Shown: piece after piece, positions 1 through 64,000 of the stretch
How the letters are laid out: the number at the start of each line of letters is the position of its first letter
How positions within the stretch are numbered: position 1 is the first letter of the stretch
Source of the DNA: Acidobacteriota bacterium
GTDB taxonomy: Bacteria; Acidobacteriota; UBA6911; RPQK01; CBDAPI01
Direction of reading: 5' to 3'
NCBI GenBank assembly: GCA_965197285.1
Contig: OZ240092.1
Location: 4,869,303-4,933,302, forward strand
DNA length: 64,000 bases
Made by a program: the position numbers and the translations under genes
Notes under the pieces: model-generated
Seen by the model: only the letters and a program-made list of their open reading frames with translations
The model's database searches: none
Told to the model about the DNA's origin: nothing

Positions 1-956
1 GGGGTCGAAATGATGTTGTTCTTGGTTCCTGCCCCTCCCAGTTCCCACTTGGACCCCCTGGGATTGCAGTCGAACTTCCAGATCAGCTTGCCACTTTCTG
101 GGACGAAGGAATAAATCCAGCCGTCGCCTCCCGGGAAGATGACCTGGGGCTCCCCGTTGACAACACCGTAGGAGGGGTTCGACCAGGATCCATGGAGAAT
201 CTCCAACCCGGGAGAGTCGTCTTCCCAGACCAGTTTTCCTGTGTTCTTCTCCAGAGCCAGAAAGCTGGGTGCGAGCGGGACGGGAACGTTGAAGTGACCC
301 TCATCCACCCCGTTTCCGCTCACCGTGAAGAGGAGATTCCCGACGATCAGCGGGTTCCCGGCCGCCAGGTTGTGAGGAAACACGTCCAGATCCCCGATCA
401 TGTCCACTTTCCAGATGACGTCTTCATCGGTCGGGCCGGTATTCTCCTCGTCACGGTAAGGTCCGTCGTTTTCACCGTCGTGGAAGCCGGCGGTATCAGC
501 GCAGATGATCTCGGCCCGATTCGAGACATAGTAGAGCCTGTCCCCCTCCACGTACGGCCCCGAGCAGACTCCCTGCTGGGGCCAGTCATGAACCCGGCCG
601 GCCGGCAGTTTGGCGTGGGCCCCCTGCCACAGGAAATGCCCGTCGGAGGTGCGAAAAGCCATCATGTTGCCCCGGTCTCCCGACAACTTTGGATTGCGCA
701 GCCCTTCGTTGTTCGTCCCCACATAGATCTGGCCCTCGAAAACCACCGGACCTCCGTAGCTCTGGGTCCCCAGAGGCTGCTTCCAGAGTACGTTCTTCCC
801 GGTCTCGAGATTCCAGTCCGAGGGAAGGTTGGTTTCAGAGGACACCATGTTGCGGGACGGAGTCCCCCCGAACATGGAAGCCTTCTTCTGGGCCTGGAGG
901 GGATAAACTACCGACAGTAGAAAAAGACTGGACAAAATGAGAACGAGACGCTGCAT
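1..956 (-). CDS. PQQ-binding-like beta-propeller repeat secreted protein (runs off the left edge)
   Basis: Not in the ORF track because there is no stop in the window. Manual translation from ATG 956: signal peptide MQRLVLILSSLFLLSVVYPLQA, then MFGGTPSRNMVS...LWKQPLGTQSYGGPVV...GKLVWE...GKLIWKFD propeller repeats. Confidence 0.85.
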   Translation of the reverse strand, partial: MQRLVLILSSLFLLSVVYPLQAQKKASMFGGTPSRNMVSSETNLPSDWNLETGKNVLWKQPLGTQSYGGPVVFEGQIYVGTNNEGLRNPKLSGDRGNMMAFRTSDGHFLWQGAHAKLPAGRVHDWPQQGVCSGPYVEGDRLYYVSNRAEIICADTAGFHDGENDGPYRDEENTGPTDEDVIWKVDMIGDLDVFPHNLAAGNPLIVGNLLFTVSGNGVDEGHFNVPVPLAPSFLALEKNTGKLVWEDDSPGLEILHGSWSNPSYGVVNGEPQVIFPGGDGWIYSFVPESGKLIWKFDCNPRGSKWELGGAGTKNNIIST

Positions 957-965
957 GTCGTGGTC

Positions 966-3158
966 CTATCTGTTGGTGGTCACCTTGACCTGGTCGAAAT
1001 GAACGGGTGCCGGCGAGTACGCGTACAGCGCCGGGCTTCCCTTTGGAATCGGATGCGGATCCTCCGCAACGATCGTCCAGCCGGCCGGCTCAGGACTCTC
1101 GCGGGGCCAGACCTTTCCCCGGATCGTCGCCTTTTCCGCGTTGGCGTCCACTCTCAGTTTGATGCGATACCAGCGGTCGGCCTCCCATTGAAAGGGTACC
1201 TGAACCGCCATTCGGCGCTCGGCTGTCCACGACCGCACCTGAATCTGCTGATGCGCTCCCATGACATCCAGGGTGTAGCCGCTGTTGATGAGACCCATGT
1301 CGGGTACCCTGCGGGCAGTTCTGGTGGCCCGCAGGTCCGCTTCAATCGTATAGTCGCTCCAATCGGAGGGCCCGATGAAGGTCCGGTGCCGGTGGATCGA
1401 TCGAGCGGCCGGGTGTTTGACCAGGAAGCGGTTCCCGCCTTCCTCTTCGGCGACTTTGAAGTGAATGCGAGCTCCCAGAAAGTAGTCCGGGATCCGGTCA
1501 ACTGCAGTCGACTGGAAGTCTTCCTCGAGTTCAGGGCCTCCAAAGATCCGCACCCGGGCTTCTGCGGTCAAGTCTCCCAGCCTGGCCCGCAACACACCCA
1601 CTTGCGCCGTGGCATCGTGGTCCGGCTCGAACTCGCCGTGTTGATTCACAGACCCGCCGAGTCCGATCAGTTCCCAGTCGGCCTGCCTTTCGCCCAAGGG
1701 GCGACCCAGCTTGTCGAAGGCCAGCACCCGGAAACGTCTTTTTTCCGTGGACTGCATTCGTACTTCTGCCGGTGCCGGCAGAATGACGGCGGCGTCCCTT
1801 CGTCCCGGTGAGGGAGATTCTGCGAGGGGCTTAGCAGCACCGGTCGGCAGCTGAATCGAGGGATCACCAATCGCGTAGATGCCCCCTTCAGTGGTGAAAA
1901 AGACGCGCCCGCGGGCTATCGCTGCAGACCCATAGATCTCGGCGTATCTGTTCGTCTCCACCGTCAGATGCTCTTCGTCCAGCGAGCGGACTCCATCCTC
2001 GGCCACCTCGAGGATGTGAAACCGGCCATTCACCTCGGTGGCGAAGATCTTGCCGTCGGCCCACACGGGAGAGCCCTTCCCGACAGTGCCCAGACTGAAG
2101 TCCCAGAGCTCGGCGCCGTTGGAGGCATCCAGGCCGTGAAGATTGCCCGAGTTGTCGACGACGAAAAGCCTTCCGTCCTTGAGCAAGGGTGAGGAAAAGC
2201 CGACCGACAGAGAGGCTCGCCACTTTTCATGGGTGTCGGTTACGTCACCGGAGCCGGTCGCGTCGATTGCCACGACGGCTCCCATGACGCCGCCCTCAAC
2301 GTTCTCTTCGCTGTGTGCGGCGTATACGGTTTTGTTCTCGACCACAACTGAAGTGTTGATTCCCCTCTTGCTGAGCCGAAACCGCCACACGGGTCGGCCT
2401 GTACGAGCCTGAATGGCGCAAACGGACCCATCGGCATTGCCCTGAATGAGTAGACGCCGGCCCCCGATAGTGGCCACGGCCGGAGTCGACTGCGTGTTCA
2501 GATCGGGTGGGCGCTCCCCGGGCGAGGCCACCCACAGGAGTTCTCCCGTTTTCTTGGCAAACGCAAAGGTTCTGTGCCGAGGCGCGGACCATGCGCCCCA
2601 GCTCGAGCTGACGAAGGTAACGATCACGCGGCCTTCGTCGACAACCGGGGTCTGCGTGCGGCCTCCGTACCCGGAAAAAAACCCGAAGTCCTCGGTCAGG
2701 GATCGGGACCAGACCACCTCTCCGGCGGCGTCCAGACACAGAAAAACCCCTCCCACTCCCTGCACGTAAAGGTATCCCGTCTCAGGGTCGCCGGCGATGT
2801 TGGCCCATCCGACACGGTTCCAGGGGACCGTTGTCAGGTGCACATTGAAGCGGCGCTCCCAGAGCCTGCGGCCATCCCGGATGTCAAAGCAGGCAACCAT
2901 TTCCTGCCGGTGAATTCCTGCGCCGACGCGACCGTTCGCACACACCCTGTCTCCCATAACGATCGGAGTGGAACGGCCCGTGAACGGTGCGCTCCAGAGC
3001 AGGTTGGCACCGTCAATGGACCAGCTCAAGACGAGACCCTTCTGGTCGGAGATTCCATTGCCATGAGGGCCGCGCCAGGCCGGCCAGTCGGAGGCCAGGC
3101 TGCCGGGGACGCCGGCCATGAGGATGCATGTTTGCAGTAAGAGGCGGGTCAGGCGCAT
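966..3158 (-). CDS. PQQ-binding-like beta-propeller protein with C-terminal beta-sandwich/DUF1080-like domain
   Basis: Signal peptide then DWPAWRGPHGNG and repeated GxxxW propeller motifs. ORF track starts at 3209; ATG 3158 preferred because the upstream gene ends at 3175. Confidence 0.8.
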   Translation of the reverse strand: MRLTRLLLQTCILMAGVPGSLASDWPAWRGPHGNGISDQKGLVLSWSIDGANLLWSAPFTGRSTPIVMGDRVCANGRVGAGIHRQEMVACFDIRDGRRLWERRFNVHLTTVPWNRVGWANIAGDPETGYLYVQGVGGVFLCLDAAGEVVWSRSLTEDFGFFSGYGGRTQTPVVDEGRVIVTFVSSSWGAWSAPRHRTFAFAKKTGELLWVASPGERPPDLNTQSTPAVATIGGRRLLIQGNADGSVCAIQARTGRPVWRFRLSKRGINTSVVVENKTVYAAHSEENVEGGVMGAVVAIDATGSGDVTDTHEKWRASLSVGFSSPLLKDGRLFVVDNSGNLHGLDASNGAELWDFSLGTVGKGSPVWADGKIFATEVNGRFHILEVAEDGVRSLDEEHLTVETNRYAEIYGSAAIARGRVFFTTEGGIYAIGDPSIQLPTGAAKPLAESPSPGRRDAAVILPAPAEVRMQSTEKRRFRVLAFDKLGRPLGERQADWELIGLGGSVNQHGEFEPDHDATAQVGVLRARLGDLTAEARVRIFGGPELEEDFQSTAVDRIPDYFLGARIHFKVAEEEGGNRFLVKHPAARSIHRHRTFIGPSDWSDYTIEADLRATRTARRVPDMGLINSGYTLDVMGAHQQIQVRSWTAERRMAVQVPFQWEADRWYRIKLRVDANAEKATIRGKVWPRESPEPAGWTIVAEDPHPIPKGSPALYAYSPAPVHFDQVKVTTNR

Positions 3159-3174
3159 GAAAACCGATTCCAGC

Positions 3175-4779
3175 TTACCTACCTTGCTCATTGGCTTCGG
3201 GTCCTTCACCGGCCGGCCCGTCGGTTTCCTCAGGGGGGATCTCCGGAAGCGGGGGGAGGCCCGCGTCTCCCTGACTCCAGTTTTTCTGTAGAGCCCTGAC
3301 GGCGGCAGCCAGCGATTGCCGATCTCCCAGAGCCTCGGACACGCCCGCCATACCCATCAGGGAAAGAGATCGCCCCGGGTTGATGCGCAGGGACTCCGCG
3401 TAGGCCTCTTGAGCTTCAGCGGCTTGACCCAGTGCAAACAGAATGTCTCCCAGCATTTCGAAAGCCGGTTTCACGGGGATCGGGGGCCCGAATTCGGCAG
3501 AAGTCTGAGCCTGCAGTCGGACCGCTTCCCGGGCCAGATTCAGAGCCTGCCTCTTTTGATCCAGCCGCAGCAGCACGAAGGCCTCCAACTGGCGCGCCAT
3601 GATGCGGACAGGCAGCTCGTCGTCGGCACGGCGCTCTTCGGGCTTGGGCAGACGCTTTATTTTCCTTACCAGCTGCAGCGACTGGTCCATCAGGCCCTGG
3701 TGGATCATCTGCATCCCGTGTGCGAACAACACCGCCGCCTGGGCCTTGACTCTCAAATCGGAGACCTCGAATCCCGCCAGCAGGTCAGAGTCCCAGTCCC
3801 GGGTCTCGATGATATGGGACGCTCGCATGTAAGCAATGTGGCGCCGGGCGGACTGGGAAGGGGACCGGGCTGCCAGGTCGTTCACCTGCTCCAGCGTGCG
3901 GCCGGCTTCCTGATGGCGGCCGAGTTGGAGAAGGCTGTAGTGTTTCCACCACAGAGCATGGTAGGCGCTGCGCAGGTTCTGTTTATCGAGCGCCGCCTGG
4001 ACCGACGCGGTGTTCGAGTCAACCGAATCCTGCCAGCGTCCCAGGGCCATGAAAATATGCGACGGCATGTGCAGCGCGTGGGGTGCACCGGGTGCAATTG
4101 CTGCATAGACGCGGGCCGCTCTGAGTCCCAGCGGGGCGTGGACCGCCTCGTCATAGGAGTGAATCAGATAGTGGACGGCGCCCGGATGGCGAGGATTGCG
4201 GGCGAAAACCTCTTCGGCGATGGCTGCCGCTCGTATGTAGGTCCTAATAATTCGCTTGCCCTGGGCGGTACCCAGCAGCGAAAGAGCGTGAAACGAGGCG
4301 GCCTCCAGATCGTCTGGATAGGCAGCAGAGAGCCGCCGCATGGCAATGAAATACCTGAAGTCGCAGCGGGGCTTCTCCTCTTCGCAGTAGAGCTCGTCAA
4401 TAGCCCGCAGGTAGCCCTTCTCACGTTCGCTTCCGGCCTTTGCCAGTCGCTTGACTTGAGTCTCTCCCAGCTTCGACAAAGCCTCCCGGGCCAATGGTTT
4501 GTCCTGCTCCCGCCACAGGGGGTGGTTGTGGGTCATCGCTTCACCCCAGTAGGCAAGTGCAAACCCGGGATCCACCTGCTGGGCCCTCAGGAACTCCCGG
4601 CGTGCGTCTGCGTACTCGAAACTGTGAAGAAGCAGAACTCCTCTGTGAAAATGCGGCTGGGCTTCGGGGGCCCCCGAGGTGTGGAAGTCTATATCACCCA
4701 GATCTCCTTCGGCGGTCGGCGGCGCTCCCGCCGGGTTCGCGAGGGCGATCAGAAGCAGTAGGGCAGGGGGCGAATGCAT
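3175..4779 (-). CDS. Secreted tetratricopeptide-repeat protein
   Basis: Signal peptide; AQPHFHRGVLLLHSFEY, HPGAVHYLIHSYD and PHALHMPSHIF motifs of a widespread TPR family. Confidence 0.8.
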   Translation of the reverse strand: MHSPPALLLLIALANPAGAPPTAEGDLGDIDFHTSGAPEAQPHFHRGVLLLHSFEYADARREFLRAQQVDPGFALAYWGEAMTHNHPLWREQDKPLAREALSKLGETQVKRLAKAGSEREKGYLRAIDELYCEEEKPRCDFRYFIAMRRLSAAYPDDLEAASFHALSLLGTAQGKRIIRTYIRAAAIAEEVFARNPRHPGAVHYLIHSYDEAVHAPLGLRAARVYAAIAPGAPHALHMPSHIFMALGRWQDSVDSNTASVQAALDKQNLRSAYHALWWKHYSLLQLGRHQEAGRTLEQVNDLAARSPSQSARRHIAYMRASHIIETRDWDSDLLAGFEVSDLRVKAQAAVLFAHGMQMIHQGLMDQSLQLVRKIKRLPKPEERRADDELPVRIMARQLEAFVLLRLDQKRQALNLAREAVRLQAQTSAEFGPPIPVKPAFEMLGDILFALGQAAEAQEAYAESLRINPGRSLSLMGMAGVSEALGDRQSLAAAVRALQKNWSQGDAGLPPLPEIPPEETDGPAGEGPEANEQGR

Positions 4780-4805
4780 GCGAGCTCAACAAACGTCATC
4801 GTATT

Positions 4806-4829
4806 TAGTACTTATGGAAGTAAGTACTA
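4806..4829. promoter_or_regulatory. AT-rich perfect inverted repeat (9-6-9), possible operator or weak terminator
   Basis: TAGTACTTA-tggaag-TAAGTACTA overlapping the rpmG stop codon, just upstream of the TPR gene. Confidence 0.4.
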
Positions 4830-4982
4830 GCTCAGTTTGCTCTCTTTGTAGATGACGTGCTTGCGCACTACCGGGTCATATTTCTTGAGCACGAGCTTGG
4901 CGGTCGTATTTCTGCGGTTCTTCAAGGTGGTGTAAAAATGACCGGTTCCGGCACTGGAGACCAGTTTAATTTTCTCGCGCAT
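4827..4982 (-). CDS. rpmG: 50S ribosomal protein L33, cysteine-free type
   Basis: Below the ORF-track cutoff; manual translation [51 protein letters not shown]. Confidence 0.95.
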
Positions 4983-4985
4983 CGT

Positions 4986-5243
4986 TCAATCTCCCTCCGG
5001 GAGGGCGTGACCGTACTTGCGGCGAAACCGCTCAACCCTCCCCTCCGAGTCGACCAGCTTCTGCTGCCCGGTCCAGAAAGGATGACTGGATGAAGAGATC
5101 TCAATGCGGATCTCGTAGTGCTCGACACCGTCGATGTCGCGAGTCACGTCACTGGTGGCCGTAGACATCGTAGTGAGTTCTTCGCCCGTGCTGCTGTCTA
5201 CAAAGATAACCGGATGGTAATCGGGGTGAATTCGTGACTTCAT
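4986..5243 (-). CDS. rpmE2: 50S ribosomal protein L31 type B (cysteine-free)
   Basis: MKSRIHPDYHPVIFVDSSTG...EISSSSHPFWTGQQKLVDSEGRVERFRRKY; real start at ATG 5243 inside the longer 163-aa ORF. Confidence 0.95.
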   Translation of the reverse strand: MKSRIHPDYHPVIFVDSSTGEELTTMSTATSDVTRDIDGVEHYEIRIEISSSSHPFWTGQQKLVDSEGRVERFRRKYGHALPEGD

Positions 5244-5354
5244 GGTTTGTTCCTCGATCAGACTATTATTTTGCCCTAACTGAGTGAACCAGAGCAAGAC
5301 ACAACCCACCGGGTCTGGTAGACTCCCGGCAAAATCAAAACTCAGGAGGCAAAC

Positions 5355-5858
5355 ATGAATTCTCTCATCAAGATGCCCTTGATCCTGGCCGCGGTGATCA
5401 TCCTGGCCCGGCTCGCGCTGGAGGGCGTTGGCGCCCCCTCGGCGATCACTTTCATTGTAGGCGTGTCCTGGCTCCACCTCTTCGTGCCCATATATCTGGG
5501 TCTGCGTGTCGCCGGCGCGGGCGGCTCCAGGCCCTTCAAAGATCTGTTCATGGCGATCTTCTTTTTCACGTTGTTCACGCGGCTGATGGTATTCGCTACG
5601 TACGTAATCGCCTACCCTCTGGGTTGGACTGCGAATCGCTTCAGCCTCGAGGGGGGAGGAGGCGTCGGTGCCGAGTCAGCACTCTCTGGCATGCTCCTCA
5701 TTCCGGGAGGAAACCTCATTCTGGCGGTCGTAGTCGGCCCGATTATCGGCATGATTCTGGGCTCGATCACGCTCCTGATCAAGCGAAAAATGGCCCCGGC
5801 CCCCGCCCCGGGGCCCTGCCCGCTCTTTCCTGACATCACACGGCGGTCGCGGCCCTGA
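5355..5858 (+). CDS. Hypothetical integral membrane protein (about 4 TM helices)
   Basis: AGGAGG RBS before ATG; several hydrophobic segments. Confidence 0.7.
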   Translation: MNSLIKMPLILAAVIILARLALEGVGAPSAITFIVGVSWLHLFVPIYLGLRVAGAGGSRPFKDLFMAIFFFTLFTRLMVFATYVIAYPLGWTANRFSLEGGGGVGAESALSGMLLIPGGNLILAVVVGPIIGMILGSITLLIKRKMAPAPAPGPCPLFPDITRRSRP

Positions 5859-5868
5859 CCCTCCCACT

Positions 5869-7746
5869 CTAGTCCTGACCCAAAATCTCCTCCACGCTGA
5901 GGCGTGAGATGCTGTGATAGCCGGGCCTGGCCTGCCGGTAGATTCTTCTGGCCCTCTCCAGGCCCTCCGTGGTGCGGGCCAGCTGCCGATACAGAGGCAG
6001 CAGGAACTTGCGCCGTCCCTGCCGGGTCAGAAAACCCTGGAGTGCCTCCTGGGCGGGATATCCGGTCTTCAGGCACAGCAGTAGCCAATCGTGAAGGATT
6101 TCCGAGTTGCCCGAGCGTGTGAAGTGGAAGACCCGGTCCAGGTCAGCCAGCCGCCCCGGGTCCAGGTCGTCGGGCAGGTTGCGTAGAAAATAGAGAAAAT
6201 GGTGAGCTGTCCAGTTTTTCGAATCGAGGGTTGAAGCGCTCCCGCCCCCGGTGAAAGCGGCCAGCTGGGCGCGTACCTGCTCCAGTGCCCGGGATCGGGG
6301 CTCAGGACAGTTCGAAGGAAGTCCTGGGCCGTAGATCCAATTCTCGATCTGAAGGTTTTCTTCCTGAGTGCGATCGCCGGCGATCAGGTGCTCACCGAGA
6401 TAGCGGACGAAGGTTCTCGAGTCGACTGACTGAAACGCGTATTCCTGGAAGTAGCGAGCCAGAAAACGATCCCACTCGCGGCGGCCCGCGGCGGCCTCGA
6501 TTGCGCGCAGAAAGAAGTGTCCCTTGTCGTAGGCAATTGCGGTCATACCGGCGTCGGGGTCGCGGCCCGCCAGATCCAGGTGCAGCCAGGTGTCTCTGGG
6601 GGTCGAGGCGAAATCCCGCTGCAGCGACTCCTTGAGAGTCGCCAGTTCCAGCTCCGCCAACATCTCCTCCAGCTCCCGGCCGTAGACCGCTTCCATGATC
6701 CGGTGCTCGAAGTAGGTGGTAAAACCCTCGTTGAGCCAGAAGTCCTCCCAGGTTCGATTCGTGACCAGATTACCGGACCAGGAGTGGGCCAGTTCATGGG
6801 CTATGAGTCCCACCAGGGAGCGATCTCCCGCCAGGATTGTCGGAGTCAGAAAGGTCAGGCGGGGGTTCTCCATTCCCCCGAAAGGGAAGCTGGGGGGAAG
6901 GACGATCAGATCGTAGCGCTCCCAGCGGTACGGCCCATAGAGCTCTTCCGCTGCCGCAATCATTCTCTCGGTGTCGGCCAGCTCCCAGGCCGCCGCCTCC
7001 AGGAGCTCGGGTTCTGCGTAGACTCCGCTGCGGCTGCCCAGCGAGCGAAAGCCGAGTTCGCCGACAGCGATGGCCAACAGGTAGGAGGGAACGGGTTGAG
7101 GCATTTCAAATTCGTAAAGACCCGTTGCATCGACAACAGTGGGATTGCCGGCGCTCATGACCGCCATCAGGCCGGCCGGCACCCGAATCCGGGCGGTGTA
7201 GGTCATCCGCACGGAAGGAGAGTCCTGGCAGGGGATCCAGCTGCGAGCCAGGACGGCTTGCGACTGAGACAGCAGGAAGGGATGCCTTCCCCCGGCTGTC
7301 TGCTCTCTGGCCAGCCACTGCAGCGCGGCTGCCTCGGGTGAGGTCTGGTAATAAACGTGAACCAGCCGCGTCTCGGTCTGGATCACGATACTGAGAGGTT
7401 CCCCCAGATGCTCTACGGTCTCCCCTTTCAGGAAAGGCGTCTCCGTCTCTTCCGTACCCAGAGTAACCCGTTCGATCTCCAGGTCGCGGGTGTCCAGAGA
7501 AAGCTCCCGGCCACCGCCCAGGTTTTGGATGTGCAGAGAGGCCCTGCCCCGGAGCCTCCTCTCGTCGAAGTCCACGGCCAGGTCGAGTTCCAGGTGTGTG
7601 ACCACCACCTGGCCCGGTCTGGAAAACGAGTGCGGGTCGAGTGCCGCCGCTGGTTGCTGCGGCCCGTTTGATGCAGAGGAACAAGCTGCTGCCGAGGCCA
7701 GCACGAAGGCCAGTAAGACCAGCGAAAGCAACCCCAAATCACTCAT
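5869..7746 (-). CDS. M1 family aminopeptidase, leukotriene A4 hydrolase-like; probable lipoprotein
   Basis: GGMEN exopeptidase motif, HELAH...NEG zinc motif, lipobox-like AAAC; GAGGAGG RBS. Confidence 0.93.
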   Translation of the reverse strand: MSDLGLLSLVLLAFVLASAAACSSASNGPQQPAAALDPHSFSRPGQVVVTHLELDLAVDFDERRLRGRASLHIQNLGGGRELSLDTRDLEIERVTLGTEETETPFLKGETVEHLGEPLSIVIQTETRLVHVYYQTSPEAAALQWLAREQTAGGRHPFLLSQSQAVLARSWIPCQDSPSVRMTYTARIRVPAGLMAVMSAGNPTVVDATGLYEFEMPQPVPSYLLAIAVGELGFRSLGSRSGVYAEPELLEAAAWELADTERMIAAAEELYGPYRWERYDLIVLPPSFPFGGMENPRLTFLTPTILAGDRSLVGLIAHELAHSWSGNLVTNRTWEDFWLNEGFTTYFEHRIMEAVYGRELEEMLAELELATLKESLQRDFASTPRDTWLHLDLAGRDPDAGMTAIAYDKGHFFLRAIEAAAGRREWDRFLARYFQEYAFQSVDSRTFVRYLGEHLIAGDRTQEENLQIENWIYGPGLPSNCPEPRSRALEQVRAQLAAFTGGGSASTLDSKNWTAHHFLYFLRNLPDDLDPGRLADLDRVFHFTRSGNSEILHDWLLLCLKTGYPAQEALQGFLTRQGRRKFLLPLYRQLARTTEGLERARRIYRQARPGYHSISRLSVEEILGQD

Positions 7747-7782
7747 TTGTCCGCCTCCTCACCTGATGCTAGCACGCCACGA

Positions 7783-7867
7783 CGTAGGGGCCGGCCTGGT
7801 GCCGGCCCGCTGGGCGGGCGACCACCCGGAGTCGCCCCTACTTTCGTAGGGGCCGGGTCGCCCCACG
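7783..7867. repeat. GTAG-type REP/REPIN cluster
   Basis: GTAGGGGCC...GTCGCCCCTAC palindromic units; closely similar to the cluster at 19533-19660. Confidence 0.8.
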
Positions 7868-7882
7868 ATTCCCGGCCTCAGG

Positions 7883-10800
7883 CTAGCTAACACTCACCAA
7901 TCTGGGTTCATAACCCAGATTGGAATGCAGCCAGGATTCGACCAGGGCCGGAGCCACGCCCTTGCGGCGAGCGTAGTCTTCAACCTGGTCGCGCCCAATC
8001 TTGCCGACGCCGAAATAGCGGCTCTCGGGGCGAGAGAAGTAAAATCCGGACACAGAGGCCGCCGGATCCATCGCGAAGTTTTCCGTGAGCCGGACACCGA
8101 TCGCCTCTTCGGCATCCAGAAGCTCAAACAGCTTTGCCTTCTCGGAGTGGTCCGGGCAGGCGGGGTAACCGGGAGCCGGCCTGATCCCGCAGTACTTTTC
8201 TCCAATCAATTGCTTGTTGGTCAGCTCTTCGTCGGGGGCGTAGGCCCAGAACTCCTTGCGCACGCGTTCATGAAGGCGCTCCGCGAGCGCTTCCGCCAGC
8301 CGGTCGGACAGGGCCTTGAGCATGATGCTTCGGTAGTCGTCGTGCTCCGCCTCGAACTGGCCGGCCCTGGCTTCGACACCAATCCCTGCCGTCACCACGA
8401 AGGCTCCCAGGTAGTCGGGTCTGCCACTCTGAACAGAGGCCAGAAAATCGCTCAGGCACAGGTTGGGCTGCCCGGTGCGAAACTGGCCCTGCTGGCGCAG
8501 CATGTGGAACTCGAGAAGTGCTTCCCGGCGGTCGTGATCGGCATAAACCCGGATGCTGTCGCCGCTGCTCTGGGCCGGCCAGAAACCGAGCACGGCGCGA
8601 GCCTCGATCCAGCGCTCTCGAATCATCCCGTCGAGCAGGCGCCGGGCGTCGTCATAGAGCTGGCGGGCTGCCTCACCGATCCTGGGGTCATCCAGCAGGT
8701 CGGGGAAGCGACCAACCAGCTCCCAGGCCTGGAAGAAGGGGCGCCAGTCAATGCGCCGGGCCAGTTCCTCCAGATCATACTCGTCGAGAACCATCCGGCC
8801 CGTAAGTGTGGGCTGAGGTGGATCGTCTGCTCCCGAATCCAGAATGAGGCGGTTTTCCCGGGCCCGCTGCAGCGAGAGCGTGCGCGAAGATCTGGCCAGT
8901 CGCTTCTCTCGCAGCTTCTGATAGTCGTCCTCGATGTCTTTGAGAAACGCTTGGCTCTTGTCCACGTCGAAGAGACCCTGGACGAAGCCAATCACCCGGG
9001 AGGCATCCGGAACATGCACTGTGGGCCCGGCATACTGCGGCGCGATCTTGAGGGCGGTGTGAACCTTGCTGGTGGTCGCCCCACCGATCAGGAGCGGGAG
9101 ATCGAAGCCGCGACGCGACATTTCCTGGGCGACGACACACATTTCCTCCAGGCTGGGGGTGATCAGACCCGACAGGCCGATTGCGTGTGCCCCTTCCTCC
9201 AGGGCTGTGTTCAGGATCTTGTCGGCCGGCACCATGACGCCCAGATCAATCACATCGTAGTTGTTGCACTGGAGTACGACGCCAACGATGTTCTTGCCGA
9301 TATCGTGCACGTCGCCTTTCACCGTGGCCGTGACGATCCGGCCCTTGGACCCGCCGGCCGTCGCCGCTGCTTCGGACTCCATGAAGGGATCGAGCCAGGC
9401 GACTGCTTTTTTCATGACCCGTGCGCTCTTTACAACCTGGGGCAGAAACATCTTCCCGGAGCCAAACAGATCACCGACCACCTGCATCCCTGCCATGAGG
9501 GGCCCCTCAATGACCTCCAGAGGGCGGGCGTAGTTGTGGCGGGCCTCTTCCGTATCCGACTCGATAAACTGGGTAATGCCGTTGACGAGGGCGTGCTTGA
9601 GCCGTTCGTCAACCGTCTCTTCCCGCCACGACAAATCCGCCTCTTTCCTGGCGGTCTCTCCCCGAAATCCTTTCGCCTCTTCCACCAGCTTCTCGGTCGC
9701 ATCCGGAGCGCGGAGAAAATAGACATCTTCGATCCGCTCGCGCACCTGCGGCGGGATGTCCTCGTAGATGCCTATCTGGCCCGCGTTGACGATCGCCATG
9801 TCCATTCCCGCCCGAATGCCGTGGTAGAGGAAGATCGAATGCATGGCCTCGCGAATCGCGTTGTTGCCGCGAAAGGAGAAGGAAACGTTGGACACGCCAC
9901 CCGAGACGTGAACGTGGGGAAGTTCCCGCCGGATTCGCCGCGTGGCTTCAAAGAAAGCAAGCGCATACTGGTCGTGTTCCTCGATCCCTGTGGCTACGGG
10001 AAAGATGTTGGGATCAAAAATGATGTCCTCCGGAGGAAAGCCGGCTTTGCGGGTGAGAATCCGGTAAGAGCGCTGGCAGATCTCGAACTTTCGATCCGCG
10101 GTGTCGGCCTGGCCCTTTTCATCGAAGGCCATCACCACGACGGCAGCCCCGAAGCGCTGGATCTCCCGCGCCTGTGCAATGAAGGCTTCCTCGCCCTCTT
10201 TGAGACTGATCGAGTTAACGACGCACTTGCCCTGAATGCACTTCAGACCAGCCGTGATGACGGACCACTTGGAAGAATCGATCATGAAGGGAATGCGGCT
10301 GATGTCGGGCTCGGACACCAGCAGGTTCATGAATCGGGTCATGGTGGCCTCCGAATCGATCATGGCATGATCCAGATTCACGTCCAGAATCTGCGCTCCG
10401 TTGTCCACCTGATCCCGAGCCACCTGCAGGGCGGCTTCAAAGTCCTCCTCCAGGATGAGACGCTTGAATCGGGCCGAACCCGTGACGTTGCAGCGTTCGC
10501 CCACGTTGACGAAGCGGCCGCTGCCCTCCTCGATGCGAAGAGGCTCCAGCCCGGAGAGACACATCTGCCGCTTCCGGCCTGGAATCGGCCGCGCAGGAAA
10601 CCCGGCGATGGCCTCCTTGAAGGCCCTGATGTGTTCGGGAGTGGTACCGCAGCAGCCTCCCACCAGATTGAGCAGTCCCGACTCCGCCCACTCGGCCAGA
10701 TGGGCAGACATCTCCTCAGGGGTTTCCTCATACTCGCCGAGGTCGTTGGGAAGGCCTGCGTTGGGGTGGCATGCCACGGCCGTGTCGGCGATTCGAGCCA

Positions 10801-11623
10801 GCTCAGAAAGGTAGGGTCGCAGCTGGCCGGGACCCAGGGAGCAGTTCAAGCCAACGATCAGCGGCCCGGCATGGCGGATGGAATACCAGAAGGCCTCAAC
10901 CGTCTGCCCTGAAAGCGTCCTCCCCGACAAATCGACAATCGTCCCGGAGATCATCACGGGCAGTGCCTGCCCCCTGTTCTCGAACAGCTCCGCAAGAGCG
11001 TAAAAGGCGGCTTTGCAGTTCAGTGTGTCGAAAACGGTCTCAATCAGGATCAGATCGGCTCCCCCGTCGATCAGTCCCCGGGCAGCTTCCCCGTAGGCCC
11101 CGGCGAGTTCACCGAAACTCACCACTCGGAATCCGGGATCATTCACATCCGGGGACATCGAGGCGGTGCGGCTGGTCGGTCCCAGGACTCCGGCCACGAA
11201 GCGAGGCTGCTCAGGGGTTCTTGCGGCGGCCTCCCGGGCCGCGCGGCTGGCCAGGCTGGCCCCGGCGACATTCAGCTCGTAGGCCAGATGGTCGAGCTGA
11301 TACTCCTGCTGGGAAAGAGGGGTCGAGTTGAAGGTGTTGGTTTCAATGATATCCGCCCCGGCCTCCAGAAAGGCCTGGTGAATGGCCGACACGGCCTCAG
11401 GCTGGGTCAGATTGAGAACGTCGTGATTCCCCTTCAGATCAACCGGGTGATCCAGAAAACGTGTTCCCCGGCACGCCTGTTCGTCAAGGTGCTGGGCCTG
11501 AATCATGGTGCCGTACGCGCCGTCCAGGAGGAGGATTCTCCCCGCCAGGGCCTTCGTCAGCAGCTGGGCCCGCTCATTGACAGGTGCTCCGATCTTGCGG
11601 TGTCGATTGGAAGAGTCCGGCAT
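7883..11623 (-). CDS. metH: Cobalamin-dependent methionine synthase
   Basis: [18 protein letters not shown] Zn site, pterin domain, [11 protein letters not shown]12 motif, [12 protein letters not shown] activation domain. Start at 11623 preferred over 11713 to avoid overlap with the upstream gene. Confidence 0.97.
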
Positions 11624-11633
11624 GGGCTTTCCT

Positions 11634-12590
11634 TCAGTCGGAGTCAATGGGGTCAATGCCCGTTTTGCGCTGTCGGGCCGTCCACACCCCGACGGTGAGA
11701 GCTCCCCCGGCAAGCGACAGGTGCTTCTCGGGTTCCAGGTGGGCGTCGCACAACCAGTCTCGCAGGGTGGCGGGTTTGAAACCGAGCCACCGGTGGGCGT
11801 CCTCCTCCCTCAATTCCTCCACATGATGCTCTTCGAAGTCCACCACGAACAGGCGACCTCCAGCGGCCAGCAGCCGGGCGGCTTCGGTGATCGCCTGAGC
11901 GGGGTGTTCGGCAAAATGGAGCACCTGGTGAATCGTAACGGCGTCGAAGCTCCGGCCCGGCAGCGGCACCTGATACATGTTGCATTGCCTGAGAACGCAG
12001 TTGCGGATCCCTTTGCGGGCCAAGCTCGCTCTTGCCACCTGCAGCATCTCGGTAGACGAATCAATACCCGTCATGTCGGGAACCGTATCCGCGAGAAGCT
12101 CCAGCACTCGTCCCGTCCCGGTGCCGATGTCGAGCAGGCGGCGGACCTCTTCGGCTGACACGAGATCGAGCAGGGTCTGCTCGACTTGTCGTTCATCCAC
12201 ATGCAGAGAGCGCACCTGATCCCAGCGCCTGGCATTCTTGCGAAAGTATTCGGCCGCCCTTTCCGTTCGTCTCTGAAACACCTGCTCGAGGCGTTGTACA
12301 TCCAGCACCAGCGTGGGATCGTCCACGGGCATGGAGCCGAGCAGCGTCCTGGCCAGTGCGGCCCCGGGACCCTCGCCGGCGAGACGAAAATAAACCCAGC
12401 TTCCTTCCCGCTGGCGATCGAGCAAGCCGGCCTGGTGCAGCAGCTTGAGGTGGCGCGAGACTCGAGGCTGGCTCTGGCCCAGAATCTGGGTCAGCTCGGA
12501 GACTGTCAGATCAGAGCTGGAGCAGAGGGTGAGAAGACGCAGGCGAGTCGGTTCCGCCGCCGCCTTCAGGACAGTCACAAGATCCTGCAC
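11634..12590 (-). CDS. ArsR-family HTH plus SAM-dependent methyltransferase-fold regulator (SahR-like)
   Basis: [13 protein letters not shown]...[12 protein letters not shown] ArsR domain fused to LLDIGTGTG motif I; directly upstream of metH; GTG start at 12590. Confidence 0.88.
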
Positions 12591-12596
12591 TTGAGA

Positions 12597-12626
12597 ATTA
12601 TAGATATAAAGATATGTAGATGTCAA
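12597..12626 (-). promoter_or_regulatory. Consensus sigma70 promoter overlapped by a SahR-like 20-bp operator
   Basis: Minus strand TTGACA-18 nt-TATAAT, 6 nt before GTG. Imperfect palindrome ACATCTACATATCTTTATAT (12604-12623) covers the spacer and part of the -35. Confidence 0.8.
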
Positions 12627-12638
12627 CACGTAGGGCCA

Positions 12639-12660
12639 GGGTTGCCCCAATGGGCAACCC
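12639..12660 (-). terminator. Hairpin downstream of the dsbD-like gene
   Basis: GGGTTGCCC-caat-GGGCAACCC perfect 9-bp stem; no clear U-tract. Confidence 0.45.
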
Positions 12661-12666
12661 GAAAAT

Positions 12667-14667
12667 TTATTCCTTGAGCGCCAGCACCGGGGGGGTTGCC
12701 AGACCCTGCTCCAGAAAGGACACGAATGCCCCTTCGCTGCGAGTGAGCCCGGGGAAGGTGGCGATGATCTGGTCGCCTGGAGTCATCAGCGCGTACAGGG
12801 GCAGGGCGATGGTCCGGAATCGGTCTTGCTCCATGCGCAGATTCGCTTCGTGCTCGGGCTTGCCACCATCCGTGTAGAGGCGCACCAGCACGTACTTATC
12901 AAAGAGAGCCCGCACCCGGGGCCGCACGAAGATGTTCGCCTCCATCCAGCGGCAGTTCGTGCACGTGTAGCCGGTGAAGTCGACGAAGATGGGCTTCCCC
13001 TTAGCCCGGGCCCGTTGCAGCGCCTCCCCATAGTCGGTCAGCCAGCGCTGCTGTTCTGTCTGGCCCGATCCCGCGACGGAGACCGCGTGGGCCGGGGCCC
13101 ACTGGTCCACACCGTAGTCGCGTGGGGGCAAAAAGGCATCCAGTTCGCCGAGAGAGGCCCCGAAGAGGCCTCTGAGTAGATAAAAGGAAACGGAGAGGAA
13201 GAAAATAGCGCTCAAAACGCGGCCTGCTCCCACGCGTGGAGCCGGGTCCTCATGGGGAAACGAGAAGTGGCCCAACAGATACAGCGTCAGGACGAGAGCC
13301 ACCCCCAGCCACACGGTGATGAAGACCGGTCGCGTGATGAGCTCCCATTGGAAGACAAGATCGACATTGCTGATGAACTTCATGGCTGCCGCCAGCTCCA
13401 GGAAGCCCATCGTGACCTTCATGGAACTCATCCACGAACCGGCTTTAGGAAGCGATTTGAGCAGCGAGGGGAAAAGGGCCAGGAAGAAAAAAGGTGCCGC
13501 GAAAACAGTTGCGAACGCACTGACGCCCAGCAGTGACCACAGCCAGTCTCCACGGGTGGCGGCGACCATGACGGTTCCCACAAACGGGACGGTGCAGGTG
13601 AAGGAAGTCAGCGAGAAAGCCAGCGCCATCAACAGGATTCCCGTCGCTCCCCCGACGGCAGAAGACTTCTTGTCCACCGCCGTGAGCCAGCCGGAGGGCA
13701 GGCGCAGCTCGATGGCCCCGAAAAGATTCAGGGCAAAAACAATAAACAAGGCGGCGATTGCGATGTTGACGACGGGACTGGCGGCGACCCGATTGATTCC
13801 CCCGGCCCCGAAAACGCGGGTTAGAGCGAACCCCAGAAGGGTGAAGGTCAAGATGATTCCGAGCGAGTAAAGAGCAGCGTCCTGAAGAGCCTGCCTTCGG
13901 CCCACGTCCCTCTTCGTAAAGTAGGAAACGGTAATCGGAATCATTGGGAACACACAGGGCGTGAGCAGCGCCAGGCCTCCTCCGGCCATCGCGAAGAGAA
14001 TGTAGGCCAGGGTCGTGGTTGGCACGCCCGGGGCCGACGCCGGCGGTAGTTGGGCTCCCCGCTCGGGCAAATACCGGCCCTCGGCGGCGAGCGGAGGCCG
14101 CATCTCGGTTTCCGGAGCTGCCACCGGGTTGAGCGCCCGGCGAAACTCGGTCGAGAGCGCGGCCGATCCTGTAGAAACCGTCAACAGGGTGGCGGCTTCG
14201 ATGTTGCGCGGCGGCAGGCACAGACGATCATTGCACGCCATGAAGCGAATCTTCAGAATCACCTCGTGCTCGCCGGCACTTGCAGTCGAAGCGACGCGGA
14301 CCGGCACGTCAAAATCGACTATCCCGTCAAAGTACTCCGTTTCGATGCCGAAGTTCTCGTCGTGGTCAGTTTTGGGGGTCGGCTGGCGGACTTTGCCGTC
14401 CGACTCGAAAAAAGCATGGTCCTTGAGCTGGATGGTGGTTGGCTGCGGAGCGGCCAGTACGTCATCGGGATAGGGGGTCAGGGAATACAGGTGCCAGGTT
14501 GGAGCCATGGTGGCGCGCAGCGTCAGGACGAGTCGGCCGCCCGGGGCAACAGCCTGCTCCACGGGGAGAATCTGAAAGCGGACCTCGTTCTGGCTCCACA
14601 GGGGACCCTGCAAGATCCCCATCACCAGAACGGTCCCTATCCAGCATCTCAAAATGGCGCGCTTCAC
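12667..14667 (-). CDS. dsbD: Protein-disulfide reductase DsbD family (N-terminal Ig-like, CcdA membrane and thioredoxin domains)
   Basis: CNDRLC, LLTPCVFPMIP, SFTCTVP and FTGYTCTNCRWME motifs. Confidence 0.88.
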   Translation of the reverse strand: MKRAILRCWIGTVLVMGILQGPLWSQNEVRFQILPVEQAVAPGGRLVLTLRATMAPTWHLYSLTPYPDDVLAAPQPTTIQLKDHAFFESDGKVRQPTPKTDHDENFGIETEYFDGIVDFDVPVRVASTASAGEHEVILKIRFMACNDRLCLPPRNIEAATLLTVSTGSAALSTEFRRALNPVAAPETEMRPPLAAEGRYLPERGAQLPPASAPGVPTTTLAYILFAMAGGGLALLTPCVFPMIPITVSYFTKRDVGRRQALQDAALYSLGIILTFTLLGFALTRVFGAGGINRVAASPVVNIAIAALFIVFALNLFGAIELRLPSGWLTAVDKKSSAVGGATGILLMALAFSLTSFTCTVPFVGTVMVAATRGDWLWSLLGVSAFATVFAAPFFFLALFPSLLKSLPKAGSWMSSMKVTMGFLELAAAMKFISNVDLVFQWELITRPVFITVWLGVALVLTLYLLGHFSFPHEDPAPRVGAGRVLSAIFFLSVSFYLLRGLFGASLGELDAFLPPRDYGVDQWAPAHAVSVAGSGQTEQQRWLTDYGEALQRARAKGKPIFVDFTGYTCTNCRWMEANIFVRPRVRALFDKYVLVRLYTDGGKPEHEANLRMEQDRFRTIALPLYALMTPGDQIIATFPGLTRSEGAFVSFLEQGLATPPVLALKE

Positions 14668-14836
14668 AATTTCTCCCCGTCTTGCCTATACCTTACAAGA
14701 CGGAGGAGACTGCCCCGGCGTTTCGGTATTTTTTCGGGAGAGGGAAGTCTCAGGCTGATGATGTCGCTAGCCGGCAGGACGCGAGATGGGGGGACGGGCA
14801 AGGGCACGGGCAAGGGCTCTGAACCGGCAAGGACCC

Positions 14837-16132
14837 TCAGGTTGGGTCTGGTGCAAGGTTTTCGTGAACGATCCTTCCGGCCACGATCGTCATGGCGGGA
14901 GCGCCCTGCAGTTTCCACCCGTCGAAGGGGCTGTTGCGGCTCTTGGACTGGAAGCTGGATACGTCGACGGTAATCTGCCGGTTGGGATCGATCACCGTAA
15001 TGTCGGCTATGCTGCCCTTTTTCAAGGTCCCCTTGCCCAGCTTGAGGATGCGGCTCGGGTTCTCGCTGAACAGTTGCACCAGGCGGCAGACCGAGACAAT
15101 CTCCGTCTTGACCAGAAACTCCCACGCCAGTGAAACGGCGCATTCCATGCCGATGATTCCATTGGCGGCCTCGCTGAAGGTGGTGTCTTTTTCCAGGCTC
15201 GTGTGAGGAGCATGGTCGGTGGCGATGCAGTCGATTGATCCATCTCGAAGGCCTTCCAACATCGCCTCGACGTCGCCGGGCTCCCGCAGCGGAGGGTTCA
15301 TTTTGTAGTTCGTGTCGTACGACTCAATGTTTTCGTCTTTGAGGATGAAGTGGTGGGGCGTAACCTCGCAGGTGACTCGAATCTCCCGCCTCCTGGCCTC
15401 CCGAATCCAGTCCAGGGACTCAGCGGTCGAAAGGTGTGCGATGTGGGCGTGGCCTCCGGTGACCCGGGCTAGAATCACGTCCCGCACCACGTCCAGTTCT
15501 TCCGCCGTGCGGCTCATGCCGGGCAGCCCCAGCCGCGTTGCCGTCGGTCCCTCATTCATGCAGCCGCCGGCCGCCAGGGCCGGATTCTCGCAGTGATCCA
15601 CGACCGGGATGTCAAAGATGCGCGAGTACTCGAGGGCGCGGCGCATCAATTGGGGGTTTTCGACGGGACTGCCGTCGTCGCTGACAGCCACGGCTCCAGC
15701 TTCGACCATCTCGCCGATCTCCGCCAGCTCCCGGCCCAGTGACTGCTTGCTGATCGCCCCGCAGGGATGAACGTTGATCAGGTTGTACTCTCGGGACTTG
15801 TCGATGATGTAGCGCGTAATCGAGGCGTTGTCGTTCACCGGTTGGGTGTTGGGCATGCACATGAGAGTGGTAAACCCGCCCGCCGCGGCGGCCTTCGACC
15901 CCGACTCGATCGTCTCTTTGTCCTCGCGCCCGGGCTCGCGAAGGTGGACGTGCATGTCAATGAAGCCGGGGGCCACGATCAGATGCTTCACGTCCACCAC
16001 TTTCCATTCGGGGCGCGGCTCGATTCGGCCGAGATCGGCGATTGATCCGCCTTCGATCAAGACATCGAGTTCAACCTGGTCGAGGTCCTGGCTGGGATCC
16101 ACCACGGTCCCGCCTTTGAGCAAAAGGGTCAT
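14837..16132 (-). CDS. pyrC: Dihydroorotase
   Basis: PGFIDMHVHLREPG, EVTPHH, KMNPPLR, ATDHAPH. Confidence 0.96.
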   Translation of the reverse strand: MTLLLKGGTVVDPSQDLDQVELDVLIEGGSIADLGRIEPRPEWKVVDVKHLIVAPGFIDMHVHLREPGREDKETIESGSKAAAAGGFTTLMCMPNTQPVNDNASITRYIIDKSREYNLINVHPCGAISKQSLGRELAEIGEMVEAGAVAVSDDGSPVENPQLMRRALEYSRIFDIPVVDHCENPALAAGGCMNEGPTATRLGLPGMSRTAEELDVVRDVILARVTGGHAHIAHLSTAESLDWIREARRREIRVTCEVTPHHFILKDENIESYDTNYKMNPPLREPGDVEAMLEGLRDGSIDCIATDHAPHTSLEKDTTFSEAANGIIGMECAVSLAWEFLVKTEIVSVCRLVQLFSENPSRILKLGKGTLKKGSIADITVIDPNRQITVDVSSFQSKSRNSPFDGWKLQGAPAMTIVAGRIVHENLAPDPT

Positions 16133-16141
16133 GATTCCTCT

Positions 16142-17071
16142 TTATTCTTCCCGCCCGCCCAGGATCAGATAGAGCAGGGCCATTCTGAGCGCTACACCGT
16201 TGGACACCTGGTCGAGGATGACCGAATAGGGCCCGTCTGCGAGCTGGGGATCGATCTCGACTCCCCGGTTGATGGGTCCCGGATGCATGATGATGGAGTC
16301 TTTGCGGGTCACCTTCATCTTCTCTTCGTTGAGGCCGTAGAGACGGAAATACTCTCGTATGGATGGAAACAAGACTTCCCTCTGACGCTCCCACTGTGTG
16401 CGCAGCAACATGACGACGTCGGCATCTCTGAGAGCTGTGGAGAGATCGTAGGTCACCTCGACCCCGTATTCCTCGAAGCCGATCGGAATCAATGTGGGGG
16501 GACCGCAGACCCGAACGTCAACCCCCATTCTGGTGAGCAGCAGCGCGTTCGAGCGGGCTACCCGGCTGTGGGAAATGTCCCCCACGATGGCGGCTCGCAG
16601 CCCCTGCAGGGACTCCTTGTGGTCCAGGATCGTCATAGCATCGAGCAGCGCCTGGGTGGGGTGCTCGTGCACCCCGTCCCCTCCATTGATGATATGGGTG
16701 TCGGTGCAGTATCGACTCAGATAAGCCGGCGCACCGGAGTGGGGATGGCGTACGACGAGAACGTCGGGCCGCATGGCATGCAGGGTCAGTCCGGTGTCTT
16801 TGAGGCTCTCTCCCTTACTGACGCTGCTGGTCGAAGCGGTGAAGTTAATGGCGTCGGCGCTCAGGCGCTTGGCCGCGATCTCAAAAGACGATCGAGTTCG
16901 GGTGGATGGTTCGAAAAAGGCGTTGATGACGGTGCGTCCCCTGAGCGTGGGAACCTTCTTGATTTTTCGCTCCGAGATTTCCAGAAAACCGGCAGCAGTG
17001 CGCAGCACTTCCATTATGGTTTCCGGGGCAAGATCTTCGATTCCAAGCAGGTGCCGGGACTTCAACGCCAT
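16142..17071 (-). CDS. pyrB: Aspartate carbamoyltransferase catalytic subunit
   Basis: FFEPSTRTRSSF, HEHPTQALLD, MHPGP. Confidence 0.97.
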   Translation of the reverse strand: MALKSRHLLGIEDLAPETIMEVLRTAAGFLEISERKIKKVPTLRGRTVINAFFEPSTRTRSSFEIAAKRLSADAINFTASTSSVSKGESLKDTGLTLHAMRPDVLVVRHPHSGAPAYLSRYCTDTHIINGGDGVHEHPTQALLDAMTILDHKESLQGLRAAIVGDISHSRVARSNALLLTRMGVDVRVCGPPTLIPIGFEEYGVEVTYDLSTALRDADVVMLLRTQWERQREVLFPSIREYFRLYGLNEEKMKVTRKDSIIMHPGPINRGVEIDPQLADGPYSVILDQVSNGVALRMALLYLILGGREE

Positions 17072-17080
17072 GACCGGCTC

Positions 17081-17650
17081 TCAGTCATCGCCATTCCCCC
17101 GCTGCATCAGCTCGAAAGTGCTCAGGTAGACGGCCTTGTCGTTGTCGACTGGGGGGATCCGGACCTCGACCACTTCGTCCGCCGACGTCTCTATGAAGCG
17201 GCCCACGTAATTGGGCTGGATGGGAAGCTCGCGGTGCCCGCGGTCCACCAACACTACCAGTTCCACTTTGTCGGGACGACCGTAGTCCAGGATGCTCTCG
17301 AGAGTCGCCCGAACTGTGCGGCCGGTGAAAAGCACGTCGTCCACCAGCAGGATCTTCTTTCGATCAATCGGAAAAGGCAGTTCAGACCCGTGCACGACAG
17401 GCTGCGTGGCGACGAGAGAGAAGTCGTCTCGATAAAAGGTGATATCCAGACTACCGTATTCGATGGTCTTCCCCAGCCTTGCTGCGATCTCCGCCTGCAG
17501 AAGCTCCGCCAGAGGAACCCCCCGCCGCCGGATTCCCACGATGACGGTGTCTTCCAGCCGCGGATGATCGCGCACGATTTCGACCGCCATCTGGGAGAGG
17601 GCAACGTCCATCTCCCGTTCCGTCATGATCCGCCGGAGATACTTGCTCAC
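17081..17650 (-). CDS. pyrR: PyrR (pyrimidine regulator / uracil phosphoribosyltransferase)
   Basis: GIRRRGVPLA, LDITFYRDD, LVDDVLFTGRTVRA, DRGHRELPI; GTG 17650 preceded by GGAGG. Confidence 0.95.
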   Translation of the reverse strand: MSKYLRRIMTEREMDVALSQMAVEIVRDHPRLEDTVIVGIRRRGVPLAELLQAEIAARLGKTIEYGSLDITFYRDDFSLVATQPVVHGSELPFPIDRKKILLVDDVLFTGRTVRATLESILDYGRPDKVELVVLVDRGHRELPIQPNYVGRFIETSADEVVEVRIPPVDNDKAVYLSTFELMQRGNGDD

Positions 17651-17746
17651 GTGCCCTCCACTGGAAAATCTGAGGGATTCTAACACAGCCGCTTTCGCGC
17701 GTTCTACGCTTCGGACCCCCGTCGGACGCTATGCTATCCTTGCCCC

Positions 17747-18571
17747 ATGACCGGCGACGTCGAGGGGAAGGTTCGGGCCAATGAGTCCCTCGGGCGCGAC
17801 AATTTCCTGCTCACCGTCGAGGCCCCCGCCATTGCTGCTGCCACCCGACCCGGACAGTTCGTGATGGCGGCTGCCGCCGAGACCTACTCGCAGCCCTTTC
17901 CCCTGTTGAGGCGCGCCCTGGCGGTGTTCTCCATTGAAGGTTCGAATCGCGACCGGATCACGCTGCTGCTCAAGATCATCGGCGACGGAACGCGCAAACT
18001 GGCCGGAATGAAGGAGGGAGATCCGATCAGGCTGGTGGGTCCGCTGGGGTGTGCCTTCGACTGTCAGCGGGCGCGCGGCCGGCAGGCCCTGATCGTGGCC
18101 GGTGGAATCGGCATCGCCTCGGTCTATCTGCTGGCCGAGGAGTTGGTCCACCAGGGGACCGACGTACATCTGATCTACGGGGGGAGATCCGCCGGCGACC
18201 TGGTCTGTCTGGAGTACTTCGAAAGGCTTCCCATTTCGCTCACTCTGACGACGGAAGACGGCAGCCGGGGACGCGCCGGTCGCGTCACCGGGCCCCTGGC
18301 CGAGTGCCTTCCCGGCCTCTCGCCCGATAACAGCATCGTCTTCACCTGTGGGCCCAATGCCATGATGAAGGCGGTTTCGAGCCAGGTGTTGCGTCTGGGA
18401 ATACGCTGCCAGGTCTCGGTAGAGACGAAGATGGCGTGTGGTTTCGGGGTCTGTCTCGGGTGCAGCGTCAAGGTCGGAGATCGATACCGCCTGGCCTGCA
18501 CGCATGGACCCGTATTCGAGGCGGCCGGGTTTGTGTGGGAAGAAGAAACCAAGTCGAGTGCGGTGGCATGA
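17747..18571 (+). CDS. pyrK: Dihydroorotate dehydrogenase electron-transfer subunit
   Basis: PGQFVM, GPLG, AGGIG, CGP, MACGFGVCLGC...ACTHGPVF 2Fe-2S motif. Confidence 0.93.
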   Translation: MTGDVEGKVRANESLGRDNFLLTVEAPAIAAATRPGQFVMAAAAETYSQPFPLLRRALAVFSIEGSNRDRITLLLKIIGDGTRKLAGMKEGDPIRLVGPLGCAFDCQRARGRQALIVAGGIGIASVYLLAEELVHQGTDVHLIYGGRSAGDLVCLEYFERLPISLTLTTEDGSRGRAGRVTGPLAECLPGLSPDNSIVFTCGPNAMMKAVSSQVLRLGIRCQVSVETKMACGFGVCLGCSVKVGDRYRLACTHGPVFEAAGFVWEEETKSSAVA

Positions 18572-19509
18572 CGGATCCTGCTGACCTGCAGGTTGAGATT
18601 GGCTCGCTCACTTTGAAAAACCCCGTGCTGACCGCGTCGGGAACCTTTGGCTACGGCCTCGAGTTCGAGCAGTTCTTTGACATCTCTTTGCTGGGCGGGT
18701 TCTGCACCAAGGGACTTTCGCTCGAACCCATGGCCGGGACGGCGCCCGGAAGAATCCACGAGACCCCGGCCGGCATGCTCAACGCCATTGGTCTCGAGAA
18801 CGTGGGCGTGGAAGGATTCATCAAAGAGAAGCTGCCGCGCCTTGAGGACTGTGGCTGTCGCATTGTTGCCAACGTCCTGGGCAAAACGCTGGCTGAGTTC
18901 GAGGCCATCGCCCGGCGCCTTGACCCGTATCCGCAGGTCGCGGCGCTGGAGCTGAACATCTCCTGTCCCAACATCAAGGAAGGGGGAATCGAGTTTGGCC
19001 ACGATCCCGCGATGACCTACGCCGTCACCGCCGCGGTGCGCGATTGTACCTCCAAACCGTTGTGGGTGAAGCTGTCTCCCAATGTCACCGACATTCGCCT
19101 CTTTGCCCGCGCCTGCCAGGATGCGGGGGCCGACGCCATCAGCCTCGTGAATACATTTGTGGGAATGAGCATTGACGTGAACAAACGACGCCCCATGCTT
19201 TCCAATACCACTGGAGGGCTCTCAGGGCCGGCCATACGCCCACTGGCGGTGCGCATGGTCTATGAAGTGAGCCAGGTCGTATCCATACCCATCATCGGGA
19301 TCGGAGGTATCTCGACGGCTCGAGACGCACTCGAGTTCCTGGTGGCCGGAGCCAGTGCCGTCCAGATCGGGACCGCCAACTTCTACAACCCCACCGCCGC
19401 GGTCGAGGTCATTGAGGGGCTCGAGGACCACTGCCGCCGCCAGGGAATTCGTGACATCAACGAAATCGTAGGCACCCTGAAGGTCAGAGAAGGCCAGTTT
19501 TTTTATTGA
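18568..19509 (+). CDS. pyrD: Dihydroorotate dehydrogenase family 1B catalytic subunit
   Basis: KNPVLTASGTFG, ELNISCPN, VKLSPNV, GGLSG; ATGA overlap with the pyrK stop. Confidence 0.96.
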   Translation: MTDPADLQVEIGSLTLKNPVLTASGTFGYGLEFEQFFDISLLGGFCTKGLSLEPMAGTAPGRIHETPAGMLNAIGLENVGVEGFIKEKLPRLEDCGCRIVANVLGKTLAEFEAIARRLDPYPQVAALELNISCPNIKEGGIEFGHDPAMTYAVTAAVRDCTSKPLWVKLSPNVTDIRLFARACQDAGADAISLVNTFVGMSIDVNKRRPMLSNTTGGLSGPAIRPLAVRMVYEVSQVVSIPIIGIGGISTARDALEFLVAGASAVQIGTANFYNPTAAVEVIEGLEDHCRRQGIRDINEIVGTLKVREGQFFY

Positions 19510-19532
19510 AATGGGCGATGGGCTGGAACTTT

Positions 19533-19660
19533 GCAGGGGCCAGTCCTGTGCCAGCCCGTTGCGGCGGGCGACCACCCGGGGTCGCCCCTACCTTCGTAGG
19601 GGCCGGGGTCGCCCCTACGAAACCGAGGGAAAATCGTAGGGGCCGGGTCGCCCCTACGAA
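19533..19660. repeat. GTAG-type REP/REPIN cluster
   Basis: Long unit GCAGGGGCC...GTCGCCCCTAC followed by two short GTAGGGGC-cgg(g)gtc-GCCCCTAC hairpins, between convergent genes. Confidence 0.8.
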
Positions 19661-19681
19661 ACCGCTTCGCGAACAATCCCT

Positions 19682-20605
19682 TCAGTTCACCTGGAAGAAT
19701 GAGTCTGGAACCTCCTGGTTCTCTGAGCTTTGGTCGAACTTCATGGTCCATTGCCAGAGGGAGGTGCTTCTGGTTTCCTGGGTCGAGAACTGCACCACCC
19801 AGGTGGCCGGTAGCTTGAGTCCGCCGAAATCCCTGAAATCGCTGAACCGTTCTTCCAGCTTGAAACGTGAAGCACGCTGTCCGGCGGACTGCTCCGGAGT
19901 CGCACCCAGGCGGGCTGTTATCTGCACGCTATAGGTCGTCATGACGTGCGAGAAGTCCTCGGGAGAAAAGAACATGCGGATGCGGGCGTCCCCTCCGCGC
20001 TTGCGAATTCGGTAGTCCAGCTGGTGCAGTTCGCGCCCGTCGATCTTTTTCGTGCCCTTCAACTTCAGGATCGGTTTCTTCTCCTCGACGTTGACGAGCG
20101 GCCAAGCCGTCGTGAGTGCGCCCCCGAACAGACCCTCTCTCAGGATGGCCTTCTGCGAGAAGAGAAAGTCTGCCAGGGGGAATCGGACGCCCGGGATACT
20201 GAAGGCTGTCGTCGACTTCTTTCCGTCGGTGACAAATTGCTCGCCGTTGTAGTCACCGCGCGCGAAGTCAAGCAGGAAATTGACCCCGCTCTCCTTCGAC
20301 ACGAGTTGCGCTTTGCCGGCCATGTCCCCTTTACCCCCGACCAGTCTCTCGTGTTTGCAAGTCCCCACCATGACAAAGGTCTTGCGCCGGGCCAGAGCTT
20401 CTCCACTTCCCAGCGACTGGACATGGCGCAAAACGAGTTCATCTGCAGTGAGCTTCTTCTGCCCAGCGGGTTCCACGGCCCACGACTCGAAGACCGCGAA
20501 AACGGGCAGAACGAAGGCCAGCAACGTGATGGGCGAGCCCAGTGGCCGTCCCACCCGAAAACGCAATCTCATACGAACTCTCCGGTTGGCATCGTCGCCG
20601 TTCAT
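19682..20605 (-). CDS. Hypothetical secreted protein (beta-rich, outer-membrane-sorting-like)
   Basis: Hydrophobic leader; C-terminal FSDFRDFGGLKLP...NQEVPDSFF pattern; translationally coupled to the upstream gene. Confidence 0.65.
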   Translation of the reverse strand: MNGDDANRRVRMRLRFRVGRPLGSPITLLAFVLPVFAVFESWAVEPAGQKKLTADELVLRHVQSLGSGEALARRKTFVMVGTCKHERLVGGKGDMAGKAQLVSKESGVNFLLDFARGDYNGEQFVTDGKKSTTAFSIPGVRFPLADFLFSQKAILREGLFGGALTTAWPLVNVEEKKPILKLKGTKKIDGRELHQLDYRIRKRGGDARIRMFFSPEDFSHVMTTYSVQITARLGATPEQSAGQRASRFKLEERFSDFRDFGGLKLPATWVVQFSTQETRSTSLWQWTMKFDQSSENQEVPDSFFQVN

Positions 20606-22229
20606 TCGATCTGGAAATCGACTTCTCTTCGAACGGACTGCTGACGGATCTCGTCGCTCACCCGGAATTGGAGCGTGTATCGACCTTCAACCAGTCCACG
20701 AAAGGGAATGGTCGCGTAAACCAGCAGCCTGTCGCCGTCGAAATCCATGGGCCGGTTGATGGCAGTGAACGGGAAAACGGATTCTCCTTCATGAAAGAGA
20801 GCGATCTCCACCCGTGAAGACGGCTGCAGGGTCGTCTGATCCAGGGCCAGATTGTAGACTTCGAAGTAAGCCTCGGCGGACTGCTCGTCAGGTCGAAATC
20901 GATTGTCCGAGGCCGGAACCACCCGATATTTGCCCACAACAAAAGGGTCCCCCACCGTTTCGTCGACCCCGGGCGTGCCCAGACGCGGCGTCAGCACGAC
21001 GGTACTGGTTTCCAGTTCATCCTGGCTGGGAGGGGACACGACTACCAGCTCGTCTGCAGTCGCAACCCTGCCGGAACCCTGATCTCGAATGACCAGCGAG
21101 AGCTTGTACCGACCGGGTTCCAGGGGAAACCTCTTCTGATAAACGGCTTCGGTTCGCAGGTCTTGTGCTGCAGTCGCGCGCGGAATCCGTCTCTCGAGGT
21201 CATCTTCGAAGGTATAAGTCCTCCGGCCCGAGAGAGTCTGAACCTCACCGTAGATGCCAACCGTGGCTGTCAGTTGATCGGCCGCCTCTTTCTCGGAAGC
21301 AAAATGCAGGTCCTTGTCCTGCAGAAAGATCGTGACCGGGACCAGGGAATGGCTCTGGGAGTAGCGCATCACATCCACCCGGACACGAAGCGGCAGCTCG
21401 GAATAGCTGAGACGCGTCGTGACCATCTGCTCCAGGTCTTTGTATTTGACCGCCGGGCCCTTTTGCAGGCGGTAAAGAGTTTCCAGCCTCTGCAGAGGAT
21501 AGTCGCGGTAGCGCATCGTGCGCGCGGCCGTGTCGAAGCGGCGATAGCCTTCGGGATTTCCCATCCAGCGACTCTGGACGCGGTCGAGACGGCTCATCGT
21601 TCCCAGTTTCTCGGCCAGGGTGAGTCCGGCTCCGGGGATGTGGAAAAGGGCGTCCTTTTGCTCCGGATCCAGGGCGATCCGATACTCGTTGGTGCGGGAG
21701 GCGTCGACGAATTCGATTTCAATCCCCGGCCCGACTCCCTCCAGATGGCGATAAAACCAAACCTCGAAGGGGTAGGTGTAGGTGCGGCCTCCACCTTCTT
21801 CGAACTTGCGCTGATAGGTTCCGCCCTCCGGGTGCTTCTCGATTCCGTCGGGGGGGCCGAAGAGGATGTAGATCATCCCCCGGTCGGTTCTCCAGCCCTC
21901 GATGCCGGAATGGTATTTATCGTTGGCGTAAGCGATGCGGCGATAGTGCTCCTCCTTGAACTCGTTGACGGCGGTCCGGGGGTCGAGATCGCGCCGGAAC
22001 CAGAACTGCTCGATAAACTGGTCTTTTTCCCGCTGGTCGAAAGGTTGTCAAAGACCTCTCTCTCCTCCGCCGAGATGATGTAGAGCACATCCGTTTCGAG
22101 CCACTGCCGGAAGTAGTCGTCAACCTCTTCGGCTCGTTGTTGACGGCTCTGGCCGTCCGCCGGAAGGAAGGATATGAGGAACACCAGAAAAAGACTGAAA
22201 GTCTGAAGCCGGTTCGCGGGAGCGGTCAC
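20602..22229 (-). pseudogene. GWxTD domain-containing protein with one frameshift near 22030 (real lesion or sequencing error)
   Basis: 5' frame ...WLETDVLYIISAEEREVFDNLSTS; after a -1 shift at GGGAAAAAG it continues KDQFIEQFWFRRD...EEHYRRIAYAN...GWRTDRGMIYILFGPPD. Confidence 0.85.
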
Positions 22230-22259
22230 GACCTCGAATTATACCTCTTACGATGAGTG

Positions 22260-22286
22260 CCGGGGGCCTCCGGAAGAGGTCCCCGG
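22260..22286 (-). terminator. Hairpin downstream of the TonB-dependent receptor gene
   Basis: CCGGGGGCCTC-cggaa-GAGGTCCCCGG stem about 28 nt past the stop; weak U-tract. Confidence 0.45.
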
Positions 22287-22313
22287 AAGCTGCGGATGAA
22301 GAGCCCGCGCGGC

Positions 22314-25300
22314 CTAGAAGGTGAACTTCAGCGAAAACTGGATGATGCGGGCGAAGGTGTTCGTGTCCGACAGTCGACCAAAGTTCGGGAAAGCGATATC
22401 GAGTGTAGTGCTCGTTTGGGTGTCGGAAATGCCTGTGTTGAAATTGGTGGTATTCGTCAGGTTGAAGAATTCCCCCCGAAGCTCAACGGCCGTTTCTTCC
22501 GTCACCGGGAACTTCTTGATAACGCCCAGGTCCCAGGTGAACTGACGGGGTCCGTTGAATCCGAAGCGGGGCAGGCCGCCCAGCTCGCCCGCGGCGGGGT
22601 GAAACACTCTCCCATCGTCAGCCGCTGCCGACGGGAAGAAGAAAGGGCCGTCCTCATCGCTTCGCACACCGATCAAGTCGCGGATGCCGTTGTTGTTCAG
22701 GGTCGAGCTGGCCCGGTTGCGCCCCAGGCTGCGTCCGAACCGATTCACCGTGCCGCGGTTCGAATACAGGCTGAACGGCTCCCCACTTCGAACGTTGAAA
22801 ATTGAAGTGGCTTGCCATCCCCCGGCGATCTGATTCAACACCGAATTGGCAATGTTCCAACGCCGGCCCTGGCCGAAGGGCAGCTCCCAGATGAAACTAG
22901 CGTTGAAGACATGGGTCACATCGAAAGCCGTGCGGCCCCGGTCGTAGCCCCGGTTCAGGATATCCAGGCTTGGCTCAAAGTTGGCCTGGTTGTTGGTGAC
23001 CTGATTGGCCAGTGATTTGCCGAAGGTGTAGTTGGCATTGAACATGAGCCCGGCCGAAAAGCGCCGTCTTGCTTCCACCTGGAAGGAGTGGTAGACGGAG
23101 TCTCCTCCGTTGCCGGTGGCGTCACCAACCAGCACCTCGAGATTGGGGTGGCACTGGACGTTGCCGCAGATAAAGTTGCCACCGTAAATGTCGGAGAGCA
23201 ATAAGCCGGCCTCTCCGGTTCGAATGAAATCCTGGATGAAGGGGATAAAGAGGAAGCCTCCGCCCACGAGCTGATCGAAGACGGGGAGCTCCTGGCTGCC
23301 CGGAAGATCCGGATTGTAGCTGGGATCGTAGCCGAAGCCGGCCGCCTCGGCGATTTCTCCATTGCTCTGGGCCCGCAGGACATCGGGCAGGAACCCGGTA
23401 CCCCGGATGTCCACCTGGTTGAAGTCGGTGGCCCGGATCAGCTTGGTGCCTTTGCTCCCTGCCCAGCGGACTTCCAGAGCCGTGTTCCAACCAATCTCGC
23501 GGGTGATGCCGACCTGGAAAGTCTGAGCGTACGGGTTGACCAGGTTCGGGTCCACTACGAAGGCTGCCGGACGGCTCTCGACGAAGAATTGCGAGGCCGG
23601 GTTGTTGATCTCGGGCCAGGTCAGCGGAAGCTTGAACGTGGGCACTGGAATGCTGGGCCGGTTGCTGATCGTATCGGTCAGGTTGATGAGATTGACGAAG
23701 GAGGTCACACCGTACCGGTTCAACGCGTTTTCGAGTGCGACGACCATCTGGTCGTTGGCGTAGGCAACCCCGTAGCCGGCCCGCAGAGCCGTCTTACCGT
23801 CGCCAAAGACATCCCAGGCGATTCCGATGTTGGGGGCGAAGTTGTTCAGGTCGTTCTTGGTGACGTCCCCGTCCAGCCAGTCGACTACGTTGGTTGGGTC
23901 CAGCACAGCGCTGACGACATCGTCGCCGCTGATGACGGGCTGCGTGATCAGATTGTCCCGCTCGCGGATGTTGCGGTACCACTCCCAGCGTACGCCGCCG
24001 TTCAAGGTCACCCGGGGGTTGATGCGCCAGGAGTCGCCGAAATAAAAGGCATAGATGTCGTTTTCCCAGTTAAAGGCCTCTTCGGCTGCCATGAAAGCGG
24101 GATCGTTGCGGCTGCGAACGTGAAACTCTCCGGTCGCGTCGTTGAGCACGCCGGCCAGGTCGGCGAGGATGTTGGTGGCCCGGTCAGCGCTGATGGAGGT
24201 GGTGCCTCCCGGAAACTCACTGGTACCGAGCTCAAATCCATTGGCAAGATTGGCACCAATCTCATAGGTGGGAGTCACGTTGAATCCGGCGAATGTGAAA
24301 TTGCGGATGTTCTGCGCCTGGAAACCGAACCGAAAGGAGTGACTCCCGCTAGTCCAGGTGGCGTTGTCGGCATAATTCCACGTGTCGGTGTCGCGACCCT
24401 GCCTTTCGAGGGTACCGTCCCCCTCCGGGTCCGTGTAACTGGCCGCGATGATCTTGAAGCCTCGCTCGCGAAGGAAATCCCGATCATCGGCGAAAAGGAC
24501 ACCCGAAAAATGGGCGCCGAACCGAACTTCGTTGACGAAGTTAGGGCTGGCCGTCCAGTGCCAGGCCGTGGAAAAGAAGTCGGGCGTCGAGACGGTCCGG
24601 CCGAAAGTTTCCTGGAACCCGGCAAGAAAATCGGGACGGTCGACCTTCAGGTCGTTGTGGCGATAGATCCCCTCGAAAGAGTGCGCCTCGCTGTGGAAGA
24701 AATCGAGTCGAAAGCCGAACTGATCGCGGTCTTCGCTGTTGGAAAGATTGTATCGATAACCCAGTGTGTTCAAGCCGTCGCCTGTGGTGGAGTCGTTACC
24801 CAAAGGCGTCTGTGTGATCTGTGAGGCCATGAAGGTATCGGCGGTTGCCCCGCGCATCGGAAGCAGCTCAATTTCCCGCAGTCCGCTGCCGTCCAGGGCT
24901 TCATACTGGAAAATCCCCTGGCGAGCCTCTTGGCTGAGCACGGTAGCCAGTAGGCTGGCCTGTGAGCTCTGTCGAAACCCCTCGTAGTTGCCATACCAGA
25001 ACAGCTTGTCCTTGATCAGCGGCCCGCTGGCGGCCACGCCAAACTGGTTTCGCAGCAGGAAGGGCTTGTCGACGTCCGCCAAGTTGTTGAAGAACTCGTT
25101 GGCCTTGGTGGCGTTGTTACGATGCACCCAGTACACCTCACCATTGAGGGAATTGGTGCCGGAAGGGGTGACGAAGCTGACCTGTGAAGCACCCGCTCCG
25201 GAAACCGAGCCCTGGTTGATGGTGGAAATGGTGAACTCGCTGACCATGCTTTGCGTCAGCCGGGCGGGCGAAAAGGTGGTGCCGTTTTCACGCAGGAAGT

Positions 25301-25759
25301 TATCCTGGATGTTAACCCCGTCCAAAGTCACGTTGGTGTAGGTGGGCCTTAGACCGGAGATGCTGGTCGGCGTGTTGCCGTTGTTGGCGGTTCCCGCCTG
25401 CAGGGTAATCAGGTTCAGGGGATTTCGAGCCTGCAAGGGCAAATCTTGGATCTGCCGTGTCTGCACGGTCGTGGAGACGGAGGCGTCCGAGGTGTTCACC
25501 AGGTCGACACCGGCCGCAACCGTGACGATCGAGGTCAGCTCACCGACGTCCAGCGTCACGTTGAGCGAGTGTTCCCCGCCCACATTCACCTTGACATCGC
25601 GGGCCACGTAAGTCTGGAAGCCCATCATGGCCACCCGAACCTCGTAGAAGGCAGGAATCAACTGGGTCAGACGAAACGTTCCCACGTCACTGGTGATCAG
25701 CGCCTGAGAAGCATTCGTGCCCTGATTCGTAATGGTAACGTCGGCTCCGGGAACGGCCG
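22314..25759 (-). pseudogene. Oar-like TonB-dependent receptor, main 3' part, interrupted by an IS3 element
   Basis: AVPGADVTITN carboxypeptidase-regulatory-like domain, LPLQARN plug, RNQFG...GP barrel start, C-terminal RIIQFSLKFTF; signal peptide lies at 31460-31580. Confidence 0.92.
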
Positions 25760-25826
25760 TGACCTTGCCCCCTAAAACGGGTCCAAGTTGAATGTTAGGA
25801 TTTTCGGTTTTAGGAAGGAGGCAAGG

Positions 25827-26105
25827 ATGGCACGGAAGCGGTTTACGGCAGAACAAATCATCATGAAGCTGCGTGAGGCAGAGGCAGGTCTAGCCCAAGG
25901 ACAGACGGTGGGCCAGGTGTGCAAACAGATTGGGGTGACCGAGCAGACCTACTACCGGTGGCGCAAGGAGTACGGAGGGCTTCGACTGAATCAGGCCAAG
26001 CGGTTGAAGGTGTTGGAGAAGGAGAATGCCCGGTTGAAGAAGCTAGTGGCAGATCTGTCTTTGGACAAGCAGATCCTAAAGGAAGTTTCCTCGGGAAACT
26101 TCTAG
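25827..26105 (+). CDS. IS3-family transposase OrfA
   Basis: MARKRFTAEQII...EQTYYRWRKEYGG...LEKENARLKKLVADL; -1 slippery heptamer G GGA AAC at 26093-26099. Confidence 0.93.
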   Translation: MARKRFTAEQIIMKLREAEAGLAQGQTVGQVCKQIGVTEQTYYRWRKEYGGLRLNQAKRLKVLEKENARLKKLVADLSLDKQILKEVSSGNF

Positions 26106-26545
26106 GCCCGACGAAGAGGAGACGCGCAGTGGTGTGGGTGAGGGAGAGATTGGGAGCAGAGCGCGTCTCCGAACGTCGGGCCTGCCAAGTGCTGGGACAG
26201 GCTCGATCGACCCAGCGAAGGGAAAGGCATATCCCCGATGATGAGGCTCGATTGGTGGCTGAGATGGTGGAGTTGGCCACGCACTACGGGCGATACGGCT
26301 ACCGACGGATCACGGCCATGCTTCGTTGGGAAGGGTGGAAAGTGAATCACAAGCGGGTGGAGAGGTTGTGGAGACAGGAGGGGCTGAAAGTCCCGTCCAG
26401 ACAGCCGAAACGAAGGAGACTGTGGCTTCATGATGGATCCTGCGTTCGGTTACGAGCGGCTCACAAGGATCACGTCTGGAGCTATGACTTCGTGCATGAG
26501 CGAACCCATGACGGAAGGGCCTTTCGATTATTAACCCTACTGGAT
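26099..26545 (+). pseudogene. IS3-family OrfB, 5' part (interrupted by IS21)
   Basis: SERRACQVLG, YGYRRI, VNHKRVERLWRQEGL, VWSYDF...RLLTLLD. Confidence 0.9.
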
Positions 26546-26624
26546 TGATTGGCGACAGTTAGAATTCCCCGCGACGACAAATAGAAATCCCCGCTTTTTC
26601 AGGGCTGATCCTGACCATGAGGAC

Positions 26625-28097
26625 ATGGTTAAAGATCAGCAAGTGCGGAGGTTAGTGAAGTTGCGAAAGAACGAGAAGACGCTAACGATGGCGGCGGCGA
26701 GAGCGGGGCTGTCGCGAAAGACGGCTCGGAAGTACCTGAAGTCGGGAAAGCTGCCGAGCCAGTGTCAGCCGGAGCGGTATTGGAGAACTCGATCGGATCC
26801 GTTCGAGTCGGTATGGCCGGAAGTGGAAGAGATCCTGAAGCGATCGCCGACGGTGGAGGCGACAGCGGTGTTCGAGTATTTGTGCCGTCAGCAGGAAGGG
26901 GCCTTCCAGCAAGGCCAGTTGAGAACACTGCAGCGGAGGATCAAGCAGTGGAAGGTAGAACACGGAGAAGCGAAGGAGGTGATGTTCCCGCAGAAGTATA
27001 GGCCGGGACATCAAGCACAATCGGACTTTACCTTTATGGGGCGTCTGGGAGTGACGATCCAGGGTCAGCCGTTTCCCCATCTGCTGTACCATTTTGTGTT
27101 GGCCTACTCGAACTGGGAAGCGACCACGCTGTGTTTCAGTGAGTCGTTTGAGAGCCTCAGCCTGGGGCTTCAGAACGCGTTGTGGGAGTTGGGGGCGCTG
27201 CCCGAGGAACACCGAACAGACCGGCTCTCGGCGGCAGTCAACAACCTGAAGCGGGAAGAGTTCACCGAGCGCTATCAAGGGTTGCTGAACCACTTCGGGA
27301 TGCGCTCGAGTCGCACCCAGGCAGGCAAGGCACACGAGAACGGGGATGTGGAACAGGCCCATCACCGCTTGAAACGGGCCATCGAGCAGGAACTGCTGCT
27401 GCGGTGCAGCCGTGATTTTTCCAGCCGGGAAGAGTACGAGGGCTTTGTAGCGGTGATTGTGGCCCGGCGCAATGCGGCCCGACAAAAGCGCCTGGGAGAA
27501 GAGCTGGCAGTGATGCGCCCGTTGCCGGCACGCCGTCTGGATGACTTCACCCGGCAGTGGGTGAAAGTCTCCCCCAGTAGTACGATCCGGGTTCGCCACA
27601 ACACCTATTCGGTGGACAGCCGGTTGATCGGCGAGCGAGTGCAAGTGCGGGTGTGGGCGGATCAGCTGGAGGTCTACTACGGGGGTCAGCGGCAAGCACG
27701 GATGCCCCGCTTGCGAGGAGAAGGCAAGCATCGCATTGACTACCGGCACGTGATCCATTCGCTGGTGCGAAAACCGGGAGCTTTTCTTCGCTATCGCTGG
27801 CGGGAGGATCTGTTTCCGGGGATCTTGTTTCGAGTCGCCTACGACGAGCTGCGCCAGGATTGTCCGGCCACGGCGGATCGCCAATATCTGAAAATCCTCG
27901 AGTTGGCTGCCCAGGAAGGAGAGCAGCGGGTGCGAGAAGCGCTTCAGGGGCTGATTGAGAGGGGACAAAACATCCGTTTCGAAGCACTACGAGAATGCCT
28001 CGTCGATCCGGTGGTGGAACCCTGGGAAGTGGCGGTGGAGAAGATGGACGTGGGCCTCTACGACACGCTGCTGGAGAGCCGGGAGGTGAGATCATGA
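26625..28097 (+). CDS. istA: IS21 transposase IstA
   Basis: HTH, QSDFT, HRTD, ENGDVE DDE triad; YSVDSRLIG beta-domain. Confidence 0.93.
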   Translation: MVKDQQVRRLVKLRKNEKTLTMAAARAGLSRKTARKYLKSGKLPSQCQPERYWRTRSDPFESVWPEVEEILKRSPTVEATAVFEYLCRQQEGAFQQGQLRTLQRRIKQWKVEHGEAKEVMFPQKYRPGHQAQSDFTFMGRLGVTIQGQPFPHLLYHFVLAYSNWEATTLCFSESFESLSLGLQNALWELGALPEEHRTDRLSAAVNNLKREEFTERYQGLLNHFGMRSSRTQAGKAHENGDVEQAHHRLKRAIEQELLLRCSRDFSSREEYEGFVAVIVARRNAARQKRLGEELAVMRPLPARRLDDFTRQWVKVSPSSTIRVRHNTYSVDSRLIGERVQVRVWADQLEVYYGGQRQARMPRLRGEGKHRIDYRHVIHSLVRKPGAFLRYRWREDLFPGILFRVAYDELRQDCPATADRQYLKILELAAQEGEQRVREALQGLIERGQNIRFEALRECLVDPVVEPWEVAVEKMDVGLYDTLLESREVRS

Positions 28098-28858
28098 GCA
28101 CAGGCAACTTGATCCGGCTTCGCGAGTGCCTTATCCAGCTGCATCTACCGGCCTTTCGGGAGCACTACGCCGCCCAGGCGGCACTGGCCACCAAGGAAAG
28201 TCTGTCCTATCCCCGGTTTCTACTCTCGTTAAGTGAGATCGAGGTGGTGGAGCGGCACGAGCGCAAAATCCAGCGCTTGCGCCGAATCTCGAAGCTTCCC
28301 TGGGAGAAAACGCTGACGGCGTTGGACCGCTCGCGCTTGCCCCAAAGCGTGGATCGACAACTGACGGCGCTGCTGGAAGGGACGTTTTTGGATCGCGCCG
28401 AGAACGTCTTGGCTTTCGGCAACCCTGGAAGTGGCAAGACGCATCTGGTCTGTGCTCTGGGCCAGGAGTTGATTCTGCTGGGGCGCCGGGTTCTGTTCTC
28501 TACCTGCGCCCTGCTGGTACAGCGATTGCTGCGGGCCAAGATCGATCTGACCCTGGAGAAGGAGCTCAAGAAACTGGATCGCTTCGAAGCTCTCATAGTC
28601 GATGACATCGGCTACGTTCAGCAAAGTCGGGAGGAAATGGAGGTTCTTTTCACACTGCTGGCCCATCGCTACGAACGTCGCAGCATCTTGCTGACCAGCA
28701 ACCTGATCTTCTCGGACTGGGAGAGGATCTTCAAGGACCCCCTGACAACGGCAGCAGCTATCGATCGGCTGGTGCACCACAGCGTGATTCTGGAACTCAA
28801 CGTCTCGAGCTACCGAATGGAGAGCGCCAAGGCAAAGCAGCAGGGAACCACGGAATGA
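28094..28858 (+). CDS. istB: IS21 helper AAA+ ATPase IstB
   Basis: GNPGSGKT Walker A, LIVDDIGY Walker B, TSN, IDRLVHHS; ATGA overlap with istA. Confidence 0.95.
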   Translation: MSTGNLIRLRECLIQLHLPAFREHYAAQAALATKESLSYPRFLLSLSEIEVVERHERKIQRLRRISKLPWEKTLTALDRSRLPQSVDRQLTALLEGTFLDRAENVLAFGNPGSGKTHLVCALGQELILLGRRVLFSTCALLVQRLLRAKIDLTLEKELKKLDRFEALIVDDIGYVQQSREEMEVLFTLLAHRYERRSILLTSNLIFSDWERIFKDPLTTAAAIDRLVHHSVILELNVSSYRMESAKAKQQGTTE

Positions 28859-29218
28859 GGAAAACGGGAGGAGGTCAAATCCGGGCAAATCGGCTGATTG
28901 GGCCCCCGGAAGTGCTGGCTGGGGACGATAGACGAGTGCCCGCCAAGGGGAGAGATCGTACAGCTCCCTACGGAGGCCGCTCAGGATCCTCGTGGATCTG
29001 GTCCACTCCCCTCGACACCGGCGCGAGCGAGGGGGAGCTCCCTTCGGGCTACGCTCTCACTCCGTCCCCTTCGCATTCTAAGAACAATCTCTCTTTTTTA
29101 CAGAAAGGAGGACCGCGGAAAAGAGTCGTCTCAGAGGACGGCTACAGCTCTTTTTTATTTAATCCCTTTGGTGGGGATTTCCAGTTGTCGCCGCGGGAAT
29201 AATAATCGTCGTTGATCA

Positions 29219-29657
29219 CTGGATGAATACACCCGGGAGTGTCTGGCCATTGAGGTTCAACGACAGATGAATCACCAGGACGTGTTGGATCGATTGGCGG
29301 AGTTGTTCGTGGATCGGGGAGTGCCTGAATACATTCGGTCCGATAACGGGTCGGAGTTTACGGCTCAGGCGGTTCGGGACTGGCTGAAGGCTGTTGGGGT
29401 GAGGACCTTATACATCGAGCCCGGCAGCCCCTGGGAGAATGGATATGTGGAGAGCTTCAACGGAAAACTGCGGGATGAACTGCTGAACGTAGAAGTCTTC
29501 GACACGTTGTGGGAAGCGAAGGTGTTGGCCGAGAGATGGCGCAGGGAGTACAACCAGCGACGGCCTCACAGCGCCTTGGCCTATCGGCCGCCGGCGCCGG
29601 AGGCCAGATTACCCAGGTCCCAGGCCCAGAGTTCTATACCATGGAGTGGACTTCAAA
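29219..29657 (+). pseudogene. IS3-family OrfB, 3' part (integrase core)
   Basis: [48 protein letters not shown]; last codons MVPGLT* lie at 31406-31426, after the IS256. Confidence 0.9.
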
Positions 29658-29686
29658 GAGCTCTTGTCAATAGGTGTGGAAAAACA

Positions 29687-31293
29687 TCAGGCGGCTTTCT
29701 CCTCCGGGACTTGGTTGACCGGGACTCCATTGACATATTTGGCGCCCTGGTAGACGTCTTTCATCAGCTCCGGTGCCTTCAACCGGCGGAATCGCTGCTC
29801 CGCCACCAACAGCATCTTCCAGATCACCGCCTGGGCGTTTTCCACTTTCTTGAATCGCTTGGCCGCGTCCGTTCGCAGCCGAAGAGCGGCAAACGGTGAC
29901 TCCACTGGATTGGTGGTTCGCAGATGCTGCCACTGCTTCTTTGGATAGTTGTAAAAGGTCACCATCCGGTCCCAGTCCTGCTCGATTAGCTCAGCCGCCA
30001 GAGTCAGCCCTCGCTGCCGGCACCAGTGCTGAAAAACCTTCTTGAGTCGTTGTGCTTCTTCTCGAGTCTCGGCGTAAGGGATCTGCCGCAGGATCAGCAA
30101 GGCCGGCTTCGCTTAGGGTCCCACTCTGGGATGGGTGAACCCCCTCGCAGCCTTCAGGAGGCTTGGGGGTACACTGCAGGTGTTGCAGTGTATCGGCTGA
30201 TATCACTTTGTGTTCATCACCAAGTACCGCAAGCCGGCTCTGCGAGGAGAGATCGGGAAAGAGGAGCGGGACCTGACGCGAGAGATTTGCCGATCGTTGG
30301 ATATCGAGATCGTGAAGGGGCATGTGCGACGATTGTACGATGTGCCGCCGAGATTGGCGCCGAGCCGAGTGATTCAAAGGGAAAACGTCGCATCATCTAC
30401 TGCAAGATCACCGCTTCTTCTCGAGTCTCGGCGTAAGGGATCTGCCGCAGACGATCAGCAAGGCCGGCTTGTGCACTCGCCTTAGGGAGCTTGGCCAGCA
30501 GGTTGACGATCCGATGATTCCAGCAGCGCTGCTCCTCGGCCTGGGGATAGACGTTGCGCAAAGCTCCCCAGATGCCCAGGTGGCCGTCTCCGATCACCAG
30601 CCGTGGACAGCCCATCCCCCGGCGCTTCAAGTCGCGCAGTACTTCCGACCAGCTCTGAGTCGATTCCCGATAGCCGCTCGTGACCGACACCACGGCTTTG
30701 CTTCCGTCACTTAAGGCGGCCAGCACCACCAGCAGGACTGCCTTTTCCTTCTCCAGACCCGCCTTGACGTAGATTCCATCTACCCATAAATACACCACTT
30801 CCAGATCATTCAAGGGTCGACTCTGCCAGACTTCCCATTCGGCCTGCCACTTCTCTTTCAATCTGGCCACCGTGGAGGACGACAGGTGCGCCTTTTCCCC
30901 TAAAAGCCCTCTCAGAGCCAGATCAAAATCCCCCAGCGCCAGACCATGCAAGTACAGCTCAGGGATCAGTTCTCGAACCTGCCGCGTCCGCTTGGCAAAC
31001 AGGGGCAACACCCGACTTTCAAAGTGTTCCTCTAGATCCCGCACTCGAGGCCTTCGAACCTGGATCGTCCCCGAGCTCAGCGTCAGATGCCTCGGCTTCC
31101 CATATCCATTGCGATAGCCCGACGGAGCGTCCACGGCCCTTCGCCGCTCACTCTTACGCCGCCCTAATAACTCCGTGACTTCCTCCTCCAGCAGCTCTTG
31201 AACCCAGCCTTGGATCTTCTCCCGCACCCAATCTTCCAGCTCCTCGAAACAAACTCTTGACTCCACACTTTCCTCAATCTTCTGCTTGCTCAT
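29687..31293 (-). pseudogene. IS256-family transposase, interrupted at about 30110-30413
   Basis: YRNGY, RPRVR, LWVDGI, IGDG, QRCWNH in 30397-31293; LRTTNPVES in 29687-30100. Confidence 0.9.
30110..30413 (+). pseudogene. Degraded IS200/IS605 TnpA (Y1) fragment
   Basis: YHFVFITKYRKPALRGEIG...REICRSLDIEIVKGHV...PPRLAPS...KGKTS; HUH motif deleted; flanked by a direct repeat of about 56 bp of IS256 sequence. Confidence 0.75.
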
Positions 31294-31459
31294 GCGGTGT
31301 GTACTCCTTCCGTTGCGGGCCTTTCGGCCCTGGGTTTTAAATCAGCCCGGAAGGATACTCACCGCCTATGCTATTTACACACCTTCTGATGGTAGCTCAC
31401 TTCAAATGGTCCCAGGTCTAACTTAGAGAGTGGACTCGTTCCTGGGGGCAGGTCACCCG

Positions 31460-31580
31460 CACCGCTCTGATCTTTCACGGTCCCGCTCAAAGAACCGTAG
31501 TTGGCCTGAGAGAGAAGCGGCGAGACAAGAAGCGCCGCGAGAGTGATGGACACAGCTAAGAGTCTTGGATTGCTTTTCAT
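31460..31580 (-). pseudogene. TonB-dependent receptor, 5' part (signal peptide)
   Basis: MKSNPRLLAVSITLAALLVSPLLSQANYGSLSGTVKDQSG joins in frame to AAVPGADVT when 25760-31459 is removed. Confidence 0.9.
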
Positions 31581-31904
31581 TCCCGAACCCTCCACTTTTC
31601 GGATCCGATACAGATCAACAAATTGAAACCCCTGCTTCTTGCTTGCACGACACGATCCAGTTACCGCCCCGATCCCACTCAAGAGGCTGATAATGTTGAA
31701 CTTTCCTGGCTCGAATCTGGTGGCGGTGGCCGTCTAGCGACACCACGCGATCCAAGAAATTGTACAGCAAAAATGGGGAAACTCCAAAACGTTGGATTCT
31801 TGGCTCTCAAGAGAATCCGGCAGGAGTGCTGGGCAAAGCGGACGTGCAGGGCCAGGGCAAGGGCGGGGCGGCGCGCACTCCCCTTGTGTTAGAGTCCGGA
31901 ATCG

Positions 31905-32624
31905 ATGAGTGGGCGAGACCGTCGCATCATCCTGGCGCTGGACGTGGAGGCCGGAGAGTTGGCCCTGGAGCTGGCTGCCCGGCTCAAAGACGAAATCGGT
32001 CTGTGTAAAGTGGGCCTGCAGGCCTTTACGGCCGGTGGTCCGGCCCTCGTGCAAGACCTGCGGCGGCTGGGCGTGGAGGTGTTTCTGGACCTCAAGCTTC
32101 ACGATATTCCGAACACCGTGGCAAACGCCGCCGCCCAGGCCGTCCACCTGGGTTGTGCCATGCTGACGCTGCACACAATGGGCGGAGTGCAGATGCTGCG
32201 AGCCGCCCGCCAACAGGTCGACGAGACTGCCCGGAAACTGGGGCGCCGGCCTCCCCGCCTGCTGGGTGTGACGGTCTTGACGAGCATTGACGCCGAACAG
32301 TTGGAGCGGGTCGGAATTCCCGCCCCCCCCCGCCGGCTGGTACGACGCCTGGCCGGAGTGGCGGTGGAGGCCGGGTTGGACGGAGTCGTCTCTTCCCCTC
32401 TTGAATTGGAGCTTCTGAGGGAGGAACCTCTCGACCGGCTGCTCCGAGTCACACCCGGTGTGCGGGCCTCGGGTGCCGAGAAGCACGATCAAAAAAGAAC
32501 GATGACTCCCCGGGAGGCCGTGCAGGCCGGTGCCGACTACCTGGTCATCGGCCGCCCCATCACTCACGACCCAGACCCGCTGCAGGCGGCTCGCCGCATC
32601 AATCGCGAGATTCGATCGTGCTGA
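31905..32624 (+). CDS. pyrF: Orotidine-5'-phosphate decarboxylase
   Basis: IILALD, KVG, FLDLKLHDIPNTV, VTPGVR, DQKR, VIGRPI. Confidence 0.97.
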   Translation: MSGRDRRIILALDVEAGELALELAARLKDEIGLCKVGLQAFTAGGPALVQDLRRLGVEVFLDLKLHDIPNTVANAAAQAVHLGCAMLTLHTMGGVQMLRAARQQVDETARKLGRRPPRLLGVTVLTSIDAEQLERVGIPAPPRRLVRRLAGVAVEAGLDGVVSSPLELELLREEPLDRLLRVTPGVRASGAEKHDQKRTMTPREAVQAGADYLVIGRPITHDPDPLQAARRINREIRSC

Positions 32625-33214
32625 ACTCGGCGCCCAATATGTCAGTCCTGCCCGTGCTAGTGGGGATCCTGCTGCCAGTCCTGCAGCCCGCTCCTGAGCC
32701 CAGGCCAGAGCCCCGGTTGGAAAAGGTCGATCAATCCAGTTGCCACATCTACATCGACTATCGCATCATCTGGACTCTCGAAGTGGCACAGCAGTTCAAC
32801 CAGGCTCCGGTTCCGATCCTCAATATCATCACCTTCGACGCCAAGGAGACACCTCTCAAGCCCGATCAGATTCACCTGTACGATGCCGGGGATCGAACCG
32901 CCGAAGTCAAGAAATTCGCCATTGAGACGGGCTTCGAGCCGTATATCACCAATTATCTGAAGGTCCTGACCTCGTCTTTCATCGGGCTCGATTTGCAGGG
33001 CGATTTCGAGGGCTTTTCAGAGCCCAGTCGCGTAGTCATTGAGCTGGGTGAAACCGAATACCGGCTGCAGGCCGTAGACTGCCTCGATTTCGAGATGCTG
33101 GCGGAGCGGATCAACAAGGTCAACTACGACAGTCCTGATATCAAGGAAGATTTCGACCTGCTGCGCGTCCCCCACGTCGGAACCACCGGCCGCATCAGGA
33201 AGGGACGCCGCTGA
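32618..33214 (+). CDS. Hypothetical secreted protein
   Basis: Hydrophobic leader, Pro-rich linker, typical codon usage, overlaps the pyrF stop. Confidence 0.65.
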   Translation: MLNSAPNMSVLPVLVGILLPVLQPAPEPRPEPRLEKVDQSSCHIYIDYRIIWTLEVAQQFNQAPVPILNIITFDAKETPLKPDQIHLYDAGDRTAEVKKFAIETGFEPYITNYLKVLTSSFIGLDLQGDFEGFSEPSRVVIELGETEYRLQAVDCLDFEMLAERINKVNYDSPDIKEDFDLLRVPHVGTTGRIRKGRR

Positions 33215-33255
33215 GTTTCGGCCCCCGAAGAGTGAGTGGGCCTACTGGAGGTCTT

Positions 33256-33446
33256 TAGGAACTATAAGGGGCCTCAGGGCCGCGACCGCCGGGCTGTGTC
33301 AAGAAAGAGTGGGCAGGGCCCCGGGGCAGCGACCGTTTAAATACCCCCGGGAGTCGCCACGGGGCCCTGCCCACTCTTTCGTCCCGGCCCAGCAACTCGG
33401 GGTCGCGCCCCTAAGGCGCCTCCCGCGTCGCCGCCCCAAGGCGCCT
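33256..33446. repeat. GTGG-type REP/REPIN palindrome serving as the IS110 target
   Basis: Perfect 21-bp IR GAAAGAGTGGGCAGGGCCCCG (33303-33323 / 33360-33380) nested in an outer imperfect IR; tandem AAGGCGCCTCCC(G/A)C units, the second split by the IS110. Confidence 0.75.
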
Positions 33447-33574
33447 TATAGTTACTAACGATCTATTTTCCAACGATGGATTAGAAATAGTAGCGATTTT
33501 CTTTTTTGCTGCTTTTTTCTTTTCTGGGTTGTGGGAAAAAGTTTGCGCCGGGAGCGATCGAGGATTTGATTGCC

Positions 33575-33751
33575 TCTGTGCAGCACGCGCACCGTGGCGT
33601 TACGAATTTAAGGCGCCAGCGTACGAGACGCTTGGTGGGAGACTTTCGAACGCCACGGTGCACAGACAGCAAACGCATACTCTAGATGCTGTCCTTCGAG
33701 GACTCGACTATAAGGGTTGCGCAAGGTCTGGGCAAGCGTGTGCTGCGCAGA
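33575..33751 (+). ncRNA. Predicted IS110 bridge RNA
   Basis: Closing stem CTGTGCAGCACGCGC / GCGTGTGCTGCGCAG and two stem-loops with internal loops whose strands match target (TAAGGCGCC, GTGGGAGAC) and donor (AGATG, ACTATAAG) junction sequences. Confidence 0.8.
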
Positions 33752-33764
33752 AAGGAGTGGCGCA

Positions 33765-34068
33765 ATGTTAGCCACAGAACAGATCGCAGCATGGGTAGGA
33801 TTGGATTGGGCCGAAGATCAACATGAGATCCGACTGCGGGCCGCCGGCAGTCGGGAAGTAGAGAGGTATCAGGTGCGGCAAGACCCGGAAGAGTTGCACG
33901 AATGGGTACGCCAGCTAAGAACCCGTTTTGAGGGTCGTCCTGTGGTGATTGCCCTGGAGCAAAAGCGGGGAGGGTTGATGGCGGCGCTGATGTGCTATGA
34001 CTTTTTGCACCTGTACCCGATCAATCCGAAGACGGTGGCGAGCTATCGAGAGGCATTTTCACCCTCCG
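33765..34068 (+). CDS. IS110 recombinase/transposase, exon 1
   Basis: AAAGGAG RBS; VGLDWA (D1), ALEQ (E2), YPINP...YREAFSPS. Confidence 0.9.
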
Positions 34069-34561
34069 GTGCGCCGGCGCAAACCGGTGAGTAGCAGAGA
34101 GCGAGAGTCTCTCACAGGAAAGGAGTAGCGAACCATGCTGACCCCGAGTCATGCGTGTGTACTCGTAAGAGTGCAGGCGAAGCATTGACAGGGGCACGTG
34201 CGGGCCAGGTATTGAGCCGCGGAAGGAAAATGACTTCGGGGGGCCGACGTAGTCGTAGGATCGGAAGGCAACATGGAACCGTTCGCTAATCGCGAGAACG
34301 ATTCCGCCCCCGCGTGGTCCCGAGACCTTGTGCACGTACGGAAGTTGCTTACACGGGAGCCGGGAGATCCCGCCTCTGACCCCAGGGGGATGGCCCCAAG
34401 GTCCGCGCTGTGAATCCGAAAGGAGCACGACAGCGATGCACGGAGGCGGGAAGTCGGACAGGCTGATAGTAGCTGAGAAGCGCTCGAACAAAGACGGCGG
34501 TGCGCCGCGGTCGGCGGAGAGGGTGGAGCCAAGCGGCCTGGCCAAAGGGAATTCGTCCTAG

Positions 34562-36213
34562 CCCGGATTATGCAAGAACCGTAGTTCGGTGTTGAAAAAC
34601 GACTCGAGAAGTGGCCCAACTCGGAAGCGGGCAGGTGTGACAGGCGGATTTGCGAAGAATATGGGTTGGCGAGGCGTTTGAGTGGTTTGGGGAGTGAATT
34701 TCAGACAGATCTGGGCCTGGATGAGTGTCGGAAGCGGTTTTTCGGGGGAGCTGGGAAAAGCTAACTGGAGTTCAGGCGACTCAAGACGAGGTGGAAGAGG
34801 GGTTGTTCGGGGAAGGCTGAGGAAAGATGGACCCAGATGCGTCGAGTGGTTTGTCGGATCCGGGCCCCAATCTTGAGGACCCGACGACGTAAGGTTTCGA
34901 TTTCGAGCTTGTGCCAGGGGGTTCCGTGAAGATAGTCGCGCAGGCGCACGAACATCTGGTAAGCCAGTGCATGCAGGAGGAGTCGAAACTGATTGGCCAG
35001 GAATCGATGACAGCTGAGTCGGTCCATGCTCAGATGATTCTTGAAGGCCTTGATGAAGTTCTCGGTCTGCCCTCGGTTTGTGTAGTGGTCATAAAGTGAT
35101 TGGGAGCAGAGATCGTCCCGGTTGGCAACTACAAAGCGACGATTGATGCCACGCTGATCGACCTCCACTTTGACAATGACGCGACGGGATCGATCCCAGC
35201 TGTGGGCTCGATAAAGAAACTCGTCAAACTGACGCTGTTTTTCCTCCAGCTCAAGGAACCTCAGCCGAGTCGAATCCAGCAGGGGCTCGACCACTCGCTG
35301 CAGGCGAGGGTTTCGACTTAACCCAATGACATACTGGAGTTTATTCTCTTCACATTCACAGAACTCGTAGAGCCGAGGCGTGGCAAAGCCGCTGTCGGCC
35401 CGAATCTCAATCTCGACATCCGTCCCCACTGCTTGTCGGATGGCCTCCACGACTCGCTTCAGAATGGGCACGATGTGAGAGGCAGCCCCCTTGTTGCCAG
35501 GTCTCAACACGGCACAGACCAGGTCTCCCGTGTCGGCATCGAAGATCAGCAAAGGATGCAGAATGTGGTTTCGGTAATACCCGTGGTAGAAGGAGAACTC
35601 CTGTTGGCCGTGAGTGTGGTCGTCGGTACTGTCCAGATCCAGGATGATCTTGCTGGGACGTCTCTTCTTCAGGGAGCGCACATAACGGCCTGGCAGCCAC
35701 CGGCTCAGACGCATCAGATCCTTCTTGGTGACGGAGTTCTCCAGGCGGGAGAAAGTCGGCTGGGTGGCCAAATCGGGATCGCTCTCTGGCAACTGATCAC
35801 AGACGGTCTTGAGCATCGGATCCGAGCGCAGCGTATCGGCGTCATTACAGTCTTCGTAGCCGGCCACGATCTGCAAGACTCGTTGTCGGATCAACTTCAA
35901 CAGGTCATGACGAACGTAGCGTCGGTCTCGACTTTCCGAAATACACGAACTGAAGCCCTCGCACAATCGATGTTGACGATCCAGCGATCCAAACAACAAC
36001 CATCCTGCGTCGGAAGTGAGGCTCCCCCCATCAAAACGAGCCGTGATGTTTCTGTGGCTATGAAATGGCAGGGTATTCTGGCAGACTGTTTTTGACATTG
36101 CCGTAGCTCCTGTTTAGGGTCATTGTTTTTGTAAACCCTTTTATATCAGAGAGCTACGGCCTTTTTCCTGGGCCCAAATCTCACTCGGATTCAGATCTTT
36201 TGCATAATTCGTC
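34562..36213 (-). mobile_element. IS1380-family element inside the group II intron
   Basis: Ends CCCGGATTATGCAA ... TTGCATAATTCGTC; CTAG duplicated at 34558-34561 and 36214-36217. Confidence 0.88.
34761..36098 (-). CDS. IS1380-family transposase (DDE_Tnp_1_4)
   Basis: FDGGSLTSDAG, AGYEDCND, LDLDST, HGQQE, IRADSGF, RGQTENFIK, FLANQFRL. Confidence 0.95.
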   Translation of the reverse strand: MSKTVCQNTLPFHSHRNITARFDGGSLTSDAGWLLFGSLDRQHRLCEGFSSCISESRDRRYVRHDLLKLIRQRVLQIVAGYEDCNDADTLRSDPMLKTVCDQLPESDPDLATQPTFSRLENSVTKKDLMRLSRWLPGRYVRSLKKRRPSKIILDLDSTDDHTHGQQEFSFYHGYYRNHILHPLLIFDADTGDLVCAVLRPGNKGAASHIVPILKRVVEAIRQAVGTDVEIEIRADSGFATPRLYEFCECEENKLQYVIGLSRNPRLQRVVEPLLDSTRLRFLELEEKQRQFDEFLYRAHSWDRSRRVIVKVEVDQRGINRRFVVANRDDLCSQSLYDHYTNRGQTENFIKAFKNHLSMDRLSCHRFLANQFRLLLHALAYQMFVRLRDYLHGTPWHKLEIETLRRRVLKIGARIRQTTRRIWVHLSSAFPEQPLFHLVLSRLNSS

Positions 36214-36257
36214 CTAGCAAAACAAGTGCCGGACACAGAGCCGGGAGAGGAATCGAT

Positions 36258-37655
36258 ATGGAGGACTCTAAACGGGCACCAAGCGGGAAATCGCGGACAC
36301 AGCCAAGAGACCGCACCTACGTCGAAACCGAGGACTTGCAAAGTGCGCTGGAACGGATACGGCAGGTAGCCTGCCGGGATAAGGAGCTACGGTTCACGTC
36401 GCTCTGGCACCACGTCACTAACATCGATCGACTCCGGCAGGCTTACTTCGGCCTCAAGCGCAATGCCGCACCGGGCGTGGATGGATTGACGTGGCAGCAA
36501 TACGGAGAGAGCCTCGAGGAGAACCTCCAGGATCTATCCGCAAGGCTCAAACGCGGAGCGTACCGAGCCAAGCCGGTTCGGAGGGCCTATATACCGAAGG
36601 CCGATGGGCGGCAGCGTCCGCTCGGAGTGACTGCATTGGAGGATAAGATCGTCCAGCGGTCTACGGTCCAGGTATTGAACGCCATCTACGAAACCGACTT
36701 TCTCGGCTTCTCGTATAGTTTCCGCCCGGGGCGCAGTCCACACCATGCGTTGGACGCGCTCTATGTCGGAATCATGCGCAAGCGAGTGAACTGGGTGCTG
36801 GATGCGGACGTTTGTGGGTTTTTCGATGCCATCGACCACAAATGGCTGTTGAAGTTCATCGAGCACAGAATCGCCGATCCACGTGTTATCCGCCACCTTA
36901 AAAAGTGGCTCAAGGCGGGGATCGTGGAGGATGGGAAGCGAACCGAGATCGAATCCGGTACGCCTCAAGGCGGGAGTGTTTCACCCGTGTTGGCTAATGT
37001 GTACCTTCATTATGTGTTCGATCTATGGGCCGACCAATGGAGACGCAGGCACGCTCGTGGCGATGTAATCATCGTCCGGTTTGCCGACGACTTCACAGTG
37101 GGTTTCGAGTTTCGTGAAGATGCCGAGCGTTTTCTGGCAGACTTGCGGGACCGGTTCCACACGTTTCACCTGGAACTGCACCCCGACAAAACGCGCTTGA
37201 TCGAGTTCGGGCGGTACGCCGCTCGGGATCGCAAGCGCCGTGGAGAAGGGAAGCCCGAGTCTTTCGACTTCCTGGGTTTTACGCACACGTGCGACAGAAC
37301 CCGGAACGGGAGATTCATCGTGCTGCGGCAGACCATGCGGAAGCGCATGCAAGCGAAACTGCGAGAGATCGCTCGCGAGCTTCGGTATCGCCTGCATGAA
37401 CCCGTCCCGGTAGTGGGTCAGTGGTTGCGCAGTGTAGTACAGGGACATTTCCAGTACTATGCCGTACCGCGTAACCATCGCAAGCCGGCCGCTTTCAAGT
37501 ATCAGGTCTATCGACTCTGGCTGCGTGCGCTAAGGCGTCGTAGCCAGCGTCATCGGATCACTGGAGAGCGGATGAACCGCCTAGCGACAAGATGGCTTCC
37601 TGCACTGCGAGTTGTACACCCTTATCCCGAACAGCGACTGCGCGTTATTACCTGA
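36258..37655 (+). CDS. ltrA: Group II intron reverse transcriptase/maturase without endonuclease domain
   Basis: APGVDG, YIPKADGRQRPLG, SYSFRPGRS, GTPQGG..SP.LAN, RFADD, FDFLGF and domain X; ends just before domain V. Confidence 0.95.
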   Translation: MEDSKRAPSGKSRTQPRDRTYVETEDLQSALERIRQVACRDKELRFTSLWHHVTNIDRLRQAYFGLKRNAAPGVDGLTWQQYGESLEENLQDLSARLKRGAYRAKPVRRAYIPKADGRQRPLGVTALEDKIVQRSTVQVLNAIYETDFLGFSYSFRPGRSPHHALDALYVGIMRKRVNWVLDADVCGFFDAIDHKWLLKFIEHRIADPRVIRHLKKWLKAGIVEDGKRTEIESGTPQGGSVSPVLANVYLHYVFDLWADQWRRRHARGDVIIVRFADDFTVGFEFREDAERFLADLRDRFHTFHLELHPDKTRLIEFGRYAARDRKRRGEGKPESFDFLGFTHTCDRTRNGRFIVLRQTMRKRMQAKLREIARELRYRLHEPVPVVGQWLRSVVQGHFQYYAVPRNHRKPAAFKYQVYRLWLRALRRRSQRHRITGERMNRLATRWLPALRVVHPYPEQRLRVIT

Positions 37656-37733
37656 GGTAAGAGCCCAGTGCGGTAGTTCCGCTCGCTGGGATCTGTGCGG
37701 GGGGCGATCCGAAAGGATCGTCCCTACCGCGAC

Positions 37734-38695
37734 GTAAGAAGGATGATCCGGAAGATTCGGACTTGTTGCTGGAGCTGGTGTACAGACACCGGGATCGATT
37801 GCGTTGTTGGAGACCGGAGGCGGCCCAGACCCGGGAGCTGGCGCTGTTGGTGGAGGGGCGACGCCAGTTGGTGGAGAGGCGCAAAGAACTGGTGCAGCAA
37901 CTGCGCGAGGTCTTGAAGAGCTACTATCCGCAGCCTTTGCAGTGGTTTGCAAAGTTGGATGGGCCGCTGGCTCTGGAGTTTTTGAGGCGCTGGCCCACCT
38001 TGGAGCAGGCTCGCAAAGTGCGGATCGATGTACTGGGTCGCTGCATGGCACGACATCGAGTACGCTGTGCCGAGACGAAGCTGCAAACATTGCTCGAGCA
38101 GATCCGTGCCAGTTACCCACTGACCCAGGATGAGGCTCTCATTGGAGCCGGTTCACTGAAACTGGTGGGCCTGGTCGAACAGCTCTCGGTTCTGCTGCCG
38201 ATCATCAAACGCTACGACAACCGCATTGCCACGCTCTTCGCCGAGCATGAAGATGCCGCTCTGTTTGCAAGCTTCAGCGGAGCCGGGCCGGCTCTGGCTC
38301 CTCGCTTGTTGGCGGCCTTCGGGTCGGATCGCAGTCGCTTTGAGGATGCTGAAGAGGTCCAAAAATGGAGCGGCATCGCTCCCGTAACACGAAAGAGCGG
38401 ACGAAGTTCTCAGGTGGTCTGGCGTCGAGGCTGTCCCAAGTTTATTCGCCAAACCTTTCATGAGTTTGCGGCCTGCTCAATTCCGCAATCGTCCTGGGCT
38501 CGTGCTTACTACCTGCAGCAACGTCAGCGCGGTCTCAAACACCACGCTGCCGTTCGATCTTTAGCTTACAAATGGATTCGCATTCTCTTCCGTTGCTGGA
38601 TGGATCGAGTCCACTATGACGAGGAACTCTACTGCCGGAGTCTCCAGAGGAGCAACTCTCCTCTTGTGGCTCTGATGCAACCGGCTTGTGGATAA
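37734..38695 (+). CDS. IS110 recombinase/transposase, exon 2
   Basis: (G)KKDDPEDSDLL (D3/D4), LKSYYP, GAGPALAPRL, SGIAPVTRKSG, AVRSLAYKWIRI; spliced ORF is 1266 nt = 421 aa. Confidence 0.9.
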
Positions 38696-38774
38696 GCTTC
38701 AAAAAAAGGGAGACAATTCTCTTGACTTATGAGCTCAGATGTCTCCCACATTCGGACCCCTGATTCCGGGATGG

Positions 38775-39647
38775 CTAGACGGCCCGCGGGACGAATACCT
38801 CTACCGAACGTCTGGCGACGCTGAAGTCCATGGGCAGAGTTCCGATGATCTCCCCGTCCATCTGCACCGGTATCGAGTCTTTGCCTCTCACGCTGATGTG
38901 CCTGGCCTTGACGTAGTGGACGTCGGGCAGTTTTACATGGCCCCCGGTGAGGACCCGCAGCAGATAGGTGACATAGCGCTTGCGATCGCGGGAGGTGAAA
39001 AGGCAGATGTCCAGACAGTCCTCGGTGACGTCGGCGTCCGGCGCCAGCTGGAGATGTCCTCCGTAAAGGCGGCTGTTGCTGATCACGGCGAAAGTGGCCT
39101 CCGCGGAGCGCCCGTCCAGGTAGATCTCGAATGGTTCCAGGGGAAGGTGTCGGTACGCTCGCAAGCCCGCCAGCCAGTACGAACCGACCCCGAAACGGCG
39201 CTTCAGTGCGGAAGAGGTCTGATCGATGACTTGGCTGTCCAATCCCACCCCGGCCATCAGATGGAAGTAATTGGGCCCGCTCTTGCCCAGGCGGATGCGG
39301 GTCCGGGTGCCCTCTTTCAAAAGGCGCAGCGCCCGGGTGGGGTCTCTGGGGATCGACAGTTCCCGGGCCAGCACATTCGCGGTTCCGGCCGGAAGAACGG
39401 CCACGGGGAGTTGAAGATCCAGTGCAGGTTCCAGCACCTGGTGGATGGTCCCGTCTCCCCCGTACGCAATGATCAGGTCATGGTCGTGCAGATCCTCGCT
39501 GCGAAGGGCTCCCGATGCCGGACTGGAACGGACGGCAGTGACCTCCAGCCCCATGGCATGGATTGCTTCGATCAGCTTTTGCCTTCTCCTTGGCGAGAGG
39601 GTGATTCGACCGGCGTTGGGATTGTAATAAAAGAGTGCACGTTTCAT
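38775..39647 (-). CDS. Diacylglycerol/lipid kinase family protein
   Basis: YNPNAG, GGDGTIHQV, PAGTANVLA, AGVGLD, QMDGE. Confidence 0.92.
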   Translation of the reverse strand: MKRALFYYNPNAGRITLSPRRRQKLIEAIHAMGLEVTAVRSSPASGALRSEDLHDHDLIIAYGGDGTIHQVLEPALDLQLPVAVLPAGTANVLARELSIPRDPTRALRLLKEGTRTRIRLGKSGPNYFHLMAGVGLDSQVIDQTSSALKRRFGVGSYWLAGLRAYRHLPLEPFEIYLDGRSAEATFAVISNSRLYGGHLQLAPDADVTEDCLDICLFTSRDRKRYVTYLLRVLTGGHVKLPDVHYVKARHISVRGKDSIPVQMDGEIIGTLPMDFSVARRSVEVFVPRAV

Positions 39648-39684
39648 CCCAACCTGCTCAAAGCAATTTCGGTACCAGGGGACG

Positions 39685-40974
39685 CTACTCGGCGGCGGGC
39701 TGGGCCGGGGCGGGCTCAGGAGCTGCCAGTGTGTGGTCGAGCTGAAGCAAAAAGCGGTCACGAACCGCCGCAAAAGCACTCCGGTAGCGTTCTTCCAGAG
39801 GCTTGTCGGACGGCCAGGCAATGCGGCGGCGCGGATTCAAGTACCGGCCTCGCGCGTCCCGCACCCGGTAGTCCAGGTGAGGGCCGGTGGCCAGGCCTGT
39901 CGAGCCCACCCGGCCCAGCACGTCTCCCTGGCCGACTTTTTGCCCCGCCTTCACCAGGATTCGAGAAAGATGTGCATAGCCGGTTCGGTATCCATTGGGA
40001 TGGCGAAGCTCAACGAATTTCCCGAGTCCGCCCTTCCATCCCGTGAAAGTGACCGAGCCGCTGGCTGAAGCCAGGACGGGAGTGCCTGCAGGGGCTGCAA
40101 AATCGATTCCCAGGTGGGGCCGTCGGCGCTTCAGAACCGGATGGAACCGGTTATAGCTGAAGCCGGAGCTGATGCGCGGGCTGAATCGGAAAGGAACCTT
40201 GAGAAAGGCCTTCTTCACGGAATTGCCCTTCCGATCATAGTACTTGACCTGGCCGCGCTCCGGCAGCACGAAGCGGAAGGCGAAAAAATCCTTTCCGCCG
40301 GTTGTGAACTGGATGGCGTGGATGTCTCCATACTTAACCAGCCGCCCGTCCCGATACTTCTTATCCACGACCACCCGGAGGCTGTCGCCGGACTGGATGG
40401 CAGAGAAGTCCACGTCCCACTGCAGAATCCAGGCCAGATCCATCACCAGCTGATCTTTCTCGCCGATATACAGCAGCGCAGACCAGAGTGACTCCTCGAT
40501 ACTGGCCTGGATGGTCGCGGTTTTCGTTTCAACCTCGAAGGTCCGGCGCGAGCCCCGGTATCGTTGGCCGTCCCATTCCACCAGCAGGTACTCTTCGTCG
40601 TTGATCTCGTAGCGGAGACTCTCCAGTGTTCCTCCCGGGCTGATCCTGAGAGTGTAGTCGTTCCCGGCCCGGACCCGGTTAAGGTTGTAAGCCTCCCGTG
40701 AGTCTTCGATGAGCTCATGGATCTCGCGGGGAGTGAAGTTGTGCCCGAGCAGCAGGTCCTGCAACGTGGAGTTGCCGGGGAGGGTGCCCTTGATGATATG
40801 AGACGAGGGTTCGGCCTGAGGATTGTCCGGCGCGGGCGCCCGAGCGGTGGGCTGTTGTGCTACGGGGTCACTGGAACGGGACGAATCGGAAAGAACGGCA
40901 AAGAGAGCCACTGCCAGGAGCAGTCCGCCCGAGGCCGCTGCCCACGGTTTCATGCGGGTCTTCTCAGTCGACAT
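39685..40974 (-). CDS. M23 family peptidoglycan DD-endopeptidase (MepM-like)
   Basis: N-terminal TM, HLGIDFAA and TGPHLDY zinc motifs; start chosen at MSTEK. Confidence 0.92.
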   Translation of the reverse strand: MSTEKTRMKPWAAASGGLLLAVALFAVLSDSSRSSDPVAQQPTARAPAPDNPQAEPSSHIIKGTLPGNSTLQDLLLGHNFTPREIHELIEDSREAYNLNRVRAGNDYTLRISPGGTLESLRYEINDEEYLLVEWDGQRYRGSRRTFEVETKTATIQASIEESLWSALLYIGEKDQLVMDLAWILQWDVDFSAIQSGDSLRVVVDKKYRDGRLVKYGDIHAIQFTTGGKDFFAFRFVLPERGQVKYYDRKGNSVKKAFLKVPFRFSPRISSGFSYNRFHPVLKRRRPHLGIDFAAPAGTPVLASASGSVTFTGWKGGLGKFVELRHPNGYRTGYAHLSRILVKAGQKVGQGDVLGRVGSTGLATGPHLDYRVRDARGRYLNPRRRIAWPSDKPLEERYRSAFAAVRDRFLLQLDHTLAAPEPAPAQPAAE

Positions 40975-41470
40975 CCTGATCCCGGCGCTGAATTTTGGCC
41001 AGCAGACGCTTTTCGACACTACCCGGCACGAGACCGCTCACGTCACCTCCCAGCCGACAGACTTCCTTGACCAGACTGGAGCTCAAGTATGAGTACTCCA
41101 GTGCCGGCACCATGAAGACGGTCTCGAGATCCGATTTCAAACGACGGTTCATCAGGGCCATTTGAAACTCGTAGTCGTAGTCGGTCACGGCCCGGATCCC
41201 GCGGACGACAACCTTGGCACTGCGGGCGGTCGCAAAGTCGACGAGCAGACCATCGAAAGCCTCGACCGCAATATTCTGGCACGCGGCCGTGACCTCCCCG
41301 ATCATTTCCATCCGTTCCTCAGGGCTGAACAGAGGCCTCTTGCCGGCATTCGACAAAACGGAGACGATCACCCGGTCAAAGAGCCTGGCGGCGCGCTGAA
41401 TGATGTCCACGTGGCCATTTGTGAGGGGGTCGAAGGAACCGGGATAGAGAGCAACCACCGAATCGGCCAT
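40964..41470 (-). CDS. coaD: Phosphopantetheine adenylyltransferase
   Basis: YPGSFDPLTNGH, RGIRAVTDYDYE, LSSSLVKE. Confidence 0.97.
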   Translation of the reverse strand: MADSVVALYPGSFDPLTNGHVDIIQRAARLFDRVIVSVLSNAGKRPLFSPEERMEMIGEVTAACQNIAVEAFDGLLVDFATARSAKVVVRGIRAVTDYDYEFQMALMNRRLKSDLETVFMVPALEYSYLSSSLVKEVCRLGGDVSGLVPGSVEKRLLAKIQRRDQDVD

Positions 41471-41547
41471 GAGAGTCTCCGGCACCCGAGTATCTTAGAA
41501 ACAAGCGCAGTGCCGTTCAAGTGGCAATCTCCCGTTTAGGAGCGACC

Positions 41548-43164
41548 CTAGCGGGCGATCAGCATCGTCAGCCGATGCGGCTCGGTGGTGGACGGGTGAT
41601 GCATGAGGATGTCGTGCCTGCCGTCGTTGTCAAGGTCCACCAACCACGTGTATTCCTGGTTGGGCATAGCGACCGCCACCTTTTGAGGCCGTCGGGCGAA
41701 GAGCCCCGGCCCCGGCACGCCGAGAAAGACACGCAGTTCTTTCCGGCTCCTCCCCGTCAGCAGGTCCGAGCGTCCGTCGCCGTTCACATCCCCGATCAGC
41801 ACTGACGGCAAGCGCGCGGCTCTTTCCCCTGACTTGCCCAGAGAGTCGGTCTTGATTTTACGGGTGGCGTTGGGTTTGTCGGGGTAGATTCCGTCTTTCA
41901 TGCGATAGAGCTCGAGATTCAGCGACACGGAACGGGTCAGAAGCGCGCGGCCAATCATGCCGATCGTCTTGAAGACCCCGATCTTGATGGTTGTGAACAT
42001 CATCTCGACCTCGCCGTCGCCGTCGAAGTCGTGGGGCGTTATTTCCCGCGGGACGCCGCCCGACCGGATCGCGGTGCCGACGTCCGACTCGAACACAGTG
42101 CCGCCATCGGGTGTTGGCGTGCCGAAATGCACCTCATAGGTGGAGTGAGCGCTCCACATGCTCCTGATCTCCAGCGAGAACACCACGAGGTCGGCGACGC
42201 CGTCGCCGTTCATGTCGGTCAGCGAGTGCAGCACGCTCCCCGTCATGTCTCCGGTCGGCATATGATCCTTACGCCGGGTGCGCATCCCGTGTGGAGCGGC
42301 GAGGAAAGTTAGATCGTCCGAGTCGAACGCTACATCGGTGGTGAAGGTCGTGCTCTCCGGGGCAAACAGCCCGCGCCGGTCCTGGAGATGAACTTCGAAA
42401 TGGTCCTCGTTCCAGAACACCAGATCGCTCCGACCATCCCGGTTGTAATCCATCTCGTGGACACGGCCCAGATCCCAGGGGTCGTGTCGATATCCGTCGG
42501 CTGCGTAGATCCAACTCATGTCGGCGCCGGGGCCGATCTTCACTGGATCCGCGAACGCGGCGGCGCTCATCTGGATGAACACCCAGAAGCCGTCGCCGTC
42601 CGGCACCACCAGGTCGTCGCGGCCGTCGTCGTTGACGTCTCGAGAGAGTTTTACATGGGGGATTTCTTCTCTGCGAGGCGGGGTGAACCTGGACGTTACC
42701 GCCACCAGGGACCGTTCCGTCGCCGATTCAGGATCGAACCAGTTCAGGCGGCCGGGCTCGCAGGTGACCAACCGATCGCGTCCGCCGACCCTGGCCACGT
42801 CGACGAACAACACGTCCGGACGCAGCACCGCGTCGAGGCTCGGCACCCAGTTGCCGTCCTCGAACGCGTAGATGCGCAAGTGGCGGCCCTTGTTCTCGTC
42901 GACGTTCACCACGGCAAGCTCGGCGATAGCGCCACCCAGAAGAAATCCCACCAAAACGGTCTGGCGCTGCGCGGAGCCGGTGACGACCTCGTACTGCTCG
43001 AAGAGGTCGTCAGTGGGTTGCGCGGCCGCAGGCCACATGCATCCCGAGAGGAATACTCCAAAAAACAGTATGGAGTATAGGCTTCGTCGAGAATGCCTCG
43101 TGCGGTCGGTTGCCGAGCTTGGTCTTGCTGCCAGAGTCATCGCTGTTCTCCCTTCGTTCGTCAA
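41548..43164 (-). CDS. FG-GAP/VCBS repeat secreted protein
   Basis: Repeated D-x-N/D-x-D-G-x-x-D-L Ca-binding motifs (DVNDDGRDDL, DYNRDGRSDL, DMNGDGVADL, DVNGDGRSDL, DLDNDGRHDI). Confidence 0.85.
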   Translation of the reverse strand: MTNEGRTAMTLAARPSSATDRTRHSRRSLYSILFFGVFLSGCMWPAAAQPTDDLFEQYEVVTGSAQRQTVLVGFLLGGAIAELAVVNVDENKGRHLRIYAFEDGNWVPSLDAVLRPDVLFVDVARVGGRDRLVTCEPGRLNWFDPESATERSLVAVTSRFTPPRREEIPHVKLSRDVNDDGRDDLVVPDGDGFWVFIQMSAAAFADPVKIGPGADMSWIYAADGYRHDPWDLGRVHEMDYNRDGRSDLVFWNEDHFEVHLQDRRGLFAPESTTFTTDVAFDSDDLTFLAAPHGMRTRRKDHMPTGDMTGSVLHSLTDMNGDGVADLVVFSLEIRSMWSAHSTYEVHFGTPTPDGGTVFESDVGTAIRSGGVPREITPHDFDGDGEVEMMFTTIKIGVFKTIGMIGRALLTRSVSLNLELYRMKDGIYPDKPNATRKIKTDSLGKSGERAARLPSVLIGDVNGDGRSDLLTGRSRKELRVFLGVPGPGLFARRPQKVAVAMPNQEYTWLVDLDNDGRHDILMHHPSTTEPHRLTMLIAR

Positions 43165-43924
43165 TCATGCTTTGCCTCCAGGTTCAGGAGCTCTCTGTGG
43201 GCCCTCGCCGGCAGCCGGATGGCGTTCTGACCGTGAGTGTGTCGGCCACGTGTGATGCTGGCTCTCGCATGGCGCCTTCTTCCAGCTTCCGAGATGGCGG
43301 CGGATTGCCTCCACTAGTCCGTTCAGAAGAAAGCGGCGGGAAAGGTTACAGGTACGGGATATCCGTTACCTGGGCGCCGAGAGGGGAACTCCGTTCGTCA
43401 GGTGGCGACCAAAGTCTAGCCCGCCATCCTTCTCACGAAGCTGTTGATCATGATAGGGCTGACAAAGAAAACTGCTCTAAAAGTGATTATCAGAGCGTAT
43501 GAGGCGGAGAAGCGACCGGGCATGTCGTCATACCATCGCCTGCCAGTTCAGCAGAAAAGCGAGTATATCAAGCAGGATCCAACAAAGAGCCGAAAGCGGG
43601 GCAGCGCGTATGCTTACCCTGAGCACATAGCCAAGATACAGAGCGAACCACCACCCAGACAGCAATCCGTATGCTACTCGTGCACCGCCGGCCCCCAGGA
43701 AGGAGCGAAAACAAAGGTATGCAAAGGTCCATGCTCCTATGTGAACCAGACTCCCGTAAAACCCGTCTTTAATCCACGTCCTGGACTTACTAACGGACTA
43801 TAGCCGTCTCCCGATCCATGCATGGTCCCAGGGAAAGGACACGTCCGCCTTCTTGACAACGCCGCCTAAATGAGTGTCCCCCTCTTGACGTCTCTTTTTT
43901 TCCAGTTGTGATGGGATGAGGCTA

Positions 43925-44128
43925 TTAAGAAGCCAGGGAATTGATCAGGCTATTGCAGAAGGCAACCAGAAGAACAAACGTGATGAGGCCGGCCAGAAAC
44001 ATGACGATGACGACCAGAGTCTTCTCGAAGGTTGATTCTCTCCATCGGGTTAGCCTTGCTCCGAGGTTGCCGAAGAAGATGATCACGACAATGGCAATCA
44101 TCATAGACGTCAGGTCGATATTGATCAT
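43925..44128 (-). CDS. Small two-TM membrane protein (67 aa)
   Basis: MINIDLTSMMIAIVVIIFFG...TLVVIVMFLAGLITFVLLVAF, inside the longer 153-aa ORF. Confidence 0.5.
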   Translation of the reverse strand: MINIDLTSMMIAIVVIIFFGNLGARLTRWRESTFEKTLVVIVMFLAGLITFVLLVAFCNSLINSLAS

Positions 44129-44162
44129 TGTGTCGATCTCGGTATTGGCAGCCAGGTGGCGC

Positions 44163-44545
44163 TTAGACAGAACTCTCCGGTTTTCCGGTAGCAGCAAGCG
44201 CTGCCTTGTATCGCACCTCCATCGTCTCACAGATGGAAGGGTGGAGTTTGTTCCAGGTCCTCTTGAGCTTGTTGCGAACGCATTCGCGGCCGCTGTCAAT
44301 GTCCATATCCAGGCGCACATAGACAAGATAGAACAAGGCGGGAAGGTGATGCAGGTGAGCCATTTGCATCCGCGTTGGCAAGGCACTCGGCTTCAGGTGT
44401 GCGTCGTTCGGCCGGTGCGCTTCCTCGATGCGACTCGATGCAGTGACAAACAGCCTCAATTCGTTCCCCGGGATAGCTAAACCCGGTCAGGACTTTCCTT
44501 GCCTGTACGGCGCCGTGTACGTGGTGGTCCTTAGCCAGCGATGGT
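44163..44545 (-). pseudogene. HD-domain phosphohydrolase, 5'-truncated and frameshifted
   Basis: DHHVHGAVQARKVL...HCIESHRGS...EAECLANADA, then after one extra A at 44363-44365 MAHLHHLPALF...KLKRTWNKL; N-terminal HD motif absent. Confidence 0.65.
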
Positions 44546-44617
44546 CGCAAAGTGACGAGAAAGGGACAGATCACTTCTTTGGTTGGAAGAAGGGGGGCAG
44601 TCCTTTGAGTTCTCTGT

Positions 44618-45055
44618 TCACCCGCCAGGAGGTGCCAGCCAGTTGAAGGGGTACAGAGGGATATTACGGAGGACGAAGAAAGACGTGATGATCACGAGCA
44701 GACAGTAGCCGGGCCAGGACTTGCCGGCACTGGACGAGGGCCTCAGTAGGAGCCAACTGTACGTGTCTCTCGTGCCGATTGCGAAGAGGTATGGCAGCAC
44801 AACAATGGCGAGCAGGTTATGACGGGCTGCGGTCAACAGGTCGCCGTGGCTCAGATGATGGAGAGCTCGGGTTGCGCCGCAACCCGGGCAATGCAGTCCC
44901 AGACAGTAATAGAAAGCGCAAACCGGAAACCGATGCCGCGAAGGGTCAAACTGATAAATCAGCCACAGACCCAGAAAGAGTAGACTGAGTCCAAGACCAG
45001 CAGCGACAAGACGTTGGAAGGACAAATTCGCCGGTAGGGGGGAGTTGAAGTTCAC
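44618..45055 (-). CDS. DUF2752-like membrane protein
   Basis: PVCAFYYCLGLHCPGCGATRALHHL...N, C-terminal FFVLRNIP; GTGA overlap with the upstream gene. Confidence 0.82.
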   Translation of the reverse strand: MNFNSPLPANLSFQRLVAAGLGLSLLFLGLWLIYQFDPSRHRFPVCAFYYCLGLHCPGCGATRALHHLSHGDLLTAARHNLLAIVVLPYLFAIGTRDTYSWLLLRPSSSAGKSWPGYCLLVIITSFFVLRNIPLYPFNWLAPPGG

Positions 45056-45405
45056 AGATTGCCTTGAAGCCCAATCAAGAGAAACAGGACTTGAATGATG
45101 AAGCCGAAGATTGCGGAGAGCCAAATCCAGGTCAATGCAGATTTTGAATCGGATCGAGCTCCCGCCAAATCCCCGGCCTGGATTTTGGGATTCACCCGAG
45201 CCGCGTACACGATCGCGACGATACCAAAGGGCAAGCAGCAGCACAGCGTAACCACAATCGCCTGGATCAGGTAATTGGCGGGCTCCGCCCCATCAGGTGT
45301 TGCTACCGGGTCCGTTCTCAAACCACCCGCGGGGGCAGTCTGGCCACAGCTCGCACAGATACGGGATCCAGTCGGAACTTCCTCTCCGCAAAATGGACAG
45401 AACAT
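45052..45405 (-). CDS. Zinc-ribbon plus CD225/dispanin family membrane protein
   Basis: MFCPFCG...CASCG; NYLIQAIVVTLCCCLPFGIVAIVYAARV...GDLAGARSDSKSA. Confidence 0.87.
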   Translation of the reverse strand: MFCPFCGEEVPTGSRICASCGQTAPAGGLRTDPVATPDGAEPANYLIQAIVVTLCCCLPFGIVAIVYAARVNPKIQAGDLAGARSDSKSALTWIWLSAIFGFIIQVLFLLIGLQGNL

Positions 45406-45589
45406 AAGCTGTCGTCTCGTGCCGCGGGTCAATATGAACGGCCGCGAAAGTCCACGCAAGTATATGCGTCGGGCACGGCGGTGAAGGGCAATGCTTCGTC
45501 GCTCGCGGATTGATTCCGCTAACGTAAAGGTGCCCAGAGTGGGGAGCGAGGGATTCAGTAAAATTGACCCGCCCCAAGCGTCTCCGGTC

Positions 45590-45619
45590 TTGACTTGGGC
45601 GGCGAGGCGGTCATATAGT
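45590..45619 (+). promoter_or_regulatory. Putative sigma70 promoter of the ECF sigma operon
   Basis: TTGACT-18 nt-TATAGT. Confidence 0.45.
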
Positions 45620-45656
45620 GGTCAGCGGCCTTCCACTTCCCCTGGTTTCCCCATCC

Positions 45657-46238
45657 GTGGCCGCTTTTACTACTTGCTGGAGAGAGTCTGGCGGACCTAC
45701 CAGTACGTGTTTCGGGCGATAGCCTCGAGCATTCTGGTGGACAAGTCCCTGGTCGACGATGCGCTCCAGGGAGGCCTTCGCAAAGGTCCTGCGCGCCGAA
45801 AAGACTTTTGCCTCAGACGTACAGGCGTTCCGCTTCGTTCGCAAGGCCGTCCACAACGCCTCGTTGGACCAGCTTCGCCGCCTGACGCGCCGGAACCGGC
45901 GTTTTCCTTCCTATGATGATCCTCAGGTGGGCGAGGACTCGCGGCCGGTCGATCCCGAGAGCCCCCTCCTCTTGCTGGTGCGGGAGGAAGAGAATCGGCA
46001 CCACAGAGATTTACTGCGCGAACTGAAATTGGGGCTGGGACAGCTGAACCGGGACCAGCGCCAGGCGATTGGGCTCATGTTCGGACGCAATGGTCGTCCC
46101 ATCAAGAAAACCTGCGCGCGGCTGGGAGTCCCCTATTCGACCGTACGCAGTCGAATGCTCGCCGGAATCGACGCTCTGCGCCGGCATCTGGCCGCCCGGG
46201 GAATACTGGAGACAGGGGACGAAGGGGGCGATCCATGA
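45657..46238 (+). pseudogene. ECF sigma factor with a +1 frameshift at 45769-45771 (start uncertain)
   Basis: VDDALQ / EAFAKV region 2 split by an extra G; AVHNASLDQLRR; region 4 LGVPYSTVRSRM. Confidence 0.8.
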
Positions 46239-46900
46239 ACTGCGAGGGGTATCCATTGTTTCGTTTCTCGCGCGGCGAGCTGAACCCGGCAGGCGCGCGT
46301 CGGACGGCTGAGCACGTGGCCGAGTGCGACACCTGCTCTCAGCGTCTGCAGGTCATGGTGGCTCTCCAGGAGTACCATCTCGAGAACGGGCTGCGCCGGC
46401 GCCGGCGCCGGCGCTGGTGGCTGGTGGCGGCGGCTGTGCTTGCTCTGGCGGTGGTGACGGTATTCGTGCAGCAGAGCCTGCGTCAGGACGGGCCCCCGAA
46501 GCCTTCCGTGATTGCTGTCAAGATCCCCTATCCCCTGGTTCTCCTGAACAACCGTTCGGATGCGGAAACAGATCGACGATCCGCCTACCAGGCGTATCTG
46601 GCTGGGGATTACTCCCGTGCCGAGATCCTGCTTCGCAGGTCGACGCACGAGATGGATCTTCTGTTGCGGGGAGTGAGTCTTTACATGCTCGAGCGCTGGG
46701 AGGAGGCCGTGTCCGTACTGCGGGGGGTGTCACACGAAAGCGCGTGGCGTCAGCCCGCGCTCTGGTATGAGGCCAATGCGTTGATCCGGTTGGGGCAGTG
46801 GGAAGAAGCTCGCAGGATACTCCAGGCCCTGGCGGGAGAAGACGGAGAGTACACGGATCGGGCTACCGCACTCGTCGAGCAACTGGGTGAGGGCCCGTGA
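46235..46900 (+). CDS. Zinc-binding (HxxxCxxC) anti-sigma factor with TM helix and TPR-like extracytoplasmic domain
   Basis: EHVAECDTC, poly-Arg then hydrophobic helix; ATGA overlap with the sigma gene. Confidence 0.82.
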   Translation: MNCEGYPLFRFSRGELNPAGARRTAEHVAECDTCSQRLQVMVALQEYHLENGLRRRRRRRWWLVAAAVLALAVVTVFVQQSLRQDGPPKPSVIAVKIPYPLVLLNNRSDAETDRRSAYQAYLAGDYSRAEILLRRSTHEMDLLLRGVSLYMLERWEEAVSVLRGVSHESAWRQPALWYEANALIRLGQWEEARRILQALAGEDGEYTDRATALVEQLGEGP

Positions 46901-47119
46901 GGGGTCGGCTGCCGTGGCCCTTCCCGCTAGCAGTCCTCTCTGGACTCCTCCTGTCAAGGGTCCTGTTCATTTTTTCGAATTCAGCTGATCTGGGCCCTGG
47001 CGACGAAACTCGGATGCTGGGTTGAAGCCAGGAGTTTCGCTGCAGGTCCAGAATCGCTATCGGATCATCTTCTCCTCCTTGGGTCTCTGGCATGAAAGCA
47101 TCGACTTTTTGCGATTCGG

Positions 47120-47300
47120 TGTGGACTGCAGTCGTATCTCCGGCCTCTTAGTGGAGCTGTGTTCTGGCTCCGGGCCATGATGAATATTCGCGCGTGGGGC
47201 GCCTATCGTGGTGACGGCCATCGAGTGGCCAAGGCTGCTATCGGCGTGTTCCCCGCGCCGGTCTGACCGGTTCGCCATCAGTTCGAATCCTCTCATGCAG
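47120..47300 (-). ncRNA. Predicted IS1111-type seekRNA/bridge RNA
   Basis: Structured region downstream of the transposase containing TAGCAGCC, TCACCACGA and TTCATCATGG segments that match the flanks and the left end. Confidence 0.7.
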
Positions 47301-47335
47301 TTCCCAGGGAAAGATCTTGACAAATCTTTTATCGC

Positions 47336-48361
47336 TTAAGCTCGCTGGGGTTCATAGGCGGCGTCACGGGTGGAAACGGCCCAGAGTAGACGGGCCAGCT
47401 TATTGGCCACAGCCACTGCCGCTTTGTTGTGCCCCCGTCGTTTTTCAATCTCCAAACCCCACCTGTGCAAACGGTCTGGCCGCTGCTTGGACTTGGCCGT
47501 CCACAAGACCGATCGCCCACCGTGGATCAAGAGAGTGCGCAAATAGATGTCCCCTTGCTTGCTGATGCACCCGAGTCGACGCCGCAGACCGCTGGAGTGC
47601 TCCCGCGGTGTCAAGCCCAGATAACTGGCAAAGTGTCGTCCCGAATCAAAGCGCCTCAGATCTCCCACAAAACCGGCCACCGCTGTGGCTGTCAGCAATC
47701 CCACCCCGGGGATCGACTGCAGTTGTTCAATCGCAACACTCTGTCGCGATAGCGCTTTCAGTTTCCTTTCGATCCGATCGATTCGCCCCTCCAGCTCTCT
47801 GACTTCCAGACAGATCTCCTCCAGCACCGATCGGATCCCATTCGGAATCTCCACTTCTGCATCTTCGATCCATCCTCGCACCCGCTCCACGGCCTGGCAG
47901 GCTCCAACGGGAATCGTCAAACCGAATTCCCGTAGAATGCCCCGCATCGTATTGATCCGTGCCGTGCGGGTGCGCATCCATGCCGTCCGCACCCGATGTA
48001 AGGCGGTCAACTGCTGCTGCGATTCATTTTTGATCGGAACCGGTCGAATGGCACTGTTGCGGTGGGCTTCCAACAACCCTTTCACATCACTGCGATCCGT
48101 CTTGTTGCGTAACACGTACGGCCGGACGTAGGCTGGCGGCAGCAGCACAACTTCGTGCCCCAGTTCCCGGAATCGCCGGCCCCAGTAGTGAGCCGAACCG
48201 CAGGCTTCCATCAGAATCGTTGCCCGTTGTTGCTTGGCCATGAACCTCAACAACCGAGTTCGACCCAGGCGATGCGTCTTCTCCATCCGACCAGGCTGCT
48301 CGGAAATCCCAATCTCAAAGACCGACTTTGCCAAATCCACTGCGATTGTTCTATGCTTCAT
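47336..48361 (-). CDS. IS110/IS1111-family transposase
   Basis: AVDLAK, MEAC, NKTDRSD (DEDD); SIPGVG, LGLTPREHSSG, VAVANKLAR. Confidence 0.95.
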   Translation of the reverse strand: MKHRTIAVDLAKSVFEIGISEQPGRMEKTHRLGRTRLLRFMAKQQRATILMEACGSAHYWGRRFRELGHEVVLLPPAYVRPYVLRNKTDRSDVKGLLEAHRNSAIRPVPIKNESQQQLTALHRVRTAWMRTRTARINTMRGILREFGLTIPVGACQAVERVRGWIEDAEVEIPNGIRSVLEEICLEVRELEGRIDRIERKLKALSRQSVAIEQLQSIPGVGLLTATAVAGFVGDLRRFDSGRHFASYLGLTPREHSSGLRRRLGCISKQGDIYLRTLLIHGGRSVLWTAKSKQRPDRLHRWGLEIEKRRGHNKAAVAVANKLARLLWAVSTRDAAYEPQRA

Positions 48362-48501
48362 TTCAGACTCCTCCTGATACAGTTAAAAACTTTGGCTCTG
48401 GCACTTTAGATGCCGTCTAAGCCTAAAGGAGGAGTCCATCTCATCATGGTGAAAGTTGAGGAGAAGCGGTCACATAGCGACATTAGACTGGCCCCGTAGC
48501 A

Positions 48502-48756
48502 ATGGGGAAAAAGAAACGGCGACAGCAAGAAGAGATGTGGGTCGCCACCAGCCAGCTGCCCCGCACTGCCGGCCATCCCTTTTACGCAGCACTGACTCGT
48601 CTTTTGGACGAGGAGGACTTTGACGACTATGTGGAGGGACTGTGCGGGAAGTTCTATGCGGAGAAGCTGGGGCGACCGAGCCTGGCTCCGGGAGTGTACT
48701 TTCGGCTGCTGCTGCTGGTGGGCTATTTCGAAGGGATCGGATCGGAACACGGGTGA
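48502..48756 (+). pseudogene. IS5/IS1182-like transposase N-terminal fragment
   Basis: HPFYAAL...FDDYVEGLC..FY....GRPSLAPGVYFRLLL.GYFEGIGSE, then truncated. Confidence 0.8.
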
Positions 48757-49630
48757 CATCAAGGAATTGACGGGGATGTCTTACCGCCAGCAGCACAATT
48801 GGGATTTCAAGGACGCACTTTCGGCCCGTGAATTCGTGCCGTTTGAGCCCATTCAGCTGTTCGGACACGACCACCTCTTGGGCCGGAGTCCAGAGAACGA
48901 CTTCACCAAGTCCAGACCGTACGTCGGCGGACCCTGTCACCCGACAGGCTACCGTCTTGGCCAGTTGTATCTGCTGTTCCTTTCCCCCTCAGATGCCCGG
49001 TGGTTCCTGAGTGAATACTTCCGGGAGAACGAAGAAGTGAGTGGTTCCGACGCTCGGTGGGTGACGGCGGTACGTCACTACATCCGGATTTCCTCGCTGG
49101 GGGATTATGAACAACAACGTCAGTTACTGGAGGACTTGAGAGAGCAGGCCATCTCCAAAGTGGAAGCTGCGACGCTTGCCTCCTGGTTCTGCCAACATCC
49201 TCTCCCGGAAGCGTTGCCCCTTTACCAGAGGCTTCAGTCTTCTGATCCATCCCGGTCGAACGAGAACGCGATACATGCCCTGGCCTGTCTTGGAGATAAG
49301 TGGCTCGTGGACTGGGCTATCGGAGCACTCGATGATGAGCAAGCCTGGGAAGTACTGTTGAGATCGCCAACCGAAAAGGCCCAGAGCGCGTTTGAGACTG
49401 CCATCGAAGATTTCGATCGGGCCCAGGTGGCGATCGAGTCAGCGGGGCCCTGGCTGGATGATGTTTATCCAGTGCAACTCAGGTCATTGACGCACCGGGC
49501 AGTCGGTGACATACGTCTTCGGCAGCTACTCGCTCCAGGACTCAAGACTCGTTGTCAGGACCTTCAAGTTCAGGTTGCCTGCGAGATGCTGACGGTACTG
49601 GGTGTTGATCCGAGGGAGATGTCGCGCTGA
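48750..49630 (+). pseudogene. Hypothetical helical protein, probably 5'-truncated by the IS remnant
   Basis: Open frame of about 290 codons fused to IS sequence; HEAT-like AIHALACLG segment. Confidence 0.4.
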
Positions 49631-50395
49631 GACTGTTGCTTAAAGGTGATCTAGACTTCTCCGTCACGCTCCGACCTGCGATGAGCAGATCGAGAAACAC
49701 GCCACCAGCCTGTCTCGGGTACTCGGATGCAACCTGGACAGGTTGTATGCGACAAATCAACCGGAGGCAGGGCGGGGCCGTGAGACGCCCGATTAGCTTC
49801 TCATCTCTCTCAAATACTTGTTCCAAGATGGAGTGGTAGTGTTTTTACATTAGGCCACGACTTTCATCGGGGGTGAGTCGTGTCAATAGCTGGGCACTCA
49901 GAGCCCTGGAACGCCTGGATTGCTGCGATTCCGGCTAAATCTCGGTAGATCCGGTTCCAACTGGCAATACTGTGGGTTACCAGACGTGCGGTTCCCTCTG
50001 AACCACCAGGCCCCCACCCGTCAGAAAACGCACCAACCAGCAAGCCTGCAGAGGCAGGAACGACAGTGACTGCGCCGCAGCGAAGGAGTGCCGATAGCGC
50101 AGCAATCCCTTGAGGAGGTATCCACCTTTTGTGCCGCGACCATTCTCTGTTTCGATGGGTCCGGGTCGGATAGGGATCATTCGTTTATGTTGGCGGTTGG
50201 AAGCGTTCCAGGCGGGCTGAGTGACCGAAATCGCCAGGCACCTCGGGGCCTGACTGTGTTTTGCAGTCGAGAAATCGATGAAATCCGGCAGCTTTTCAGC
50301 TACAATCGGGATCCACGGTTCCGAGTGCTGCGACGGGGTGCGCAGAAACAGGGTCACCACAACGTCATACTCTGAGAGGTGAAGATTCTCGATTC

Positions 50396-51349
50396 ATGGC
50401 TAAACAAATACTGACCGACATCCGTCGCTGGTTTGCATCCGGTGTCGACGCGAAGGAAGACTTCAATCAGCCCAGCTTTAAGGAAGTGCCTTACCGGGTT
50501 GACTGGATCCGCAGCGTTCCATTCATCGCCCTTCATGCGATGTGTTTTGGAATCATTTTTGTGGGCTGGAGCCTGGCCGCCGTCGCCGTTGCGATCTCCC
50601 TCTACTTTGCTCGAATGTTTTTTGTCACTGCTTTTTACCACCGTTACTTTTCACACAAGACCTTTAAGACGAGCCGCTTCATGCAGCTCGTCCTGGCTCT
50701 TCTGGGGACATCCTGTACCCAGAAGGGACCCCTCTGGTGGGCAGCCAATCATCGCCTGCATCACAAGTGTTCAGACGGACCGGAAGACCCCCATTCACCC
50801 CACCAGCACGGGTTTTTCTGGAGCCATATTGGCTGGATCACCGACCGGCGCAACTTTCCCACCCGTCTCAGCCTGGTACCTGACCTGGCCCGCTTTCGGG
50901 AGCTGCGGTTTCTGGATCGATTCGACCTGCTGGTTCCGCTCTTGATGGCCTCCAGTTTGTTCCTCTTCGGAGAGTTCCTGAAGTACAATTTCCCCGCCTT
51001 CGGGACAAGCGGCTGGCAGATGCTGATCTGGGGCTTTTTCGTGTCCACGGTACTTCTGTTCCACGGCAGCTGCATGATCAATTCCATTGCCCATCTCATT
51101 GGCAAGAAGCAATACGAAACTGGAGACGAAAGCGGGAATAGCTTTTTCCTTTCGCTTCTGACTCTGGGAGAGGGGTGGCACAACAACCACCACCACTATC
51201 CGGCTACGGCGCGCCAGGGATTCTTCTGGTGGGAAATCGATATCACCTATTACCTGCTCAAGGTCATGAGCTGGCTCGGACTCATCTGGGATCTGCGACC
51301 GGTGCCCGAGCAGGTTCGATCGTCGCGTCTGCCCAAGAGCCGGAAGTAG
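50396..51349 (+). CDS. Acyl-CoA (delta-9) fatty acid desaturase
   Basis: His boxes HRYFSH, HRLHH and GEGWHNNHH; WWEIDITY. Confidence 0.93.
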
Positions 51350-51509
51350 TGGTGACGGTCCCAGGCGCGTACGGATCATCACCGGCGACAGTCCGCTAGA
51401 CTCAAGAAAGTGCTCCTTCCTGCTGAAGCAGCCGTGGTTTCCATCCGAGCCTTCGGACCGACCGAGCCCTGCAAGGCTTCGGTTCCGGCCCCGGCCAGGG
51501 AGTGTTCGC

Positions 51510-53156
51510 ATGGTTGAATTCAAGTATCAGGAAATGTTCGAGCACGGCGCGGACACGACGCCTTATCGAAAGCTGACCTCCGATTACGTGTCGACCGATC
51601 GCTGGAACGGTGTCGAGGTACTCAAAGTGGACCCGGCCGCTTTATCGCTCCTTGCCGGCGCTGCCATCGACGACGTGGAGCACTTGCTGCGCCCCCATCA
51701 CCTGCAGCAGTTGAGGAACATCCTGGACGACCCGGAGGCCTCGGAGAACGACCGTTTCGTAGCCCTCGAATTTCTCAAGAACGCTAACATCGCGGCAGGG
51801 CGGATACTGCCCGGTTGCCAGGATACCGGAACAGTCATCGTACACGCCTATAAGGGTGAGAACGTCTTCACCTTCTCCCGCGATGCCGAGTCCATCTCGC
51901 GTGGTATCTACCAGGCTTTTCAGGACCGGAATCTTCGCTACTCACAGTTGGCTCCGCTGGACATGTACAGGGAAAAAAACACCGGCACGAATCTTCCCGC
52001 CCAGATCGAGATCTATGCCCGCCCGGGAGAAGATTACCGTTTCCTGTTCATTGCCAAAGGGGGAGGCTCGGCCAACAAGACCTTTCTCTATCAGGAGACC
52101 AAGGCTCTCTTGAACCCGGAGTCACTTCTCGACTTCGTGGCCGAGAAAATCCAGACGATCGGTTCAGCGGCCTGCCCTCCCTACCATCTGGCGCTGGTCG
52201 TGGGCGGGACCTCGGCGGAGTTCACCATGAAGACGGTGAAACTGGCCAGTAGCCACTATCTTGACGATCTTCCCACCGCGGGCAACGAGCAGGGACGGGC
52301 CTTCCGCGATCTCGAGCTGGAGGAGAAGATCGCCGAGTTGTGCACCCAGATCGGTATCGGAGCCCAGTTCGGTGGAAAATATTTCGCCCACGACGTGCGT
52401 GCGGTGCGCCTGCCGCGGCACGGAGCCTCCTGCCCGGTTGGAGTGGGAGTCTCCTGCTCGGCACACCGTCAGATCCTGGGCAAGATCAACCGGGAGGGGG
52501 TGTTCCTGGAGCAGCTCGAAGCGGATCCGGCCAGGTATCTGCCCGACGTGACCGAGGAGCAACTGGGCAGCGAAGCGGTCGCCGTCGATCTGAATCGACC
52601 CATGAGTGAGATCCTGGCCGAGCTCAGGAAGCACCCGATCGCCACCCGGCTGTCTCTGACCGGGTCTCTGATCGTAGCGCGCGACATTGCCCATGCCCGG
52701 CTCAAAGAGCGCCTTGACGCCGGCGGTGATCTCCCCCGCTACTTGAAGGATCACGTGATTTACTATGCGGGACCAGCCAAGAAACCTGCAGGCTACGCCT
52801 CTGGTTCTTTCGGACCGACCACGGCAGCGCGCATGGATCCCTACGTCGACCTCTTTCAGAGTCACGGCGCCAGTATGGTGATGCTGGCCAAAGGGAACCG
52901 CTCGGGACGGGTTCGCGAGGCCTGTCGCAAGCACGGGGGGTTCTACCTGGGCTCGATCGGGGGCCCGGCAGCCCGGCTGGCCGAGCACAGTATCAAGAAA
53001 GTCGACGTTGTCGAGTTCGAAGAACTCGGGATGGAAGCCATCTGGAGAATCGAAGTCGAAGACTTTCCGGCCTTCATCATCGTCAACCACGAAGGTCGAG
53101 ACTTTTTTCAGAATCTGCCGGGCAAGAGAACCAAGGCGCTGGTCCAGATGGACTAA
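51510..53156 (+). CDS. Class I (Fe-S) fumarate hydratase
   Basis: [35 protein letters not shown]. Confidence 0.96.
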
Positions 53157-53175
53157 AGGGGTTGGACCGTTCGAA

Positions 53176-53727
53176 ATGGGTTCAGACAGACCGAAAGCCG
53201 CAGCGTTGCTCGCTGAACTCGTGAGGCTGGGCGCTTCTCACGTGATCGGGCTTCCGGACAACGGTTCGGCGGCCATTTTCCGGGCCGTCGAAGACTCGCC
53301 TGACGTGACGCTGCTGAGTGTGACCCGGGAAGGAGAGGCCTTTGCCGTCGCCTCCGGCCTGTGGATGGGAGGGCAACGGCCGGTGGTGCTGATCCAGAAC
53401 ACCGGGCTGCTGGAGAGCGGCGACAGCCTGCGTGGCACTGCCATGCGGATGGGGGTTCCCGTGCTCTGTCTGATCGGATATCGAGGTTACGCCAAACTGC
53501 AGGCCCTAGGGAGCCGTTCCGAGATGGAATCCGAAGCCCGCGAAGACATGATCCGCAGCGACCTCGATTCGGTTGCTTTGATCACCGAGCCGACGCTTCG
53601 TGCCTGGCGAATGCCATACGAGTTCTACAGATCCGATTCCGATCTGCCGCAGGTGGCCTCGTGCTGGGATCGGGCCCGCCGCGAAGCCCGGCCGGTGGCG
53701 ATACTGCTGGTTACGGAATTCATCTGA
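53176..53727 (+). CDS. ThDP-dependent decarboxylase alpha subunit (ComD / phosphonopyruvate decarboxylase-like)
   Basis: LPD, VTREGEAFAVASG, IQNTG, IGYRG. Confidence 0.8.
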   Translation: MGSDRPKAAALLAELVRLGASHVIGLPDNGSAAIFRAVEDSPDVTLLSVTREGEAFAVASGLWMGGQRPVVLIQNTGLLESGDSLRGTAMRMGVPVLCLIGYRGYAKLQALGSRSEMESEAREDMIRSDLDSVALITEPTLRAWRMPYEFYRSDSDLPQVASCWDRARREARPVAILLVTEFI

Positions 53728-53733
53728 TCGATC

Positions 53734-54324
53734 ATGCTGACCAAGGACGAATTACTGGTACCGCTGGCCGAGTTGAGAAGAGAGGAGATCGTCGTCACCA
53801 CCATGGCGGCCGTGCGACCCTGGGGCCGGATCTCCAGTCACGAACTCGACTTTGCCTCGGCCGATAGCGCGATGGGCCACGCGGCCGACCTGGGCCTGGG
53901 CCTGGCCCTGGCCCAGCCCGCGCGCAAGGTGATCTGCCTCAACGGCGACGGGAGTATGCTTATGGGTCTCGGGACGCTCACGACGATCATAGAGTCCGGA
54001 GTCTCGAACCTGATCCTGTTCGTCCTGGTCAACGGGACGTACGAGATTACCGGAAATCAGAGAATCCCTGCGCGCGGAAGTGTGGATTGGTGTGGATTGG
54101 CGGGCTCATCCGGTTTCAAGCGCATCTTCAGATGTAATGATCCAAATGACTATAAACAAGAACTTTCTACAATCCTTAGGGGAGGAGGTCCGGCCTTTGT
54201 TGAGGTCCAGATCGAGCCGGGCCGTGAGGGCCCGATCAGCAGGAGCGAGAAGGAAGAGGCGCCCTACCTGCAGGTCTCGCTGGCCGAATCGGCTCGCCGA
54301 TTGAAGAAAGCCCTGCAAGGGTAG
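53734..54324 (+). CDS. ThDP-dependent decarboxylase beta subunit (ComE-like)
   Basis: AMG...LGLGLALA, GDGS...N ThDP motif, TGNQ. Confidence 0.82.
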   Translation: MLTKDELLVPLAELRREEIVVTTMAAVRPWGRISSHELDFASADSAMGHAADLGLGLALAQPARKVICLNGDGSMLMGLGTLTTIIESGVSNLILFVLVNGTYEITGNQRIPARGSVDWCGLAGSSGFKRIFRCNDPNDYKQELSTILRGGGPAFVEVQIEPGREGPISRSEKEEAPYLQVSLAESARRLKKALQG

Positions 54325-54347
54325 ATCCCTGCCCTTGGTCGTCGATT

Positions 54348-55331
54348 TCACCGCTGGAATTCCTGCCTCTGCGGTGGCCTCGATGGGGGCGGTTGCGGTT
54401 TTTCGATCGGATCGACGATGAAGAAACCGTCGTCTCCCTGGGCCTGGTAGAGGGGCATGAAGATCCTTCCGGGGCGGGGTGAGCGGATCTCGCCGGTGCG
54501 GTCGTGGGCCAGGAGCCGGTTCTCCTGGATGGGTTGAAAGTTGGTGAAGCCGGGCTCCATCCGGAACTCGTCACCGGGCTGAACCGGGTGCCGGTAGCGC
54601 ACCTGGTGGGCCCCGGGGAGGTGCCGGCATGACCCCTCCAGCAACGCTATCGACTGCTCGAATCGGGGGCAGTCCTGTTCGTTCAGAATCCCGGTGAAGA
54701 CGATGGCCAGACGAAGAATAGCCAGGTGACAGCGGACGGCTTCCTTGGATCCATGCCGACCTCCTTCGAACCCCAGCGCGGGAATTCCTCTCGAGTCGAA
54801 ATGGCTCACCAGCGTCCCGTCGATCTCATCTTGAAGCCCAAACACCATCGTAACGGGAAAGAGGGCACCCAGACTTTGCCCGGACGGCTGGTTATCCACG
54901 ATCGAAAAGGGTGCACTCGGGCTTGAAGTCGTGTGCAGGTCAAGCAGGTAGCACCGGTCACCTCCTGCTGTGCTCACCAGGGGCTCGATGATCTGCAACA
55001 GTCGGAGCTGCTCTCGAGACTCGCCCTCGAGTTGTTCAGGATCGGGCTGCGAACGCACCCAGTCGACCTGCTCTGTGGTCCAGAGCCGATTCAGATCCCT
55101 GACAACCCAGCGCACCCCGCTCTCCAGGGCCTGGCAGTTGCCCCTCAGACCGATCAGCTGTCCTCGTGGCTTCCTGTCGCTCCTTTTTAGCTCACCCAGC
55201 AGCCGGGTCAGAGCGACGACTCCGCCTGGCTCGTTGCCGTGGACGCCGCCGATTACGACGAGTGTGGGTCCGCGGCCCGGTACTCCCCAGGAGCCCACCA
55301 CATGTGGGTTTCGGTTTTCGCTCCAACTCAT
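54348..55331 (-). CDS. Succinylglutamate desuccinylase/aspartoacylase family (M14-like) hydrolase
   Basis: GGVHGNE, DLNR, LDLHT, FEGG. Confidence 0.88.
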   Translation of the reverse strand: MSWSENRNPHVVGSWGVPGRGPTLVVIGGVHGNEPGGVVALTRLLGELKRSDRKPRGQLIGLRGNCQALESGVRWVVRDLNRLWTTEQVDWVRSQPDPEQLEGESREQLRLLQIIEPLVSTAGGDRCYLLDLHTTSSPSAPFSIVDNQPSGQSLGALFPVTMVFGLQDEIDGTLVSHFDSRGIPALGFEGGRHGSKEAVRCHLAILRLAIVFTGILNEQDCPRFEQSIALLEGSCRHLPGAHQVRYRHPVQPGDEFRMEPGFTNFQPIQENRLLAHDRTGEIRSPRPGRIFMPLYQAQGDDGFFIVDPIEKPQPPPSRPPQRQEFQR

Positions 55332-55687
55332 GGGTTATTGTGCATCAGCTCTTCGAGCCCTCCGTACGGGCCCTGTCCGGGCAACCTTCGGGCCCTCGAT
55401 TCGAGCCGGAGCCGGGCGCGAATCGCAAGATCATAGCATCCCGATGGATCCGCACAAAGGCAGTCGCGGGCCGGGCAGGGAACATTTCCCTGGTCCGGGG
55501 CACAATTCCCTACTAACGGCGACGCCATGCATCGGATGGATGTCCCTAAGTAGCTGAGTGCAAACCATTTAGAGGACTCTTCCAGAGAATTGGAACGGGA
55601 ATTGCTCTAAAGCAGTTACGAATGGCCTGGCGATCGTCGCCGTGCCGCAAGACCTGAGCTTGAAGCGAGATCAAGGAGGAACCAAGA

Positions 55688-56662
55688 ATGAACAAGAACT
55701 CCCGCAAGTCAATGCTGCTTCTCTTCACACTGATCCTGATGACGTGCTTTTCTCTGCTGGAGGCAGGGAAGAAGGTCAGGCTCGAGGGTGTAATACTCTC
55801 CAGCACCGAGCAGGGAATGATCGTAGACAATCTCAGGGGTCACCAGTTCGTCGTGCGCGTTCAGCCGGACACCGAGATCAAGGAGCAGACCAGGAACTTC
55901 CTTCGCGATGCCCGTGTGTATCGACCCTCTGATCTGGTTCGAGGTTTGCGGGTCCAGGTTCGGGGTCGCCGGGACGGATCGGGGGTGCTGACGGCCAAGT
56001 CGATACGGATGAAGCACATCGATCTCAAGGTCGCCTCCACAGTCGAGGCAAGGGCATCCGAACTGGACGCTCAACTGGGAGGAATGGAGAAGAACATGGT
56101 CCGGCTGGGAGGCCAGGTGGAGGAACTCACGAGTACCTCTACTCGAATTCGCAAAGATGCCCGGGACACGCAACAGAGCCTGGGTCACGTCATGAACGAC
56201 CTCGAGGAGACCAGGCACCAGGTGAATGAGAATGTCCGGAAGGTAGGGTATCTGGAGGGTCAGCTCTCTAGTCTCGACGACTATCGCCTGGTCGATTCCA
56301 TGACGGTCCGGTTTGGGGGGGGCAGCGCGGAGTTGGACGAAGAGGCCGAACAGCAGCTCGATCAGCTCGTCGTCTCGACGACGGACACCCGTCTGGGAGT
56401 TCTCTTCCAGGTGACCGGGTTCGCCTCTGCCGATGGCCCCACCGACTTCAATCGTCACCTCAGCCGCCGCCGTGCCGAGGCCGTGATCCAATACCTGGCC
56501 GAAGTGCACTCGGTCCCCCTGCGGCGGTTTGTGAGACCCCACGGATTTGGTGAGCTCATGGCCGTGGCCGATAACTCGACGCGCGAAGGGCGCCGGGCCA
56601 ATCGGCGGGCCGAAATCAAAGTGCTGCTCAACAGCGCGATTGCCGAACTGGCATTGAACTAG
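55688..56662 (+). CDS. OmpA-family protein with N-terminal DUF5666-like domain and coiled coil
   Basis: Signal peptide; GFAS.DG...N..LSRRRAEAV...NRRAEI; AGGAGG RBS. Confidence 0.88.
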   Translation: MNKNSRKSMLLLFTLILMTCFSLLEAGKKVRLEGVILSSTEQGMIVDNLRGHQFVVRVQPDTEIKEQTRNFLRDARVYRPSDLVRGLRVQVRGRRDGSGVLTAKSIRMKHIDLKVASTVEARASELDAQLGGMEKNMVRLGGQVEELTSTSTRIRKDARDTQQSLGHVMNDLEETRHQVNENVRKVGYLEGQLSSLDDYRLVDSMTVRFGGGSAELDEEAEQQLDQLVVSTTDTRLGVLFQVTGFASADGPTDFNRHLSRRRAEAVIQYLAEVHSVPLRRFVRPHGFGELMAVADNSTREGRRANRRAEIKVLLNSAIAELALN

Positions 56663-56794
56663 CCGGCGGCTTGTCGCCGCCGCCTACCCGGAGGCTCGCT
56701 GCACCTATCCGGCTGCCAGGTGCGGCGGGCCTCTTTTGTGCGTGCCGCGTTTCACGAGCCTTGGGGCATCAACGTTGCAAGGTGTGACCGAATC

Positions 56795-57012
56795 TCTGTC
56801 GCCCCTCCAGGGCTCTGAAATTGGTGGCGATGCGCTCCGTGGGCTGGCCGCCCACGGCTATTCTCTTTCGGCCGCTCTGCGGCCTGATACAGCTGCCTTC
56901 GGCCGCTCCGCGGCTGGTCCACAGCCCCGGAGGGGCGCAAGACAATAGCCGGGGCCGGAAGGCCCCGGTGAGGACGCCGTCGCATGGATCAGCCCCCAGA
57001 GGGGGCGGCAGA
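56795..57012. repeat. Palindromic REPIN/MITE-like intergenic repeat
   Basis: Outer arms TCTGTCGCCCCTCCAGGGCT / AGCCCCCAGAGGGGGCGGCAGA with inner hairpins (GCCCCGGAGGGGC, CCGGGGCC-ggaa-GGCCCCGG), between convergent genes. Confidence 0.7.
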
Positions 57013-57042
57013 AAAAGGCGATACGCTTCCGCTCGTCAACCT

Positions 57043-57435
57043 TCAATCTTCTGGAGCCGGGGTGACGATGATGCGGCCGCGGCGGTTGCAGTAGGGGCAG
57101 TTGAACTGGACGACGTTGTCGCTGAACTCGGCCCAGGTCACATAGCAGTCATCATAGGGGCAGCGGATCGTCTCCTCCAGCAGGTAACGTTCTGCGAAGT
57201 AATCGAGGTGGAGTGTTTTCCAGTCTCGGACCGGCTGGGGCTGAACCCATGTGGAGAGTGCCTGGCAACCCGAACAGTCGATCTGAAGCTGGAGGCCGAA
57301 GCCGGCCACCGAACGGGACTCGATCTCGAGGTCTTCTCCGCAGTCCGGACAGATCGGGCACTCTCCCGCTCCGCCGGGTCCAAAGTACTCCCGTACGATC
57401 TGATCCAGTTGATTCGGAGTCAAGGTGGTTCCCAT
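57043..57435 (-). CDS. Small Cys-rich double zinc-ribbon-like protein
   Basis: CPDC, CSGC, CPYDDC and CPYC motifs. Confidence 0.65.
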   Translation of the reverse strand: MGTTLTPNQLDQIVREYFGPGGAGECPICPDCGEDLEIESRSVAGFGLQLQIDCSGCQALSTWVQPQPVRDWKTLHLDYFAERYLLEETIRCPYDDCYVTWAEFSDNVVQFNCPYCNRRGRIIVTPAPED

Positions 57436-57469
57436 CCTGCTTCCTAATGCGGCCGGCGCAGGAACCAGC

Positions 57470-59647
57470 TTACCAGGCGATGGGGGCAACGCGATCGAGG
57501 GCAGACAGTACAGTCTGGCCGTTGCCGGCCAGGTCGAAGCCGGTCTCTTCCTTCACTGTCGCCGAGACGAGTTCCCGCTGAGTCTCCGGGAGCCTTCCCC
57601 GCAGGAATGCCCAGTGGCAGATGAAAAGTTCCACGGCTTCAGGCCGTCGACCACTTTCGTGCAGGAGCATCCCCTGGTGATAGAAGCGGTGGATGTAGGC
57701 GGGAAGACTTTCTTTGATCTTGCCCTCCAGTGAATCCAGAACTTCTCTCTGGGCCCTGGCCAGCATTTGCTCGGGAGACGGCAGCCGAACCGGCTCGTTC
57801 TGGATCAGGGACGTGTCTGATTCCCGCACTCCCTCGAGCTGGTTGGCTTCTTTGACCTCGGAAAAGACGATTTCCCGGCTCTCGATCCGGCTCTTGGTGA
57901 AGAAGTCACGCAGGGTCATGAGAAGCTCAACGCGCGTCTGTTGCCGGTGGTTGATTTTCAGATAGGTGTAACCGGCCACCCTGGGCACCTGCTTCGTCTG
58001 CGGGATCATCGCCAGAGCCATTTCAGCCACATCTCGCTGGCGCGTCAGTGCAGCGATCTTCTTGTCACCCTTCGTATGCTCCAGCCTGGTGACAATCTCT
58101 TCGAACTCCGACCTCTTGGCTTCGTATTCAGGATTAGGTATCTCCTGCGTGCCCGCAATGAACTGCGACGGAACGCGCTCGGGTGTCTCGGATGACCAGC
58201 GTTCAGAGAGATGCTTTCGAACTCCGACGGTGAGGAGCGCCGTTCGCGACTTTCCGTCGGGCCTGAAGTCCTGAAACTCGGGATCCTCGTCAGGGGACCC
58301 CCGGTAGCCCTCTCTGGACCTGATCCGTAAGTCGGGCAACCCCAGGCTTTCGGACACGTGCTGGAGGCGGGCGGATACCGCATCGGAGAAGGTCCGCGGC
58401 GCACCTGTCAGGTCCTCGACCGAGAGGACCAGCTGCGAGGCCCGCTTACGATTGAAGAGGCTCCCGGCGTCCTTCACCTGGGACGGCAGAACGATCGCCG
58501 GACCCAGTCTCGACTGGGCATTGAGCAGCAGCACGAAGGCCGTTGCGATAAACGTCGGGTCACCGAACTCGGTCAGGCTCATGGCCTTCTGCAGCGAGAA
58601 CGAGCCGAGTCTCTCTGCAGCGTCGCGCTGCCGTGCTGAGAGAATGGGATGCTCGGGGTTCAGACTCCTGATCATGTCCAGGGCGTTCACCGTGTCTCTG
58701 GCCTGGGTAAAGCTGTCGTGAAGGCGCGAGAAGGACTCCACGCTGGACGCAAGATGGTCCACCCACTGGCTTGCAATACTTTCTTTGATCGGCTCCAGGT
58801 CCCCGCCTTCCGGATAGCCGTCGAGTGCGATGCCAATGGTATCCATTGCTGCTTTGAAGGCTCCCTGTGCCGCCTGATCCTCAGCCTTTGCAGCGAGTTC
58901 ATAAGATCGCCGCCCCCGCTCGGCGCGACTCTCGGCCGCTGCGATACGCGGGTCGTCCGCGTTCAGCTGGAGTGCACGCCGAAAAAGATCCTCAGCGCTG
59001 TCCCAATTCTTGAAATCAAGCAGGGTGAGGCCATCCCGCAGCAGAGAATTCGCGTAGGTCGTCTCGATGCGAAGAATCTCTTCGTCCAAAGACGGCAGAT
59101 AGGCGGAATACGGAGCCATGGAACGCAGCTTCTCCAGGGCCTCCTCTTCGCTTCCCGCTTCAGCCTTGGCTACGGCCGAGGAGAAGCTTCGCTCCAGAGT
59201 CGAGTGCTTTTCTCGCAAGAGCGACTCGAGTTGATCTACTTTCTGGGTCGAGGAAAACTGCTGCGCAGACTGCAGCTTCTCGGCACAAGCGGCGAGGTCC
59301 ATGGCATTGCAGCTTCTCAACCCCAGAGCCGCTTCCCGATCGGCCAGGTCGCGGCCCAGCTGAAGCCGCAGAGGCGTGTACTTCTTATGTGGTTTGGGCT
59401 TGTCCCGCCCCGAGTCTCTTTTTTGCAGGGCCAGTCCCAAAGCCTCGTAAGCCCGCTTGAGTTTGCCCGCCGCCTGCGCCTTCTCGGCTTCTTCATAGAG
59501 TTTTTTTTCAGACAGACTGGACAGCTCGCCCAAGTCCTGTGCCGGACCTGTTTCTTCAAGTCCCGCCCACAGCAGGACGGGAATGAGCCCTCGGATGAAG
59601 ATCCGGGACCTCAGAAGCTGGCTCACGTTTACCTGCCGGTATTTCAT
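57470..59647 (-). CDS. Large secreted TPR-like protein
   Basis: Leader peptide and helical repeats; start chosen at MKYRQ (ORF track starts at 59713). Confidence 0.7.
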   Translation of the reverse strand: MKYRQVNVSQLLRSRIFIRGLIPVLLWAGLEETGPAQDLGELSSLSEKKLYEEAEKAQAAGKLKRAYEALGLALQKRDSGRDKPKPHKKYTPLRLQLGRDLADREAALGLRSCNAMDLAACAEKLQSAQQFSSTQKVDQLESLLREKHSTLERSFSSAVAKAEAGSEEEALEKLRSMAPYSAYLPSLDEEILRIETTYANSLLRDGLTLLDFKNWDSAEDLFRRALQLNADDPRIAAAESRAERGRRSYELAAKAEDQAAQGAFKAAMDTIGIALDGYPEGGDLEPIKESIASQWVDHLASSVESFSRLHDSFTQARDTVNALDMIRSLNPEHPILSARQRDAAERLGSFSLQKAMSLTEFGDPTFIATAFVLLLNAQSRLGPAIVLPSQVKDAGSLFNRKRASQLVLSVEDLTGAPRTFSDAVSARLQHVSESLGLPDLRIRSREGYRGSPDEDPEFQDFRPDGKSRTALLTVGVRKHLSERWSSETPERVPSQFIAGTQEIPNPEYEAKRSEFEEIVTRLEHTKGDKKIAALTRQRDVAEMALAMIPQTKQVPRVAGYTYLKINHRQQTRVELLMTLRDFFTKSRIESREIVFSEVKEANQLEGVRESDTSLIQNEPVRLPSPEQMLARAQREVLDSLEGKIKESLPAYIHRFYHQGMLLHESGRRPEAVELFICHWAFLRGRLPETQRELVSATVKEETGFDLAGNGQTVLSALDRVAPIAW

Positions 59648-59657
59648 TCTCGAGTCG

Positions 59658-60989
59658 CTATTTGTTCTCGGAAAGAGCCTGGGAAAACAGAGCACGGATC
59701 CGCGGCGAGACACTCTCCAGGGGTGGGGTAAAGTCCCGGTCGATGTGGTGGCTTGTCCTGAAGTGTTCTGCGGCAGTTTCCAGAGAGTGAACGGGGGCGC
59801 GTTGTGACATCAGTGTCGCGGAAGCGACAGAAGCGCCCAGGTAAAAGTAGGCGAAAGATGCAAACGGAGGTCGGGGCTTCTCCTCCAGGTAGCCTTTTAG
59901 CTGAGCGATGGATTCTGAGTACTCGCCCGAGTAGAAGCTCTGGACGGCAAGTCTGAGCAGGGTCTGCTGTCGCTGCCTTTCGATGAACTCCTGGAGCTCT
60001 ATCAGGAGAGGGCCGGAGCTCTGCAGGGAAAGGGCCTCCTCCACTTTGAGCCTTGCCTTGGCAGATTGGCCGGAATCAAGGAGTTCCCGTGCTTCATGGG
60101 AGAGGCCGGCCACTTTAATGGTTCGGAGCAGTTCCATGAGATGGGGATCCGAGCCCGCAAGCGAGATCGCCTCCTCAATCTTTTCACGGGCTCCTGCAAA
60201 GTTTTTGGCATCCAGAAGGCCACGGGCCTGCATGGAAAGACGTCTGGCCGTTTCGAGATTCGCCTGCTCTTGCAGACGGGTCTCGACTTTTGCGAGCAGG
60301 GCGTGGGCTTTGGGGTGATCCGGGCTGGTCTCGAGAACTTCCTGTAAACGACTCTTCGCGCCTGCCGCATCACCCTGTTCAAGAAGCCTGACTGCCGCAG
60401 TGTAGTGGAGAGCATCGGTTCTTGACTGGATGGTCTGGATCTGCAACTCCACGGCTCTTCGTCGGACCTGCACTTCCGTCGCATGCGGATGCCTCTCGAG
60501 GAGGCTGTCTAGAAGCCGGCGAGCTTCTCTCCAGTTCTTCCCTGCAATCAGTTCATCCGCGCGATCCAGGTCTCGCTGAAACTGCTCGGAGTCGAGATTG
60601 CAACCGGCTCGCTGTGCCGCCGCTTGCAGGTTGGGGAAATCGGGTGCAACGACCAGGATCTCATGAAGTAACCGGCAAGCTTCTTCGGATCTGTGCCTTT
60701 GGATCAACACCTGGGCCCGCTGCCAGAGACGGTCGTGGTTTCGCCGGCTCCTGACTCTGGTCAGTAACCGGGCCGCCTCTTCTCCCAGTTCTTCGGGACA
60801 CTCGACAATCGACCCCGCCAATGTCTCTGCCTGGCTCAGGTCGCTGGCCCGAAAAGCACGCCGAGCCTGCTCCAGGACTCCTGTACCGCACTCATCATCA
60901 GCGGTCCTGCCCGATTGCAACGGCATCGCCATACTGATGGACAATGCCACGATCAGAACCATTGTTTCCATCGCTTGTTCCTTGAACAT
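59658..60989 (-). CDS. Secreted tetratricopeptide-repeat protein
   Basis: Signal peptide; repeats such as LETSPDHPKAHALL; alternative start at 60971. Confidence 0.75.
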   Translation of the reverse strand: MFKEQAMETMVLIVALSISMAMPLQSGRTADDECGTGVLEQARRAFRASDLSQAETLAGSIVECPEELGEEAARLLTRVRSRRNHDRLWQRAQVLIQRHRSEEACRLLHEILVVAPDFPNLQAAAQRAGCNLDSEQFQRDLDRADELIAGKNWREARRLLDSLLERHPHATEVQVRRRAVELQIQTIQSRTDALHYTAAVRLLEQGDAAGAKSRLQEVLETSPDHPKAHALLAKVETRLQEQANLETARRLSMQARGLLDAKNFAGAREKIEEAISLAGSDPHLMELLRTIKVAGLSHEARELLDSGQSAKARLKVEEALSLQSSGPLLIELQEFIERQRQQTLLRLAVQSFYSGEYSESIAQLKGYLEEKPRPPFASFAYFYLGASVASATLMSQRAPVHSLETAAEHFRTSHHIDRDFTPPLESVSPRIRALFSQALSENK

Positions 60990-60992
60990 CAG

Positions 60993-61463
60993 CTAGCGCT
61001 CGGCTCCAGTTCCCAGAAAGCGTCCGACCAGGGCTTCGACATCTTCGCGGTTCCAGAATTCGTGCCGAATCCTGGGGATCCGGTCGGGGCCCACAAGTAC
61101 CGACTTCGTGATGGTGCGCGATCCGTAAGTGAACTGGAACGAATAATCTCCGGGGAGGAGGGGTGCGACAAGAGGAGTGTCGTCGCTCAGGACGAGGACT
61201 TCATCGGCATCCAGAACCCTGACATTGGCAAAAGGTGATGCATCCACCGTGACGGGAACCGGGATGGGCTGACCCGTCAACATATTCAGGGCGAGTCCTA
61301 CCAGAAAGATCATGGCTGAGGCGAGCAGAACGAGCGACGTAATGCGGCTGTTGGCAAGCTGGAAGTCGCGGTGTGGATTGAACTGCCCCAGCGTTACACT
61401 GCCTTTCTCCTGCTGCAGGTACGCCAGCAGCCGAAAAAGGAGCTCCCGATCGATGACTCTCAT
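60993..61463 (-). CDS. Hypothetical single-pass membrane protein with PEGA-like beta domain
   Basis: GGAGG RBS before ATG 61463; TM helix then VTVDASPFANV...TPL...LLPGDY. Confidence 0.6.
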   Translation of the reverse strand: MRVIDRELLFRLLAYLQQEKGSVTLGQFNPHRDFQLANSRITSLVLLASAMIFLVGLALNMLTGQPIPVPVTVDASPFANVRVLDADEVLVLSDDTPLVAPLLPGDYSFQFTYGSRTITKSVLVGPDRIPRIRHEFWNREDVEALVGRFLGTGAER

Positions 61464-61664
61464 TCCCTCCACCCGCGAACGTTGGTTGATCTCCGGCATC
61501 GTTGCCATCTGGCGGCACTGTCCGGTGAATCGGTCGCCCATTATCGGAGGTTTGCAGGAATCCCGGGGTGATCGAGGCCACATTCAAAAAGCGTATTGTG
61601 AGGTGCGCGGCGCTTTGCTTTCTTGTCCCGCACCTCCGCCGGCGGCTCTGATTCCCCGACGTGA

Positions 61665-62315
61665 CTAGGAAGCCGAGCCCTCATCATCGGGGCCGCCCTC
61701 TGGTTCGGGGGGCGAGCCCGGCGCCGGTGCAGACGGCCGGCTCGGAGGTTCCGGCTGGGGTGGCTGAGGCGGCACAGTCGTCTGATAGGGGCTCATCCGG
61801 GGAGGCGGCTGAACCGATCCGGGTTGGCCTCCCCCTTTGGGTCCGAGTGTGGCCACTCCCAGCATGGCTCCTATCATGGCAAAGATAGAATAGATGACCC
61901 CTCCGAAGAGCAGGGACAATACGATTCCTATCATGCTGAACCCGCCCATCATCATGGTTTCCACAAATTCCACCAGCTCGGGGGGGATCTCGGGCGTGTT
62001 TCGCAATTGCTGCAGCGCCTCCTGGTTGGCAACCCCGCCCAGCAACAGATTGAAGGGAATCGACACTATGGTGTCCACGACGGCTCCAAAGAGTCCGGTC
62101 AGGAGACCCAGAAGGGCAGCGTCTCCGTAAGTGACCCTGGGCAGCTCGGGATGGTAGTTCTTCAGGTAAAGGTAAGAGGCCAGGAACCCGCCTCCGATCA
62201 CCAGGATGCAGCAAGCGCAGTTGAGAAAATTGATTGGCGGAATCGCCGAAAGGACGCCCAGGAAAAGGCCTCCGGCGATCACGGGAACGGTCATGCTGGG
62301 CTTAGCTGGATTCAT
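61665..62315 (-). CDS. Multi-pass membrane protein with NCACC cluster and Pro-rich tail
   Basis: Hydrophobic helices; LSAIPPINFLNCACC; AGGAG RBS. Confidence 0.75.
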   Translation of the reverse strand: MNPAKPSMTVPVIAGGLFLGVLSAIPPINFLNCACCILVIGGGFLASYLYLKNYHPELPRVTYGDAALLGLLTGLFGAVVDTIVSIPFNLLLGGVANQEALQQLRNTPEIPPELVEFVETMMMGGFSMIGIVLSLLFGGVIYSIFAMIGAMLGVATLGPKGGGQPGSVQPPPRMSPYQTTVPPQPPQPEPPSRPSAPAPGSPPEPEGGPDDEGSAS

Positions 62316-62796
62316 GGGATTCTCCTAGGGATCCGGATCCAAAGAACTGTTCGAATCCAATCCACACGAAAAGGGCTACCGGAAAACCGGCGACGAGACC
62401 GGTGACGACCCTGTCAAAGGGGGAGTTTGCCGTCAGAAAGTTTACAAGCAGCAGGGCTGCCGGAATCAGGATCAGGCGCGGCCTGTCCAGCAACCGCTGC
62501 CCCAGCCGCCCGAGCCAGGGCCAGCACAGCGCTCCCAACCAGAACCCCACGTAGATACCCAGGCAGCGGTGGCACACGGCCATCTGAGACCCCTCCCAGT
62601 GAAAGCTTCGTTCTGGAATCTGGTGACACACTCGAGAGAAGAAGTAATAAACTGCCCCCGCTGCGAGGGGATATCTGGCCGCCAGCAGGGGTGGGGACAC
62701 AATCAGCAAAAGCCACGCCGAGGCGAGCGAGAGCAAAATGCGATAGGGGCGTCCCGGCATCGCGGGAATGTTAAAGGATCGGACCTCATGCCGCAA
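62302..62796 (-). CDS. DUF2085-like membrane protein
   Basis: VCHQIPERSF...MAVCHRCLGIYVG; alternative start at 62760. Confidence 0.82.
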   Translation of the reverse strand: MRHEVRSFNIPAMPGRPYRILLSLASAWLLLIVSPPLLAARYPLAAGAVYYFFSRVCHQIPERSFHWEGSQMAVCHRCLGIYVGFWLGALCWPWLGRLGQRLLDRPRLILIPAALLLVNFLTANSPFDRVVTGLVAGFPVALFVWIGFEQFFGSGSLGESHESS

Positions 62797-62797
62797 G

Positions 62798-64000
62798 CTA
62801 CCAGCCGCAGGTTCGACTCTCGTTTTGCCGGTCCAGCCACTGCTTCAAGGGGGAAAAATAATCCAGAATCGCCGAGGCATCCATCTCGCGCTGCCCGCTG
62901 ATCAATTCGAGCGCGTCAGGCCAGGGCCGGCTGGCTCCCATCTCGAGCATCGCCTCGAGCCTGGCGCCCGCTTTCTTGCTGTTATAGATGGAGCAGCCGT
63001 GCAGGGCCCCCTCATACCCCGCCTGCCCGCACAGGACCCGGTGAAACTGGAATTGCAGTATATGGGCCAGAAAGTACCTTTCGTACGTGGTGTTAGCAGG
63101 GATGTGATACTTGGCTCCCGGATCAAAGTCTTCCTCGGTTCGAGATACCGGAGAGCGGACTCCCTGATACTTCTCCACCAGGTCCCACCAAGCCTGATTG
63201 TAGCGATCAGGGGGCGTCTCGCCCGAGAACACCTTCCATCGCCACCGGTCGACGAGAAGTCCGAAGGGGAGAAAAGCTACCTTGTCCAGGGCCAGTCTCA
63301 AGAGCTGTCCGATGTCATCGCGGCCATCCGGTATTTGGTCGATCAGGCCCACCTGCTTCAAGTACTCGGGCGTAATGGAAAGGGCAATCGTATCTCCGAT
63401 CCCCTCGTGGAATCCCCCGTGTGCCCCGTCCTGAAAGAGGAAAGGCTGCTGGTTGTAGGCTCTCTGGTAGATATTGTGCCCCAGTTCGTGATGGACGACG
63501 GCAAAGTCGTGGCCGGTGATATCTATGCACATTTTGATCCTGATGTCGTCCTGGCCGTCCAGGTTCCAGGCGCTGGCGTGGCACATGACCTCCCGATCAG
63601 CCGGCTTCGTGAAGAGGGACCGTTCCCAGAAGGTCTCCGGCAGCGGGTCAAAGCCCAGAGAGACGAAGAACCTCTCGCCGTAGCGAACCATCTCCAGCGC
63701 GTCGACTTCCCTGGCACGTAGAATCGAGGTCAGGTCCACACCCTTGCCGCCGCCCTTGGGACCGGCCAGGTCGTAGATGTTTCCCCACTGCTGGCTCCAC
63801 ATGTTGCCCAGCAGGTGGGCAGGGATGGGCTGATCGAGGGGAACCAGTTGCTCGCCATAGCGCTCATGCAGGCGGGCTCGCACGTAGCAATGGAGAGACT
63901 CGTAGAGCGGGCGCACCTGGTTCCACAGCCGATCCATTTCTTGCGCAAATTCATCCGGGGCCATGTCGTATCGGGATCTCCAGAGGGCGCCAAGGTCCTC
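62798..64000 (-). CDS. M2 family peptidyl-dipeptidase A (ACE-like), 5' end outside the window
   Basis: [38 protein letters not shown]. Confidence 0.95.

What the first reader, a model, noticed from the sequence alone, without database searches (positions are those of the whole stretch)
33445..38744. IS110 with a directly decodable bridge RNA that programs insertion into a REP
Seen: the empty target reconstructs as AAGGCGC-CT-CCCAC and the circle junction as CAGATGT-CT-TATAGT, which also creates TTGACT-17-TATAGT firing into the non-coding left end. In 33575-33751, loop 1 contains TAAGGCGCC (33609-33617, left target) and GTGGGAG-AC (33635-33643, complement of CT-CCCAC plus 2 nt matching the post-recombination flank). 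Loop 2 contains AGATG (33684-33688, left donor, only a partial match) and ACTATAAG-G (33707-33715, complement of CT-TATAGT). Known: this is the bridge-RNA logic of IS621, including handshake guides. Inference: a divergent 421-aa ortholog with its own specificity and a closed multi-stem RNA fold, and so a candidate programmable recombinase.
Basis: partly seen in the sequence, partly recalled or inferred. Interest (0 to 1): 0.85.

Follow-up and report, generated by a model that had tools for sequence, protein, structure and literature searches.

The report
IS110 transposon with readable bridge RNA
This is a genuine RNA-guided IS110-family insertion sequence whose left end encodes a two-loop bridge RNA that spells out both its repeat-sequence target and its own ends, but it is one more member of a kind described in 2024, and this copy is broken by a nested intron and another transposon.

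Summary
Window 33447-38744 is an IS110-group element flanked by a CT core on each side. Its 421-aa DEDD/Tnp recombinase gene is split by a group II intron (34069-37733), which itself carries an IS1380-family element (34564-36208). The genome holds 20 copies of the left-end RNA. Eight copies are clean 1634-1636-bp elements encoding the uninterrupted protein. All 20 complete left junctions read ...AGGCGC-CT|TATAGT (one has AGGCAC), and all 21 right junctions read CAGATGT-CT|CCCAC, CCCGC or, once, CCTAC. The left end (33582-33759) folds into two internal-loop modules closed by an outer helix. 34 of 42 base pairs show compensatory changes across 66 distinct homologous sequences. In 19-20 orthologous elements with different targets, the loop-1 guides change with the flanks: cognate median 12 of 13 matches, non-cognate mostly 5-7. 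Two elements with a changed donor end have a matching change in loop 2. A -35 box sits 17-18 nt from the right end in 19 of 19 orthologues, so a promoter forms at the circle junction. This is the published IS621 logic, and NCBIfam already names the protein "IS110 family RNA-guided transposase". Verdict: correct reading, new member of a known kind, modest interest. Activity and programmability are untested.

The parts
33427..33446 (+). Left half of the target: REP-like unit GTCGCCGCCCCAAGGCGC plus core CT (left target AAGGCGC 33438-33444; core 33445-33446)
   Evidence: The same 20 nt, with few variants, lie upstream of 20 of 20 complete left ends in the genome. CGCC-CCAA-GGCG can form a small hairpin (read from the sequence).
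33447..33764 (+). Non-coding left end (318 nt), beginning with right donor TATAGT, which is also the -10 hexamer of the junction promoter
   Evidence: The 5' 129 nt fold into a long hairpin, z -2.6.
33582..33759 (+). Bridge RNA: outer helix (33586-33590 with 33736-33740), target-binding module, donor-binding module
   Evidence: Covariance model R1 hit at 153.5 bits. MFE -92.3 kcal/mol, z -6.2. 24 of 42 pairs compensatory in 18 sequences. 34 of 42 in 66 distinct sequences, 94.5% of cells paired against 28-42% when the partner is slid.
33610..33617 (+). Left target guide AAGGCGCC (same sense as left target + first core base, so it pairs with the bottom strand)
   Evidence: The homologous position matches the own left flank in orthologues.
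33635..33643 (+). Right target guide GUGGGAG (pairs with top-strand CT-CCCAC) plus handshake AC (complementary to donor positions 6-7, GT)
   Evidence: The 5 non-core positions match the own right flank 5 of 5 in 15 of 20 orthologues. Handshake definition.
33680..33690 (+). Left donor guide CUCUAGAUGCU (donor CTCAGATGTCT: AGAUG contiguous, CUC across a 1-nt bulge)
   Evidence: 16 of 19 orthologues have 8-10 contiguous matches here. L106 and L113 change both the donor (ACC) and the guide (ACC).
33707..33716 (+). Right donor guide ACUAUAAG (pairs with CT-TATAGT) plus handshake GG (the first G pairs with target position 7, C)
33765..34068 (+). Recombinase exon 1 (residues 1-101 plus the first base of G102), DEDD RuvC-like domain
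   Evidence: PF01548. Contiguous with exon 2 in intact copies.
34069..37733 (+). Group II intron (5' GUGCG, 3' AC) with RT/maturase ORF 36258-37655
   Evidence: Rfam RF02005 at 174.3 bits, 34104-34328. RVT_1. TIGR04416 at 344.7 bits. Exact boundaries come from intron-free copies.
34564..36208 (-). IS1380-family element nested in the intron (transposase 34761-36098, minus strand), 9-10-bp duplication (T)TCGTCCTAG
   Evidence: PF13701 at 476.8 bits. NF033539 at 372.2 bits. Absent from this position in the other intron copies.
37734..38695 (+). Recombinase exon 2 (rest of G102 to residue 421, then stop): end of the DEDD domain, a longer middle region and the Tnp domain with the catalytic-Ser motif KSG
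   Evidence: PF01548 and PF02371. S323 and G324 are invariant and align to the ESG of IS621.
38696..38744 (+). Right end (49 nt): -35 box TTGACT 38722-38727, left donor CAGATGT 38736-38742, core CT 38743-38744
   Evidence: TTGAC at 17 nt (16 elements) or 18 nt (3 elements) from the end in 19 of 19 orthologues.
38745..38749 (+). Right target CCCAC
   Evidence: Right flanks of 21 copies: 14 CCCAC, 6 CCCGC, 1 CCTAC.

Best explanation
The element is an IS110-group, RNA-guided insertion sequence, 1634 bp when intact.

Proposed mechanism, inferred from the IS621 papers and not tested here:
- Excision gives a circle in which the right end is joined to the left end through one CT core.
- The junction places a -35 box (TTGACT) 17 nt upstream of the left terminus TATAGT. 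This promoter transcribes the left end and then the recombinase gene.
- The left-end transcript folds into a bridge RNA with two internal-loop modules.
[quoted passage not shown] - Loop 2 carries CUC(U)AGAUG and ACUAUAAG, which read the element's own joined ends in the same way.
- Two bases after each 3' guide can pair with the partner DNA after strand exchange (handshake).
- The 421-aa DEDD/Ser recombinase then exchanges strands at the CT core. The element is inserted into a REP-like unit GTCGCCGCCCCAAGGCGC-CT-CCCAC.

Shown here: the boundaries, target consensus, RNA fold, guide/flank covariation and conserved junction promoter.

The window copy is non-autonomous unless its intron, which carries a 1.6-kb IS1380-family insertion, still splices. 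Its RNA gene and both ends are intact, so it could supply bridge RNA and be moved in trans by the eight intact copies.
For: Protein:
- PF01548 + PF02371.
- NF033542 'IS110 family RNA-guided transposase', 154.3 bits against a cut-off of 140.
- D14, E65, D106, D109 and S323 are invariant in 37 homologues.
- A profile of the family hits IS621 and ISCro4 transposases in the PDB at E 9e-12 and 9e-11.

Copies in the own genome:
- 24 matches to the left 622 nt.
- 19 paired copies, 8 of them clean at 1634-1636 bp.
- 20 hits of the RNA model.
- 20 of 20 complete left junctions and 21 of 21 right junctions share the ends and the target.
- The intact copy translates to 421 aa with the predicted junction ...SPSGKKDDPED....

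RNA:
- z -6.2.
- 24 of 42 pairs compensatory in 18 orthologues.
- In 66 distinct sequences, 94.5% of cells are paired, 34 of 42 pairs have changes on both sides, 0 of 500 shuffles reach this, and slid controls give 28-42%.
- The model finds the RNA directly upstream of the gene in 65 of 72 sources, 18 of which built it.

Guides:
- In 20 orthologous elements, cognate scores average 6.8 of 8 (left; 19 elements scored) and 4.6 of 5 (right).
- 349 non-cognate pairings average 4.7 and 1.7.
- The 19 cognate totals have a median of 12 of 13, while 277 of 349 non-cognate totals are 7 or less.
- Donor covariation: L106 and L113 have donor CAGACCT with guide CUCAGACC.

Other:
- Junction promoter: TTGAC 17-18 nt from the end in 19 of 19.
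- The strand rules and handshake positions agree with passages of PMC11208160 and PMC11208158.
Against: - No expression or activity data. RNA-library contigs covered only parts of the recombinase ORF at depth 2-5, and no circle junction was seen.
- The loop-2 left guide is imperfect in this family: 5 contiguous bases plus a bulge.
- All 10 copies of subfamily B carry a left guide ...GGCCCC that mismatches their own flank ...GGCGCC (one has GGCACC) at target position 6.
- 4 of 9 subfamily-B copies have a C:A mismatch in the right guide.
- 22 near-cognate sites GAGGCCCCTCCCAC remain empty.
- The guide-subfamily/flank association inside the genome is weak (9/1 against 4/5, Fisher p 0.057), and the copies are mosaics.
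- phmmer with the single protein finds nothing in the PDB, so transfer of mechanistic detail from IS621 is by family-level homology only.
- No Rfam family matched the RNA.
Confidence: 0.9

Rival explanations
1. The left end is only a structured 5' leader or attenuator of the transposase mRNA. Target choice would be made by the protein recognising the REP hairpin. The loop matches would exist because a REP fragment and the element's own ends were copied into the leader.
For: The target lies in a hairpin-forming repeat, and 20 nt of upstream flank are conserved, more than the guide covers. The 3' strand of the outer helix lies next to the Shine-Dalgarno sequence. A preprint reports a target stem-loop as an extra specificity determinant for ISPpu10 (abstract read).
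Against: Guides change with targets in orthologues whose targets are unrelated, for example CTCTGCCAC/AATGTAG, TCGTGCCC/GCGAAAG and GCCAACCC/AGCCCAG. They sit at fixed positions flanked by invariant ACGAAU and UUUCGAG. A captured fragment would not track both strands in the split 5'/3' pattern.
Confidence: 0.04
2. The family in this genome is an extinct fossil. The copies are relics and the RNA/target match is historical, with no current mobility.
For: 11 of 19 paired copies are interrupted by introns or other IS. Subfamily-B guides mismatch their own sites. Many near-cognate sites are unoccupied. No circle junction appears in contigs of four public runs.
Against: Eight clean copies carry an open 421-aa frame. 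Three of them are identical over all 1634 nt, and subfamily A differs at only a few sites. Only 1 exact AAGGCGCCTCCCAC site is left empty, which suggests near-saturation. Contigs cannot show rare circles.
Confidence: 0.1

Closest known systems
IS621 of Escherichia coli (bridge recombinase; PMC11208160, PMC11208158)
   Same: - DEDD + Tnp(Ser) recombinase.
- CT core, and a 7-2-5 layout of target and donor.
- RNA encoded in the long left end, with two internal loops.
- 5' guides read the bottom strand and 3' guides read the top strand.
- Two-base handshake after each 3' guide.
- Promoter rebuilt across the RE-LE junction.
- Natural target in a REP.
   Different: - The protein is 421 aa against about 326 aa, with roughly 95 extra residues between the two domains (profile alignment).
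- It is not detectable by single-sequence phmmer.
- Both modules are closed by an extra covarying 5-bp outer helix.
- The 5' guides usually stop after the first core base: the next RNA base matches the core T in only 2 of 20 orthologues, L067 and L089.
- The left donor guide has a bulge in this family.
- Different target and donor sequences.
ISCro4 / IS622 (PDB 9t56; preprint 10.1101/2025.05.14.653916, search listing only)
   Same: Same family. The profile hit is E 9e-11, over the Tnp domain.
   Different: Same differences as for IS621. No activity data exist for the present element.
ISPpu9 / ISPpu10 of Pseudomonas putida (PMC12288879, search listing; 10.64898/2026.03.19.712850, abstract)
   Same: IS110 members with many copies inserted in one repeated extragenic palindromic unit. 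The target carries a GC-rich 5' extension that can form a stem-loop, as here (CGCC-CCAA-GGCG, or GGCC-CTGA-GGCC in the variant unit).
   Different: Different host phylum: the closest relatives of this element are in Acidobacteriota MAGs. Whether the target hairpin matters here is untested.
IS1111 group / seekRNA elements
   Same: Same recombinase family and the same RNA-guided logic.
   Different: Those encode the RNA in the right end and have long subterminal inverted repeats. Here the RNA is in the left end and the right end is only 49 nt.

Membership tests
IS110 family, IS110 group (bridge recombinase systems) | N-terminal DEDD RuvC-like domain | tested here: met
   PF01548 on both exon products. 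D14, E65, D106 and D109 are invariant in 37 homologues.
IS110 family, IS110 group (bridge recombinase systems) | C-terminal Tnp domain with catalytic serine | tested here: met
   PF02371 at 51.5 bits. The invariant S323-G324 aligns with the ESG of IS621. That this is the catalytic S241 is my reading of the alignment offset.
IS110 family, IS110 group (bridge recombinase systems) | Curated family model reaches its cut-off | tested here: met
   NF033542 'IS110 family RNA-guided transposase', 154.3 bits against a cut-off of 140.
IS110 family, IS110 group (bridge recombinase systems) | Site-specific insertion at a core dinucleotide, with no terminal inverted repeats and no duplication beyond the core | tested here: met
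   CT at both junctions. 20 of 20 left flanks and 21 of 21 right flanks are conserved. One exact empty site exists elsewhere in the genome.
IS110 family, IS110 group (bridge recombinase systems) | Long non-coding left end, short right end | tested here: met
   318 nt against 49 nt.
IS110 family, IS110 group (bridge recombinase systems) | Left-end RNA with two internal-loop modules, with a conserved structure | tested here: met
   No Rfam family matches it, so homology to the IS621 RNA itself was not tested.
IS110 family, IS110 group (bridge recombinase systems) | Loop 1 guides complementary to the target and covarying with it | tested here: met
   8 + 7 nt in the window. Cognate against non-cognate scores in 20 orthologues.
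IS110 family, IS110 group (bridge recombinase systems) | Loop 2 guides complementary to the donor (the joined ends) | tested here: met
   The right donor guide matches 8 of 8. The left donor guide has 5 contiguous bases plus 3 across a bulge in this family, and 8-10 contiguous in 16 of 19 orthologues. L106 and L113 show a covarying change.
IS110 family, IS110 group (bridge recombinase systems) | Handshake bases pair with the non-cognate DNA at positions 6-7 | tested here: inconclusive
   Loop 1: AC against donor GT, 2 of 2. Loop 2: GG against target GC, 1 of 2 (rule). Nine of 20 orthologues have AG, not AC, after the right target guide.
IS110 family, IS110 group (bridge recombinase systems) | Promoter formed across the circle junction | tested here: inconclusive
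   TTGACT-17 nt-TATAGT by position. TTGAC is conserved at 17-18 nt in 19 of 19 orthologues. Transcription was not shown.
IS110 family, IS110 group (bridge recombinase systems) | RNA-dependent, reprogrammable recombination | not testable with these tools
   Needs a biochemical or plasmid assay.
REP (repetitive extragenic palindromic) target | Short unit that is repeated many times, extragenic and able to form a hairpin | tested here: met
   55 copies of the left-half pattern and 33 unoccupied full target-like sites. The window site lies between the 32618-33214 ORF (no Pfam family), which follows the OMP decarboxylase gene, and the convergent YegS/DAG-kinase-like gene. An inverted pair of units at 33292-33389 gives spurious microRNA model hits. 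The hairpin is read from the sequence.
Bacterial group II intron | Ribozyme domains, RT/maturase ORF, GUGYG...AY ends, and precise absence from the uninterrupted allele | tested here: met
   RF02005 at E 1e-51. TIGR04416 above its cut-off. GUGCG at 34069 and AC at 37732-37733. Intron-free copies are contiguous across the site. No separate domain V/VI model hit was reported.

The most novel reading that the evidence does not exclude
This clade, found mainly in Acidobacteriota, may be a distinct architectural variant of the bridge system.
- The recombinase is about 95 residues longer between the RuvC-like and Tnp domains.
- The two RNA modules are tied together by a covarying outer helix whose 3' strand abuts the ribosome-binding site. 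RNA folding and recombinase translation could therefore be coupled.
- The 5' guides read only the first core base.
- Position 6 of the left target is naturally tolerant: subfamily B sits at mismatched sites.

If so, it would be an orthogonal programmable recombinase with different rules from IS621/IS622. Separately, a group II intron homes to one site in the recombinase gene (6 of 19 copies). It could ride on an RNA-guided transposon that is still moved in trans.
Probability: 0.15. Interest if true: 0.5.

Novelty: new member of a known kind. Interest (0 to 1): 0.3.

Why it matters
It is a clean natural example in which one genome fixes the ends, the target and the guide code of a bridge-RNA element. 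It has about 20 copies, 8 of them intact. Some 20 orthologues with different targets confirm the code by covariation. That makes it a reasonable extra candidate for the toolbox of programmable recombinases, and a source of rules for a clade far from IS621. It does not open a new question: the mechanism, REP targeting and the wide spread of bridge RNAs in IS110 elements are already in print. The three-level nesting (IS110 > group II intron > IS1380-family element) is a tidy illustration of mobile elements parasitising each other.

Tried and rejected
- Rfam scan of 32500-39500 at E<=1. It gave only the group II intron and weak microRNA-model hits on the REP palindrome at 33292-33389, which I take as spurious. 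No bridge-RNA family matched.
- phmmer of the protein against the PDB found nothing. Only the family profile reached IS621 and ISCro4.
- Promoter/terminator scan of 33300-33900. No terminator was found in the T-rich tract of the left end. The one promoter-like site is on the minus strand and I did not pursue it.
- Public runs. Contigs of two RNA libraries cover only parts of the recombinase ORF at depth 2-5, which shows neither transcription nor the small RNA. No RE-LE joint and no empty-site joint were reported in the two RNA and two DNA runs. Contigs cannot show rare circles, so this says nothing either way.
- Apparent inversion of the ends in loci L026, L033 and L037. This was an orientation artefact, because loci from the genome search keep the contig strand.
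- Guide subfamily against right-flank variant within the genome: 9/1 against 4/5, p 0.057. This is suggestive only, and it is weakened by mosaic copies.
- Did intron-bearing IS110 copies spread as one lineage? The SNP table and tree show them on different, mosaic backgrounds, and each has a different secondary insertion. There is no support for transposition of the composite as a unit.
- Rows dropped. L025 and L090 had no loop-1 motif by my regular expression, and L064 has a doubtful boundary (score 7 of 13, kept in the counts). L061 has too little left flank for the left score. In one search, 36 of 99 loci had no recognisable pair of ends and were not used. The set was chosen from those with ends, one or a few per genome.
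- Supplementary files of the papers are closed. The lists of orthologues in the supplements of PMC11208160 and of the IS622 preprint may already contain this element or its clade, and I could not check.

Full report
**What is in the sequence**

The element runs from 33447 to 38744, with a CT core on each side (33445-33446 and 38743-38744).

The recombinase gene starts at 33765 and is cut after 34068 by a group II intron (34069-37733).
- Rfam RF02005 hits 34104-34328 at 174.3 bits, E 1e-51.
- The intron ORF at 36258-37655 matches RVT_1 and TIGR04416.
- The intron itself holds a 1645-bp IS1380-family element at 34564-36208, on the minus strand. It matches PF13701 at 476.8 bits and NF033539, and has a 9-10-bp duplication.

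Exon 2 (37734-38695) continues the frame. The two exon products carry PF01548 and PF02371.

**Copies in the same genome**

The window lies in a single 5.75-Mb contig.
- The left 622 nt match 24 places.
- I paired 19 copies. Eight of them are clean elements of 1634-1636 bp.
- An intact copy translates to one 421-aa frame that reads ...FSPSGKKDDPEDSD... across the intron site.
- All 20 complete left junctions read ...GTCGCCGCCCCAAGGCGC-CT|TATAGTTACTAACG, with a few single-base variants in the flank.
- All 21 right junctions read GAGCTCAGATGT-CT| followed by CCCAC (14), CCCGC (6) or CCTAC (1).
- A twenty-first left end is truncated by an IS1380-family insertion.

It fails to refute.

**The target is a REP-like unit**

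- The left-half pattern occurs 55 times in the genome. 33 full, unoccupied target-like sites remain.
- Only one of these is the exact AAGGCGCCTCCCAC. 22 are the variant GAGGCCCCTCCCAC.
- The units carry a small hairpin: CGCC-CCAA-GGCG, or GGCC-CTGA-GGCC in the variant (read from the sequence).
- They occur in tandem and inverted pairs, for example 33292-33389.
- In the window they sit between convergent genes.

**The RNA**

- Region 33570-33760 folds at -92.3 kcal/mol, z -6.2.
- I collected relatives of the protein. 7484 proteins passed E 0.001 among 8000 scored candidates, with the closest outside the genome at 82-89% identity and then a large group at 52-57%.
- I fetched 79 loci from genome contigs, mostly Acidobacteriota MAGs, and 20 from the phylum sample.
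- An alignment of 18 left ends gives a consensus with 42 pairs, 24 of them with compensatory changes.
- The consensus has a 5-bp outer helix, a long stem leading to loop 1 with a small inner hairpin, and two stems leading to loop 2 with its inner hairpin.
- A covariance model built from this alignment finds a full-length match directly upstream of the gene in 65 of 72 sources. 18 of those built the model. The 7 misses are partial or 30%-identity loci. It also finds 20 copies in the own genome.
- On the 66 distinct matched sequences, 94.5% of cells form pairs, against 28-42% when partners are slid by 1-3 columns. 34 of 42 pairs change on both sides, and 0 of 500 shuffles reach the observed values.
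- That alignment was fitted to the model, which favours the structure. The two short 'helices' inside loop 2 never covary, and I do not count them.

**The guide code**

The invariant motifs ACGAAU and UUUCGAG bracket loop 1 in all orthologues. The bases between them and the inner hairpin differ from element to element and match that element's own flanks.

| Locus | Left flank | Left guide | Right flank (after CT) | Right guide |
|---|---|---|---|---|
| L040 | CTCTGCCAC | CUCUGCCAC | ACATT | AAUGUAG |
| L049 | TCGTGCCC | UCGUGCCC | TTCGC | GCGAAAG |
| L067 | GCCAACCC | GCCAACCC | GGGCT | AGCCCAG |
| L080 | GTGTCGCC | GUGUCGCC | TCGAC | GUCGAAG |

- Scored at the homologous positions, 20 elements give cognate means of 6.8 of 8 (19 scored) and 4.6 of 5. 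The 349 non-cognate pairings give 4.7 and 1.7.
- The 19 cognate totals are 7-13, with a median of 12. 277 of the 349 non-cognate totals are 7 or less, and none exceeds 11.
- Boundaries for this test were set by the conserved donor ends and, where several copies existed, by where the copies stop being alike. They were not set by the guides.
- The donor ends are nearly constant (CAGATGT-CT-TATAGK), as is loop 2. The two elements with donor CAGACCT have guide CUCAGACC.
- In the window family the left donor guide has one extra U (CUC-U-AGAUG) and lacks the U before CU. L079 has an extra C at the same place. The other 16 of 19 have 8-10 contiguous matches.

**Agreement with the published rules**

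PMC11208160 (passages) states three things.
- A promoter is rebuilt across the RE-LE junction.
- Bridge RNAs were predicted in 85.7% of catalogued IS110 elements.

PMC11208158 (passages) defines the handshake guides. They are the two bases after each 3' guide, and they pair with positions 6-7 of the other DNA after strand exchange.

In this element:
- AC after GUGGGAG is complementary to the donor's GT (2 of 2).
- GG after ACUAUAAG pairs with target position 7 only (1 of 2).
- The -35 box TTGACT lies 17 nt from the end, so TATAGT becomes the -10.
- TTGAC is present at 17 nt in 16 orthologues and at 18 nt in 3, out of 19.

**Points against, or unexplained**

- There is no evidence of expression or of circles.
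- The genome has two guide subfamilies. Subfamily A has UAAGGCGCC and GUGGGAG. Subfamily B has CAAGGCCCC and GCGGGAG.
- All 10 B copies sit at ...GGCGCC (one at GGCACC) left flanks, a mismatch at target position 6.
- 4 of 9 B copies sit at CCCAC, a C:A mismatch.
- The association of the right guide with the right flank is weak (p 0.057), and the copies are mosaics.
- The 88%-identical relative has the B-type left guide, and two of its four flanks match it. Position 6 therefore seems tolerant, or guides are exchanged between copies after insertion.
- 22 GAGGCCCCTCCCAC sites are empty although each guide set is only two mismatches away.

**State of the window copy**

The RNA gene and both ends are intact. 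The left 300 nt differ from most subfamily-A copies at one base upstream of the RNA. The protein can be made only if the 3.7-kb intron still splices. That intron has an IS inserted about 50 nt before the RT ORF. I rate the copy as non-autonomous but mobilisable in trans.

The same intron sits at the same site in 6 of 19 copies. Each carries a different secondary insertion.

**Comparison and verdict**

The element works like IS621 and passes the family tests that could be run here. NCBI's curated model would already name the protein 'IS110 family RNA-guided transposase'.

It differs from IS621 in four ways.
- Protein length: a roughly 95-residue longer middle region.
- An outer closing helix in the RNA.
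- 5' guides that usually stop at the first core base.
- A bulged left donor guide.

These are variations within a family for which diverse RNA structures are already reported. The novelty is that of a new, well-documented member, and the interest is modest.

Noticed in passing
window 34069-37733, and five other IS110 copies in G000 (left ends at 1941569, 2059608, 2678095, 4133644, 4837308): The same group II intron (about 2.0 kb without insertions) sits at the identical site in the recombinase gene in 6 of 19 IS110 copies. Each intron copy has a different secondary insertion. This fits homing into IS copies followed by independent hits.
   Followed up: partly
window 34564-36208; also inside other IS110 copies (e.g. 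G000 921016-924304, 4837308-4845870) and at 3516094: A 1645-bp IS1380-family element with ends CCCGGATTATGCAA.../...TTGCATAAT and a 9-10-bp duplication. It has inserted repeatedly into IS110 copies and into the introns inside them.
   Followed up: partly
window 33250-33290, minus strand: A variant REP left half (GTCGCGGCCCTGAGGCCC) plus CT is followed by 12 of 14 bases of the IS left terminus and then by unrelated DNA. This is a solo terminus remnant about 180 nt from the full copy, in the opposite orientation, and unique in the genome.
   Followed up: partly
window 33292-33389: An inverted pair of REP units forms a long palindrome. It draws sub-threshold hits of three microRNA models in Rfam. 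I take these to be chance matches to a hairpin.
   Followed up: no
G000, 20 left ends: There are two guide subfamilies, A (UAAGGCGCC/GUGGGAG) and B (CAAGGCCCC/GCGGGAG). The copies are mosaics of A and B segments, which suggests gene conversion between copies.
   Followed up: partly
G000 genome-wide: 22 unoccupied GAGGCCCCTCCCAC sites against a single unoccupied AAGGCGCCTCCCAC. The exact site type appears nearly saturated, while a two-mismatch variant is untouched.
   Followed up: no
window 33447-33575: The first 129 nt of the left end fold into a long hairpin around a T-rich tract (z -2.6). A similar T-rich tract is seen in one orthologue group (CBDCUP). [quoted passage not shown]
   Followed up: no
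L007:1768-3139 (an intact copy) in coded runs X11 and X12: Contigs from sponge metatranscriptome libraries cover parts of the recombinase ORF. One runs from the right end into the flank of another copy. Depth is 2-5, and DNA carry-over is not excluded.
   Followed up: no

Follow-up and report, generated by a model that had tools for sequence, protein, structure and literature searches.

Group II introns of Thermosynechococcus elongatus form a proliferating family with ORF-less derivatives, and it is already known that group II introns home into insertion sequences (IS) and that poor splicing throttles the host IS. In Sinorhizobium meliloti the mobile, endonuclease-less group II intron RmInt1 has its homing site inside ISRm2011-2, and intron-plus and intron-minus copies of the IS coexist (passages of PMC3035460, PMC4238363, and PMC1802570). 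As parts of PMC3035460 and PMC4238363 describe, expression of the transposase depends on splicing of the resident intron, such that IS function is both dependent on and limited by splicing, for which a passage of PMC3035460 gives a level of 0.07% in vivo. For IS110-type bridge systems, sections of PMC11208160 describe a left-end non-coding RNA whose 5' guide has the sense of the left target and whose 3' guide is complementary to the right target, together with a promoter spanning the RE-LE circle junction.

We analyzed a window of 64,000 nt from an Acidobacteriota genome (G000) in which the gene for an IS110-family recombinase is split by a group II intron. In our reading, which we consider highly probable, three selfish elements are nested one within another at this locus (an IS110 bridge element, a group II intron, and an IS1380 element), with the intron arriving in pre-existing IS110 copies. 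As in ISRm2011-2, the intron lies in sense within a transposase ORF, and its predicted removal would restore the frame. What is new is the host, here an IS110-family element with an RNA-guided bridge recombinase of the DEDD type. The first-pass annotation had known of no characterization of this coupling for a bridge system, and a full-text literature search, judged largely by title and abstract opening, indeed found no description of an intron inside an IS110 recombinase gene; a splicing-dependent transposase, however, had already been described for RmInt1/ISRm2011-2.

The assignment of the recombinase to this family rests on matches to PF01548 and PF02371 (RuvC-like DEDD domain at the N terminus, Tnp domain with the conserved Ser at the C terminus) and to NF033542 (154.3 bits, cut-off 140), with Asp-14, Glu-65, Asp-106, Asp-109, and Ser-323 invariant across 20 homologues. 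When used alone the recombinase sequence had no match in the PDB, and only the profile of the 20 homologues reached the IS621 transposase (PDB 8wt6, E=1.7e-11), to which the protein is distantly related. In that alignment the four acidic residues face acidic residues of IS621 within a weakly aligned N-terminal stretch and Ser-323 faces a serine in the C-terminal stretch; the facing IS621 residues are presumably the catalytic ones. All 19 copies having both ends show CT at both junctions, a common left target, and CTCCC as right target. The REP-like hairpin beside the insertion site, which otherwise surfaced only as spurious miRNA-like hairpin matches, also adjoins other IS110 copies, and the motif AAGGCGCCTCCC occurs nine times in the genome.

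We took the guide geometry (5' guide to bottom strand, 3' guide to top strand) from the part of PMC11208160 that describes it and found matches of 8/9 for the left target guide (LTG), 7/7 for the right target guide (RTG), and 8/9 for the right donor guide (RDG), a combination reached in none of 20,000 shuffles, although the left donor guide (LDG) matched at just 5/9 positions, a weakness that sets the element apart from IS621. The minimum free energy (MFE) fold places the guides around hairpins. In a sister species (G002) a G-to-C change in the LTG matches the changed target of that genome, which amounts to a one-base covariation of guide and target between G000 and G002. The hexamers TTGACT and TATAGT come to lie 17 nt apart only in the computed junction of the excised circle, and a promoter formed in this way could yield a single precursor transcript that spans bridge RNA, exon 1, intron, and exon 2; a search of the assembly for the RE-LE junction itself gave no match. 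As judged from these sequence features, the bridge system is well supported and, like IS621, would combine a DEDD and Ser recombinase, a left-end guide RNA, a CT core, and a promoter split across the circle junction. Earlier annotation of the element as a genuine bridge-type IS110 of 5.3 kb that entered REP-associated repeats therefore holds, and the promoter geometry is compatible with its proposal that a single precursor could carry all of the parts.

The sense-oriented intron (34069-37733) splits the codon for Gly-102, four residues N-terminal of Asp-106. Exon 1 runs up to 34068 (...CCCTCCG), GTGCG at 34069 opens the intron and ...CGAC at 37733 closes it, and exon 2 starts at 37734, reading GTAAGAAG. 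The predicted junction is uninterrupted in all eight of the genome's other full-length IS110 copies that lack the intron, in agreement with the annotated position within the Gly codon. Exons joined in a script gave the predicted uninterrupted ORF of 421 amino acids, in which all five invariant residues are kept and the three differences from an intron-less reference copy (residues 160, 216, and 264) fall outside the columns that are invariant in the 20 homologues. The bases private to the window copy are 33535 G, 37908 A, 38075 A, and 38221 C. Although the annotated intron boundaries were exact, 1,656 bp of the span (34562-36217) had been overlooked as an antisense IS1380-family element with its target duplication, leaving 2,009 bp of the 3,665-bp insert as the intron proper. 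The features of the locus are collected in Table 1.

Table 1. Positions of the nested elements and their parts in the window
Feature	Position	Strand	Details and basis
REP-like palindromic hairpin 5' of the insertion site	33293-33390		Long inverted repeat read from sequence
Unoccupied target-like site, TAAGGCGC-CT-CCCGC, neighboring 25-nt repeat unit	33412-33426	+	Fits target consensus of 19/19 copies
Composite IS110-family element, both CT cores included	33445-38744	+	5,300 bp; 1,636 bp without insert; ends from flank comparison of 8, then 19 copies
-10-like hexamer TATAGT	33447-33452	+	Circle junction computed; putative function
Left-end non-coding RNA with guides	33575-33750	+	Guide matches and MFE fold
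Right guide (RDG) of donor-binding loop	33706-33714	+	Guide match
Recombinase exon 1	33765-34068	+	Residues 1-101 and first base of Gly-102 codon; PF01548 positions 1-88; translation
Intron 5' segment	34069-34561	+	Intron positions 1-493; domains I-III and start of domain IV region; RF02005; 99.8% identical to intact 2,009-bp copies
Putative EBS2, GAAAAT	34226-34231	+	Complementary to exon -14 to -9; unpaired in Rfam consensus structure
Putative EBS1, CGGAGG	34441-34446	+	Complementary to exon -6 to -1
IS1380-family insertion sequence	34562-36213	-	Last 5 nt aberrant (TCGTC instead of CCGGG); ends compared with 40 of 163 full-length copies
IS1380-family transposase ORF	34761-36098	-	445 aa; PF13701 476.8 bits; NF033539 372.2 bits (cut-off 180)
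Second CTAG copy of target duplication	36214-36217	+	Sequence comparison
Intron 3' segment	36218-37733	+	Intron positions 494-2009; 100% identical to another copy over 1,476 bp
Intron RT/maturase ORF	36258-37655	+	465 aa; TIGR04416 344.7 bits (cut-off 300); RVT_1 121 bits
Domain V-like hairpin (37660-37694) and domain VI (37696-37731)	37660-37731	+	MFE fold of ORF-less form; sequence reading
Recombinase exon 2	37734-38695	+	Remainder of Gly-102 codon to stop; Asp-106, Asp-109, Ser-323; PF01548 positions 106-155, PF02371
-35-like hexamer TTGACT, right end	38722-38727	+	Sequence reading; junction computed
Right copy of CT core	38743-38744	+	Flank comparison

The core of the intron matches the full Rfam model RF02005 (group-II-D1D4-6, 1-225) at 34104-34328, scoring 174.3 bits where the gathering score is 49. 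The intron ends, GTGCG and ...GAC, fit the conserved 5' GUGYG and 3' AY of mobile bacterial group II introns and are identical at 16 distinct flanks in five genomes. RVT_1 is the sole Pfam match of the RT/maturase ORF at E<=0.01, with no endonuclease domain. Toward the 3' end, domain VI in the MFE fold has a bulge formed by the A at 37726, which is base eight counting back from the last nucleotide of the intron; a search of the region with the domain V/VI model RF00029 returned no match at E<=1, and, as we read the fold, the middle base of the usual AGC triad in the domain V-like hairpin would face A, not U. The putative EBS1 and EBS2 were assigned by complementarity, for which the expected chance of a 6-mer complement within 533 nt is about once in eight. 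With this assignment the IS110 site pairs at 6/6 and 6/6 positions and is the sole perfect one among the 16 distinct 5' flanks, the remaining 15 reaching at most 5/6 pairs for IBS1.

The IS1380-family element lies between intron positions 493 and 494, with CTAG at positions 490-493 as the duplicated target. The insertion precedes the RT start codon by 40 nt and falls beyond the Rfam-matched core, in the region beside the ORF, which most likely belongs to the 5' portion of domain IV. Of the 163 copies, 40 were compared, and nearly all of these have YTAR duplications next to the inverted-repeat ends of the family (CCCGGATTATGC.../...GCATAATCCGGG); the genome has 191 matches, 163 of them longer than 1,500 bp. 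The same CTAG of the intron was entered independently in G002 and in a further genome (G003), where orientation or junction differs.

Copies with and without the intron do occur at different loci, as the first-pass annotation had suggested checking: 8 of the 23 loci of this IS110 carry it, a feature absent from IS621, and the 15 without it comprise 8 full-length copies, 5 interrupted by other IS elements, and 2 truncated ones. Seven of the eight full-length intron-less copies have an intact 421-aa ORF, and three are 100% identical over 1,636 bp. Every one of the eight IS110-borne introns is further broken, by IS1380, IS3-family elements, a second group II intron, or deletion, and no secondary insertion is shared between loci; each break has its own place or orientation, and the two IS1380 insertions at intron positions 1857-1861 are opposite in orientation. 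The host IS110 sequences diverge by 1.04% per site (15 pairs from 6 intron-bearing loci), whereas the introns differ by a mean of 0.08% (all 45 pairs of 10 copies) with no pair above 0.15%, which makes the introns ∼13 times more alike than their hosts and favors recent retrohoming into pre-existing IS110 copies over hitchhiking. Across 45 informative columns, the IS110 copies combine two haplotype blocks in mosaic fashion, which shows that recombination among them is frequent; this could also homogenize the introns, blurring the argument. One mosaic haplotype is found at just two loci, 1936294 and 2054310 (3 differences in 1,636), both of which have the intron, so that a single co-transposition of intron and IS110 is possible. 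In both, the informative columns that follow directly downstream of the intron site (768-1267) match the type of the other block, apart from two single variants.

Among 41 genomes searched, DNA of IS110 exon 1 was found only in G000, whereas the same intron, 99.7-99.9% identical, is present in four of eight other genomes of the genus at many non-IS110 sites, unlike RmInt1. In sister genomes the intron occurs as many nearly identical copies at degenerate sites, as ORF-less mini-introns, and in tandem arrays, a picture that resembles the T. elongatus introns except that one site here is an IS110 recombinase gene. The sister species G002 has at least 14 intron matches, as well as five full-length copies and further fragments of an IS110 with 88% protein identity, none of which is split near residue 102. 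The G002 copy examined has site changes at -14, -5, and -2, two of them in IBS1 (2 of the 6 exon bases that pair with putative EBS1).

A full-length recombinase could come from the window copy only through exact splicing, as had been claimed. Splicing of the IS-bearing intron is possible, as its two splice sites, its RT ORF, and the hairpins of domain VI and the domain V-like element look intact and the IS1380 insertion spares the Rfam-matched core. One 282-nt contig in one of four RNA-library runs joins 34068 to 37734; it spans no copy-specific base and cannot be assigned to an intron-bearing copy, because intron-less copies give the same sequence. For the same reason, RT-PCR across the exon junction would be positive whether or not the intron is spliced. 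The broader claims, that RNA-guided transposition is conditional on splicing and that the intron hitchhikes as IS110 cargo, were not supported. The family has seven intact intron-less genes whose recombinase could act in trans, which makes it independent of splicing, and hitchhiking is not needed for eight loci where the intron is far more uniform than its hosts and the IS110 site is its best EBS1/EBS2 match. Unlike in RmInt1, a third element interrupts the window copy, which disables it further or at the least is a burden to it; this copy is most likely not autonomous and could at most be moved in trans, since its ends, bridge RNA, and exons are intact. The locus does not demonstrate a regulatory coupling.

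We infer an order of events in which an IS110-family bridge-RNA element (1,636 bp, CT core) would have entered the REP-associated 25-nt repeat, the 2,009-bp mobile intron, with RT/maturase but no endonuclease domain, would have retrohomed in sense at the Gly-102 codon, a site that pairs perfectly with putative EBS2 and EBS1, and the IS1380-family element would have entered antisense at a CTAG hot spot ahead of the RT start codon. The intron would by then have been spreading in the genus at many near-cognate sites, taking diverged IS110 copies one by one. A different account makes the locus a working unit, with one precursor from the circle-junction promoter, a recombinase gated by splicing, and an intron that rides the IS110 circle to REP-associated targets. 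The exact junction and intact ORF on joining, the intact bridge RNA, cores, and promoter geometry, the eight intron-bearing loci, the mosaic shared by 1936294 and 2054310, and the large cargo that IS110 elements can carry according to a part of bioRxiv 10.64898/2026.08.14.744561 are all in keeping with it. We nevertheless regard this account as very unlikely, given the intact intron-less genes, the independent breakage of all eight IS110-borne introns, their uniformity relative to the hosts, the missing RE-LE junctions, and, by analogy, the low splicing reported for RmInt1 in the cited passage of PMC3035460. The many intron-free copies point instead to ordinary nesting of selfish DNA and not to a splicing-controlled system.

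The proposal made for RmInt1, that a poorly spliced intron acts as a brake which limits IS spread by inactivating its recombinase genes, overlaps with nesting, and its precedent and reasoning (parts of PMC3035460 and PMC4238363) would fit the inactivation in cis of 8 of 23 IS110 loci. We find it doubtful here: containment is not visible, because the three identical intron-less copies suggest recent transposition, the genome is swamped by IS elements anyway (163 full-length IS1380 copies), and sequence alone has no means of demonstrating that a brake is selected for. DNA-level spread of the intron by gene conversion between homologous IS110 copies, in place of RNA-mediated retrohoming, could draw on the mosaic blocks and on the columns at 1936294 and 2054310 that match the other block. 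It is unlikely in our judgment, since only retromobility explains the same intron with exact ends at 16 flanks in five genomes, and since the IS110 site pairs perfectly with putative EBS1/EBS2 while the mismatched IS110 of G002 is uninvaded.

A loose partnership of intron and bridge element, which we judge to be quite improbable, would have the promoter of any excised IS110 circle direct transcription across the bridge RNA and into the recombinase gene, in intron-bearing copies cause a burst of intron expression that leads to retrohoming into further IS110 copies, and have the composite, whose ends and bridge RNA are intact, moved in trans by the recombinase of intron-less copies, with 1936294/2054310 as one such event; if this were true, RNA-guided movement of DNA would be a second way for the intron to reach new REP-associated sites. 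The family offers clean natural material: in one genome 8 IS110 loci are invaded and 15 are not, the IS110 of a sister species escapes through three site changes, two of them in IBS1, and the bridge RNA is confirmed by a guide and a target that covary at one base.

The ORF listing and Pfam matches assign the two-piece recombinase to the IS110 family, with the pieces lying on either side of an insert at 34069-37733. Joining 33765-34068 to 37734-38695 by script gave the uninterrupted 421-aa ORF predicted by the first-pass annotation, and the exon junction that it had proposed, in which ...CCCTCCG runs directly into GTAAGAAGG, is found in all eight full-length intron-less copies of the same IS110. 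Residues 160, 216, and 264 distinguish the joined ORF from an intron-less reference copy. The codon split by the intron is that of Gly102, a residue that is invariant, along with D14, E65, D106, D109, and S323, across 20 aligned homologues that share 51-88% identity with the first sequence. A profile of these homologues matched the IS621 transposase (8wt6) with E=1.7e-11, and was required because phmmer with the single recombinase sequence found nothing in the PDB at 1e-3 and only chance ribosomal-protein matches at E<=10. In the weak N-terminal stretch of the profile, D14, E65, D106, and D109 face acidic residues of IS621, and in the C-terminal stretch S323 faces a serine; we take these IS621 residues to be the catalytic ones. 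A 48%-identical IS110 homologue in a genome of the same order (G057) carries one in-frame TAG in each of its 23 matches.

Features of the split IS110 element and of the insert that divides its recombinase gene
Feature	Position	Strand	Evidence or detail
Left target guide	AAGGCGCC at 33610	+	8/9 vs left target plus core
Right target guide	GTGGGAG at 33635	+	7/7
Right donor guide	GACTATAAG at 33706	+	8/9 vs right donor
Recombinase piece 1	ORF 33717-34094	+	PF01548 positions 1-88
Group II intron domains I-IV	34104-34328	+	Rfam RF02005, 174 bits
IS1380-family IS (1,652 bp) + 4-bp CTAG duplication	34562-36217		Between intron positions 493 and 494
IS1380-family transposase, 445 aa	34761-36098	-	PF13701 476.8 bits; NF033539 372 bits
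Intron RT/maturase ORF, 465 aa	36258-37655	+	RVT_1; TIGR04416 344.7 bits, cut-off 300
Recombinase piece 2	ORF 37763-38695	+	PF01548 positions 106-155, plus PF02371

Comparison of flanks showed both CT cores, a shared left target and a right CTCCC in all 19 copies with both ends, which sets the element at 1,636 bp including both cores (33445-38744 in the window, with the insert). The left target is GTCGCCGCCCC(A/G)AGGCGC, the right side is CTCCC, and CT stands at each junction; written across the core, a target is GTCGCCGCCCCAAGGCGC-CT-CCCAC. This target is a 25-nt repeat adjoining a REP-like hairpin, with an unoccupied copy at 33412-33426. A guide search in the left end, following the bridge RNA geometry of Durrant et al. 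(PMC11208160), gave three good matches that were jointly attained in none of 20,000 shuffles; the left donor guide matches poorly (5/9). The IS110 of the sister species G002 (L033, G002:C19:70100-71900) is 90.7% identical in nucleotide sequence to that of the window and has the target GAGGCCC-CT, compared with AAGGCGC-CT here; a single G-to-C change in its left target guide (relative to window 33607-33641) fits that target. Judged from these sequences, the covariation of guide and target appears to be a natural retargeting event, and the host element appears to be a genuine bridge system. TTGACT (38722-38727) and TATAGT (33447-33452) would stand 17 nt apart in a circle, the RE-LE junction of which is absent from the assembly of the window's own genome (G000). 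Across 33000-39500, no bridge RNA family of Rfam was found at E<=1. The promoter scan did not rise above shuffles (2 versus a mean of 2.1), and of the 11 terminator-like sites (4.9 in shuffles) none is compelling.

The insert had been described as a single intron, and the ribozyme and RT of such an intron are indeed present, but an IS1380-family IS that the earlier description did not mention lies inside it. The insertion point precedes the RT start codon by 40 nt, and the MFE fold puts it in a small hairpin that immediately precedes the ribosome-binding site of the RT, in what is probably the 5' part of domain IV. The same IS is abundant in the 5.75-Mb genome, where 163 of the 191 BLAST matches are copies of more than 1,500 bp, and nearly all of the 40 copies inspected have the canonical ends CCCGGATTATGC... 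and ...GCATAATCCGGG with YTAR 4-bp duplications. The last five bases of the window copy are TCGTC in place of CCGGG, a change that creates a 9-nt repeat of intron sequence (36202-36218). This aberrant right end is joined to the intron at exactly two loci, the one in the window and that at ∼2923329 of the same genome, where the other IS flank is not intron and the IS differs from the window copy at nine positions. The CTAG at intron positions 490-493 (window 34558-34561) has been struck by IS1380 in three genomes, in the window's orientation and with a canonical end in G002 (L020), and in the opposite orientation and with a deletion in the same-genus genome G003 (L019). These two cases led us to consider a mobile IS-bearing variant of the intron, which we rejected: the orientation or the junction is unlike, and the IS-containing stretch in G002 is only 96.8% identical to that of the window, so the strikes at CTAG are independent. 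IS110 and intron copies also contain nested elements of the IS3 and IS256 families.

When intact, the intron measures 2,009 bp, as in the tandem pair at 156409-160426 of G000 (L002). For the form without the ORF, the MFE fold contains the expected features, a hairpin resembling domain V and a predicted domain VI bearing a bulged A; within 33000-39500, the Rfam domain V/VI model RF00029 had no match at E<=1. The AGC triad usual for domain V would, in this hairpin (37660-37694), have its middle base opposite an A instead of a U, a feature common to all copies, and the mobility of the intron is clear. At many other sites in four of the eight other same-genus genomes (G002, G003, G004, and G007), the intron recurs at 99.7-99.9% identity, and this near-identity across five species-level genomes suggests recent horizontal spread. 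Mini-introns that lack the ORF, with intron positions 1-646 joined to 1906-2009 or 1-666 joined to 1891-2009, lie at many differing sites in G002 (L014-L017, L020, L022, L025, and L028) and G003 (L023 and L026), which implies mobilization in trans. Head-to-tail tandems comprise two full copies in G000 (L002) and three mini copies in G002 (L006 and L007), the GTGCG of the next intron directly abutting the preceding 5' intron.

A BLAST census of the closed G000 genome with three reference elements recovered 23 loci of the same IS110, eight with the intron and 15 without, so that the intron-plus and intron-minus copies which the first-pass annotation had proposed to seek at differing loci both exist. 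Eight of the intron-less loci are full-length, five are broken by other IS elements and two are truncated; the 421-aa ORF is intact in seven of the eight full-length copies. The intron-bearing loci retain the 5' exon-intron junction in six cases and only the 3' junction in one, and at the remaining locus (2919468) intron and IS110 fragments are adjacent with the junction lost. All eight introns carried by IS110 have suffered additional breaks, caused by IS1380 (in three differing places or orientations), an IS3-family element (one), equally sized inserts, deletions and, at one locus, a second group II intron. The latter encodes a distinct RT (456 aa; TIGR04416 405 bits) at 4134100-4136250 (L032), within the IS110/intron locus 4133642, and stands in place of the first 400 nt of the first intron. 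No secondary insertion is common to two of the eight. IS1380 at intron positions 1857-1861 of loci 2054310 and 2755452 was examined as a marker of composite transposition and discarded, the two being in opposite orientations; four of the eight introns are struck within positions 1831-1861.

The intron could have reached these loci as cargo of the IS110, as had been proposed, or by homing repeatedly into copies already in place. Host IS110 sequences from six intron-bearing loci diverge by 1.04% per site (15 pairs), whereas the intron diverges by a mean of 0.08%, with no pair above 0.15% in all 45 pairs of 10 copies. Two haplotype blocks are combined in mosaic fashion in the host copies, and several of these backgrounds contain the intron. 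In the 41 genomes searched, IS110 exon 1 DNA was detected in G000 only. Among 16 distinct 5' intron flanks, the IS110 site alone pairs fully (6/6 + 6/6) with GAAAAT (34226) and CGGAGG (34441), which we take as putative EBS2 and EBS1, respectively. In G002, at least 14 intron matches occur alongside IS110, which is present in five full-length copies and in fragments. No IS110 copy there is split near residue 102, and the copy examined has changes at -14, -5, and -2 of the site. Taken together, the divergence contrast, the mosaic backgrounds, the non-IS110 sites, the EBS pairing and the uninvaded IS110 of G002 favor retrohoming, recent and repeated, into IS110 copies that were already present, and it is this, rather than hitchhiking, that would best explain the multi-locus pattern. 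Loci 1936294 and 2054310 share a unique mosaic with three differences in 1,636 and both contain the intron; for this pair a single co-transposition is possible.

Splicing was approached through contigs from four metatranscriptome runs, libraries in which DNA may be present. A 282-nt contig from one of the four (X17) joins 34068 to 37734 without mismatch, covering 33904-34068 and 37734-37850 only. It is uninformative on splicing of the window copy, because it includes none of the bases private to that copy (33535 G, 37908 A, 38075 A, and 38221 C), and intron-less transcripts or DNA would look alike; for ordinary RT-PCR across the junction, as suggested in the first-pass annotation, the 15 intron-less loci raise the same difficulty. 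Contigs in three runs (X16, X17, and X18) that skip from 34549 to 36206 derive from IS-free copies of the intron located elsewhere, one such contig having the flank of a site found in G007. No contig among those listed for the four runs bridges an intron/IS1380 junction.

The proposal that recombinase expression depends on splicing thus holds in part: in cis, the window copy would require splicing, but with seven intact intron-less ORFs the family does not. A working coupling of splicing to transposition is made less likely by three points, namely the independence of the family from splicing, the extra 1.65-kb IS within the intron and the multi-locus retrohoming pattern. The closest precedent for an intron homing into an IS is RmInt1 in ISRm2011-2; an in vivo splicing level of 0.07% is reported for that intron, which is argued to hold back the spread of ISRm2011-2 (PMC3035460, PMC4238363). 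Large cargo carried by IS110 elements has been reported (bioRxiv 10.64898/2026.08.14.744561); a term search of that preprint returned no instance of "intron," "retroelement," "reverse transcriptase," or "nested." In titles, the starts of abstracts and some passages of the papers listed by full-text searches, we found no description of an intron within an IS110 recombinase gene. Homing of an intron into an IS is already known in kind, and the interest of the present case is modest, with good natural controls.

Follow-up and report, generated by a model that had tools for sequence, protein, structure and literature searches.

The locus described here lies in a 64,000-nt stretch of an Acidobacteriota genome (the whole of which is called the window below) and raises the question of what brings one insertion sequence (IS) into the end of another. 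An earlier note on the window had proposed an IS1111-type element whose guide RNA is directed to the terminal repeat of another IS family. Our analyses indicate that the feature is very probably an IS1111-type insertion sequence (IS110 family) that looks active and is RNA-guided to a repeat motif of IS1182/IS5-like elements. Its ends were fixed by comparison of occupied with empty sites together with the rule for IS1111-type elements, in which the terminal extensions beyond the subterminal repeats measure 7 bp on the left and 3 bp on the right (PMC11187229). The element and its parts are as follows.

46937..48447, minus strand: whole IS1111-type element (IS110 family), 1,511 bp in the window copy
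47336..48361, minus strand: transposase gene, 341 aa, DEDD type (from Pfam, NCBIfam and similarity)
46941..46952, no strand: subterminal inverted repeat of the right end, 12 bp, with the 3-bp extension beyond it at 46937-46939
48428..48439, no strand: subterminal inverted repeat of the left end, 12 bp, with the 7-bp extension beyond it at 48441-48447
46937..47335, minus strand: downstream non-coding region, 399 nt, predicted source of the guide RNA

The transposase gives Pfam matches to PF01548 (1.2e-10) and PF02371 (4e-23) and scores 308.8 bits against NCBIfam NF033542, "IS110 family RNA-guided transposase", for which the cut-off is 140. It is 48.9% identical to the transposase of ISPa25 over residues 1-329 and 34.3% identical to that of IS5075 over residues 6-337. 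The motif GL-P----S(t)G, a criterion for IS1111 (PMC11187229), can be read in the C-terminal domain of the 341-aa translation. The subterminal inverted repeats are 12 bp long, within the 11-13 bp applied here as a mark of IS1111, and the extensions of 7 and 3 bp agree with the comparison of occupied and empty sites. The non-coding region is 399 nt long downstream and 86 nt upstream of the transposase gene; a long downstream and a short upstream region are typical of IS1111-type elements (PMC11187229). The proposed IS1111-type identity is thus upheld by Pfam, NCBIfam, the similarity to ISPa25 and IS5075 and the 12-bp subterminal repeat. The range 46928..48756 given for the element in the earlier note does enclose it, but is wider than the true span of 46937-48447: it adds 9 nt of one target half, the other target half and a relic of the host IS.

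Full copies of the element occur 11 times in this genome at 99-100% identity. Directly outside one end we found CTAGCAG[T/C]C(C) in 9 of the 11, while the remaining two (c5 and c10) have lost their outermost 15-20 nt. Outside the other end, every copy carries TGGTGAAAGT, TGGTGGAAGT, TGGTAGAAGT or TGGTGAAATG (TGGTGRAAGT-like). Sequence conservation ends abruptly outside CTAG. Joined flanks of 33 more copies from three other genomes yield the same motif, with the right flank exact in 26 and differing at one or two positions in seven. A flank pattern of this kind is far beyond chance. The orientation of the insertion relative to the motif is the same in the 11 copies of this genome and the 33 of the relatives, and no base is duplicated. 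The strings and positions in the window that the earlier note had quoted were all confirmed, and the flanks of the window copy resolve as follows.

46927..46936, plus strand: outer target half, CTAGCAGTCC, which forms the outermost part of the host IS inverted repeat (flank comparison)
48448..48457, plus strand: inner target half, TGGTGAAAGT, continuous with the interior of the host IS (flank comparison)
48448..48756, plus strand: relic of an IS1182/IS5-like host element, ~300 bp, with the first 84 transposase codons

Compared with the other eight copies of the genome with intact flanks, the window copy is damaged at its right junction, where the extension and the first flank base differ by one substitution and one missing base. 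An unoccupied end at C1:~400704 reads CTAGCAGTCC-G-TGGTGGAAGT (read out as CTAGCAGTCCGTGGTGGAAGT), and the three related genomes contain 50, 80 and 53 empty copies of the motif (183 in total), compared with none for a reversed-pattern control. These empty sites bear on the possibility that the conserved flanks, as they accompany every copy, are the true ends of a longer element that has no target specificity. Such a reading is refuted, since the two halves are joined without the element once here and 183 times in the three relatives; in addition, the inner half co-varies with the sequence beyond it, with A at the left end of the host IS and G at the right end, and we give this explanation practically no weight. 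With regard to CTAG as a possible target duplication, a search of the three genomes for the site of one host IS copy in its orthologous, unoccupied state gave no match.

We then asked what the joined motif belongs to. A 1.45-kb IS1182/IS5-like element carries CTAGCAGTCC-G-TGGTGGAAGT as its terminal inverted repeat, and of such an element the relic in the window keeps an 84-aa ORF (48502-48756) whose ATG comes 54 nt after the first base of TGGTGAAAGT. Over 302 nt, the DNA of the relic shares 86% identity with four full copies in other parts of the genome, and a tblastn comparison of the relic gave 62.5% over 88 aa. A full copy of the host IS contains the Pfam domains DUF772 and DDE_Tnp_1. Its transposase finds its best NCBIfam match in IS1182 (NF033551), at 173.6 bits against a cut-off of 270, and scores 81.2 bits against IS5 (NF033581), for which the cut-off is 140; the host was named "IS1182/IS5-like" because it stays under both cut-offs. 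An intact 1.45-kb copy with both ends empty is found in L104/L107, and intact copies in related genomes start with the repeat. The comparison of flanks with host termini that the earlier note had called for was carried out, and both the empty end at C1:~400704 and the intact host IS carry the expected repeat. The claim that the target is the terminal inverted repeat of IS1182/IS5-like elements therefore stands, on the basis of the empty site and the intact copies.

In this genome, 10 of the 11 copies of the element are in IS1182/IS5-like ends. In the main host family, left ends are occupied in five of five cases and right ends in four of five, and with nine of its ten ends taken the family has no copy left in which both repeats are intact. 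The targeted repeat is common to at least four diverged IS1182-like lineages. As the insertion splits the host repeat, it may, to judge from the sequence, inactivate the host IS, which is a reasonable expectation. From such data one could picture a dedicated parasite of IS1182/IS5-like ends whose main effect is to disable them and whose other insertions are accidents. Against this picture, for which the heavy occupation of the main family and the sharing of the repeat by diverged lineages speak, stand the data from the three related genomes: 6 of 36 insertions lie in IS1182-like ends, 12 in palindromes of 36-66 bp built of the same repeat, two near IS1380-like genes and 16 elsewhere, many of these adjoining housekeeping genes. 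When neighboring ORFs were tested, 16 of 28 were ordinary genes, and many IS ends in the related genomes remain empty. In this genome, one copy is found at a distance of 600 nt from a DHDPS gene. We thus regard a dedicated parasite as unlikely, and the earlier description of the element as a parasite of IS5/IS1182-like ends proved too narrow in the light of the 6 in 36. The element follows the motif wherever the motif occurs, and specificity for IS ends is not supported.

The palindromes suggest a further alternative, namely that the element, like ISPa11 or ISPpu9, is by nature directed to a REP-like extragenic palindrome and enters IS1182-like ends only by resemblance. The 12 of 36 insertions in palindromes would fit this, as would the homologue L054, which is likewise inserted in a palindromic repeat; REP targeting is common in the family according to the available parts of PMC1525189 and PMC12288879. 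However, the palindrome arms match the IS repeat over 22-23 bp, that is beyond the 16-17 bp read by the guide, and several motif sites have no second arm at all. We also compared the coordinates of the 13 motif sites of this genome (up to three mismatches allowed) with those of the listed Y1_Tnp genes, of which the genome has as many as 51 in total, and no listed gene lies near any of the sites. A REP as the original target therefore seems doubtful to us. The short palindromes (units of 36-66 bp, present in dozens of copies) can be classed from their sequence as MITEs, having the repeats of a parent IS, no coding capacity and many copies.

A third view of the same distribution is an arms race read by RNA, in which the IS1111-type element saturates and brakes one IS1182-like family while escape takes place elsewhere. 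In one related genome, the same IS family has a repeat with a one-base variant at the position that the bottom-strand guide reads, and the copies seen are all unoccupied; within such an arms race the variant would amount to escape from the guide. We consider this scenario improbable, and retain the reading of an element that is guided to the repeat motif irrespective of what carries it.

How the motif might be recognized was examined in the downstream non-coding region. Here the folding of the single sequence and the alignment of homologues (A1) point to an RNA with the following parts.

47126..47258, minus strand: predicted seekRNA/bridge RNA core with two internal loops (fold and homologue alignment A1)
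47231..47242, minus strand: target loop, 5′ side (carries an 8-nt complement, 47240-47233, of the right half's top strand)
47216..47230, minus strand: hairpin between the sides of the target loop (helix 4, two pairs with changes on both sides)
47204..47215, minus strand: target loop, 3′ side (47214-47207, 8 nt, reads as the left half's top strand and continues 2 nt over the crossover)
47177..47188, minus strand: second (donor) loop, 5′ side (the 7-bp extension at the left end has its complement in 47184-47177)
47131..47141, minus strand: second (donor) loop, 3′ side (47139-47133 is a copy of the extension at the right end and goes on into the right flank)

In the single-sequence fold, an internal loop with sides of 12 + 12 nt surrounds a hairpin (z = -2.68). 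The RNA core is identical in all 11 copies of the genome, and the same architecture could be aligned across 16 homologues whose proteins are 29-58% identical. In alignment A1, 72.1% of the cells are paired in the named structure, compared with at most 47.5% when the structure is slid along the alignment. The covariation score was 0.226 vs. 0.122 for shuffles, and none of 500 shuffles reached it; 15 pairs of the structure have changes on both sides. Helices 5 and 6, which close the donor loop, are paired in 95.8% and 98.4% of the cells. The stems of the first loop, whose source is the single-sequence fold, are paired in 53-67% of the A1 cells, a value that partly reflects misalignment. RNAalifold on the MAFFT alignment returned only seven pairs, all of them in stems of the second loop, and therefore the structure was named from the single-sequence fold and the pairs were counted on it. 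An Rfam scan of 46800-48600, with E up to 1, showed no bridge RNA or seekRNA family; a match to an Rfam lncRNA in this region at E = 0.6 was dismissed as chance.

The segments of the non-coding region that match the target had been noticed before, and this part of the earlier note was borne out: they lie on the minus strand at 47240-47233 and 47214-47206. The published order in IS1111 seekRNAs is a top-strand match followed by a bottom-strand match (PMC11187229), and in silico the two target matches in the first loop follow it. The 5′ segment of the target loop pairs with target positions +3 to +10, in the same register as in the homologue L058. A third string that the note had matched to the left junction is indeed present at 47184-47175, but is better read as a guide to the donor end than as a match to the junction. 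At one position the target guide has C although half of the sites of this genome carry T there on the plus strand, a C-A mismatch that is evidently tolerated.

Comparison among homologues showed that loops and flanks change together. In 13 cognate pairs the longest loop-to-flank matches add up to 12-17 nt, whereas 144 non-cognate pairs have a mean of 7 nt and a maximum of 13. Among the close relatives L063, L066 and L078 the right flank differs from one to the next, and each has a 5′ loop that matches its own; in L054 the bottom-strand match is interrupted by one extra base (4 + 4 nt). For the donor loop, comparison by eye showed that its letters vary with the left-end extension in L054, L063 and L064, and that its 3′ side repeats the element's own right end and flank over 8, 10 and 7 nt in L058, L064 and L063, respectively. 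By the same means, the donor-loop reading fits the L055-L061 group poorly (6 of 8). It could be objected that the RNA and its binding are predictions here and that the transposase protein alone recognizes the site, with the matches between RNA and flanks being coincidental. This is very unlikely in view of the joint change of loops and flanks in a fixed register in 13 homologues, and in four IS1111-type elements the seekRNA was found to be essential and reprogrammable (PMC11187229). Guidance by RNA remains our preferred explanation.

As for activity, the transposase reading of each of the 11 copies contains a single stop in 343 codons from the start. Contigs of RNA libraries from two studies cover the element; such contigs may contain DNA and come without ends, strand or abundance. 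In X17 and X18, contigs of the non-coding region reached a top mean depth of 5.9 and 11.8, compared with about 3 for pieces of the gene. We take this difference as a hint only, because contig depth cannot rank the parts of a gene and the presence of DNA is possible.

The observed anatomy of the element, its target, the empty site, the constant orientation, the lack of duplicated bases and the co-variation of loops and flanks can be brought together in a model, in which we infer production and binding of the RNA, the chemistry of strand exchange and the effect on the host IS. On transcription, the downstream non-coding region would yield a seekRNA (bridge RNA) containing two internal loops. Of these, the first would base-pair with both strands of a 16-17-bp target, one of its sides with the top strand of the right half and the other with the bottom strand of the left half, extending 2 nt past the crossover. 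In the excised circle, the second loop would pair with both terminal extensions of the element itself, and the DEDD transposase would then exchange strands, which should result in a single orientation and no target duplication. The target lies within CTAGCAGYCC-G-TGGTGRAAGT, which in a group of IS1182/IS5-like elements of these Acidobacteriota makes up the terminal inverted repeat together with its CTAG edge. As the repeat also forms the arms of the 36-66-bp palindromic miniature repeats, the element lands wherever the repeat occurs; such places are nearly all IS1182-like ends in this genome and mostly miniature repeats in the related genomes. Insertion 11 bp inside the host repeat would split it and should block movement of the host IS until the element excises.

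Insertion sequences IS4321 and IS5075 reportedly insert in Tn21-family transposons, within their terminal inverted repeats. The element described here resembles them in that it enters a different mobile element's terminal inverted repeat at one position and in one orientation, and its transposase is related to that of IS5075 over the full length, at the 34.3% identity given above. In contrast to them and their 38-bp Tn3-family repeat, the host is an IS1182/IS5-like element with its miniatures, the repeat is ~21 bp long and the phylum is Acidobacteriota. In Coxiella burnetii, 20 of 21 copies of IS1111, the founding member of the family, lie in the palindrome of QMITE2 (PMC5896051), and miniature palindromes are entered by 12 of the 36 copies in the relatives here too. 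There the palindrome is a GTAG REP within a MITE of 150-190 bp for which no parent IS is known, whereas the arms of the palindromes described here are the repeat of identifiable full-length IS copies that are also entered.

With ISEc11, ISKpn4 and ISPa11 the element shares a downstream non-coding region, a short RNA in which the top-strand match is 5′ of the bottom-strand match, matches that overlap at the crossover, extensions of 7 and 3 bp and the lack of target duplication (PMC11187229). The RNAs of these three elements were demonstrated by co-purification and reprogramming (Siddiquee et al., 2024, PMC11187229), whereas the RNA here is predicted; their targets differ, being a linear site, attC and a REP. 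The predicted two-loop layout, with one loop for the target and a putative one for the donor, resembles the bridge RNA of IS621, in which either loop reads both strands (Durrant et al., 2024, PMC11208160). On the donor side, the segment that extends into the flank is reminiscent of the handshake guides and both-loop excision substrates of Hiraizumi et al. (2026, PMC13626964). Differences from IS621 are that the RNA lies at the opposite end, that its guides come in reverse order, that the subterminal repeats are long and that target (A|CG) and donor (A|TG) have no evident core dinucleotide in common. Our literature search, with subscription journals and ISfinder outside its scope, found no IS110/IS1111 element in an IS1182/IS5 end; precedents in the same literature, as far as the accessible texts go, are insertions in Tn21 repeats, a MITE and REPs. 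The kind of element is thus already known and the understanding of its mechanism is unchanged. With this locus, nature provides an RNA-guided IS whose target can be read directly in its guide, and dozens of sites, occupied as well as empty, are available for comparison; it is also a tidy system for two questions, namely whether a host IS is silenced by the insertion and how many guide mismatches are tolerated. Set in sponge-associated Acidobacteriota, it extends the habit of IS1111-type elements, so far comprising Tn21 repeats, attC, REPs and the Coxiella MITE, to the ends of an IS and its miniature derivatives.

The IS1111-type element lies on the minus strand and has the following parts, together with the loops of its predicted seekRNA (window coordinates).

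46937-48447, minus strand: IS1111-type insertion sequence, 1,511 bp
48361-47336, minus strand: transposase gene, 341 aa, the sole protein of the element
46941-46952 and 48428-48439: subterminal inverted repeat, 12 bp, just within each end
47242-47231, minus strand: target loop (first internal loop), 5′ side
47215-47204, minus strand: target loop, 3′ side
47188-47177 and 47141-47131, minus strand: putative donor (second) loop, downstream of the target loop

The transposase contains PF01548 (1.2e-10) and PF02371 (4e-23), the DEDD pair of the IS110 family, and passes the NCBIfam model "IS110 family RNA-guided transposase" (308.8 bits vs. a cut-off of 140). Among annotated plasmid genes, the nearest named transposases were those of ISPa25 (48.9% identity, residues 1-329) and IS5075 (34.3%, residues 6-337). 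Non-coding DNA extends 86 nt upstream and 399 nt downstream of the gene. By comparison of occupied with empty sites, the element termini were placed 7 bp and 3 bp beyond the subterminal repeats, the geometry reported for the IS1111 family (PMC11187229). In all, eight sequence features agree with the IS1111-type family, to which the element belongs, as the earlier note had held. A TTGAC(A) hexamer is located just within the right subterminal repeat (window 46952-46957) and is kept in the homologous loci L054, L055 and L064. A junction promoter is a known trait of this family; in L064 the hexamer and a TATGAT that spans the circle junction would be 17 nt apart, consistent with such a promoter, while the spacing in the window element is only 13 nt.

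In the window's own genome (G000), a single 5.75-Mb contig (C1), the element is found complete 11 times (99-100% identity); a 796-bp internal fragment and a short repeat of its left end are also present. In window orientation, the motif CTAGCAG[T/C]C(C) stands directly outside the low-coordinate end in 9/11 copies. The remaining two, c5 (C1:397761) and c10 (C1:5102168), are truncated by 15-20 nt at the right end, beyond which the sequence is unrelated. At the opposite end the flanks of all 11 are alike: TGGTGAAAGT in six, TGGTGGAAGT in three, and TGGTAGAAGT and TGGTGAAATG in one each. In a search for related loci, three records titled Acidobacteriota MAGs supplied another 40 near-identical copies (89-100% protein identity). 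The joined flanks make the same motif in the 33 of these with both ends found, with right flanks exact in 26 and off by one or two positions in 7, and flank conservation ends abruptly outside CTAG. The 796-bp fragment (G000:C1:4061659-4062454) is an internal, 100% identical piece of the transposase gene in unrelated surroundings. Relative to the other eight flank-keeping copies, the right junction of the window copy (46936-46940) is damaged: the 3-bp extension carries a substitution and the flank has lost its first base; its excision may therefore be impossible, though gene and RNA core are intact. Copy c11 shows a 70-bp tandem duplication (G000:C1:3571759-3571900) that takes in the final 24 bp at the left end of the element and 46 bp from a diverged right end of the host IS; a 2026 preprint (10.64898/2026.08.14.744561) describes IS110 loci with tandem duplication.

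The flank TGGTGAAAGT leads into the start of a 1.45-kb element coding for a 452-aa transposase with Pfam domains DUF772 and DDE_Tnp_1, and the sequence beyond TGGTGGAAGT is the other end of the same host IS. As its best NCBIfam scores, IS1182 (173.6 bits) and then IS5 (81.2 bits), each fall under their cut-off, we call it IS1182/IS5-like. The left-end flank occurs five times in G000, each time adjoining an IS1111-type copy, and the right-end flank five times (one diverged), four of them occupied. The sole unoccupied end, at C1:~400704, reads CTAGCAGTCC-G-TGGTGGAAGT and is the empty host end that had been predicted from the window. An intact host IS copy with both ends empty is present in a related genome (L104/L107). 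Occupied and empty sites compared, no duplicated target bases were seen; insertion is 11 bp within the host repeat, in a single orientation. In the main host family of G000 no copy keeps both repeats intact, and three transposase genes are still full length. Splitting of the repeat would probably immobilise the host IS; in the window the host element is only a relic of about 300 bp, 86% identical to full copies. At G000:C1:2413830-2419216 a host IS lies between two inverted copies (c4, c8) and is interrupted by an insert of about 4 kb. At its outer edge (window 46927-46930 and the equivalent four bases of every locus) the motif mostly carries CTAG, with NTAG...CTAN at the remaining sites; these bases may belong to the site into which the host IS itself inserted (TA or CTAG), outside its repeat, and the TA is read by the predicted guide. 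Another repeat, starting cccggattatgcaagagatct and perhaps the terminus of a further mobile element, abuts the CTAG edge at the unrelated loci G000:C1:400723 onward, C1:3433360, L025, L032 and L098.

The 211 nt 3′ of the transposase gene have a fold z of -2.68 and a 12 + 12 nt internal loop round a short hairpin. The first two strings of the earlier note both fall in this predicted target loop: complementarity on the 5′ side spans target positions +3 to +10, and identity on the 3′ side spans -6 to +2. The matches run top-strand then bottom-strand and overlap at the crossover, the same order and overlap as in IS1111 seekRNAs (PMC11187229). The 5′ side of the donor loop holds the third string of the earlier note, complementary to the 7-bp left extension; on its 3′ side a repeat of the 3-bp right extension continues into the right flank. 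The RNA core (133 nt) does not vary among the 11 G000 copies, and 23/34 copies of the relatives share it unchanged; no listed difference in the others touches either target segment.

We aligned 16 homologue non-coding regions (29-58% protein identity, several phyla) across the whole RNA region, without fitting to structure. In the named structure 72.1% of alignment cells were paired vs. 30-47.5% with slid partners, 15/30 pairs had changes on both sides, and the covariation score (0.226 vs. 0.122) was reached by 0/500 shuffles. The target-loop stems were the weaker part (53-67% paired), and RNAalifold by itself found only the donor-loop stems. In the 13 homologues with both junctions, the longest exact loop-flank matches totalled 12-17 nt for cognate pairs vs. 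a mean of 7 and a maximum of 13 for 144 pairs across different target groups. Three close relatives (L063, L066, L078) have three distinct right flanks, each with a matching 5′ loop; one extra base breaks the bottom-strand match of L054, and the donor loop, compared by eye, fits poorly in one homologue subgroup. Loops and flanks co-vary.

From the published elements ISEc11, ISKpn4, ISPa11 and IS621 (PMC11187229; PMC11208160; PMC13626964) we infer that a guide RNA would be made from the region downstream of the transposase gene, bind the transposase, pair with target and donor, in each case on both strands, and direct strand exchange out of a circular intermediate. The element is present in runs labelled sponge metagenome and several coded organisms, and is covered by contigs of four RNA libraries from two studies, in two of which the non-coding-region contig had the highest mean depth; this coverage hints at expression, the contigs being without ends or strand and possibly including DNA.

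The element had been proposed to be an RNA-guided hyperparasite of IS5/IS1182-like ends. Such ends are struck in G000, but exclusivity did not hold: among 36 copies from relatives inspected on the interior side of the target, only six insertions are in IS1182-like ends (at least four diverged lineages). Two are near IS1380-like genes, twelve have a complementary arm 23-54 nt off, i.e. lie within palindromes of 36-66 bp, the arms of which agree with the IS repeat across 22-23 bp, and sixteen have none of these. A Pfam scan of 28 neighbour ORFs gave four transposases, eight without family and 16 ordinary genes, including an outer-membrane efflux protein, topoisomerase, carboxyl transferase and kinase; c7 in G000 is 600 nt from a DHDPS gene. 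The empty motif with at most one mismatch gave 50, 80 and 53 matches in the three relatives vs. 0 with a reversed-pattern control, and is rare in G000, where one site is exact and 12 others carry two or three mismatches. These counts and contexts indicate, therefore, that the element follows a sequence, and the objects struck depend on which carriers of the motif a given genome has.

Related genome G003 has many IS1182-like copies with a one-base repeat variant just across the crossover (16/20 G003 rows among the matches listed). All seven such loci retrieved (L093, L096, L099, L102, L105, L111, L120) are unoccupied, and the three insertions of G003 whose flank could be read sit at other motif variants. 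Y1 transposase genes (PF01797, IS200/IS605-like) number 51 in G000, 106 in G001 and 39 in G002 vs. 2 in G003. The 58%-identical homologue L054, from a Gemmatimonadales record, has inserted into another kind of palindromic repeat, and the empty target sequence can be read from the opposite arm.

Insertion into repeats has precedents. IS4321/IS5075 reportedly insert into those of Tn21-family transposons, and REPs and attC sites are targets of other IS1111-type elements. For IS1111 itself, a palindrome borne by QMITE2 is given as the site of 20/21 copies (PMC5896051). In open-access papers and bioRxiv we found no published case of an IS1182/IS5 end as an IS110/IS1111 target. In the light of these precedents the system is therefore of a known kind, and its novelty lies in the class of host element.
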